DNA of 64,000 nt, from positions 62,001 to 126,000 of the forward strand of contig AP039693.1 of NCBI GenBank assembly GCA_051599415.1. Direction: 5' to 3'. Made by a program: the position numbers and the translations under genes. This DNA comes from Savitreella phatthalungensis. Its lineage: Eukaryota. Each line of letters begins with the position of its first letter. Within the stretch, counting starts at the first letter, position 1. Shown piece by piece: positions 1 through 64,000 of the stretch. The notes beneath the pieces were generated by a model, which ran no database searches, was not told the DNA's origin, and saw only the letters and a program-made list of their open reading frames with translations.

Positions 1-683
1 GTACAATCTAAATCGATCTGTGCATTTCTGCAGTACTGTCAATGAAATTGTGTTTCAATCGTTAATCAAATTGGAACGCATGTAAGATGCACGCGCCAGA
101 TCCCGGTACGCGTCCTCACGCAGTGTCTCCGCATGCATATATGAATATGACTCGAGTGATACTTCCAGCTTAAGACAGAGCTCGAGCACGTGAATGATTT
201 GCCACAGCGGAACGCATTGACCCTCTTGACTGATGTTGTACCAGTATATATCTCCAGATTTGCTCAATGGCCCGCTCAAATACATGGTCAATTGATCATG
301 AGATTGCCGGCCTGACCCGATAAAAGTATACTCCCATAATAGATAGGTAGAACTTCACTCATTCCGCCCGCCGTGTTTTCAAAACGGTCATGGGGCGTAT
401 GGACCGGCCTTCATTATCACATGCTGCTGATTCGGCATTGATTCCTTATTTCACTCTCCATAACTAATCGAGCCTCCCTGGTGACCTCGTTCTCACATGC
501 TGTTCTGCGAATGGACGCTGAGACAGTGACACAGTCGCACCAAATGAAAGCAGACTCATGCGGTGGTAGGTTTGTCAAACAATCCACTTACGAGCAGCAT
601 CCAGCTGTTTTCGATATAGCTGGCTTACTGTGACTCAAAAATCTCAGCTGCGCAGGTGAGTCGCCCGAAGGTCTGCCGTGCAA

Positions 684-3600
684 CTACCATGTCAGATCCA
701 CCTGCTCTGCTTTGACAAAGCTAACCAGGTCTTCTTCATTTGCCACTAATTCGTCCTGCGCCTGCTTCCGCTTAAAGAAGACATCGCAATCCATATTTGT
801 GCACAGTATCTCTCGCTTCGACCGCATGCAGTCGTGGCATGTCTCCTCGAGTACCCGCTTTCGTGCTCTGCAAGCCGTGAATCTCTCAAGCTTTTCGTTG
901 GCCCGGGAATGAGCCTGCGAAGAGTGCTTAGCGCAAAGCTTTCGCCCCGTCTCGCATGTGTCTCCACACATGTCACAACGCGCTAGAGACTTCTTGCCTG
1001 CACTCAGAAAGGCGCCCATTACACCAGCAGACTTGACTGCGACCTTTGTCTTGACAGTGCTTTTGAATAAGGCTTCTATTTCCTTTGCCGGCAGGAACAG
1101 CTCCAGGATGCGTTGTAATGGATTATGCACTGTGTGGTCAACGTAGTATTGGTAGTCCAGCAGCAGACCCTTCTCGATAGCGTACACAGGATCCTCTGCC
1201 TTCTCAAAGCCCTTTGAGTTTGGAGCAGCTTGAATGAAAACGTAGCTGATTCGCTCTCCATCCTTGAAGACGAGGCCGGAATCACGACCGCGCATCTTGT
1301 CAATCACAGAAATGTGTGGCTGCTTGCCGCTGTAGTCCGCCGCCTCGCTACCCAGCCACAGACCCTTAGTCATGATGAAATTGCCGACGTCGAGCTCGCC
1401 ATTCAATATCTGGCCGACTGAGCCCTTGACGCTTTGCTTGACCCTCTCGATGATGACCGCCCGGTCCTCCTGACTGATCTTCTGATCTGGTCCGTTGTTA
1501 CGATCCTGTGGGAAGAGGATCTGCAGAACATCGCCAATGACCTTGCCGACAACGGGAACAGCATCTCGACGGTTGGCTTCAATGCCTTTGATATCAATCT
1601 CGCGTGGCGAATCTGCCGTCGTCCAGAGGAGGCCAGCGTAGCGCTTTCGATTCTGCAATAGAGATGGGAATAGGACCTTTTCAAACTCCAACTGAATGGG
1701 ATCGGGCCAAACCTCACTAACCTCTCGGCTGATTCGCTCCCCCATTTCGATAGCCTCCTTCACAGACTTGCCGAAAAGCTTCACGAAAACAGAGTCTGTG
1801 TCGCCGTACACAACTTCACAAACATCGCGAAGGCCTTCCGAATTGTAACGCCGTTCAATTTCCTGCTTGACGAGCTCGAGCATAGCAGCGCCTTCAGAGA
1901 TTGTCCCGTCCGCAATGGCGAGGTTCTGTAATCTTGATTCTCGTGCGCCCATAAATCCATAGACTGCATTCGCCACAACTTTCAGAGCGCGTTGACGCCC
2001 GTCGAGCACGGTCTGAAGAGACACATCCTGAGTTTGTTTCATGAGCTGTCGAACTCGCGCCCGTTCTGCCAGGAAATGCTTCAAAATCGCAGGCACGACG
2101 CCCTCTTTGACACTTCGATCCACAAAGCGGGCACCACCGAATCCTGTCCAATGAGGCTCTTCAATGGATTCGTTACCCTGCACTTCGGTAGAGAAACAAA
2201 GATTCCGAGCAATGAGAATCGATGGGTAGAGTGACTTAAAATCGAGAACAATGACGGGATTTTCGGTGTCGTAGCCCGTCTGAGGCATATAATTCAAGGC
2301 ACTCTGCGTCATCTGCTCACCACCTCGTGACCAGCCGGGGACGATAACTCCACGCTTACCACAGAAGCGAAATAGTTGGGACCAGAAGCGACGCATCTGA
2401 CCTCGAGAGACGACATCTTCGAAATTGAGACCTGTGACACGTGACAGCTCGATGTATGTAACGAGTGACGCGTGCCGACGCAGCAAATTCAAATTTGCCC
2501 AAAGCTCAGCGAAGACGTAGTCTGCAAAGCGGGTGCGCTCTCCATCATCTTTGCTGGCATACAAGGATGCGATCACCGTGTCACTCAACTTTTCCAGCTT
2601 GCGTCCGCCAATAGCTTCCGAAGTCTCGTGGAGGCTGTACGTTCGGAGACGTTCTTCGCGCTCTATCACAGTGCGCAAGTCAAGTATAAGGCGGCCGATA
2701 CAGCCCAGCTCTGTATGCTCGCGATTTGAAGTGGCAGCCTGCAATCGCCGCTCCTTTCGCAGTGATGAGCTGGTGTATATTTGCCGACATTTCGTTTTCA
2801 ACGGTGTATGAGAGCAACGCGCTAGATTGATGTAGTCCTTGGGGGCGCCAAGCTCTAACGCGCGCATCATGATTGTCGGGAGAGCCTCGGATGTGATGTC
2901 GTAGCCAGAAACAACGTCTGGATCATACTCAAGCAAGATCTTGCGAAATGCCTCGAGCATAACTAGTTCGGTGGCGAAATGTATTACCCGAGCGCCTGGT
3001 GTGATGTCGAGGCTTGTTGCGAAATCGCCTCCATGCACCAGCATCAAAGACTGATCATCGTCAGAAGCTGTCAGAGGACTCGTTGTGAGTCCCAGACTGA
3101 TGGCTGCCACGAAAGGACCTGGTCGAGAAGTAGCCATCTTCTTTGGTGATGCTGTGATCTTTGACGTCTTCCCTTTTTTCGTTGTTGCCGACTCTGTTGA
3201 CCCGTTCTTCGCTGCAGGCTTGATCGGACCCGAAGGGTCCACAGTCAAGGCTGTCACGATCATACATCGCATCGGCGCAAGCTTCGACCACTCGGCAGTC
3301 TTCTCGTCGTTCGTTTCATTGGAATTTGGGGAGAGACCGATAAGTTTGCTGAAATCACGACATTCGAAAACACCAGACACCCGCTCGTGCGGTGCTATCG
3401 AAGGCAGTCTTTTGTATGCTCCTGACGGAACTTTGACCCAGCCGCATCCCACCAGACCTAGATCGGTCATGAAGCGCATGTCGTACGACAAACCAGTCTC
3501 ATACACCTGGCTTGAATAGAGCTTACCGGCATTGAAGAGTGTGATAAGCTTGGCGAGCTCATCGCCTTTTGACAGCACATTGGCGATTGGATTAATATCT

Positions 3601-4010
3601 GTTGGCTTTTCGACAAAAATCTGGACGTATCGCTGATACCGCTCCGGGTTACGACGATAGTATTCCAGCGGCTCTCTCTCGACGAAGCGCAATTCCGATA
3701 TGGCAACCGGCGTTTTGACATTAGACTCGATCCCTGAACGTAGCACATCGAGATCTGCCTCGGAGAAGTTCTCAGTCACCGGGAAGTAGATGTATTGTCG
3801 AAAGCCGCGCACAAGCAAGATTAGCGAGTGACCATCCTCCGATAGCCCATGCAGTCGAATCAGTGATGCATCACTATCTGCTTTGTCCTTCGATGCATCT
3901 TCGCATTCAAGCAATTGGAACACGAGATCTTGGGAATGCGCATCATGTTCCCATGATGGACGCGCAAAGTTGTTGAAGTCAACATCATCTCTCTTACGCT
4001 TCATGGTCAT
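684..4010 (-). CDS. Family B DNA polymerase, diverged Pol delta catalytic-subunit-like, predicted exonuclease-dead
   Basis: Intronless 1108-aa ORF. Motif A VLDFKSLYPS, motif B RQRALKVVANAVYG, motif C YGDTDS. Delta-type segments LEFEKVLFPSLLQNRKRYAGLLWT and KQPH...AEDPVY...YY. C-terminal CysA-like (CDMC...CAKH) and CysB-like (CHDC...CTNMDC) motifs. N-terminal KRKR NLS-like stretch. Confidence 0.9.
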   Translation of the reverse strand: MTMKRKRDDVDFNNFARPSWEHDAHSQDLVFQLLECEDASKDKADSDASLIRLHGLSEDGHSLILLVRGFRQYIYFPVTENFSEADLDVLRSGIESNVKTPVAISELRFVEREPLEYYRRNPERYQRYVQIFVEKPTDINPIANVLSKGDELAKLITLFNAGKLYSSQVYETGLSYDMRFMTDLGLVGCGWVKVPSGAYKRLPSIAPHERVSGVFECRDFSKLIGLSPNSNETNDEKTAEWSKLAPMRCMIVTALTVDPSGPIKPAAKNGSTESATTKKGKTSKITASPKKMATSRPGPFVAAISLGLTTSPLTASDDDQSLMLVHGGDFATSLDITPGARVIHFATELVMLEAFRKILLEYDPDVVSGYDITSEALPTIMMRALELGAPKDYINLARCSHTPLKTKCRQIYTSSSLRKERRLQAATSNREHTELGCIGRLILDLRTVIEREERLRTYSLHETSEAIGGRKLEKLSDTVIASLYASKDDGERTRFADYVFAELWANLNLLRRHASLVTYIELSRVTGLNFEDVVSRGQMRRFWSQLFRFCGKRGVIVPGWSRGGEQMTQSALNYMPQTGYDTENPVIVLDFKSLYPSILIARNLCFSTEVQGNESIEEPHWTGFGGARFVDRSVKEGVVPAILKHFLAERARVRQLMKQTQDVSLQTVLDGRQRALKVVANAVYGFMGARESRLQNLAIADGTISEGAAMLELVKQEIERRYNSEGLRDVCEVVYGDTDSVFVKLFGKSVKEAIEMGERISREVSEVWPDPIQLEFEKVLFPSLLQNRKRYAGLLWTTADSPREIDIKGIEANRRDAVPVVGKVIGDVLQILFPQDRNNGPDQKISQEDRAVIIERVKQSVKGSVGQILNGELDVGNFIMTKGLWLGSEAADYSGKQPHISVIDKMRGRDSGLVFKDGERISYVFIQAAPNSKGFEKAEDPVYAIEKGLLLDYQYYVDHTVHNPLQRILELFLPAKEIEALFKSTVKTKVAVKSAGVMGAFLSAGKKSLARCDMCGDTCETGRKLCAKHSSQAHSRANEKLERFTACRARKRVLEETCHDCMRSKREILCTNMDCDVFFKRKQAQDELVANEEDLVSFVKAEQVDLTW

Positions 4011-4236
4011 GCCAGATAGTGCTTTTTGCTGTCATCGTTTGACAAATCCCGGAGCCCCCGAGTTCCGACCTCGCACGTTACTGATGAGACCTAGTTTGGG
4101 CCGACGTCATAAACCAATTTAGCTCTCGGAGCATGCACTGCATGTGGACATAATTAATTGATCAGAACCATGCATGCGTTTCTTCATACGTACGTACGTT
4201 TGTCCCGCTTCGCTGCCGCAGCAACGACACGTTGAA

Positions 4237-5043
4237 CTAATTTAGAGTCTCTTTGTCATAGTCAATGTTGTGCTTCGCGTCCCTGCAAGTGCTGCTGCCA
4301 GTACTTGTGCTACCTCCGCGACAGATGCCTGACGTCGGCCGCCAGAGGAGGCTAGGCAATTCTTCCACTACTGCACCATCCTCATCCCTGATGATGGTAG
4401 GTACGTTCAGGTCTTCGAAACCGACATGCATATAGACGGGATAGCCGGCCTCGGAGGATTCAAGGAAGAGTGGCAGTCCTCTTGACATCCCGTGCTCGAG
4501 CATTGCCTTGCCTACTCCGCGACCCTGTGCTTCGGGCCTGACAGCAAGCCAGGAGACGTAGGTGAATGTGCCTACGGGTGGCTCGAGCTGTTTAAGAATG
4601 GGAAAGTTCGAGCGCAGAACTGCTCCAATCAGGTGGTACCGCTGTAATGCGACAGCATTGCGTTTGCAGGCAGCCTTGCCTCGCAATGTATCGTGGAAAA
4701 AGTCTATCGTGGACTGCCACCACGCGTGGCAAGAACGCAGAAGCCGTTCAAAGAGCGATCGCTGCACTGGACTAGCAGTTCTACCATCAGCGAAAACGGT
4801 AGTGAATTGACAGTAACCCGCGAACGGGAGATCGGGCAATTCTGCCACAAGAAATTCAGTTTCTCCCCTGATGATATCCAATCGCTGAGATCGCGCGAAT
4901 TTGCGTTTGAAAGACTCGTGATCGGCGCCCTCGAGCCACCATCTATTCAAATGTGAATCACCGAAAGCGTCGTACCAGGCTTGCGTAACATCCTGGGCAT
5001 CTGTTGGTCGAGCCGCACGCAATTTGACCCCAGACGATGTCAT
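4237..5043 (-). CDS. GNAT-family N-acetyltransferase
   Basis: N-terminal LRAARPTD; acetyl-CoA-binding motif LAVRPEAQGRGVG; LESSEAGYPVY..VGF, typical of fungal GNATs. Confidence 0.85.
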   Translation of the reverse strand: MTSSGVKLRAARPTDAQDVTQAWYDAFGDSHLNRWWLEGADHESFKRKFARSQRLDIIRGETEFLVAELPDLPFAGYCQFTTVFADGRTASPVQRSLFERLLRSCHAWWQSTIDFFHDTLRGKAACKRNAVALQRYHLIGAVLRSNFPILKQLEPPVGTFTYVSWLAVRPEAQGRGVGKAMLEHGMSRGLPLFLESSEAGYPVYMHVGFEDLNVPTIIRDEDGAVVEELPSLLWRPTSGICRGGSTSTGSSTCRDAKHNIDYDKETLN

Positions 5044-7543
5044 GATGACTTTCGTCTGCGGACGGATGAAGAAGCTCGAGATTGATTGTGACTCGTCGCT
5101 ACGAGATCAAGGGACCGGCCAGATGAGACGTTGCTCCGGCGTGCGTGCGTGACCTGTCTGAAGTCCGGCGATGCTGACTCTTCCGGAACGTATGCGTGCA
5201 CGAAATCGGGTGTGAGATTGTGCTGACCAGAGCAAGAGACTTTGCTTGTACACGGTATTCTTGTACTTGTGCAGCTTACTTTACACGTCGTCGTCGGCTA
5301 GTCGACATCGAGCGATAGACTTGGGTGCCCGACTCGCTTTCGAGCGAGTGCCTGACTGCGGCGACATCCGCACGTCATGTCAGGCGAGATAGCATTTGAT
5401 GGATACGCGCCTGTTGCCTGTGTCTGGAAGAGCGGGTGCACTGCACTTCATTTCAGTGGGCCACGGAGAATGCTCTTCTGGCAGTCGAGAGTTGCTCGAC
5501 CAAGGTATTCTCATCATGCCATTGGTCGGGGATATCAATGGGCCGTGGAGATGTAACCGTTCGTGCGGTGACCTGAGTGAGATATTGACAGGTCCGTCCG
5601 ACCTGCCATTATTACCACGCCTCAGACTTGTATTCCTCCTTCCCGCACAGGCAGACAGCTCGTCGAGACCCAATTGGCAGATTAATATAAATCACAACGA
5701 AATGATCTGACCTTCGCCAAACTGGGCCGAATCTCGTAAGGGTGTCAGTTCTAGACTTTTTGTCTAGTTATGAAGGTGACAAAAGCGCTGGACGGGTTTA
5801 CGCCTAATTCAGCATTCTAAACGCTCGCTGAAGCTGCCATTCCCAGCGATGCTTTTCAACGCAGCCTCTGAGTTTTCTCTCTAAGAGATTGGAGTGATGC
5901 TTGCCGGGCAAGTAATCAAATACACATCAGATTGACCGACCAAAAGTTAGATTCGCATGCTCTGTTGCTGCACTTGACACGATCCATCGCAGACCTGAAT
6001 ACCTAGTCTCGTCCGTAAGTGAACCCCACCACAAGAATGATGAATTTTGAAACCAGCCAACGAGCATGACTTGAACGTGTGTTCGTGACGTATCTATCGG
6101 AGCCTATGCATGTCGTGCTGTATAGCGTTTGAAGAGCGACATTGGCGTGCTCGAAGATTGAGGATTCTGAACGCTATTGCGCTCGTGCATGCAAAACCTG
6201 TCTGACATCATCTGATGCGAATTTGAGTGCATGATCCTTAGCTCATTATACACCCTACAAATGTTGTGATCTTGCGCAACTGAGAATATGTGCTTTGGAG
6301 CATTGTGAGTAGAGTCGATTGGAATGAAACGCTGCTTAGGCAATTCATTCGTATTGACCCATCAAATTGTTGTCCGCCAGTTTACGTGTTTCCTTATAGT
6401 AGGGCATAGTAGGGCAAGCTTTGGTCGATCATCACCGGTCAGATGAGTAAGACAGACGCCATGGTTCCAAATCTCCGGTTTTACGTACGTCTTGTCAAAC
6501 GCCTAAAGGTTACGAACATTGTCAACCGTACAGGTTCTGCAAGACTACGACTGTGAAGATTGAATTATTGACTCAGGTCTCTCTCCTTGATGAGCTTCAG
6601 TTGCGAGGAAGGTGCATTCATCTGCCTGACCGTTTATCTCAAACCAATCAACCAATCGATTTCACGTTGGTATTTTGGTGCTCAGAGTTCTATCAACTTA
6701 GACACGATTGGGGAGAGAGACCAATCAGAAGAATGCTCAGGAAGAAGAATTTCGCCCGTCAGCGGTCCATTTGACTGTCAGCAGCCTGATGGCTACACAG
6801 CGCCAGCCAAAACATTAGTGATGTAAGCTGGGAAGGGACGAAGAACCATAAAGATCTGAAGAACAATGGCACGGACCTCCTAAGAGATACGACGCTGCAT
6901 ACTGTGTGCCTTTTGGAAGAGAAGCAGGGATCCTGGAGAGCAGGAAGGGACTAGATTTTCTCCATGAGAGCTTTAGAATGGGATCGTCCTGACGTTTGAA
7001 GGAGATTTTGGCTCCATTGTCTTCTTACAAGCCAATGTGAAGTCAGGTAGACAAATGGCGGTTTTTACGTGGCTTACCAAGGTCTTGTTTCTCCGCATTC
7101 AAGTTCATCTGATGTCGTTTTGACAGCATGAGCGGACATGAAGTCGATCATCCATTGTATACAAGCTTTATTCGTCACGCGCTGTCATTGGCCAAGATTA
7201 CCCAAAGGTGCCCTTGTTCTGTTTCAGAAGATGCGCAGTCCGTCTATGCTTGACGACGACGACAACAGAACGCTTTGTCTGTGCATGAGCATTGATGCGA
7301 CCCAGCTTCATCTTACATGCAGTCTCCATGCGTGATCGAATGGTCGATATCTGTATGTGCTGTCTGTAAGATCAAGGACCGATGTCTCCTTATCCGGCTC
7401 GCTTATATGATGGCTTGAGTGACAGCAGTTCTCTCACATGGCTTTGGTTGCAAATCTCTCGAGCACCTTTCTCGGTGGGGCAACATGACGTGCTCTCTTG
7501 TATATGAGTATCGTGCTCGCCCCGGAGAATTGCACATTCACCA

Positions 7544-8809
7544 ATGACTTTGTACCATCCTGATCGCGACACGACAGCGCGAAAGATGCCGTCGATGCCG
7601 CCTATCAAAACACCAACGAAGGCGTATGTCTGCAACTGGTCAACTTGTGGGAAGGCCTTCTCGCGCCGTAGTGATCTCGCTCGTCACAATAGGATTCACA
7701 CAAATGAGCGGCCATTCACGTGCCCATTTGATTTTTGTGGCAAGAGTTTCATCCAACGAAGCGCGCTCACAGTCCATATTCGAACACATACGGGAGAGCG
7801 ACCCCACCAATGTCAAGCAGCTGGCTGCGGCAAGACATTCAGCGACTCGTCTTCCCTTGCTCGTCATCGTCGCATTCACTCCGGTAAACGCCCGTATGTG
7901 TGCACGATGCCGAACTGTCGCCGCAGCTTTTGCCGCAAAACTACTTTGACCAAACATCTCAACAGAGCTCATCAGCGCATCTTGCCGCTTGTGGTGAAGC
8001 GCGAGAGATCAGACGATTCAATGGAAAGCGATGATGATGATGACGATGAAGAAGGTGAGGATGATGAGCAGGACTATCGACAGCCTTGCACACCGGACAC
8101 CTTCGGAAGCTCACTCATGTCACGCACTTGGAGTGGCGCCACAAGCAACGTGGAGAGCAATTCCGGCATCGCGACTCCCCCTAGTTCAACGAGGTCGACT
8201 ATGCGTCATCCTCAGAGAGAGTCGCAGAATATGTCTGTCCTGCCGTTAGGGAGCAACGTCTCTAGGGTCAGTGACATCTACAGTCAACCGACACTGCATG
8301 GAAACGACTACTCGCTGTTTTGCGTGCAGCAGCACAATCAGCAACAGTATCGACAGCAGCATGTGATCCACGCGCATGAGCAACACGACGCACTCCAACT
8401 CCAGCCAAGACAGCATATGGTGACAAATACTCCGGTTGGTCAGCCTGAATATTTCGTTTGCTCTCCGCAGAGTATGGGCAGATCACTAAGCGAGCTAGGA
8501 ACACCTTCCACCATGGGCAGTTTCGCCTCTCACGTGAAGACCAATCACTATCTGCCAGCTTGGCAACCCAGTAGCTCCATCGTTCAGGCATCACGACGCC
8601 TTCAGGCCGCCGTCAGCTCGCCGAGTGCCTTGAATTTTTTCGAAGTGAGCTCACCGACCCAACAGTTGTACTACCTGAGATCTGAGGGTCGTGCAGACCT
8701 GAACGTGTCGGGCCTTTTGCCTTCATCGCCTGAACAAGGGCGCATCATTACACCTTCAGTCCATCGTCGCCTTCACGAAGATTGCGACAACGCAAGCCAA
8801 ATTGACTGA
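7544..8809 (+). CDS. C2H2 zinc-finger transcription factor (4 fingers)
   Basis: Four CxxxxC...HxxxH fingers with TNERP/TGERP/SGKRP linkers, then an acidic D/E tract and a Q/H/S-rich tail. Start may be the second Met (MPSMPP). Confidence 0.9.
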   Translation: MTLYHPDRDTTARKMPSMPPIKTPTKAYVCNWSTCGKAFSRRSDLARHNRIHTNERPFTCPFDFCGKSFIQRSALTVHIRTHTGERPHQCQAAGCGKTFSDSSSLARHRRIHSGKRPYVCTMPNCRRSFCRKTTLTKHLNRAHQRILPLVVKRERSDDSMESDDDDDDEEGEDDEQDYRQPCTPDTFGSSLMSRTWSGATSNVESNSGIATPPSSTRSTMRHPQRESQNMSVLPLGSNVSRVSDIYSQPTLHGNDYSLFCVQQHNQQQYRQQHVIHAHEQHDALQLQPRQHMVTNTPVGQPEYFVCSPQSMGRSLSELGTPSTMGSFASHVKTNHYLPAWQPSSSIVQASRRLQAAVSSPSALNFFEVSSPTQQLYYLRSEGRADLNVSGLLPSSPEQGRIITPSVHRRLHEDCDNASQID

Positions 8810-8956
8810 TGTTAACAACCAGCAAGCAGAGGCGGGCCTCTGAAGCACGAGCATCTCGTTTCATTCATCTCGTTTAGCAAAGCGCAGCATACTTCAAGGA
8901 CATCGAATCAGGTTCAGTCAAGCGTGTGCAATCCAAATTGCTGAATGCTTACTTGA

Positions 8957-9352
8957 TTACTTGCGGGTCTCACTCGACCATCCGTCCAGGTTGTTGACGA
9001 TGGGCGTCCTACCGGAACGGACTATCACCCATTCGAGCTCCTCGTCCCCCTCGTTGATTTCCTGGTGCTCCGCATGTGCTGGAATTAGAGCAAAATCCCC
9101 AGGTTTTAAAGTCACCTCTTTGCTGCCATCAGCGAATTTGACCTTGCCAATGCCTTTGACGGCGTAGATGATCGTGTCTAGCTCTCCATGGGTATGAATA
9201 GCGGAGCTTGAGTGCGGCTCGGCAAGCATAATTGACGAGCAAAGCTTGTCGCTGACATTGACCAGTGCGGCTTTACGCGTCATGCCTTCCGATTGACCTG
9301 TTTCTGCCTTGCCGACATCGTGAGCAGGCAGGTGCAAGACCGGTGCGGGCAT
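8957..9352 (-). CDS. Cupin-domain protein
   Basis: Cupin motifs IHTHGELDTIIYAVKG and LKPGDFALIPAHAEHQE. ATG at 9352 (MPAPVLHL) preferred over the ORF-track upstream start. Confidence 0.8.
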   Translation of the reverse strand: MPAPVLHLPAHDVGKAETGQSEGMTRKAALVNVSDKLCSSIMLAEPHSSSAIHTHGELDTIIYAVKGIGKVKFADGSKEVTLKPGDFALIPAHAEHQEINEGDEELEWVIVRSGRTPIVNNLDGWSSETRK

Positions 9353-10404
9353 CCCCGGTTTCTGACAGGCGCGAACGACTCGATAGCTAGGAATGCAGGC
9401 GATAGTCAAAGAAATCAGTCTCGTTGAGTGTGTGAACGAGGCACTCACAAAGGCCGTGCACGCGAGACAGATCCGTATCCATGAAATATGTGTACAATCT
9501 GGACTACCAGTGATCTGAGTAAGAAAATGACGTCGCCGTTTACGAGTATAAGCCAACATTGTTCAAAATTCTCAAGTCTAGTACACGTGATCGGGCCACT
9601 CTTTTTTAAGCCACTTCAGCGTTGTGGACTTATCATGAGGTGGCTTCAACTGTATATGTCTGAATCCAGCTTGTCAGTCATGTTGTGGCCGATGTAATGT
9701 CCAGCTTCCTGAGGTTCCAGTCTAGGTCCTGTATTCTCTGGTAGCACGGCATTCACGCAATGCATAATATTTATTTGGTGCTCTATGAAATGAGAATTCA
9801 TGTCCTTGATTGAGAAATTTGACGGGAATTTGAAGGAAAGTGATGCACGCACTTTACGCGATCCACTTCTACTGTTCCGACCAATTCCATGTAAACTGTC
9901 TTTCTTGAACCTCGCTCCGATTCCTGCCGTATTGGTCCAATTGAGCTGAGTGACCTTGAATCCAAGTACTGGAGAAGGAGGGAAACGCAACGCGCAAGGC
10001 AAAGAGGGAACGAGGCAGGATACAGAGATCGATATGCATTCGCGGTCAGATCGAAGAATCAGCGTTTCATCTAAAAAATCATCCGGATCAATTGTCGTCT
10101 TCGGACTTCCTAATCTGCCCAGAGGTCATCCATTGTCTCTACCTCCACACTCACCCGGTCTAGCCAGCCCGGGACCGAACAGGGATACGCACAGCGGCAC
10201 TGGAGCACACCACACGATGCTGTCAGCCGACCTTACATCTATCCGACAGTAACTCCTCCGAATTGACTTGTGAACGATAGAGAAGCTGAAGTCTTTGCGA
10301 AGCCAGATCAATTGCTCGGCGTCCATCGTCTCTTTCCGAAGAGACCAAGCTAGTAGCACATAAGATCATCATCAGTCGTTGTTCAAACCTCACACTTAAG
10401 CAGA

Positions 10405-11448
10405 ATGACGGGCATCGGCGCAGAACAAAACAACCAGAGTAAGGAGTTTGGCGTTCAGACAGACTACCTCACCTTGACAAAGCATTTTCTCACAGAGCAG
10501 CAGCACCATCAGGATGCCACTGGGGACTTCACCATTCTCATGAACGCTATCCAATTCACTTGCAAGGTCATCGCGCACAACATTCGCCGTGCTAACTTGC
10601 TTTCACTCGGTGGGCTAGCCGGAGCGGTCAACTCGACTGGTGACGACCAGAAGAAGCTGGACATCATCTCCAATGACATCTTCCTCGACGCCATGAAGGC
10701 ATGTGGCCGTGTGGCAGTCATCATCTCCGAGGAGGAAGAGGATGCCATAATTGTGGAGGGCGCAAAGGGCGCACGCTACTGCGTCGCCTGCGATCCAATC
10801 GATGGCAGCTCAAACTTGGACGCTGGTGTCTCGGTTGGAACTATTTTTGGCATCTACAAGGTTCAGGACGGCAGCACGGGCAGTATCAAGGATGTCCTAC
10901 GCTCTGGTACCGAGATGATCGTCGCTGGCTACTGCATGTATGCTGCTTCGGCCAATCTGATCATCACCACTGGCAACGGCCTCAATGGCTTCACGCTCGA
11001 CAATGCTTTGGGTGAATTCATTCTCACACATCCGAACATGCAGATCCCAAAATCGCGGGCGATCTACTCTGTCAATGAGGGCAATACAATTTATTGGGAC
11101 GAGCCTTGCCGTAAATACTTCGAGTCGCTCAAGACACCCCAGGAAGGTAGCAAGCCGTACAGCGCTCGTTACATTGGCTCAATGGTCGCAGACGTGCACC
11201 GCACTCTGCTCTACGGCGGTATCTTTGCGTACCCGGCGGACTCAAAGTCAAAGAAGGGCAAACTTCGTGTGCTTTACGAATGCTTCCCGATGGCGATGAT
11301 CGTCGAGCAGGCCGGCGGACTTGCCACCGACGGTCGTCGACGCATTCTCGATATAACACCAACAGAGATCCACGAGCGATCCGGCATCTTCCTCGGCAGT
11401 GAGAACGAAGTCAAGAAGCTGCTGTCCTTCTACGAAAAGTACGGCTGA
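10405..11448 (+). CDS. fbp1: Fructose-1,6-bisphosphatase
   Basis: GDDQKKLD, SEEEE, DPIDGSSN, RYIGSMVADVHRTLLYGG and GKLRVLYECFPMA motifs. Confidence 0.97.
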   Translation: MTGIGAEQNNQSKEFGVQTDYLTLTKHFLTEQQHHQDATGDFTILMNAIQFTCKVIAHNIRRANLLSLGGLAGAVNSTGDDQKKLDIISNDIFLDAMKACGRVAVIISEEEEDAIIVEGAKGARYCVACDPIDGSSNLDAGVSVGTIFGIYKVQDGSTGSIKDVLRSGTEMIVAGYCMYAASANLIITTGNGLNGFTLDNALGEFILTHPNMQIPKSRAIYSVNEGNTIYWDEPCRKYFESLKTPQEGSKPYSARYIGSMVADVHRTLLYGGIFAYPADSKSKKGKLRVLYECFPMAMIVEQAGGLATDGRRRILDITPTEIHERSGIFLGSENEVKKLLSFYEKYG

Positions 11449-12558
11449 TCACTAGGCTGAAATGTGTGTTCTACCGATGATTCTATAATGCATTTACTGC
11501 AATCAACCTCTGAAACCATATCATGAGAAGCTTCTGATCTTTCCTGCAGTGATTTCGTTGTGAATTGAGCAATAAACCGACTCAGCGCACGGTATGCGTA
11601 TGGGTTTGTAGGTAACGCAAAAAGGGCAGGGCTGTTGATGCAGTGAGTGGCAGGGACGCCAACGTACCTCAGGCATTTGATTCAAATAGCGCCTGGACTG
11701 CCGAATTTCAAGGCTCGCATCTTGGACTCACACAAGACGAGCGCCTGGAAGAAAGGCCTCCGTGGTTCACGTGATGGAACGTACGCACGTACTCATGGAC
11801 TGCACTAGATGTTGCTATAGATCCAGATCATAGGCCATTATAAGGGAGAGGATTTAGGCTATCAGCAAGAGTCTGCACTGCCTTAAGAATTCTGATTGAT
11901 CCAGATCCTACTGGCCGGAGCATCAATGATGCTTGTGCGTAGTCTTTGAAATGCACTGGGACCAAATTTCGGTTCATTCATTCAAATAAGCGCAATCGAT
12001 TTAATCATTGATGCCAGGCCGATTGGATTTGCAAGCGACGCATTCCGTGTCTCTCTACCTGAATGCGTCTAAATCCACGAAATCAACTGTAGGCCAGAGG
12101 TGATACGAAAGCGTGGAGCAGTTAGTCCGCATGCCAAGTGCTTCTAATCGTGCCCAGCATCATATTTAATTATGCAAAATGACATTACACTGCGTACAGT
12201 ATATACTGTACGGATGTACAACACGTACTGATGCAATAACAGGAAACATTGGCACAGTGCGCATAACAAACAGAACCTCTGAACACTTCACAGGTCTCCC
12301 ACACATACACGCATCAGATCGCCGTGTCCAGGCCAAGCTAGCCTTTAGATTCGCGGCTGTGTGTGTCAGCATTACACTGAAGGCTCGCACGTCAACTCAG
12401 CGACGATCCAAATTCAAGGTGCTCGAAAAGAAACGCTATTGATCACAACATCCTTCCAGCCCTCAGCGGTAGATCGGTAGCAAACACGAGCTCGACTGCA
12501 CAAACTGCAAACTGTAACCAGTGAGAGGGCTGTGGAGCGTGCCTTCTCAGCTCGAGCA

Positions 12559-15111
12559 ATGTCAAACGCCGAAGGATCGGGAACTCGCCTGTCAGCTGGG
12601 GATTATTCTCGTGCGGGCGACAATACCACCGATCTTCAGCTAGCAAATTTCTCGCTCATGCCGACGACTCAGACTAGGACTGTGACGACTACAACCGTAG
12701 TCAGTACATCCTTTCCGCCTATGCTCTTTAAGAAGCCTCGGAGGCGTACTTCCGACCTCGATCCCAGCCTCTATCCCCTGCAGAATGCCCGAACGCCGTC
12801 GGCCTTGAGGGACTTCAGCTTCGAGCTCGATGGCAGGCAAGCCAGATTCCGCGAGGATGAATCTAGTGAGCATGGGCTTTTTGAATTGAACGAGACCATT
12901 GAGAGTCTCCGAGATCATCACGGCAGAGTTCAGAGTGTCAAGATTGAGCACACGAATGTGCCAGATTCGTCATCGCCAACAACAGAATCTCGCAAAAGAG
13001 CCGGTGCAAGCCTCGACACAGGCTCGACCAACAAGCGCAGGAACGTGAGCGAACCTCATCCCACTAATGCGGTCTCGAGGTCGGCTGTCACTGACGTTCC
13101 GGGTGAGCATGATGGGCAGACGAGATTATCCACCATCGCTGCAACAAATGCTGGGCCTGGAAACACCACAGCAGCTCAGACGACCACTCGCGGCACGGAT
13201 CCAATTGTAGCGGATGTCACAAGCCCACAATCGCTGTCTCTGCCATCCCCATCGGCCTCACCACGTATCGGAGCTTCACGCACCATTGTGCAGGACTCCG
13301 GCTTGACAGGAATCCTGTCGAACTTTCGTCAAGCCGGTGATATGATGCAGATCCCAGACATGGTCGAAACGTTCGATGGGCTTCCAACAAACGTGCAAAG
13401 CTATGTTGTATATCAATTGCTGCGCCGCTGTAGCAAGCAAACTTTACAGGTCGTGGCGAGCTTGGTCAATCCTGCGCTCAAGCGCGACTTTCTTGACCTG
13501 ATGCCATATGAGCTATCTCTACAGGTGCTCCGCTATCTTGACGTCCAGTCGCTCTGCCGTGCAACTCAGGTCTCTCGAAGGTGGCGCGAGATCGTTGATG
13601 AGGATGAGAGTACGTGGAAAGCCCTGTTTGAGCGAGACGGATTCGTCATGGAGGACAACGAGTTCCAGCAGGCTATCCAGGAAGGTTGGGGTCTCACGCT
13701 GCGAGGACGCCAGCAGCGACTCCGACGGATGAGCACGCTCGATCAAGCGCTTATCAGCTCTCCCTCATCTTTCACATCCGGTCGTCCGACCTTCGCAAAA
13801 GATCACTTCGAGGAGATGGTTAGCGGCGGTCTCAAGCAGCCTCTCGTTGGACAGTATCTCTACAAAGGAATATACAAACACCACCACGTCAACTGGAAGC
13901 GATGGATGCATCCTCGGCAACCTCCCGCGCACCTGTCGTTCGAATCTCACGGACGATACGTTGTTACGTGCTTACACCTCGATGACGACAAGGTTGTAAC
14001 AGCATCAGAGGATTCAAACATCAATATATTCGACGTCAAGACTGGTGCTCTGCGAATGTCCCTCGAGGGACACGACGGTGGCGTGTGGGCGATGCAAATC
14101 GTGGGCGATCTTCTAGTATCCGGCTCAACGGACCGTACCGTCCGCATCTGGGACCTGACCACCGGGCAGTGCATGCAGGTATTCGAAGGACATACTTCAA
14201 CTGTGCGCTGCTTGGTTGTCCTCCCGGCTATCAAGCTGTCGCCGAAGGACGATGACTCACACTTGATCGTGACCGGCTCACGCGACTCCTCGCTACGCGT
14301 CTGGCGCCTTCCAAAGCGAGGTGAACAGCCCTTCCGCGCCGTTTCCGATAATCCGGACTCTCCATCATCTGTCCGTTCTAATGAGGAAGGGGGAGCTGGC
14401 AGAGAAGCGCGCCGTGCTGAGAATCCGTACCTCATTCGCACACTCACAGGACACACGCAATCTGTTCGAGCGATTGCCGCGAACGAAGACATCCTCGTGA
14501 GCGGCTCGTATGACCATTCTGTCCGAGTCTGGAGAATCTCGACCGGCGCGAAACTATGGCGGCTGAGTGGACACAATCAGAAAGTCTACTCTGTGGTATT
14601 GGACAGCAAGCGTAATCGCTGTGTAAGTGGCAGCATGGATTGGAAGGTCAAGGTATGGGATCTTGAACACGGCAGCTGTCTCTGGACGCTGGAAGGCCAC
14701 TCATCTCTTGTCGGCCTGCTTGCGATGTCGCACGATCTCCTCGTATCAGCTGCAGCGGATTCAACCTTGAGGGCGTGGGATCCAGAGACAGGCAAGCAGA
14801 AGCAAGTGCTGTCTGCTCACACGGGAGCCATCACATGCTTCCAGCACGACGGTGACAAGGTCATCAGTGGCAGCGACGGCACACTTAAGCTATGGGACAT
14901 CAAGACGGGTGCGTTTGTTCGCGACCTGATGCGCGATTTGTCAAGTGTGTGGGCTGTCAAGTTCGACAACAGACGCTGCGTCGCCGCTGTGCAGCGTACA
15001 GTCAATAATCAGCTCATTACCTTCATCGAAGTGCTTGACTTCGAGTCGGATGGTACAACCGTCTCTTCACACATCTCTCACGAAGTAGGTAGACAGCCAG
15101 TGTCGGATTGA
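12559..15111 (+). CDS. cdc4: F-box/WD40 SCF substrate receptor, Cdc4/Pop-like
   Basis: F-box KRDFLDLMPYELSLQVLRYLD; about 8 WD40 repeats (GHDGGVWA, GHTSTVRCL, GHTQSVRA, GHSSLVGLL, HTGAITCF). First ATG at 12559. Confidence 0.9.
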   Translation: MSNAEGSGTRLSAGDYSRAGDNTTDLQLANFSLMPTTQTRTVTTTTVVSTSFPPMLFKKPRRRTSDLDPSLYPLQNARTPSALRDFSFELDGRQARFREDESSEHGLFELNETIESLRDHHGRVQSVKIEHTNVPDSSSPTTESRKRAGASLDTGSTNKRRNVSEPHPTNAVSRSAVTDVPGEHDGQTRLSTIAATNAGPGNTTAAQTTTRGTDPIVADVTSPQSLSLPSPSASPRIGASRTIVQDSGLTGILSNFRQAGDMMQIPDMVETFDGLPTNVQSYVVYQLLRRCSKQTLQVVASLVNPALKRDFLDLMPYELSLQVLRYLDVQSLCRATQVSRRWREIVDEDESTWKALFERDGFVMEDNEFQQAIQEGWGLTLRGRQQRLRRMSTLDQALISSPSSFTSGRPTFAKDHFEEMVSGGLKQPLVGQYLYKGIYKHHHVNWKRWMHPRQPPAHLSFESHGRYVVTCLHLDDDKVVTASEDSNINIFDVKTGALRMSLEGHDGGVWAMQIVGDLLVSGSTDRTVRIWDLTTGQCMQVFEGHTSTVRCLVVLPAIKLSPKDDDSHLIVTGSRDSSLRVWRLPKRGEQPFRAVSDNPDSPSSVRSNEEGGAGREARRAENPYLIRTLTGHTQSVRAIAANEDILVSGSYDHSVRVWRISTGAKLWRLSGHNQKVYSVVLDSKRNRCVSGSMDWKVKVWDLEHGSCLWTLEGHSSLVGLLAMSHDLLVSAAADSTLRAWDPETGKQKQVLSAHTGAITCFQHDGDKVISGSDGTLKLWDIKTGAFVRDLMRDLSSVWAVKFDNRRCVAAVQRTVNNQLITFIEVLDFESDGTTVSSHISHEVGRQPVSD

Positions 15112-16539
15112 CCGTGGCTCAGTCCTCGGGGAATACAAAGCGATATCACATTCATCAATCATGCACACCGGCGCTTCAGGATCTTATGCGGTCGTTAGCG
15201 TGCCGTGCTGTATGACTGACGATCCTGTCGACGCCCTCAGACGATGAACAACAGTCCGGTACCAGGATGAACAGATGAAATGACCCTACTTAAGGACTCT
15301 GGTGGGACGGAGCGGGGGCGCGGCGGGCCGAGATACTGTGCTATGAAAAGAGGAGCCAGACTCAACGCGGTGTTATGGCCTGGCCTACGGACGTTCTGAC
15401 TGAGAATAGCGATGTCAAGAAGTTGCCAAGAAGCTAGATTGCTCAGCGCTTTCGAATCCTGTAGACGACCGGTTGCGGGAAGGTCTCCACGGAAGGCAGG
15501 CAGATGAATCGGTAGATGAATCGGTATCTGATAGAGGAGCAAATCTGAAACTCAGAATTCAGGTCCTCACAGGTCCAATTGACTCCCCTAGCTTCTCCTG
15601 TATGAAGATATAGCTCGATTGGTTAGCCAGGAGACGGGAATTTTCGTGTCTTTACTGCGATCCAAGTTGAGAACGGCTGACGACTTCTTGATCCATCTAC
15701 TCCTCCCTCATCGCCTGCCAAGCCGAGCATCAACGGTCAGGCTCAGTGGGATATTCACTTGCCAGAACCAAGTATTTTCAAAGCTAAACAGGAACAATAC
15801 AAGTCAAGAGTCGTGCCGTGGTTGCTAAGTTTATTCCTTGGGTGTAGAGGTTCATCCAGGTGGCGCGGGTCATCGACGCGAATTAGATTAGATGAACGGA
15901 ATGCCCTATCCATTTTCGGCAGAACAAGTGAAATAGACCGTCGTGAGTTATTTGGAATTCATGACCGCGATCACTGGGCCAGGGGAAATCTAAACATAAA
16001 TTGAATTGACTGCTCAATTATCTGGCACGCGCGACCACGAAGATCGATGGACATCAAGTTATCCCAGCATTGATTGACATTGACCCTGTCTATATAGAAC
16101 GACAGAACATAGGCTAAAGGTCAGAATAAATCAATTTATAGAATTGAGCGCAGTGTCAAAATTAGGCGAAACGCGACTCTATACAGTGATCAGACATTGC
16201 AATCGACATCGTATTCTGGTACCTCCTGCTTGCCTGACTCCTCCTTTAACTCCTATCAAACAATCAAGCATCCACACGGTAGCAATCCATCCAAACCATC
16301 CTTGCTCTCTCTACCCACCCACCTGAATCACCAGACAGATTCCTACACCTGTCTCGACAGCGTACAGCAACGGATGCCGGTGTTGTACACCTTGAACTCT
16401 CTCACAGGAACCGCGTAGACTGTATACACGCCCACCCGCCCACACACACGCAGGTATTGCCTACGCGTTGAAGTCAACGCGCGTTAACAGCATCATTTGA
16501 GCTTGAACATAGCTTCAGTCGAAATTCTACCAGCATACA

Positions 16540-17672
16540 ATGAAGGCTTTAATCCTTGTGTACGCATCCTGCCTCGATCATCACGAATTTTCTTACTGAC
16601 ACGCTCTAGCGGTGGCTTCGGCACAAGATTGCGCCCGCTAACGCTCACTCTTCCGAAACCGTTGGTCGAGTTCGGCAATAAGCCCATGATCCTTCATCAG
16701 GTAGAGGCATTGGCAGAGGCAGGGGTCACGGACATTGTCCTTGCCGTTAACTATCGACCCGAGATCATGGTTGCAGCACTCAAGAAGTACGAGGAGCTCT
16801 ACAACGTCAGGATCACCTTTTCTGTCGAGACCGAGCCTCTCGGGACTGCCGGTCCACTGGCTCTTGCCCGTGAAATTCTGGGCAAGGACGACTCCCCGTT
16901 CTTTGTCCTGAACTCGGACGTCATCTGCGATTACCCATTCAAGAAGCTCGTCGATTTCCACAAGAACCACGGTTGCGAGGGAACCATCATCGTCACAAAG
17001 GTCGACGAACCGTCAAAGTATGGTGTTGTCGTTCACAAGCCGAACTCCACCGTCATCGATCGCTTCGTCGAAAAGCCCGTCGAATTCGTGGGCAACCGTA
17101 TCAATGCAGGTATCTACATCTTCAACCCTGCTATCCTCAACCGCATCGAGCTTCGTCCCACCTCCATCGAGAAGGAGACTTTCCCGGCGATGGTCGCAGA
17201 TGCACAGCTTCATACCTTCGACCTCGAGGGCTTCTGGATGGACGTCGGTCAGCCAAAGGACTTCCTTTCAGGTACATGTCTGTATTTGACGTCGCTCGCC
17301 AAGCGTGCGCCTGAACAACTTGCCAAGGGCGACTTTGTCTACGGTGGCAACGTCCTCGTCGACCCGACCGCAACGATCGGCAAAAACTGCCGCATCGGAC
17401 CGAACGTTGTTATTGGTCCAGGCTGTAAGATTGGAGATGGAGTGCGATTGCAGCGTTGTGTCCTGCTGGAGGATTCGCAGGTCAAGGATCATGCTTGGGT
17501 CAAGTCGACAATCGTCGGCTGGCACTCGACCGTTGGCCGCTGGTGCAGATTGGAGCAGACATGTGTCCTCGGTGACGACGTCCAGATCAAGGATGAGGTC
17601 TTCATGTCAGGCTCATTCGTCCTCCCCCATAAATCCATCTCGGCAAATGTTGAAGGCCAAATCGTCATGTAA
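16540..17672 (+). CDS. PSA1: Mannose-1-phosphate guanylyltransferase (GDP-mannose pyrophosphorylase); join(16540..16559,16610..17672)
   Basis: Removing a 50-nt intron 16560..16609 (GTACGC...TACTGAC...TAG) restores [31 protein letters not shown] and [10 protein letters not shown] motifs; C-terminal beta-helix hexapeptide repeats. Confidence 0.96.
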
Positions 17673-18155
17673 GATCGCAGCAACATGAAAATCCCGAAGC
17701 TCTGTATCAAACGGTCTTTAGTGCCTCATGCTTCTCCCCGTCTCTAAAAAGTAGACCCGCTTCTTATAACAATATCAATGCACAGTAGACATGCGCGCTA
17801 TCTAGTGATGTGTTCGTGCTCATTGTAGCTGAACAGGTGCTGTCAGATATCTATATCGAGTCTGAAGAATCAGTAGTGGAGCTTTTCCTCTGTTTGCTTC
17901 CTAATATTAATTAGTTTTTGTCGGCGTACGTAGATTTCAAAATGTTTACGAATAAATGTGTCCGACACGTGCTTCCCCGTTCTCGTGGCGCTCGCTTCGG
18001 AGATGGATTTCAATAGCCAGATGCGTGACCAGCAACTTTGCAACAATCATCGTGACTAGTCAACCGTAATAGCAACATCGTCATCATCACTGCAATTCAT
18101 CCGCCAAGACTGTTGCGCCGGCCTCCTCATCAACTCGAAGGGAAACTTCGTAAGG

Positions 18156-20003
18156 ATGTCTATTAGGGTCATCGACGACAATAGGCTGTCTGTGCACATT
18201 AAAAGAGAGGTTCTTGATGTTGATACGCAGGATATGGTGATTGAACTCAACGACGAGGATGCTGATGAGGAGAATCTTCAAGTCAAAACGATCAGGGGAC
18301 CGATTGTTCAGACGCCGCGAAAAGCTGTCAACCTGCACAGACCATCTCTGCCAGACTTTGCTGAGTCGACGACGAGATATGAAGCGACGAACTTCGATCG
18401 TGAGCAAAATGCACGTGATGATGCAAGACCGAGACACTTACCGTCGGCTTTCGACACAGCCAATTCGTATGTCACTCAACGACCGGCGCTGCTGACGTCG
18501 TCTCTTCTGCCCGATGGGCAAAATTGCAGGCAGGCGGACAACGTCATGACACAGAAATCGACATATGACGCAAGCGATAGCTGCCGCATCCATGAGTCTG
18601 CTCCATCGTACGTTGTGTCAAATACGGCAGCGCAATCCTCCCGTTGGGAAAAGATCCTTCATCACGACGAAATGGAACACAACATCTATTTGCTAAAATT
18701 GCAGCAAGACAATTTGCAAAGTCGGAATGAGTCTTTACAAAGTCAATGTGCAGAGCTTAGCAACCGAGTAATGATGCTCCGTGACGACGAAGCGCGGATT
18801 TCGAATCAACGTTCAGATCTCGAAGGAGATGTCGATCATCTGCGACGTGCAAAATCCGACTTGATCTCTGATATCGGGAAACTCCGAGAGGAAAAGCTGG
18901 ATCTCAACTGTGACGTTGCGCGTGCTCGGTCGGCACTGCGAGACAGCGTTCAAAATTACAAACAGGTCCGCTTAGCTTTGCAAGAAGTTGCAGCGAAGTC
19001 ACCGGGTCCTGAACAGCCGTCTGCCTCTATCATTGACGCCCCGGAAAATGCGAAGATATATCCCTCACCAGCGACAGAGCCAGACTATGTGAAGTCACCG
19101 GCAAGCAAAGCGCATTCCGTTGCTCCTTCGAAGGATGTCGAGCATGCAATCGCTGTTGGCACGAAAGATTTGGCGAATACTCAGTCGTCATATTTGAAAA
19201 GATCAGCTGCTGTGAATGCCAATGCACGCATGAAGCGGCAATCAAAGGAAGCGCATCAGCTACACCTAGCCGACCGCCGAGGCCAGTCCGATCGAGAGCT
19301 TCTCGACGAACTAGAGGAGGAAAAGGCTGCGCCAGACCTTCCGGCCGCGGAACGAAAGTATCGCGGAAAGCTGGACCGCCTAGAGTCGGAGCACTTACCA
19401 GTCCCGCAAGATTGTGCAACGACAGCGGCATGGACCAAGCTGTTCAATACTCTGCAAGTTAACACTCACTTGGATGATCACCATCTATATCGACACGCCA
19501 GTCTGTCTGGTGACAAGGAGGTTATTCAGATGATGAGCCCTCCACATATCATGATTGAACCCGGTCAGGATTATTTCGCACAAGTCGAACGTGTGCTCAA
19601 GGGCCTTCCAGACGTTTTACAATTGGGCTGCGGTCGCGAGGGGTTCGTTGCACGAATCAGCAGCAATTGTTTCAAAAGTATCCTTTTACATCGTTCGGTA
19701 CCCTTCAAAGAGCTGGCCAGCGTTTCGAGACCCGTCGGCCAGTGGATCACTTTGCACCCACGCGTGCCATCGGATGTTCCTGCAACTCTACCTTTCGATT
19801 CTGGCATCGAGAAATGGATCTCGAAAATGAAGGTCGACAAATCTCTCACCCAGGGTGGAGGAACTTGGCAGTTGCGTTTCCGCCTGCGTCATAACGCTGC
19901 TGTGGCGCTGAAAAGCTTCTTCATGGACGGTTACGATCTCGGTCTGACAAAGCGATGGCGCGCTGATTTCGACGAGTTCAATCAACCTTTTGCCACCGCC
20001 TGA
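18156..20003 (+). CDS. Hypothetical protein with central coiled coil
   Basis: 615-aa ORF; heptad-periodic region LQQDNLQSRNESL...LEGDVDHLRRAKSDLISDIGKLREEKLDL; no recognised domain. Confidence 0.7.
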   Translation: MSIRVIDDNRLSVHIKREVLDVDTQDMVIELNDEDADEENLQVKTIRGPIVQTPRKAVNLHRPSLPDFAESTTRYEATNFDREQNARDDARPRHLPSAFDTANSYVTQRPALLTSSLLPDGQNCRQADNVMTQKSTYDASDSCRIHESAPSYVVSNTAAQSSRWEKILHHDEMEHNIYLLKLQQDNLQSRNESLQSQCAELSNRVMMLRDDEARISNQRSDLEGDVDHLRRAKSDLISDIGKLREEKLDLNCDVARARSALRDSVQNYKQVRLALQEVAAKSPGPEQPSASIIDAPENAKIYPSPATEPDYVKSPASKAHSVAPSKDVEHAIAVGTKDLANTQSSYLKRSAAVNANARMKRQSKEAHQLHLADRRGQSDRELLDELEEEKAAPDLPAAERKYRGKLDRLESEHLPVPQDCATTAAWTKLFNTLQVNTHLDDHHLYRHASLSGDKEVIQMMSPPHIMIEPGQDYFAQVERVLKGLPDVLQLGCGREGFVARISSNCFKSILLHRSVPFKELASVSRPVGQWITLHPRVPSDVPATLPFDSGIEKWISKMKVDKSLTQGGGTWQLRFRLRHNAAVALKSFFMDGYDLGLTKRWRADFDEFNQPFATA

Positions 20004-20218
20004 CCACATTCGGTCACATTCAAATTTCGCCCCTTACTTCGCTGCCTACTTTCACTTTTGCCACTCTGATCGATCAAAGCTGTACGTAGTTAACTTTTTT
20101 TTATCATGATCAAGCGTGAGTGAACGTGCCACTTTCATCATTGGACTCTCTAAAGAAGCGGCGAGGAAAGGAGTACTCGTTAATCTGCTTCTAGACCTGG
20201 ACCATTCAAACGAATTCA

Positions 20219-23200
20219 ATGAGCTTTCTTCATGAAGCGTGGCAAGACCCAGAAGAGTTGGAAGCTGTGGAAGATGTATTGATGAAAGGCTACGACGCGG
20301 CGTCACCTTTTCCAAGCGAGTCGAAAATGCTTGTGTCGGTGGAAGAGCTTCCTCCACAATGCCGGGCTGTCTTCGATAGATACATCAGCTTCAATCGTGT
20401 ACAGTCATACGGATTCGAAGACTTCTTCTACAAAGATTGCAACGTCGTCGTAAGCGCCCCCACTGGATCCGGTAAAACAGCGTTGTTCGAGCTTGCCATC
20501 TGCCGTCTCTTCTTGTCAACTCAACAGTATACGTATAAGGCTCTCTATATGGCTCCGACTAAAGCTCTATGTTCTGAGCGCCAAGCCGACTGGGGTGTTC
20601 GCTTCGCCAGACTTGGTCTTACATGCGGAGAACTTACGGGCGACACGGCAATCGAGCACCAGGACGCGGTGAAACGAAGTGACATCATCATCACGACTCC
20701 TGAAAAATGGGATTCGGTCAGTCGTCGCTGGCAAGATTCGTCCTCTCTCGTGCGCATGGTCAGACTTTTCTTGGTGGATGAGGTCCACATGTTGAGAGAT
20801 GAACGTGGTGCCATCCTCGAGGTAGTAGTTTCGCGGATGAAGCAGGCGACGGATTCCTGTCGAATCGCTGCTCTGTCAGCGACTGTGCCCAACATCGAGG
20901 ACGTGGCTGCCTGGCTCGGGTTCTCAAGCCTAAAGCCGTCCGTGCCTGCCCGTATACTCAAGTTTGACGATTCATTCCGTCCTGTGGCACTCCGCAAAGA
21001 GGTCATCGGATACCGAGTCAACAACATGAATTCGTTTCAGTTCTCCAGTCACCTGACCCGCTATGTGACCGATCTGATCGCTAAGTTTTCGTCCGGCAGA
21101 CCAACCATCGTGTTCTGCTCCACACGGAAGGACGCACTGACGACAGCGAATCGACTGATCGAGGATTTTGAGGCGTCGAAGGCCACTCTTTGGCCGCTTC
21201 CCGCGGTGGACTTTACAGTCACAGATAAGGCACTCGCAAAACTTCTGCTCAAGGGAGTTGCGATTCATCATGCGGGACTATCGCATCGCGATCGTGTGAT
21301 AGTCGAAAATGGGTTCCTCGGTGGTCATCTCCAGATCATCTGCTGTACCTCGACCCTTGCTGTCGGCATAAACTTACCTGCTCACCTCGTCATTCTCAAA
21401 GGAACGCGTCAATACATTGGCGGGTCAATGGTCGAATACTCAGATCTCGACATTTTGCAAATGGTCGGTCGCGCGGGCCGTCCACAATTTGATGATTTCG
21501 GCGTAGCAGTCATCATGACTGATGCGCAGCATGTTGACAGATATCGCGCGCTCGTGACGGGCGAAGACCTGCTCGAGTCTCAGCTCCACCTACAGTTGAT
21601 CGAACACCTCAATGCGGAGATCGTGCAAGGTACCATCAAATCGGTGCCACAGGCTATGCGATGGTTGAAAGGCACGTTTCTCTATGTGCGAATGCAAAAA
21701 AATCCTGAGCATTACACGATTGCAGATAAGGTCTTGGGCTCGGACGAAGCTCTCGGAGAAATCTGTAGGTCCGCCCTCGACTCACTCGAGACAACTGGTC
21801 TCATTACAGTCGCAGGCGAGCAAGTCAGTCCGACAAGCCATGGTCGGACAATGGCCAATGGCTATGTGCGCTTCAACACAATGCGACAGCTTTTGTCACT
21901 CCCTCGACAAGCGTCGCTAGAGACAATTGTACGCTGAGCTTTGACAATCTTGTCCGCAAGCATTGATCACTAACCGACAGTATTTCACCACATGTAAAGC
22001 AGATGAATTCGCCGATCTGCGCTTGACCGCCGGAGAGCGTGCGGCATTGAATGAGTTGCGTCGACACAGGGATATTCGTTTCGCCACGAAAGAAAAAGTG
22101 AGTGAACAACTTCCTAGAGAAGGATTTGGCGCTTACAAAAGGTCGAATCAACTTGGCAAAAAGTGATTCTACTTTCACAAGCAGACATCGGCGGCATCGA
22201 TGTCGGCGAATTGAAAGACAAGGTGCGCGATACTTTAGGCTCGCTCCTCGCTCAAAGCCATTATAAGATAGCCAATACGCTCGCACGCATCCTTAGCAGT
22301 ACGATTGACGTGGCAGCGGACAAACAAGACACCATCACCTTATTACATGCATTAGAGCTTCGTACCGCCGTACTCGCGCGTTGCTGGCAAAATACACCAG
22401 GCACGCTTCGACAGGTTCGCGGCATCGGGAAAGTTAGCTTGCAAGCGCTGAAACTTGCTCGAATCGTTTCGATCAAACAGCTCGCAGTCCTTGACTCCTT
22501 TGAGCTTGAACGCATTTTCCGTCGCAATCCGCCTTTCGGAGTGCGCATGCTTGAAGATTTAGCCTCGTTTCCACAATTCACAGTTCAGCTCGAAGCCCGC
22601 TCTCACAAGCGACTTGCCGAGTTCATCATGGTAGGCATCCATCTGTCTTTGACTCCACTTCCCACTTCAGCCAAGGAAATGCGCAACAACGGTCGTGCTG
22701 TCTTCATTACTTTCTCCGAAGAGAACCAGCTTGTTGACTTTGCGCAAGTGCCGTAAGTCGACATCGTTTGACAGACGACTTGCGTCCACGTACTGACAAA
22801 ACAGCTTGATGAGAGTCACGAAGGGGTATCAGCGGGACTATACAATCGGTCTCAAGCATTTCACGGAACGTCTCAAAGTCAGGGTTGTATTCGATCAGTA
22901 TGGTGCGTTGTTCCGCTTTTGAAGTCAGGCTTGAGGCTTACCAGAAAAGTTGGGTTTGACGTCGAGGACAAATGTGATTTAGGTTTGTCTCCGTCACAGT
23001 TTCCAGAGATCGACCGCTACCGAGATATTGGCGTGGATTCTGCAACTACAGATGATCCGGCTGGCTTCGATGAAGTCGCAGGGGACGATGCTGAATGGTC
23101 CGCTCGGTTTGATGAGCTCGAGCGACGAAGCAGCAGTAGCGCAGGCGTCATTTCCTGCCAGAAGTCTGAGGCTCCCGTGGACTTGACTGAAACCTCGAAA

Positions 23201-23938
23201 ATACTTCCGCCTAATCGAACAGAATGTGCTCATCGCTGCAGAGACAAACAAAAATGCTTGCACCCTTGCTGCAACAACGGTGTTGAGCTGTCTGGCATGA
23301 TCAACAAGAAACGAAAGATGGTAGACGAAGTTCATGCGGTTGATCAGATAAACCGACGCAGCGAGCAGCAGCTGCGACATCAAGCGACTCTCCAGGGCTT
23401 TCTTGCAGCTAGAGCGTCTCGTCGTGCTGCTTCGACCCAGCACGTTGTGAGAGCGCCTGATACGGCGGAGCTCTTGCGTGACATTGCTCTCGCAAGCCAT
23501 GAGTCGACAAGCACAAGTGCGACGGAATTGGCGTCAGCCGATGCCACGCTACTAGAAGCATGCGACGTTGCAGTGGCGAACGCTTCCTCATCGACATCTG
23601 ACGATGCACCTCCTTCAAAGAATCATCTCTGGCAGTTAACGACTGTGAACCGCGCCACAGATAATTTTGTGGGTAGCTCCATGGTCGAAGGGCATGGCAC
23701 GGTCATGAAGTCGGGAGACTCGAAGCCCGAGAAACTGGGGCATTTGGACGATTTGATAGCCTCCATTGGCCTAAGGTCTCCGCGATTGATCGCTCAGCTT
23801 TCTGCCCGCTCGAGCATAGCACCGTCGAGCAATTTCGGAATAGGTGACTCTCTGAGGGAGAGATCTGCGCCAGTCGGCAGCAGTAAAGGGCTGCTTGAAG
23901 GACTCGAGGGTTGCTATTTCATCCGCGATGATATTTAG
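20219..23938 (+). CDS. MER3: Meiotic Ski2-like DNA helicase Mer3/HFM1; join(20219..21928,21981..22097,22142..22752,22805..22902,22950..23938)
   Basis: APTGSGKT, DEVH, SAT, CTSTLAVGINLPA and QMVGRAGRPQFD motifs; Sec63-like region with RNPPFG; C-terminal CAHRCRDKQKCLHPCC zinc motif typical of HFM1/Mer3. Four GT-AG introns (52, 44, 52, 47 nt) join the pieces in frame. Confidence 0.9.
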
Positions 23939-24343
23939 GCTCTGCCACAGCTATAGATCTGCGAGCGTGGCAAATTTCGAGCAGTTTTATCCATGTATTC
24001 ACAGTGATGCGAATCTGGCAGTAAGGAGAGCGATCGCGAGTTTATCTTATCTTTCTGGAACTCACGAAGCATATCTTTCAATCGTGCGCAGTGTCATCAT
24101 CACCTTTAGTATAATTATTGATACGACATCGTGCGAATGCGTGACTGCTAAGCCATTCCATCTTGTCGTGTTTCGTCTTGTCTCTCGTTGAGTCTTCTGA
24201 AAGCTGATACCTGTTCCATTTCGCTGCCTCTTGATCATGATCTCTAATCGTCCCTTCGTCTCGCCCGTCCAAATTTTCCTCGTTTGATGCCTCTCACCTA
24301 CAAGACCATTTTGCAAACGCCTCTACTCCCAGCTGCAGCAGGA

Positions 24344-25519
24344 TTATCTGCTCCAAACATCCTGCACGCCTCGACTACCGATGCTGCCGCTGCCAAAGCC
24401 AGTATCATGACTCGTGGTTGGACTGACTGGTGCAGAGCCGGATAGCGGAATCTGCTGCTGCAGCGGCTGGTGGTGCTGTTGGAATCGTTGTATGGGCTGC
24501 TGGAAGTGACTGTAGCTGCCGATACCGAACCACGCATTGCCATCGTCATTCATGCCGGAGAGACGCGGAACGCCACTGTGCAGAGAGTCGAAATCGTCGT
24601 CGTGGAGACCGAAAGCATGCTCCTCGCTACCATCCTCGGTAGCTGAAGATCGCTGGCGATGGAGAGAGGCGAATGCCGGGTTGTTGTCAGTAGCTGCTGG
24701 TGACTTGAGCGAACCTCCTCCCGTCGCACTCGGTCGACCGATAGGAGCAAGACGCGGCGGCGTTCCAGTTGGAGCACCCCTGGAAGGACCTGAGAAAGAA
24801 GCAGATCTGACGTCGCCTGAAGAAGCTGATCGCTCTGCCGAAGCGACTTCCTGACATCCAAACAGTGAATAGCCTCCTGTGCCCGTGCCCGTATCAGATG
24901 CCAGTGAAAGCGAGCGAGAATGAGTCGCAGCAGGCGCGTGATCCGTGGCGCCCGGAACAGAATGACGGAAGGTCACATGAGCGGGGGAAGCGGGGGACAT
25001 GGGAACGAATATACTGCTGTTTCCACTGCTCGACTTGGTTCCAGCTTGCTGACTCTGCGAAGAGAGGGAACGCGACTGATTGGTCGAGTTGGAAGAGGTC
25101 GATTGGGATGATCGCTGATTGTAATTCTGCTGCTGCAAGGCTGAAGCTCCAAGATTCGCTGCAACGGGCGCTGCAAAGGGAGACGCTGGTCCAGTAAACC
25201 TCATGTATTGGCCTTCGCGATATAGCGACTGCTGCTGCTGTAGGATACGCGGAGTAGGACCCTGAGTTTGGAGCTGTGATGGTGGTGTGTAAAAGGTGCG
25301 TTGCGAGGGCTGAGCATAATATTGGTGACGCTGTTGCTGTGCCTGCTGAGGTAAATAGTATGTCGAGTGAGCGACGTGCCTGTGTAGCTGAGGCTGAAAG
25401 ACCGGTGCGGTAGCATGGAAGCTACTGGCAGGCTTTTGCTGGCGGCCTAGTCGTGCGAAGGCTTCGATCGCGCGATCGACTTCCTGAAGCTGCGCGGCGA
25501 AGGGATCGCTCGGCAGCAT
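24344..25519 (-). CDS. Low-complexity Q/S/P-rich hypothetical protein
   Basis: Long ORF with disordered composition; first ATG at 25519 (MLPSDPFAAQ); short motifs GGYSLFG, PIGRPS and DVWSR. Confidence 0.65.
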   Translation of the reverse strand: MLPSDPFAAQLQEVDRAIEAFARLGRQQKPASSFHATAPVFQPQLHRHVAHSTYYLPQQAQQQRHQYYAQPSQRTFYTPPSQLQTQGPTPRILQQQQSLYREGQYMRFTGPASPFAAPVAANLGASALQQQNYNQRSSQSTSSNSTNQSRSLSSQSQQAGTKSSSGNSSIFVPMSPASPAHVTFRHSVPGATDHAPAATHSRSLSLASDTGTGTGGYSLFGCQEVASAERSASSGDVRSASFSGPSRGAPTGTPPRLAPIGRPSATGGGSLKSPAATDNNPAFASLHRQRSSATEDGSEEHAFGLHDDDFDSLHSGVPRLSGMNDDGNAWFGIGSYSHFQQPIQRFQQHHQPLQQQIPLSGSAPVSPTTSHDTGFGSGSIGSRGVQDVWSR

Positions 25520-25973
25520 TCCAGGTTTCTGATAGCGCTCCCCGCCTTGCGACGAAGATCTTCCTGTCTTCCGCTTCGAAATTATCCTGCTAAGCTGCCA
25601 CGCCACAGTTTACTGAAGTAGGCTGTTCTGAGGAGCGCGACAGCCTTGGTGTGCTTTACAATCCTGGACCGTGAGTAGCGCAGGTACAGATGCACCAGGA
25701 GATCGCTGTTGTTGGTCGAAGGATGAAGATATCGACGAGTTGCGCACAGAAGTCCTGCGTCCAGCGCGGGGATCAGGTCAGAAAGACAAGAGAATAATGA
25801 ATGTTCAGTTGATGGATGAGACTTGACCCTGTATCTCTGTTTCCGTCTTGATTGCTCGCATGTGGATGTAAGCAGTGTGCGCTTGATCGAGCACGGTCAA
25901 CGATCGAGCACATCAAACTCATCAACCAAGTAAAAACCAATTAAAATCATTCCGTCTGTACTTGGCAGGGCTC

Positions 25974-25990
25974 CTCTCTCTCTCTCTCTC
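25974..25990. repeat. (CT)n microsatellite
   Basis: About 8 CT units in intergenic DNA. Confidence 0.8.
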
Positions 25991-27085
25991 AGCCCGCGCA
26001 GGGATTCACATGAATTGCAACAAAAGGCACACTGTACAGTACAGCTAAACTGGACAATCTAAGTCAGGTGAATTTATCGCCGCTTTGAGATCCGTTCGAT
26101 CGTTCTTGAAACCTGCAAGAGAACCTCGAGATTGAAATCTCTGATCAAACCAAGCCCAGCTAGATTCACCTTTTCCGCTACCTAGTTCGATCAAGTTATT
26201 ACTGCCCGAGCGGGATGCCATGCTCCCTCAACAGAACACGGAAATTTATTTATGGTAATTCAATCTGAATTTTTGAGTACGATCTGTCTATCTAAATACT
26301 GTCAATCTACACAAATCGAGCATTGTGCTAATGACATAATCGCTCCGCTTTCTTACAGTTTCGACCAAATTGATCAAACTGGTTACCCTTTGACTCTCTT
26401 CCCCTCGCCCTTTTGCCTCTGTCTCTGTTACTCCCGCTCTCGTGAACGATACAATAGGCAGAGCTAATCTACTGGATAAGTCAAGAAATTTCTCTTGAAT
26501 GAGCTCCGTCTCTTCCGCAAACTTGTGTCTTCAGGGCGCCATAAGATCAAACACGCAGAACACAAGCAAACTATTTGATCTGCATGCGTATCGAGGCAGA
26601 CACTGCGAAGATCATGCTTGCACTGCTAAGGCATGTGGTTCAGCTTCGCCATGAGGACCATCGTGTGTGAAGAAAAACCCTGTTGCTCAGTGTACGCGAT
26701 TTCTGTTCTCAAGCCTATATTTGATGGCTTTTTACGGAGAACTCGGCGAATCGATGTGGCAGCCAATCGCCGTCCTGTATTCTTGCGAATGCACGATCTC
26801 CTCACAAGATTTCTGACGAGGAGGCATCAGAAATTTTACAGCTGGTAATACCCAACTAATGCAAGATCGATCGTGCATAGGCCGGAGATGGAATCAGGGG
26901 CTATAGGGCGATCATCATGAATAAGGACGGCGGTTCGACAAGGACGGCGATTCGAAAAGTGATTGATGCTCTGACTCGGCCAGGGGCAGGTCTACCTTAG
27001 TCTGTCCGGTCAGTCGTATTGCAAGTGCAACAGAAACACGAGATCGTTAGACAGGCGATTATTCGCGTTGTCCATCCTTGCCGTT

Positions 27086-28339
27086 TCAAAAGTGCTTCAG
27101 AAGGACGCCAGCCCCACGTGACTTCGCAACTGATGGCGGGATACGGCGATTCTTTCGATGCAGGTCTTCGAGAAGTTCTGTCACGCTGTTGTAGCGCTGA
27201 ATCTTATTCATAATCTTCAGGTCCTCCAAAGGCTGGCCGGTCAATCGATCACAAGCTGACAGGTAGTCTTGAATATTGACGCAGGCGTGACTGGCCAGCA
27301 TCTGCTTGAGCTTTTTCACGCTCGTCGGCATGATGTCGATCATATCAGGCAGCAAGTGCTCAAACACCGTGGCCAGCTCCTCATAGCGATCGAACTGATG
27401 GACTCCATATCTCGAAGATGGTTGCTGTCCTTGCCAAGACCCGGCAGTTGAAAAGTTTTTAGTCTTCGAGACCTGTGAGGCATTGGTGTTACGCTTCAGC
27501 TCGACCTTGACGAATTGCGCCTCTTCGTCAGAATCGCCCTGTGTATCTGTGAACGAGCATTTCGAGAATAAAGTCTCGATATCATTACCACGAATCTTGT
27601 CTCTCCACGCAAGGTCTCTGCCTGGAAGTAAGTCGCCGACCAGTTCATACCTGAAGGGCTGACGCATCATCATGTTGTGGAAATCACGAACGTCTGTGAA
27701 CTTGGTAGATGATCGGCCAATCAGAGAGCACAACTCAGAAGCAAGACGACGTTCTCCGGGGAGAGTCTTCAAGGTGCAGAGCCGACTGGACTGTTTGAAA
27801 GTCAGCCAGTACAGCTTTGGCAGACATTCATTTAGCGGTAGAGGCTTGTCCCACCCGAGCAACTTGAGCAAACGCGAATACTGCATGACCTTTGCCTCAT
27901 TCCGGATGACCTCTGGGAAACTGAGGTATCCGTCTTCATAGCTGTCAAGTCTAACTTCGGAAGCGCTCAGCTTTGTGCAGATCAAGCTCAGTTGAGCGCA
28001 CTTGACGGGAGACATGTTGGACGTGGGCTCTCCGCCGACTAGATGACAGATCAGATCTTTCAGAATCAATATAGCTGACTGTACCTCGTCTTCGTAGACA
28101 TCGCAGCTTGTCAGACCATAACGCTTAGACCATGTGAGCGCATCCAGGATGTCTTGGGCTTGCTGGACTGCGTCAAACTCTGTGTGATTGCAGATCGCGT
28201 CGTCCAGTGAGAGTGCGAATCGGGTCAACTCTCCAAACGGAACTGTAGGCCACGGAGTCACTGTGCATTTGTCACGGAAGTGAGCAAAATCCGATTCCTG
28301 AAGAGCTTTTGTAGGAGACTCGTAGCCTGTGCGCGGCAT
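27086..28339 (-). CDS. Hypothetical protein; C-terminal domain shared with the 40476..42451 gene
   Basis: Long ORF (first ATG 28339). C-terminus HLLP...PTS...L...VNIQDYL...RYNS..EL...P...GAGVLLKHF. Confidence 0.7.
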   Translation of the reverse strand: MPRTGYESPTKALQESDFAHFRDKCTVTPWPTVPFGELTRFALSLDDAICNHTEFDAVQQAQDILDALTWSKRYGLTSCDVYEDEVQSAILILKDLICHLVGGEPTSNMSPVKCAQLSLICTKLSASEVRLDSYEDGYLSFPEVIRNEAKVMQYSRLLKLLGWDKPLPLNECLPKLYWLTFKQSSRLCTLKTLPGERRLASELCSLIGRSSTKFTDVRDFHNMMMRQPFRYELVGDLLPGRDLAWRDKIRGNDIETLFSKCSFTDTQGDSDEEAQFVKVELKRNTNASQVSKTKNFSTAGSWQGQQPSSRYGVHQFDRYEELATVFEHLLPDMIDIMPTSVKKLKQMLASHACVNIQDYLSACDRLTGQPLEDLKIMNKIQRYNSVTELLEDLHRKNRRIPPSVAKSRGAGVLLKHF

Positions 28340-29133
28340 TGCGAGTACGTCCCAATCGTTTCTGCTGAGTTTGGTCAAGCCAAGTCAAAGAATTCTCCAG
28401 AACTCTTTTGCCTCTACCTGTCTTAAAAGATCTCTTGGACCGTAATGCGAGATGGAGATATGTCGCTTGCGCTATGGCCACATAAGCATCAAGACAGGTG
28501 TGTCCTCGCTCGTGACCATACGCCGTTTGTCGATGAGGCGAGCTGCTCAATCTGACGCAGCGATTGACTGGTCTCAGTCTACAACAGGGTTATTAGCCTG
28601 ATTCCGGACAATTATGTCGATTTCTAGCAAGACTCAATTGAGTTGTAACATTTAAAGATCTGACGAGAGCCACAAGCGCAAGCAGGCGACCGTCATATGC
28701 TGCGTCACATAAGCTCACCGGAACATGACGGCAAGCATTTCTCTGTTCAAGTAAGGTTGCCGGAATAATCGATGGTGTTCGACTCGTGGCGGATTGTACT
28801 TTGCAAAGGCTGGCACTGGCCATTTTCGCGCACCTGTCGCCTCTCATGTCGCCAGGCTGGATCTTTCATGACAGGAGTGACCCGTTGGGGTGCTGACGAT
28901 AGCGCTGCATGGCGAGACTCTAACCCACTCGACTCGATGCGGAACCTCCGAGTATCGTCCACGTGAAGCATGGAGAAATGACAAAACTCACGACAACGGA
29001 AGAAGACTGGCGGCGATCACAAGTGGTGTGGAAACTCAGCTAAAGAATACCGATAGTAGACAGAGAAGCCTGCTCCAGGACTTCAACCTGGAGACGGAGT
29101 GACGGAAGCTGCATCACTTTGAATGAGGTGGAG

Positions 29134-30420
29134 CTATTCCGCGACGGAGTCCGGATAGATGTAGAATGCGAGGGCGATAATGACATAGGTACCCATTAGC
29201 TGTGCACCCTCAAGCCAATTGGACTTGCCATCCTGAATAGTGTAGTTGACGATCAGGACAGCGACAAACATCGTGATTGTTTCGAAAGACTTGAAGTAGA
29301 GGGTCAAAGGCTGCCCAATCGCCCAGCCAAGAACAACCAGGAACGGCGTCATGAAAATTGCAATCTGAAGAGAGGAGCCAAGGGACACGCCGATAGCCAG
29401 GTCCATCTTGTTTTTCGTAGCGCAGACGACGGCTGTGACGTGCTCAGCAGCATTGCCAACGATAGGGATGAGGATTAGACCGACAAAGGTCTTTGAGATA
29501 CCAGTCTGTTCGACGATGGAGTCAATTGATCCGACAAGGAAGTCTGCGCAGAAGGAGACGACGACCGTTAGGCCGATGAGGAGGCCTGCTGAAATCCAGA
29601 TAGAGATGCGAGACTCTTCAGCCTCTTCGTCATCGTCACCGCCAGTCTCCGATTTGAATAGGTCGGCGTGTGTGTAAAGCTGGAAGAAGAGGAAGAGAAC
29701 GTAAATAGCGAGCATGATGATGGCAGTGCCGCGGGAGAGAAAGAGGATTTCCCCATCGGCACTTGTACCTTGCGGTATAGCGAGGTGGAATGCAGCTGGC
29801 AGAAGGAGCGATGAGGTCGCCACAGCCATCAGGCCTGCCATGGCCTGTGCAGCAGTCATATTGAATTCCTGCTCTTTGTAGTATAGACCGCCGCCGAAAA
29901 AGCACATGCCGAGTACGAGTAGGATGTTGGACAGAATGGACCCCAGCATAGAAGCCTGGACAATTCGCAGCTCTCCTCGGGTCAGAGCGATAACGGAAAC
30001 AATGAGCTCAACAGCATTGCCGAATGAAGCATTCAGAAGGCCACCTAGAGTTTCACCGACTTCCAGAGCGAGCTCTTCAGTTGCAAAGGACAATAGCGAA
30101 GCCAGCGGGATGATCGCGAGAAAGTTTAATGTAAAGACTGCTGCAGGCGGCCAGTGAACGAGCTCTGCGATGATGCCGAGCGGCACAAAGATGAGGAGGA
30201 CGTTCACGTAATTAGAGTAGAGGACGAGTTTCGTGATCTCGAGGGCGCGCTGAAGCAACGTCTCGTCGCCTTCTGCACCGTAGCCATTTCCATGGGAGCT
30301 CGAGCCATAGCCCGAGCTAGACTGTCCGCCGACGAGACGGCTGCGCTCACCCTGGGCACCGCTATCTCTGCGTGAAGAGACGTTGGCAGTGCGCGACCGC
30401 TGAATCTTTTGCGTGAGCAT
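29134..30420 (-). CDS. VCX1: Vacuolar Ca2+/H+ exchanger (CAX family)
   Basis: GGLLNASFGNAVE and IVGNAAEH alpha-repeats, GSSLQIA, DGKSNWLEG; about 11 TM segments with an acidic loop. First ATG at 30420. Confidence 0.93.
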   Translation of the reverse strand: MLTQKIQRSRTANVSSRRDSGAQGERSRLVGGQSSSGYGSSSHGNGYGAEGDETLLQRALEITKLVLYSNYVNVLLIFVPLGIIAELVHWPPAAVFTLNFLAIIPLASLLSFATEELALEVGETLGGLLNASFGNAVELIVSVIALTRGELRIVQASMLGSILSNILLVLGMCFFGGGLYYKEQEFNMTAAQAMAGLMAVATSSLLLPAAFHLAIPQGTSADGEILFLSRGTAIIMLAIYVLFLFFQLYTHADLFKSETGGDDDEEAEESRISIWISAGLLIGLTVVVSFCADFLVGSIDSIVEQTGISKTFVGLILIPIVGNAAEHVTAVVCATKNKMDLAIGVSLGSSLQIAIFMTPFLVVLGWAIGQPLTLYFKSFETITMFVAVLIVNYTIQDGKSNWLEGAQLMGTYVIIALAFYIYPDSVAE

Positions 30421-31305
30421 GCTCAATGATGCTTGTTGACGAGGTTAGGTGTGGCTTCCTAATGAGAGTGACTAAAATGGACTGCTTAAGCTTGCTAGAT
30501 ACTTTGGGCGGACGACAGCCTGGAAGTGGACTGGTCGAAGTTCTGGTTGGATATTTATTGACAAGCAGCTTTCGAGATGAACGAACGGATCCCACTGGTG
30601 TGTTGCGATTTACCGTTACTTGTGGAAGGGTTGATCATATTCACCGAGTGTGTGCGAGGGTGATCTGACCGTCTTTTCTTCTCTGCCAATCTTCGTCATT
30701 CGGGCTCTGACCGTGGTTCGGGGATGGAGAAAGCAATCAGAAACGGGAAATTCGTAGGATGAACAAATGAATGAAAGGCAATAGGTAGGTCGCTCCTCAG
30801 TGCCAGCTCCACTTCATATAAAATAGCCCACCACCATTTCAAAAGTCAGCCGGGAAGGTCAATTCATTCACGGGAAACAGAAATATATGGTGGAGCTTCA
30901 GAACACCTGAAATTCGGTTTTCGTGTCTTCTCCCTTTGCACGTATCACACTGACCTCAGATCAATGGTGATCGCTCTGGATATCGTGCAGCCCAAACTCA
31001 CCGAACTGAATCAAGACTGCAGTCGCGGCCCAGCGATTCGTGCTCAGCCTCGCTTGCTTAGAATCGGGAAAGTGTGAATGCCATGGATGCTCTTCCGGGG
31101 CCATGTGGCTCTGGGGGGATCACGTGCAAGACTCAGTTCTTTGGCGGCAAACGACGGATGCTGATCCCGCCTTTATCACTCAACCACGACACTAGCACAG
31201 CCGTAATCGCAGCTATACAATGGGGGACGGTGATTGAGACCAGATTGCTATCGCTATAGCTGACTGATGATGAGGTGTGGACGCTGGACACGAGTATCCC
31301 AGTCG

Positions 31306-31656
31306 TTATGGCGTTGTGCACCTGATCCAGCCATCCGATGTCGCATACGCGGCGCATCCCCAGTAGCAGTGCAGCTGATTGCTATTATTCTTCCACTCAC
31401 GGCATGGAACTTCCATCTGCTGCTCGCTGGTAGAAAATGTCCAGGTGTTGACGTCAGCCCAGCCAGGGCCCAGGTCGGTTGCATCACAAGTTGGAATACC
31501 ATTCTCTCCAGGCTGCCATCCGAACTTGTCCATGATTTGGATGATCTGATCTTTTGTGAACTGCTGCGAGTTGCAGGTGATTGACCCGGCGTTGACGCTA
31601 TAATTAGCGGACACGGTCGCCACAGCTCCGATGATCAATTGTATCAAGATCTGCAT
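31306..31656 (-). CDS. Small secreted cysteine-containing protein, cluster member 1 (116 aa, 6 Cys)
   Basis: Hydrophobic signal peptide; YSVNAG..TC, DLGPGW, VPC, LHCYWGC and WIRC motifs; TATAAA 44 nt upstream. Confidence 0.88.
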   Translation of the reverse strand: MQILIQLIIGAVATVSANYSVNAGSITCNSQQFTKDQIIQIMDKFGWQPGENGIPTCDATDLGPGWADVNTWTFSTSEQQMEVPCREWKNNSNQLHCYWGCAAYATSDGWIRCTTP

Positions 31657-32222
31657 CTTCGAAGGCTCGAGTCGGTCAGATAGCGAGCCTCTGCCGAATA
31701 TTTATACACTGAACAATAGAAGCGAGGTCACGACTTGCTGTTCAGGTCAGATGCATTCCATCGCAGGCGACATGCTCCCACTGATCAGTGTGAGCCAGAA
31801 GAATGTTTGAAACCTGACACAACCAGATTCCACGGTTTCAATCGGGGGAGCCTTCACAAGAGCCGGCCGAATCTTTCGGGCGAGTTCTCACATGCTCGAA
31901 GATCCGGCGACAGTGATTCGATCCCGCTCGCATGAGATCGGCATCGAGGAGCACATTCAATCTTGACGCGACTATCATTACTGGCTAGATATTGAGCTGA
32001 TCTCAGATGAATTCTTAGATTTCGGTATGCAGCGAGTGTTGTCCTTGAACATGATACAAAGACGACTTATATATTTACGCTTCCGGACACATTCCTCCTA
32101 CCTGCTCATGTACTCAACGCCGTACTGTCCGCAAAATCTTTCATGACTAGATCATGTGAGATGCGTTAGCCATACCAGAGTCATTAAGATTATCAATTTT
32201 GTCTAGTCACGAGATAGTCCAT

Positions 32223-32588
32223 CTATTCGCTCGAGCCGTCGCATCGAACATATTCGCCGTCGTGAAGCAATGAGACACAATCCCAGATGAGATGTACGCA
32301 ATCGGTTTGCTGGTACTGATATCCTGGGATAATGATAGTGCGGTTGCACGTTGCTGAACTGACCGCGTACGGCTTGGCTTCTGTCGCCCAGCCTTCTCCC
32401 AGCTGACGAGCACACAATTCTGGCGAGTTGTTTGCTTCGGGAATTTGATCGACCGCCTCGATAGAGTCCGATACATCCGCTTTTGAGCCTGCGTACTCGC
32501 CCAGGCAGTCGAAGTGGCCTTCATTGACGCGGAATAGTCCTGCCGTTGCAGAAGAAAGCATAACAACCAAGATGGCTAAGACTTGCAT
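32223..32588 (-). CDS. Small secreted cysteine-containing protein, member 2 (121 aa, 6 Cys)
   Basis: Signal peptide; FRVNEGHFDC, QLGEGW, VHLIWDC and YVRC; TATAAA 47 nt upstream. Confidence 0.88.
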   Translation of the reverse strand: MQVLAILVVMLSSATAGLFRVNEGHFDCLGEYAGSKADVSDSIEAVDQIPEANNSPELCARQLGEGWATEAKPYAVSSATCNRTIIIPGYQYQQTDCVHLIWDCVSLLHDGEYVRCDGSSE

Positions 32589-32850
32589 TGGACAATGATT
32601 GAAGTAGGTTGAAAGTTTAAGGGCATGAAGTCCTCTTTATAGCTTGCGTCGATTCCGACACTCGCTCGGCGACACAAGGCCCAGCCGTTTTGGCTGCATT
32701 ATGCCAAGCTGCCACATCGAGACGCACACGCTTGCTGTGCTGCGCAGGAAAGACAGAATGTTTCATCTGGGCCAGCCGGTAAAAGTCATTTGTACGATAC
32801 ATAGCTCAAGGCATCAATGAGATAGATTGCTTGCTCTCAAGGCTGCTACT

Positions 32851-33225
32851 TCAACCGTCTACACCGCGGCATCGCTCCCAAAAGTCTTCCGAATTTTGAA
32901 GGTAATTCACACAATCCCAATTGAGATGGAGTGTGTTGGTGTTTTGCCATCTTTGACCTGGAATAACGATGTGGCTTTCTTGTCCGGTGATTGTGTACGG
33001 TAAGGACTCTTTTGACCACCCGGGGCCGAGTTGCTTAGCACATAGAGTCGGGTTGTTTTCTGCAATTACGGCGCCATCCGCAATCACCAGAACATTGTTT
33101 ATAGAGTCTTTGTTGTATGCCACCTTGCCAAAGCAATCGAAATGTCCCTGGTTGATTGAGAACTGGCCGGCCAAGGCATGAGCGATGAATACGCCAGCAG
33201 CAACGATGATCGTCTTCGAGAACAT
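32851..33225 (-). CDS. Small secreted cysteine-containing protein, member 3 (124 aa, 4 Cys)
   Basis: Signal peptide; FSINQGHFDC, QLGPGW, LHLNWDC and WERC; TATAAA 39 nt upstream. Confidence 0.88.
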   Translation of the reverse strand: MFSKTIIVAAGVFIAHALAGQFSINQGHFDCFGKVAYNKDSINNVLVIADGAVIAENNPTLCAKQLGPGWSKESLPYTITGQESHIVIPGQRWQNTNTLHLNWDCVNYLQNSEDFWERCRGVDG

Positions 33226-33645
33226 GATGCTGATACTTCGAATACAGAGCGCTTGAGGTCGCTATTTATAGTCATCCGGTACCTTGAGCTCTCCGCATGC
33301 GGACGGCACGCTGGCATGTGGTGACCCGCAAAGGGTAATCACACGCTGACAGTGTGACGGGCCAAGCATTCGTTACTCACTGGGTGACCATGCGATATTG
33401 GCGACTGGCACGTCGATCCAGCCACAACCGAACGTACGGCGCGTTCTTGAGCGAAGCACGTCGTTTCAGAGTCCTCTCGCATGTACTGCCTGCAGTATTG
33501 TCATATGTGTGAGATGCCACGTGCTGAACCGTAGTCATCTGACAGTCTTCCATGCGAAGTCGCGTTTGCCTGGTTGAATAATGATCGCTTCTGCTTTATA
33601 AGGCAATGAGAACCTCCGGTTAGCACAGCAAACATCGTGTAAAAG

Positions 33646-34020
33646 ATGAGGTCCTTTATCACTTTCATCGCCTCGTCGACCTTGCTCGTCTACGCTCAGG
33701 CGCAAGGTCAGCAACAATGGAATCTCGTCAGCAAAGGTGACGCTGAGTGCTTGACTGTAAATATCACCAGTTCTTCGATTCAAGGTCATCTGAAATTCAC
33801 AGAAGCCCCTCCAGCCTCTTCTCTGGGCACTCACCCATTTGCTTGCGATCAATCTTGGGCTTCCGAAGCTAAATGGTTCGGCGTAACTGGCATTGTCGAA
33901 CAGGTCTATCTACCGTGCCAAACGATTGAGGCAGAATCCAGCCAGATTGCTTGCGACTTCTCTTGCTCCTGGGTCATTAGCGGCTCGAGGTGGGAGATGT
34001 GTCAGGGCGAGAACGAATGA
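33646..34020 (+). CDS. Small secreted cysteine-containing protein, member 4 (124 aa, 6 Cys; most diverged)
   Basis: Signal peptide ending AQA; WNL...AEC, FACDQSW, LPCQ, IACDFSC and WEMC; TATAAG 43 nt upstream. Confidence 0.8.
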   Translation: MRSFITFIASSTLLVYAQAQGQQQWNLVSKGDAECLTVNITSSSIQGHLKFTEAPPASSLGTHPFACDQSWASEAKWFGVTGIVEQVYLPCQTIEAESSQIACDFSCSWVISGSRWEMCQGENE

Positions 34021-34523
34021 CCACCTTGCTTGAGAGGCGTCTCATGCTAGCTCCATAGCCTCATCGACCAATCGATCATCAAGCTAGCCGTCTGTCTACC
34101 TGCTATCTTCATACGTCGAGCTCTTTGAGCGTTTGCCAGACCAGCTTTTATGTGCGTGATAAGATTCAGCATGAGCCTTCCAATTTCTCAATCCACAGGC
34201 TTCTTCGTTGCAGAATGCGCTATGGCGACATTCTTCCGAGTGTGCATTGAGCCATTTTTGTCGCCACCGGCGTGGTGAAACTCATCCTTTCCGACAGGCC
34301 TCTTTCTGTTCGATTATACGGTCATCTTCAAGGACAGGCTGAGCCAATATTCTGCTCATGGTGCATCAATGCCCGTTGCTGGAAGACGGTGCTATGCCAT
34401 GAGGCATTTTCTGAGGTTTGTGTCACGGTTAGCGTTCTAGTCTGCGACAAGTCTTCCGATTCAAAGACGAATCGACGGCTGTATAAGAGGTCTGCCGATT
34501 CGGTGCTGAGTTTGCAATGAAAC

Positions 34524-34964
34524 ATGTCGACTCGAATCTCCGCTGCTATTTTGTTGCTCACAGCTCTGGCAATGCCCGCACTTGCCAAAGTCTTTTCCAT
34601 CAAGTAAGCTCTCCAGCTGCATCGCTTCGCACGAAAGGGCAGTGACTAATGATATTTCAGCTTCGGCCGTTTTGAGTGTCTCGGCACCTGGTTCACGAAG
34701 GATCAAGTCAGTTCGCAGCTGGTCATTTTCGATAACAATATCATCGCGAGCAACGCGCCTCAAACTTACGCGACCAACCTTGGCGAAGGATGGTCAAGTG
34801 AGAGCGTGCTTTACAAGGTCGACGGCATGAAGCGTCCTACAGTCGTTCCCTGCCAGGCGTGGAAAGCCAATGACTCTACGCTTCATTGTTATTGGAACAA
34901 AGTCAGCCTACTCGAAGAGGCGGACAACAAGTGGATCCCGTGCCCAGGCGAACAAGGTCGCTAG
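34524..34964 (+). CDS. Small secreted cysteine-containing protein, member 5 (127 aa, 4 Cys); join(34524..34603,34661..34964); absent from the ORF track
   Basis: Intron 34604..34660 (GTAAGC...GACTAAT...TTTCAG). Spliced product MSTRISAAILLLTALAMPALAKVFSINFGRFECLGTWFTKDQ...NLGEGWSSE...VPCQAW...LHCYWNK...WIPCPGEQGR; TATAAG 36 nt upstream. Confidence 0.88.
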
Positions 34965-35029
34965 AACTTTTTCATTGAGATAGAACATCAAATTAGACGA
35001 ATCAATTCTGCCGTTAGCGACAGCCCGCG

Positions 35030-45096: not shown

Positions 45097-46001
45097 GCCA
45101 AGGAATGAAAACTGAATTATATGCCATATGAAAGCCGAATGTTGTCAAATCCGTATATTGCATAAATTCCTGTGGTCGTGGCGATAGAATGAAAGACTAC
45201 TCAAGTTAGAGATCTTGAGAGCATCGTCCAGAACTCATTGCATGACTAGAATGTCTCGATCTTGGATGCATAACCTGTCTAGAGGCTTAAGCTTGGCTCT
45301 AGCTTTGTAAGGGACGGCGGCCGATGAATGGTGGCTTGTTTGGGAGCTTAGCGGTGCGGGGAGGTTTCAGAACTGGAGCGGGGGTTTGATTAGCTCCACT
45401 TTCTCGAGACCTGTTCAACACAAAATGGAGCTGAGATGACCCTGGCCAGCTACAGATTTCAGAAGCACATGTAAATGGTGAACTCATTTGGCCGTTGACA
45501 ATTATCGCTCCAACTTCCAAGCAGATTGGCATTTCGTCTACCGGATAGATCTTCTCGATAGAATGACTCTCAGCACCAACCATAACTAAATTTCCGAACG
45601 GCTTTGGATCTGATCTGAGGAAATCGAAGGAGTAGATCTAATTGCAATTGTAATCAGAATGCGCCTAGGCTATTCTGATCAGCCATGAACGCGGGTAGAC
45701 AGCCTCTGAAACGGAGCTTAAAAACCGCAAATTAATTTGCAAGCCAGATTCAACTGGATTTAGATTGATCACTCACAATCACACTCTCGAATTGCGACTT
45801 CCAGATTCAGCTCAGGACGATTCTTCAATTCGAAGTTGACCTCTTGTGCACCCGAATTGACTGAAGTGAATTCATTGAGTTGAAGTGGAGAAGATCGGGC
45901 CATCCTTTGGGCAAGCACGTACAGTACGTACCTTCATCGATCTATTCATAGACGCAATTCATGGCGTTGCTTTTACCCTTTTCTCTAGTCCAGTCCAGTC
46001 A

Positions 46002-46029
46002 ACTGCACTGCACTGCACTGCACTGCACT
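46002..46029. repeat. (ACTGC)5+ pentanucleotide microsatellite preceded by AGTCC units
   Basis: ctagtccagtccagtcaactgcactgcactgcactgcactgcact, about 200 nt upstream of the decarboxylase ATG. Confidence 0.85.
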
Positions 46030-46225
46030 CAACCTCCTGTACATAATGTACACACATATATGGAAGAACAAACTTGACTGAAAGACAAGAAAAAGACCTG
46101 TGGTGCTAACATCATCATTCAAAGGCCACTCGAGACATTCCTTTAATCAATACTCTCCTTCGACGACTCTATCTCTTTAACAATATTCTGCATACATCTT
46201 CAATCCTCGAACATACGCTGCTAGC

Positions 46226-48103
46226 ATGAACTCTGCAAGTGTGTCCTCGAGGGCGCAGGCAGAAGAATTGCGCGACCTCCTTACAGCATTCGAAGCACAG
46301 TTCTTACCATGGATCGCAAAAGCAGACAGGGCCGACTCCCGCGTGCTCGATCATCAGACTCCACTCGATCTCCAGTACCTGCTCGATCTCTCCCTGCCGG
46401 AGGAATCTTGCGGCAAGGACGGCCTCCTCGCAATCTTGAACAAGACGCTCAGGTATAGCGCAAACACGTGGCATGCGGGTTTCATGGATAAGCTCTTCGC
46501 CTCAACCAATCCAGTCGGCGTCCTCAGTGAACTCCTCCTTGCCGTCCTCAACACCAACGGTCATGTCTATCACGTTTCACCCGTTCTCACCATCATGGAA
46601 AAACAAACGTCCCGTGCCATGGCTGGTCTGTTCGGCTTCCGTGGAGAGAATGCAGGAGGATTGACCCTACCCGGTGGCTCACAATCCAATACGCTCTCCA
46701 TCGTCACAGCTCGCTCAATCCTCTATCCAGACACAAAGGAAAATGGCAATGGATCCCACAACTTTTGCATGTTTACTTCCCGCCACGGCCACTACTCAGT
46801 TGAGAAGGCGGCGATCCAGCTCGGACTTGGCCGAGCATCGGTCATTGCCGTCGACATTGACGATCAAGGCCGCATCTTACCAGAAGCCTTGCGTGCTGCG
46901 GTTGTCAATGCGCGTGCAGATGGCAAGACCCCCCTCTATGTCAATGCCACTGCAGGCACCACTGTGCTTGGCAGCTTTGACCCCTTTACAGCAATCAGCG
47001 CTATCTGTAAGGAATTTGGCATGTGGCTGCATATCGACGGATCATGGGGAGGTTCAGTCGCTTTCTCTGACACGTATAAGCATCTCATGGAGGGATCTGA
47101 GCTTGCGGACAGTATTACGGTCAACCCGCACAAGATGCTCGGTGTACCATTACAATGCTCCTTCTTGCTTGCGCCCGACGCACGAATCTTCCAGCAGGCA
47201 AACAGTCTCAAAGCCGGCTACCTTTTCCACGGCGACGATGGCGGCTTCGACATGGGCGACAGCACGATGGGATGTGGGAGGCGACCGGACGCCGTCAAGA
47301 TGTTCCTCGGCTGGAATTACTACGGTCGAATAGGCTACGAGCGCCGCATCGACACCGCGTACGCCAATGCGAAATACCTTGCAGAGCAGATTGCAGCACA
47401 TCCAAATTTCTCACTCGTCAGCAGCAATCCACCACCGTGTCTGCAGATCTGCTTCTACTACCATCCTGCGCTCGCAGGCCAAGGTGTCAAGAGGAACGAT
47501 GCCGAGACCAATACACGTACGACGCGTGCCGTAGCAGCGATGCTCGATCACGACGGTCGATTCATGGTAGACTATGCGCCTGGACCACATGGCGAATTCT
47601 TCCGAGCTGTCATGAACTCCCCGAATCAGAACTCATCGGTGCTTGACGAGCTTGTCAGCACGATTTCGCGTCTTGGCGAGGAGGCTGCTCGGCTAGAACT
47701 CCAGCAGTCTCCTGTGAACGGCACAGCATCATTACGTACTATTCAGACGCACTCTGCAATCAGCACAGGCTCCCCGGCCACGAAGCATTCTGACTCGTCC
47801 TCTTACGACTCGAACAGAGGTGCGTCTCTGGTCATGGCGACTCCTGTCATTCCGCAGCAGAACGCCGGCGTCTATGACCCGGAGCTTGCCGCTGGTGCTA
47901 ATACTGACATGGCCCACAAGGCTGGTTCAACAAATGATGACCACTCCTTGGCTTTGCCTCGCTCACCCCTCGGCCGTCAGGACACCAATGGATCTAGTCC
48001 ATCTTCCTCCCGAGTCTCGTCACCGATCGGTGAGATTGCTTTCCAGAGAAAATCATGGCAATCGTTGCACGATGCAGCGAAGAGGCTCCAGCTCAACCAG
48101 TAG
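46226..48103 (+). CDS. Group II PLP-dependent decarboxylase (glutamate / cysteine-sulfinate / aspartate decarboxylase-like)
   Basis: FMDKLF, PGGS.SN, HYSVEKAA, TAGTTVLGSFDP, WLHIDGSWGG, PLP-lysine NPHK and GRRPD; long S-rich C-terminal tail. Confidence 0.9.
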   Translation: MNSASVSSRAQAEELRDLLTAFEAQFLPWIAKADRADSRVLDHQTPLDLQYLLDLSLPEESCGKDGLLAILNKTLRYSANTWHAGFMDKLFASTNPVGVLSELLLAVLNTNGHVYHVSPVLTIMEKQTSRAMAGLFGFRGENAGGLTLPGGSQSNTLSIVTARSILYPDTKENGNGSHNFCMFTSRHGHYSVEKAAIQLGLGRASVIAVDIDDQGRILPEALRAAVVNARADGKTPLYVNATAGTTVLGSFDPFTAISAICKEFGMWLHIDGSWGGSVAFSDTYKHLMEGSELADSITVNPHKMLGVPLQCSFLLAPDARIFQQANSLKAGYLFHGDDGGFDMGDSTMGCGRRPDAVKMFLGWNYYGRIGYERRIDTAYANAKYLAEQIAAHPNFSLVSSNPPPCLQICFYYHPALAGQGVKRNDAETNTRTTRAVAAMLDHDGRFMVDYAPGPHGEFFRAVMNSPNQNSSVLDELVSTISRLGEEAARLELQQSPVNGTASLRTIQTHSAISTGSPATKHSDSSSYDSNRGASLVMATPVIPQQNAGVYDPELAAGANTDMAHKAGSTNDDHSLALPRSPLGRQDTNGSSPSSSRVSSPIGEIAFQRKSWQSLHDAAKRLQLNQ

Positions 48104-49072
48104 CCTGAAAAGCACCGTCCGAGTGCTTGATACGTATGATCGCATGAATCTCCCTCCAATGTCATTGCATCCTCCTGCCGAACATGTCCCCGGCTGCTAT
48201 GTGAATAAATAGCTTGTAACCACTCACCACAATCTGCCCTTGCAGACGGCTTGACAAAAGACTCGAACTTGTCAACATCCTCAGGAGTGTTGCGCTCCAC
48301 GATTCCAAGCGACACTGTCTCAAAAGACGTTTCCGTCTGTGACACGCTTAGTGCTTTCCTGAGACAATCAGGTCACGCGAGGCACCGCAAGCTCACACGC
48401 GACAAACGCGTAACCTCTACATCACCTCCTGAAGGGGGCTGGCACAACATTCTTAGGTGTTAGGAGGACAGTGCAGGAAGACAGGAGACAAAAGTCTGGG
48501 TGTCACAATTACTGACCGCATCCTGACTCATTCTATATCACCGCCACTGAAGTATCATCTTCATAAAGTGCAGCATGGACCAGCCGGTTGACAGACCTAC
48601 TTCGGCACGCTCAGCGGCTCTTTCCACTGTTCGCGATTGGCCACTCAGCTCAACGGCGATGCGAATACAAGCGTCACGACCGCCGGCTGTCTCACAGATC
48701 CAGTCTGCACGTCGTGCGAGTGGCGGATCGATCTCTGACAGCCGCTTATACGTCCCACCCGATGTGACAAAGTATCGTCCCGGCAGCACGAAACCAGCGA
48801 AGCTCTCAGCAAGCTCTTTGCCAACTGTAGGTGAACACTCTGAGCTCTCCAATTCTGACAACACGCGTGGGTTGATGACCACTTTGCGGCAGCAACGTCC
48901 TGGCAGTGGTTTGCGCAGATCCACCTGGCACGCTGACTCGCTGAAGCAATCTTATCAGCCACTCTAAGGCCATCACAATCCACGACAGTACCAGCGCCAG
49001 CAGCAATACCAGCAGCTACGTCAAGGCAAAGTTTCGCCGCAGACACGCTCACAAGCTCTGACGGACAGCATC

Positions 49073-51433
49073 ATGCTCGGTCAAACCGCGTCACGTCCTC
49101 CACCGCCGCCTATCCGGCGTAAGCCAGTGCCAGTTCTGGGAGAAATCACTGAAGACGACGACGGCATCAGTGTGCATACTGTCAAAGTGAGTGATGATAA
49201 GCCGCCGACTCAGTCAGCCTATCACGCTATCGACCCAAACGCGTCAGAGTTCGTGCGCACTCACAGCATGCGCGATAGACTCAATCGCTTCTTCAACGGT
49301 AGGTCGAGTACGCGTCACTCAAACGTCAATGACGGAGAAGTATCTGGTGCTCATGTTGGTCGAGTGCGCTCTAGCAGCTTTGGCAGCCGGCTGATCAAGC
49401 GTTCAAATTCTGAGCCGGACACACACGCCGATGTCGAGCTCGATTCCGGTGATCTTGCCATCCTCGTGTCACAGATGGATCTGTCTGCTGATCAACGGGT
49501 CACGGGTCTGCTCGCGCGACAGACGACATCTGATGAGACGATCAAACCGTCGAAAACCACTCAGCAGCAGGACTCGCAAGTCACGACAACAGCAAATTCG
49601 AGCTCAGAGCTAGATCGTCAGGTGGCTAAACAGCCACGGGGCATGCGCAGGCCAGACCAGCTTCCGCGTGAGCAACCAAGACCTTCCTCAACTCAGCATG
49701 AAGCGGTAGTCAAGCAGCAAGCGCATCAAGATCACGACTTTGATGGTATTGACGCAGACCATGACGAGTTACCTGACAGCCCGGCGAGTATGTATCCGCT
49801 GGCGTCAGAAGCCTCGTCATCTGCCTTGCTCGGCAATAATACTCGCGGCAGCAGCATCGTCAACCACAACGGCAGTGGACCTATAGCGCAGCGTAACAAG
49901 ACGGACACCCCTACGATAGGTCAGACACTCTGGCCGATCAAGGAGAAGATCACCATCCGCGCTAACGTTCATGGGGGCCTTGACATCTACAGTGCAGACA
50001 ATCAACTTCTTTATATCGCCCGCTATCAGCCTGTGGTACCCGGCCAGGGCGAAAAAGGCGCAAAGCCGCAGATCGCCATGTTCCCAGTGGATCGCAGCAA
50101 GACCCCAGCATTCATTGTCGATAGGTCGATCGGGGATGCAACCGAGCATCTGTACGGTCCTCGGCACAAGCACCTTTCCCAGATGGTGCTCCTGCGCGGT
50201 GTGGCTCCGCTGTCCTTCGAATGCCGCAGGGCAAGCTCTCTCCGACCAGTGCCTTGTTTCGACGTTATTCCCGCACGGATCGCCGCTATACAAGAGGAGC
50301 AGCGACTTCTGCAGCATGCCCAAGCTGCAGCGGCACAATCTCGTGCTTCTTTGCCGCCACCAGGTCGGCCGCGCCAACAGGCAGCCTTCTCGCAGCGTCA
50401 AGATGCCTCGCTGTTTGCTATGCCGAAAGGCGACACGCCACAAGCGTCAGAAGCAGGTTCAGTCGTCTTCTCGCACGCCTGTGTGGCTAGCAGCATCGCT
50501 GCAGCCGGCCTCGCAACCGCGCAGCCGGACCCACCATCTGAGTACCATTACCAACACCGTCGGCCGGCTCTCAGCAGAGCAGATCCTTCTCTTTACAGCG
50601 CTACCGGTGGTGCGCTGACTCTGTCCGGTCAAGCCGGCACAGGCTCTCCTGCAGACTCACGGACGACATTGAATGGCCAAGCACCATCACCACACAAAAG
50701 CACGGCTGAAGTGGCGTACGCGCGAGCAAACCTCCAATCCCATGAATTCACTCGCGGCTCGCCGGGCGGTGTACAGCATGCCAGACTATCTCACATACCT
50801 ACCCGTGCAGATGAGACTGCACGGCTGCGAGCCGCTCGCCTATCTGCGCTGTTCGAGGACGTCCAGTACGCTGGCGAAGCTGAGGATATCGCAACCGACC
50901 GCCAGCGCGCCGCACAAAGCAAAGTCCAAGCCTTGATCGACACGCCACCTGCAGCCGCTCCCCACACCTTTTCACGCACCTCTCGCGCAGTCGGCACCGC
51001 CGGCTCTCGCTCCGGCACCTGGACGACAACAACAAATGACACAGGTGTACCACTGGACCGACTTCGTCTCGCGTGGAAGCGGACGTCGGACGCTGGCCTG
51101 GGCGGTACGAAGCTCGTCGACCTGGACGATGGCGAGGTTCTGGCATACTTCATTCCGCGTGCTGCAGCCTCACGACGTCGTCCGTCCCCTCTCAACACCC
51201 GCTCGTCGACTACCTGCCACTCGACGCCTTCACCCGCAGCAAAGCACGATGCTCACCTGCGCGGGCTGTGGAAGGCAGCTGCGCAGGTGGAGAGGAACGA
51301 TGCGCTCGAGACAGAGGGGCTTGTTCGTGGCAAGGTGATTGCAGAGATCAAGCTTCAAGGCACCGGATTGAGAATGGCTAAACTTATCACCGCAGCAGCC
51401 ATCGCCACGCGACTTTCCCCAGACCTCTCGTAA
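49073..51433 (+). CDS. Hypothetical, largely disordered protein (may extend upstream to 48575)
   Basis: 786-aa ORF; PPIRRKPV motif; short globular-looking segments near the middle and the C-terminus. Confidence 0.7.
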   Translation: MLGQTASRPPPPPIRRKPVPVLGEITEDDDGISVHTVKVSDDKPPTQSAYHAIDPNASEFVRTHSMRDRLNRFFNGRSSTRHSNVNDGEVSGAHVGRVRSSSFGSRLIKRSNSEPDTHADVELDSGDLAILVSQMDLSADQRVTGLLARQTTSDETIKPSKTTQQQDSQVTTTANSSSELDRQVAKQPRGMRRPDQLPREQPRPSSTQHEAVVKQQAHQDHDFDGIDADHDELPDSPASMYPLASEASSSALLGNNTRGSSIVNHNGSGPIAQRNKTDTPTIGQTLWPIKEKITIRANVHGGLDIYSADNQLLYIARYQPVVPGQGEKGAKPQIAMFPVDRSKTPAFIVDRSIGDATEHLYGPRHKHLSQMVLLRGVAPLSFECRRASSLRPVPCFDVIPARIAAIQEEQRLLQHAQAAAAQSRASLPPPGRPRQQAAFSQRQDASLFAMPKGDTPQASEAGSVVFSHACVASSIAAAGLATAQPDPPSEYHYQHRRPALSRADPSLYSATGGALTLSGQAGTGSPADSRTTLNGQAPSPHKSTAEVAYARANLQSHEFTRGSPGGVQHARLSHIPTRADETARLRAARLSALFEDVQYAGEAEDIATDRQRAAQSKVQALIDTPPAAAPHTFSRTSRAVGTAGSRSGTWTTTTNDTGVPLDRLRLAWKRTSDAGLGGTKLVDLDDGEVLAYFIPRAAASRRRPSPLNTRSSTTCHSTPSPAAKHDAHLRGLWKAAAQVERNDALETEGLVRGKVIAEIKLQGTGLRMAKLITAAAIATRLSPDLS

Positions 51434-51546
51434 CACGCCTTCCATCTTCGAGATTCCTTCAATTCAAAGGTCATCATCGCGCATCGCCCATTAAGATACG
51501 TGTATTGCTTACGTGTGATCTGTAATAATTAGGTGTCGTGCTGTGA

Positions 51547-52719
51547 CTACCGGTGTGTACCTAGATTCCGCTCTTCCGCGCTCAATGGGCGACTTGACTT
51601 CTCGTCGCTTGAGGTGACGGCGGCGTCAGTGGATTTGCCCGTGTCCGTGTCGTCCCGGTCGACTAGCTGATAGGCTTGTCCTGAGGTGGCACCGGTGCTG
51701 GCCGTGGGGGTCGCGGGTTTGTTGTCCGGGAGGCCGTAGAGGTAGGTGGCTGCTAGGACAAGTGCTGCGCCGATGAGGAAGTTTCTGGTGAGTTTGAAAG
51801 CGAAGAGGTGTACGCTGACGAGTGCTGAGATGACAATCGAGATGGAGGTTGCAAAGTTCTTGAGCAAGTTGTCTGCGTAAGCGACACACATCGCAACCAC
51901 CAGTCCCCCAACAGCCTGGCACACCACCACCGCCCACACCACACCGTTGTAGCCGTCGAAGAAACCGTGCTCCATGATCGCACCGCCATCCTTGATCAAG
52001 CAGCCAAACACGCCGGCCAATGGGATCGACCACAGGGAGAGTTGCATATTTAACGCCCAGAACGACTGCTTCGATCCCTTGAGTACTTTCTCGAAGTACA
52101 CGCCAGCGAGACCGGACAGCACACAGGCGACCACGACGGCCACCAGACCAGTCACCTGATTCATCTCGCCTGCGTGGGAGGATGCGGGAGCTGGGGTGGA
52201 TGTGCCGGACGGGATCTGGACGAGAGCGATACCAGCTGTAAGGATGAGGATTGCTAACCACTTGAGGCCTGAGAGTTGTCTGTGGAGAAGGGTGACTGAG
52301 AAGATGGCGGTCGTGATGATTTTGAATTGGTAGGTGACCTGGAAGGTGGCAGCGTCTAGGTTCGACACTGCAAGGTATTGCAAATTGTTCTGGATCGTGT
52401 AGAGGCCCGCTGGGATGGCGAGCTTGAGGGTGGTGTTGTCCGTGCTGAAAGCTCGTCGGAAGGCGCCTATTGCCGACCAATTCTCTCCCATGCTCTTCTT
52501 ACCTTCCACAAACACTACCACCAAGCCGGAGATTGCCAGTTTCAGGCACTCGTTCATCAGGACGGCGGTGGATGATAGATACCGCCGACCTCCAGGCGCA
52601 TCCATCACGCGCGAGTAGTGCATCAGCAAGATGAGTGACGCATTCTGAACAGTCAGCGTGACCAGCGAGAGGTATTTGATGGGAACACCGTATAGTCGCG
52701 CATCTCCTAACGCGCTCAT
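51547..52719 (-). CDS. gms1: Golgi nucleotide-sugar transporter, UDP-galactose transporter (SLC35A2 / S. pombe Gms1)-like
   Basis: KYLSLVTLTVQN, PAGLYTIQNNLQYLAVSNLDAATFQVTYQFKI, LAGVYFEKVLK and YADNLLKNFATS. Confidence 0.88.
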   Translation of the reverse strand: MSALGDARLYGVPIKYLSLVTLTVQNASLILLMHYSRVMDAPGGRRYLSSTAVLMNECLKLAISGLVVVFVEGKKSMGENWSAIGAFRRAFSTDNTTLKLAIPAGLYTIQNNLQYLAVSNLDAATFQVTYQFKIITTAIFSVTLLHRQLSGLKWLAILILTAGIALVQIPSGTSTPAPASSHAGEMNQVTGLVAVVVACVLSGLAGVYFEKVLKGSKQSFWALNMQLSLWSIPLAGVFGCLIKDGGAIMEHGFFDGYNGVVWAVVVCQAVGGLVVAMCVAYADNLLKNFATSISIVISALVSVHLFAFKLTRNFLIGAALVLAATYLYGLPDNKPATPTASTGATSGQAYQLVDRDDTDTGKSTDAAVTSSDEKSSRPLSAEERNLGTHR

Positions 52720-53491
52720 CGCCTAGCACGGATCTTTCTATTGTCGACTGTGGTTAGGGCAAGAGTGAAGGACGAAGGTAAAGAAAGTCGTGACGAGTAT
52801 CTTGAATGATTCTGTATCGACGAGGATGTGTTCAAACGCGAGAGGTTTCTCGATCTGTCAAGTGAAGCGAAAGGTGATGATCTCGCTCATTCACGAAAAG
52901 GTCGCGAAGGGGATAGAGAAGAAGGCAGGATGAGCTCGGCGATGAGCGTGGGTCGGGTCTGGAACAGTATGGTACCAGACTAGACTGCAAGGTAGAGCTT
53001 GAATCCTTTGAACACTGTTCTTAGCTGTCTATGATTCTACAGTTCGGTTGATCTGGGTTTGTCTTGTGCATGTGCTTTTTCTTTGGTACCTTCGATCATG
53101 TGTGTACGTGCATCAATAATTTTATTGATTCATTGCAAGGCAGACAGAAGAGAACGGAATTCGATTACAGTAATTTGATCTGAGCTATGTTATAAATTTA
53201 TAGTATAACTGAGGAGCAAATACACCACCTGAAATTGCTCATACCGAACGTGATCTTGATAGTCATCATGCAAGTACGGGAGAAACAATATGGGTCCACT
53301 GATCCATACCTCCTTCCCTCCTTGCTCCTTCAGGAAAAACTCTATTCTACAGAGATGACAGTCGTACTCTTGAATGCGCTTCAGTGTGTGATATTCTATC
53401 CTAGATAGACAAGCGATAGAAACAGAGAGAAGTTTCTGTACATAATATGTTTACTAGAGCGTGTCATAAGAAAGTCTGATACAGATGCTTC

Positions 53492-53752
53492 CTACTTTGT
53501 GTTGTTCAGGTCAATCTGGCGTGCTTCCTCGTGAGTGCCATGTGTCTTGATCTGTTCACGTGCAGCGTCCTTCTCCTGCTTAGCTTCCTCGTGAAGCTTC
53601 TCGTTTCCTGTAAGTTTCCCCCAGGACTCCTTCAAGGATGCCTTTGCGTGCTCTAGACGTGCGCCCTGCAAGTTGGAATCTGTGGTGACACCGAACGCGT
53701 TGTCGCCCTTGCCCTTTGGATCGTCGACGTTTGGTGCAGGAGCTGAAGACAT
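53492..53752 (-). CDS. Small CsbD-like hydrophilic stress protein
   Basis: 86 aa; ASLKESWGKLTGNEKLHEEA matches the CsbD pattern G.hKE..GKhTG...L..EG. Confidence 0.65.
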   Translation of the reverse strand: MSSAPAPNVDDPKGKGDNAFGVTTDSNLQGARLEHAKASLKESWGKLTGNEKLHEEAKQEKDAAREQIKTHGTHEEARQIDLNNTK

Positions 53753-53892
53753 ATTTTGAGGGGTACAGAGAGTGTCAGGTGGTTGATGTACGGGTGTAAT
53801 GACTTGCTCTTTACTCTTGTACTCTGCTAGACAGACAGTGACACGTACAGATGGATGAGCGGCGGCGGCTACGGCATCTGTGGCTATGCAAT

Positions 53893-53901
53893 TGACGTCA
53901 T
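53893..53901. promoter_or_regulatory. CRE / ATF-CREB site (TGACGTCA; ATGACGT on the minus strand)
   Basis: Perfect palindromic CRE about 140 nt upstream of the CsbD-like ATG. Confidence 0.45.
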
Positions 53902-54028
53902 CTTTGAGCTGTTTTCAGCCATACTTCTTGATTTAGCTATTGATCATTAATCTTGCGGTGGATTCACGTCTAGAAAGTTTCTCGGGAAGAACTTTGAGCG
54001 AGGAGCACGTGTAGACGTTATTTGAATT

Positions 54029-54083
54029 ACAGCACAGTACAGCACAGCACAGTACAGTACAGCACAGTAGAATACAGTATAGT
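54029..54083. repeat. (ACAGY)n pentanucleotide repeat
   Basis: 8 consecutive ACAGC/ACAGT units plus 3 further partly degenerate units, in the divergent promoter between the CsbD-like and PAF-AH genes. Confidence 0.85.
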
Positions 54084-54527
54084 GTGTACAGTACAAGTAC
54101 ACAGAGCCCACAAAGGGATGCACAAATTTGCAGTGCTGTATCAAGAATGATTGCGCTTGATCTAGGCGAGAGCTCACTCAGTTCTCTGCTAAGAACTTCA
54201 TTATGGCTTCCAGTTCCACTATACAATGTGAAATTATCTAAATGCACTTGGGGGAAGACTGGTCAAAGCTAGTGACGTACTCGTGTAACCCGTGCTCATA
54301 CCCGTGATTCTACCCTGACCTATACCCGGTAACATCAACCGAGGTATACATCAAATCTCATCATCAGTGAGCACAGGCACAACATGTCGTGTGACCATCA
54401 GCGCTTGTAGAATAACTAGCATTAACGCTGATCCCAAACCCTCCAGTCACTCACAGCTGCAGCTCTTACCCACTTGATCGCCGCACTGCAAGAGGAGTTT
54501 TGTCTATCTACCATAATCCAACCCTCT

Positions 54528-55796
54528 ATGCGCTTGTCACCACTATCTCCCTCCCTCCCAAAATACCCTGGTCCTTATGCTGTCGGTACCTTCGAGCTAG
54601 AGCTTCCCTTGCCAGAGCATCTGCAGAAGACTTTTGGCGACGCCTCAGTCAAGACACTCCTTGTAAGATTATTCTACCCTACACACCCCACAGCCACTGG
54701 ACCACATCCCCGCTGGGTCGGCAAGGGTGACTACACCCTCCGCGGCTACGCTCGCTTTCTAGGCGTCAGTCCACGTATCGTCACTGGGTTATCATACCTC
54801 GGTCTCCGGTTCACGGAACTTCCAGCCATCTCCTATGCCCCACTCGCAGATCTGCCGTCCCCAAATGATCCTCACACCCACAACAAATGGCCATGCATGA
54901 TCTTCTCCCATGGTCTCGGAGGCACGCGCAATGCATACTCTCAGATCTGTGGCTCTTTGGCAAGTGGTGGCGCTGTCGTCTGTGCTGTTGAGCACCGCGA
55001 CAACTCTGCTGCAGTCTCTGTCGTTAATGGCACTGACGTGGTCGAGTATATCTCGATCAAGGAGACCACGCCTGAGACAATCGCCAAGCGGAGAAATCAG
55101 CTAGCACAGCGCGCATACGAGTCCTGTCTCGCCGTCGAGGTTCTCCGCGGCTTGAATGACGCAGAGTCAAAGGGAGTGTTCAGGCGTACCGACCTCGACA
55201 CTTTACCTGGATCAGACGCACCGTCCCCAGAAGAACTCGCAGCCAAATTCATCAACACCTTAGACTGCGGACCAGGACGCTTTATCTTTGCAGGACACTC
55301 TTTCGGCGCAGCGACCGCCATTCATTGCTGCAAGACCACCGAGTCCTTACTGCCAGAGTCATCGACCCCTCTGAAAGACGAGTTTCGTGCGGCTGTCCTG
55401 CTGGATCCGTGGATGCAGGTGGTTGAGGACTCTAAATCGACCCCGTTGGACGTGCCTGCGGTTGCTGTAGCGAGTGAGCCTTTCCAGAAATGGTCATCGA
55501 ACTGGGACGATGTCGTTCACGTACTCAGTCCTACCAAAACAACCAAGAATCGACTCTTCTGGCTACGCAACTCCGCACACCTCTCCCAATCAGACTTCCA
55601 GCTCCTGTTCCCCACAGCCACGCGGTTTGCATTCAAGGCCACCATCGACCCGCACCTCGCCATGACACTCAACATCCGCATTGCCAGAGAATGGCTCCGC
55701 TCGACAATCAACGTCGGCGACGAGCCTCCAGACACAGAAATTTTCAATCACACAGCCACAGGCACCCATCTCGTAGAACATCCACTCACCTCATAA
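54528..55796 (+). CDS. Platelet-activating-factor acetylhydrolase-like phospholipase (alpha/beta hydrolase)
   Basis: LP.YPGPY.VG, RLFYP, FSHGLGG.RNAYS, EHRD.SA, nucleophile GHSFG, LDPW and H.SQSDF. First ATG at 54528. Confidence 0.88.
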   Translation: MRLSPLSPSLPKYPGPYAVGTFELELPLPEHLQKTFGDASVKTLLVRLFYPTHPTATGPHPRWVGKGDYTLRGYARFLGVSPRIVTGLSYLGLRFTELPAISYAPLADLPSPNDPHTHNKWPCMIFSHGLGGTRNAYSQICGSLASGGAVVCAVEHRDNSAAVSVVNGTDVVEYISIKETTPETIAKRRNQLAQRAYESCLAVEVLRGLNDAESKGVFRRTDLDTLPGSDAPSPEELAAKFINTLDCGPGRFIFAGHSFGAATAIHCCKTTESLLPESSTPLKDEFRAAVLLDPWMQVVEDSKSTPLDVPAVAVASEPFQKWSSNWDDVVHVLSPTKTTKNRLFWLRNSAHLSQSDFQLLFPTATRFAFKATIDPHLAMTLNIRIAREWLRSTINVGDEPPDTEIFNHTATGTHLVEHPLTS

Positions 55797-56030
55797 TGCA
55801 TGCACGCATACACGACCAGATCATCAATTCTTCACATATTCATTTGCCAGGTTCATCATCATTTGTGTTGTTGTTGTGTGTGTGTGGGTTTCCGGAGACA
55901 GATTTCCCAAAGTCACTGCTCCGGATGCTACTGTACAGCTAAGAAGAAATGGGAGATTCTTTTCCCATCGAGGAAAGAATAAGAGCTGAATATGTGTGTG
56001 TATGGTACAAAAGCGGTGGTTTCTCCTGCT

Positions 56031-64000: not shown

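Follow-up and report, generated by a model that had tools for sequence, protein, structure and literature searches.

The window analysed here, a 64,000-nucleotide stretch of Savitreella phatthalungensis contig AP039693.1, is gene-dense, ordinary fungal DNA of unremarkable GC content. On its reverse strand we found a single uninterrupted open reading frame at 684..4010, flanked by ordinary fungal genes, which begins with ATG, has no internal stops and encodes a protein of 1108 amino acids; an earlier sequence-only reading of this DNA had described the frame as intact, and it is. The protein matches the Pfam DNA_pol_B model with an E value of 4.7e-102, and because this match is so strong and the motif changes described below recur in orthologs, neither its identity as a polymerase nor those changes can be put down to chance. 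The features of the gene are collected in Table 1. A basic KRKR stretch near the start of the protein is a possible nuclear localisation signal, and the orthologs from Taphrina and Protomyces have one at their N-termini as well. No ACGCGT (MCB) box occurs within the 226-bp upstream intergenic region; in the whole 64-kb window, 16 such sites were observed against 15.1 expected.

Table 1. Features of the polymerase gene and its upstream region, in window coordinates, with residues numbered in the encoded protein.
Feature	Residues	Position	Strand	Remarks
Whole open reading frame		684..4010	-	1108 codons + stop; delta-like family B DNA polymerase catalytic subunit, proofreading site absent by sequence
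N-terminal domain	1-245	3276..4010	-	Contains family-specific motif FQLLECEDASKD
KRKR basic stretch	4-7	3990..4001	-	Candidate nuclear localisation signal
Exonuclease-like domain	246-530	2421..3275	-	Predicted folded, catalytically dead by sequence
Exo I remnant APMRCMIVTALTV	245-257	3240..3278	-	Asp replaced by T253, Glu by L255
Lys/Ser/Thr/Pro-rich insert after Exo I strand	~258-299	3114..3239	-	Disorder predicted at 263-293
Exo II remnant GYDITSEA	369-376	2883..2906	-	A376 in catalytic Asp column; E375 adjoining; D371 replaces Asn
Exo III YVFAE	498-502	2505..2519	-	Y498 kept; catalytic Asp replaced by E502
Polymerase domain (palm, fingers, thumb)	531-985	1056..2420	-	Pfam and fold comparison
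Motif A LDFKSLYPS	589-597	2220..2246	-	Canonical; catalytic D590, Y595
Motif B KVVANAVYG	677-685	1956..1982	-	A682 in place of delta Ser; family signature
Motif C YGDTDS	735-740	1791..1808	-	Canonical
Thumb signature GLWLG	883-887	1350..1364	-	W885
PIP-like motif GVMGAF	996-1001	1008..1025	-	MAFFT-aligned to GGLLAF of rodent POLD1 row
CysA zinc module	C1012, C1015, C1026, H1029	924..977	-	Sequence alignment; metal binding predicted only
CysB Fe-S module	C1058, C1061, C1070, C1075	786..839	-	Sequence alignment; metal binding predicted only
Upstream intergenic region, 226 bp		4011..4236	-	ATGACGT at 4104-4110

Judged by its sequence, the polymerase active site is complete. Motifs A and C, which had been called intact, are canonical here and in all 13 family rows that reach them, and every catalytic residue of the polymerase site is retained across the family. 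The thumb tryptophan W885 is common only to the clade of the window gene and to the plant and protist proofreading-dead groups considered below.

The exonuclease site presents a different picture. When its residues were mapped by alignment with 11 canonical Pol delta sequences, the four carboxylate columns read T253, L255, A376 and E502, so that three of the four carboxylates are lost. The Exo I string APMRCMIVTALT (residues 245-256) has no acidic residue, just as had been noted, and both Exo I carboxylates are missing in each of the 14 family rows that cover the motif. The other strings quoted earlier (GYDITSEA, YVFAE, LDGRQRALKVVANAVYGFMG, RYAGLLWT, KQPH and EDPVY) were likewise all present in the translation. 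The description of all three proofreading motifs as degenerate, however, applies to Exo I and to the Exo II aspartate but goes too far for Exo III, which keeps its tyrosine and the acidic E502: across the family the tyrosine is found in all of the 15 rows, and the column of E502 holds Asp in six, Glu in eight and Gln in one. Because Tyr and Asp/Glu are kept together in 14 of 15 relatives, this motif is not fully degenerate. The exonuclease-like domain shares 62% identity with that of T. deformans over residues 311-530, and the Lys/Ser/Thr/Pro-rich insert that follows Exo I is variable within the family and absent from Protomyces. These substitutions most likely mark a polymerase without proofreading ability; some leftover exonuclease activity is conceivable, because E502 and E375 persist near the former exonuclease site.

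The C-terminal tail carries the candidate contacts with partner proteins. Human p125 has a PCNA motif, GLLAFA, at residues 1001-1006 (PMC7048817), which is matched by the rodent GGLLAF segment, and PCNA binding by the window protein would occur through the candidate GVMGAF motif, whose register moves by two positions in a HMMER alignment relative to that of MAFFT (GVMGAF/GGLLAF), and which forms a short helix inside a flexible linker in the predicted model (AF2; pLDDT 87.6, pTM 0.88). In Pol delta and Pol zeta the CysB Fe-S module is the docking site of the B-subunit (PMC7048817, PMC7544198), and docking through CysB would be expected here as well. Residues C1012, C1015, C1026, C1058, C1061 and C1070 are near-invariant; the Pfam zf-C4pol model scores 23.3 bits on the tail, under its cut-off of 28.9.

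Orthologs of the protein form a clade, hereafter X, that is represented in the Taphrinomycotina by Taphrina, Protomyces and Saitoella and that reaches several chytrid orders and one blastoclad. The window protein is 70% identical to the ortholog of one relative, 62% to that of T. deformans and 44% to that of Saitoella; by domain, the T. deformans protein is 61% identical in the N-terminal domain, 62% in the exonuclease-like domain, 73% in the polymerase domain, 70% in the thumb and 52% in the C-terminal domain. In the polymerase domain alone, members from chytrids share 44-49% identity with the window protein, as compared to 35-39% for canonical delta. Members of X listed in Table S2 of a 2020 survey (PMC7544198) carry the broad label "PolBmain", and a protein atlas look-up matched only generic family B clusters. 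Our literature search found no described delta paralog or fifth B-family polymerase, with the proviso that Table S8 and the subgroup assignments of PMC7544198 may bear on novelty. The family is old and has seemingly not been described before.

One could envision that the locus encodes a non-catalytic scaffold, holds a decaying pseudogene, or was acquired from a giant virus. Viral family B polymerases are close relatives of Pol delta (PMC7544198), which would favor capture, and named viral sequences were left out of our trees. However, the family tree (LG+C20) broadly tracks fungal groups, the tail is of the cellular CysA/CysB type, and the gene lies among ordinary fungal genes without any anomaly of composition, while the intact 1108-codon frame and the family-wide retention of polymerase catalytic residues argue against a scaffold or a pseudogene. 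Decay and viral capture were thus rejected on the intact frame and on the cellular tail and context, respectively, and we regard this whole set of explanations as very unlikely.

The likeness of the protein to Pol delta rather than to Rev3, as first read from its motifs, was borne out by searches of both sequence and structure. Against the PDB, phmmer scored human Pol delta at 400 bits (2.5e-118) and yeast Pol delta at 397 bits (1.8e-117), versus 185 bits (1.7e-53) for Rev3, whose match is confined to residues 626-1091. With Foldseek the nearest folds were those of Pol delta (1.9e-69, TM 0.79-0.89), followed by HSV polymerase (~1e-50) and Pol zeta (1.2e-47). Best matches of this kind, together with a length and domain order like those of Pol3, are what one would expect if a copy of fungal Pol3 had arisen recently, evolved fast and lost its proofreading in the Taphrinomycotina, and fast-evolving duplicates can be drawn out of their true clade. 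Yet the chytrid and blastoclad orthologs have the same Exo I loss and the same motif B alanine, and the phylogeny places X elsewhere. In an LG+C20 tree of 35 rows and 927 columns, X is monophyletic (100/100) and the delta crown (99/99) excludes it; the same split appears in a 51-row tree and in a polymerase-domain-only tree, and X lies outside the whole canonical delta crown in four trees, all from alignments made with fast MAFFT settings. An AU test rejected the union of X with fungal delta (p 2e-35, at a cost of 122.6 log-likelihood units), subject to the caveat that the branches of X and its allies are long and that any attraction between long branches under the model carries over to AU tests. 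The proposal that the gene is an additional copy of fungal Pol3 confined to its lineage therefore fails on the reach of its orthologs, on the trees and on the AU evidence; a recent Pol3 duplicate was rejected on these same grounds, and we consider it unlikely.

Alternatively, the window protein could be the Pol zeta (Rev3) ortholog of its lineage, in a short and slowly evolving form. It has the dead exonuclease, CysA/CysB tail and non-Ser motif B residue of zeta, a first FastTree placed X beside the single zeta row, and the trees of delta, zeta and X are unrooted, so that a sister relation of the wider clade to zeta is conceivable. The Rev3 match falls well short of that to delta in both score and extent, however, and the protein has no long insertion ahead of its exonuclease fold: its Exo I strand begins at residue 247, much as in delta (276-336) and far short of residue 729 in zeta row P0008. 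An exclusive clade of X and zeta was also rejected by the AU test (p 0.006), with zeta sampled from Pezizomycotina only; four of the 120 zeta rows retrieved were used in the 51-row tree and three in the 35-row trees, and the zeta branch is long because of this narrow sampling. Finally, Protomyces lactucae-debilis and Gonapodya prolifera each have, besides their X member, a separate zeta-like protein in Table S2 of PMC7544198, judged as such by eye from signature motifs. A zeta ortholog is thus an improbable reading, and in sequence-based phylogeny X belongs neither to canonical Pol delta nor to the Pol zeta that was sampled.

A further possibility is that the protein is the sole delta-type polymerase of its genome, a divergent replicase without proofreading. 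In its favor, our homolog search also recovered delta-like proteins without Exo I carboxylates from dinoflagellates, Anaeramoeba and Flabellula. Pol delta is essential, however, and the canonical enzyme was recovered as a tight clade from Ascomycota, Basidiomycota and Zoopagomycota, from which it follows that the fungal ancestor had a canonical delta; because X split before the delta clade diversified, Taphrina would need to have lost the canonical enzyme secondarily. We find this highly improbable.

The explanation we favor, and hold to be probable, is that the gene encodes a distinct delta-like family B catalytic subunit that polymerises without proofreading, that was inherited vertically as a member of the old clade X, and that carries out specialised synthesis dependent on PCNA and a B-subunit. 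Under such circumstances the enzyme would be nuclear, its CysB module would dock, in the manner of delta and zeta, on the B-subunit that these two share, Pol31/Cdc1, with Pol32/Cdc27, and it would use PCNA for synthesis. Non-proofread synthesis may then serve a specialised task, for instance the extension of mismatches or lesions, repair, or synthesis associated with recombination, with the enzyme active alongside canonical Pol3 and Rev3. It could compete with these two for Pol31/Pol32 and PCNA, and could therefore influence how often chytrids and the plant-pathogenic Taphrina mutate, or how well they tolerate damage.

The family may also have relatives well beyond the fungi. A green-plant group (G3: Chlorokybus, Auxenochlorella and the fern Adiantum) and a chlorarachniophyte/stramenopile group (G2: Amorphochlora and Platysulcus) join X in the LG+C20 tree with 99/98 support, a grouping that lacks resolution in the polymerase-domain-only tree. 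The motif B alanine is found in 19 of 19 rows of X, G3 and G2 and in none of the 32 others, and the thumb tryptophan in 18 of the 19, the remaining row having a gap, again as compared to 0 of 32. As in X, Exo I is degenerate in both groups, and CysA and CysB are kept in G3. They share 26-30% identity with the window protein, however, and each group departs from X: in G3 the first aspartate of motif C is replaced (YAQTDS, YCQTDS or YGHTDS), and the two full-length G2 rows are without an aligned Cys tail. The three groups might represent one ancient proofreading-dead lineage, a sister of delta and zeta older than the divergence of fungi, plants, Rhizaria and stramenopiles, and thus a fifth multi-subunit family B polymerase of eukaryotes that was repeatedly lost; we offer this tentatively, as a possibility with less than even chances. 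If it is true, the lineage would have gone unnoticed because the repeated losses include all classical model organisms. The family B polymerases of eukaryotes have been counted as four, namely alpha, delta, epsilon and zeta, in a 2020 survey (PMC7544198) as well as in textbooks. A conserved fifth catalytic subunit, if such it is, would enlarge the known machinery of genome maintenance in eukaryotes, and the plant and protist link, if true, would alter the complement of polymerases reconstructed for early eukaryotes.

Among known systems, Pol delta (POLD1/Pol3/Cdc6) is the closest in architecture. It shares with the window protein a similar length, the order of N-terminal domain, exonuclease fold, palm-fingers-thumb and CysA/CysB, and motifs A and C; the candidate PIP-like motif of the window protein likewise lies ahead of CysA. 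The window protein differs in having lost the Exo I carboxylates and the Exo II aspartate and in possessing the motif B alanine, the thumb tryptophan and a disordered basic insert after Exo I; its identity to canonical delta is only 28-32%, and its clade lies outside the delta crown. Giant-virus type family B polymerases are not known to carry the cellular CysA/CysB tail, whereas the window protein has this tail and ordinary fungal gene neighbours. Like the window protein, Pol zeta (Rev3/REV3L) is related to delta, has an inactivated exonuclease along with a CysA/CysB tail, and carries another residue in place of the motif B serine; in contrast to zeta, the window protein has no long insertion between its N-terminal and exonuclease domains, which in zeta bears Rev7-binding motifs, and the two are 16-17% identical in fold alignments. 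As a non-proofreading polymerase that shares the accessory subunits of delta, Pol zeta is the nearest functional analogy to the enzyme proposed here.

The gene under study is a single uninterrupted ORF of 1108 codons with an ATG start and a GC content (0.51) like that of the remainder of the window, and every string quoted from it in the sequence-only reading was found in its translation. In a motif table drawn from an accurate MAFFT alignment of its product (the window protein), 13 relatives, 11 canonical Pol delta and one Pol zeta, the carboxylates of two proofreading motifs are replaced: Exo I reads IVTAL for canonical FDIEC, with T253 and L255 at the Asp and Glu positions, and Exo II reads GYDITSEA for GYNxxNFD, with A376 in the catalytic Asp column, E375 adjoining and D371 for Asn. 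The earlier claim that all three exonuclease motifs are degenerate thus holds for these two, but Exo III (YVFAE for YCLKD) retains its Tyr and exchanges Asp for Glu, a conservative change rather than degeneration. Of the polymerase motifs, all first read as intact, A (LDFKSLYPS) and C (YGDTDS) have the canonical sequence, but B (KVVANAVYG) carries Ala in place of the Ser of delta and the Val of zeta (Rev3).

Features of the polymerase gene, its product and other ORFs in the window
Feature	Window position	Strand	Residues	Evidence or remark
Polymerase ORF	684-4010	-		
DNA_pol_B			530-970	Pfam, E 4.7e-102
Exonuclease family, C-terminal half only			333-462	Pfam, 8.6e-17
C4 polymerase zinc finger				Pfam, sub-threshold, 23.3 bits vs cut-off 28.9
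Insert after Exo I strand	3114-3239		~258-299	
ATGACGT	4104-4110	-		
GNAT-type acetyltransferase, 268 aa	4237-5043	-		Pfam Acetyltransf_7, 3.2e-06; next gene upstream
ORF	18156-20003			no Pfam match at E 1e-5
ORF	24344-25519			no Pfam match at E 1e-5
ORF	27086-28339			no Pfam match at E 1e-5
ORF	36987-38306			no Pfam match at E 1e-5
ORF	40476-42053			no Pfam match at E 1e-5
ORF	49073-51433			no Pfam match at E 1e-5
ORF	61590-62747			no Pfam match at E 1e-5

Sequence and predicted fold agree with the initial view of a delta-like rather than Rev3-like protein. The top solved-structure sequence matches were human (2.5e-118) and yeast (1.8e-117) Pol delta, at ~400 bits each and spanning the N-terminal domain and residues 338-1095, whereas yeast Rev3 matched residues 626-1091 only (1.7e-53, 185 bits). 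An AlphaFold2 model built from a 45-row alignment is confident (mean pLDDT 87.6, pTM 0.88), with a well-folded exonuclease-like domain and predicted disorder at residues 1-7, 263-293 and 988-1008 only; Foldseek placed Pol delta structures at the top (1.9e-69 to 3.4e-64, TM 0.71-0.89, 26-28% identity), then herpes simplex virus (HSV) polymerase (~1e-50) and then Pol zeta (1.2e-47, 16-17% identity). The insert after the Exo I strand is disordered and rich in Lys, Ser, Thr and Pro; its short KTSKI core is kept in four Taphrina-like sequences and missing in Protomyces, and chytrids have other low-complexity sequence instead.

The window protein and its orthologs form a family, here called X, that extends through Taphrina, Protomyces, Saitoella, chytrids and a blastoclad. 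A word-seeded search with the whole window protein as query found 15 proteins, among them one relative with 70% identity, those of Taphrina deformans (62%) and Saitoella complicata (44%), and a further one 62% identical over 86% of the query; the window therefore derives from a fungus resembling Taphrina. In a polymerase-domain search, Protomyces lactucae-debilis (63%), Spizellomyces (49%), Paraphysoderma (48%), Gonapodya (47%), Rhizophlyctis and Cladochytrium (44% each) were recovered, all of them ranking above the canonical Pol delta sequences, whether animal, fungal, plant or protist (35-39%). When 1.84 billion cluster representatives were searched exhaustively with HMMER, full-length X members scored 519-974 bits and the best canonical delta 437; Borealophlyctis supplied an additional, partial member. 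Both Exo I carboxylates are absent in all 14 X rows covering the motif, and the motif table shows canonical motifs A and C in 13/13 rows that cover them. All 15 rows have the Exo III Tyr; at the acidic position of that motif, 8 have Glu, 1 has Gln and 6 have Asp, these last being row P0239 and the 5 named members from chytrids or the blastoclad. Because the exonuclease-like domain is 62% identical to that of T. deformans (N-terminal domain 61%, palm and fingers 73%, thumb 70%, tail 52%), it is conserved as a structure, though dead.

We placed X among its relatives with 51 hand-picked rows (12 X, 7 fungal delta, 11 other canonical delta, 4 zeta, 14 other delta-like proteins without Exo I carboxylates and 3 distant). 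Alignment was by fast MAFFT, and only columns with residues in at least 80% of rows, 927 in all, were retained. In a quick, unrooted LG+C20 (PMSF) tree, X is one clade (SH-aLRT 100), fungal delta (98) lies inside opisthokont delta, zeta is on a long branch, and the base is an unresolved split of zeta, delta and the X-containing group. A careful 35-row tree, which left out 3 distant, 3 isolated proofreading-dead, 4 dinoflagellate, 2 X, 2 delta, 1 green-plant and 1 zeta row, supports X at 100/100 (UFBoot/SH-aLRT), the canonical delta crown at 99/99 and fungal delta at 99/97; with the polymerase domain only (416 columns), the crown (100) again excludes X (96). In AU tests, which share the trees' model weakness on long branches, a constraint joining X to fungal delta lowers the log-likelihood by 122.6 (p 2e-35), and one joining it to zeta alone, whose sampling is narrow in all trees, by 18.7 (p 0.006).

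One could instead envision X as the Rev3 of its hosts. However, the Exo I strand begins at residue 247 in X, in agreement with delta (276-336), and only at 729, behind a long insertion, in the zeta row. Moreover, in Kazlauskas et al. 2020 (PMC7544198), Table S2 enters the X proteins found in T. deformans, Protomyces, Saitoella, Spizellomyces punctatus and Gonapodya with no label finer than the broad 'PolBmain', and for Protomyces and for Gonapodya it also lists a second protein that is zeta-like by eye: that of Gonapodya reads RGSQFKVES, as do zeta rows, and GYEIHNASWGYL (zeta row P0008, GYEVHRGSWGYL), and that of Protomyces has a zeta-like N-terminal motif, MIDYNLYGC. From the strand position and these second proteins together, X seems to exist in addition to zeta. 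X proteins were already in the data set of that survey, which in the portions covered here counts four eukaryotic family B polymerases and names no fifth group. Automatic annotation calls the family 'DNA polymerase' or 'DNA polymerase delta catalytic subunit', and in the literature searched, including the covered portions of that survey, no description of it was found.

Exo I carboxylates are absent in 32 of 249 motif-covering rows among the HMMER cluster representatives, 14 of the 32 being X. Those with motif B Ser comprise a dinoflagellate group (P0197, P0150, P0153, P0178, P0208) and single rows from Anaeramoeba (P0154, named as intein-containing) and Flabellula (P0171). All lie inside or beside canonical delta in the 51-row tree, so delta proofreading seems to have been lost on more than one occasion; the dinoflagellate group, beside the alveolate Vitrella within delta, therefore looks like a separate event. 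Two further groups are, by source names, a green-plant one, G3 (Chlorokybus atmophyticus, Auxenochlorella protothecoides, the fern Adiantum capillus-veneris and two more records), and a chlorarachniophyte/stramenopile one, G2 (Amorphochlora amoebiformis, Platysulcus tardus and an MMETSP transcript). The 35-row tree joins X, G2 and G3 at 99/98, with unusual amino-acid composition flagged in two G3 rows of the tree data, and a constraint joining G3 to green-algal delta lowers the log-likelihood by 99.9 (p 1e-73). Among the 51 aligned rows, all 19 of these three groups have motif B Ala against 0/32 others (Ser in 28, Val in 4 zeta rows), and 18/19, with one gap, have a thumb Trp (GLWLG, ALWMD or GLWRV), again against 0/32. 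Two findings speak against the union: X, G2, G3 and delta form a polytomy in the tree from the polymerase domain only, and the two full-length G2 rows have no Cys tail in the alignment. In G3 rows P0242, P0214, P0271, P0232 and P0218, the first Asp of motif C is replaced (YAQTDS, YGHTDS or YCQTDS for YGDTDS), and one may ask whether G3 proteins still polymerise.

The neighbours of the gene are ordinary fungal ones (GNAT acetyltransferase, fructose-1,6-bisphosphatase, GDP-mannose pyrophosphorylase, F-box/WD40 protein, DEAD helicase, cyclin), and seven window ORFs of 385-786 codons have no Pfam match. The GNAT stop codon is 226 bp from the polymerase start, and this 226-bp region upstream of the ATG contains no MCB box (ACGCGT), an element typical of yeast replication genes. 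A single ATGACGT, a CRE/M26-like heptamer, lies ~95 bp upstream of the ATG and may be due to chance; on the role of the polymerase, these are weak hints only.

The C-terminal cysteine modules CysA (C1012, C1015, C1026, H1029) and CysB (C1058, C1061, C1070, C1075) are kept, six of their columns being at least 90% conserved in the 45-row alignment. Unlike other X members, P0017 (Spizellomyces sp. 'palustris') lacks 3/4 CysB cysteines in the alignment, which could reflect a true loss or an error in the gene model or the sequencing. In human Pol delta, as described in PMC7048817, CysB holds an Fe-S cluster and, with two flanking helices, docks the p50 B-subunit, and a one-turn helix directly before CysA (1001-GLLAFA) plugs into PCNA via L1002 and F1005. 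MAFFT aligns G996-VMGAF-1001 of the window protein with GGLLAF of a rodent POLD1 row, a segment that matches the human motif, placing M998 on L1002 and F1001 on F1005; the HMMER register is two positions off, and the AlphaFold2 model has a short helix (997-1006) inside a low-confidence linker. An N-terminal KRKR is common to the window protein and its Taphrina and Protomyces orthologs.

The polymerase active site is thus complete, the proofreading site disabled, the fold conserved and delta-type docking modules present. Such an enzyme would be nuclear and synthesise DNA without proofreading, most likely in extending mismatched or damaged primer ends or in repair or recombination-associated synthesis. 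It would assemble on Pol31/Pol32-type accessory subunits and PCNA, as delta and zeta do. Its motif B departs from delta at the Ser position, as does that of zeta, and one may speculate that this points to an active site of greater permissiveness.
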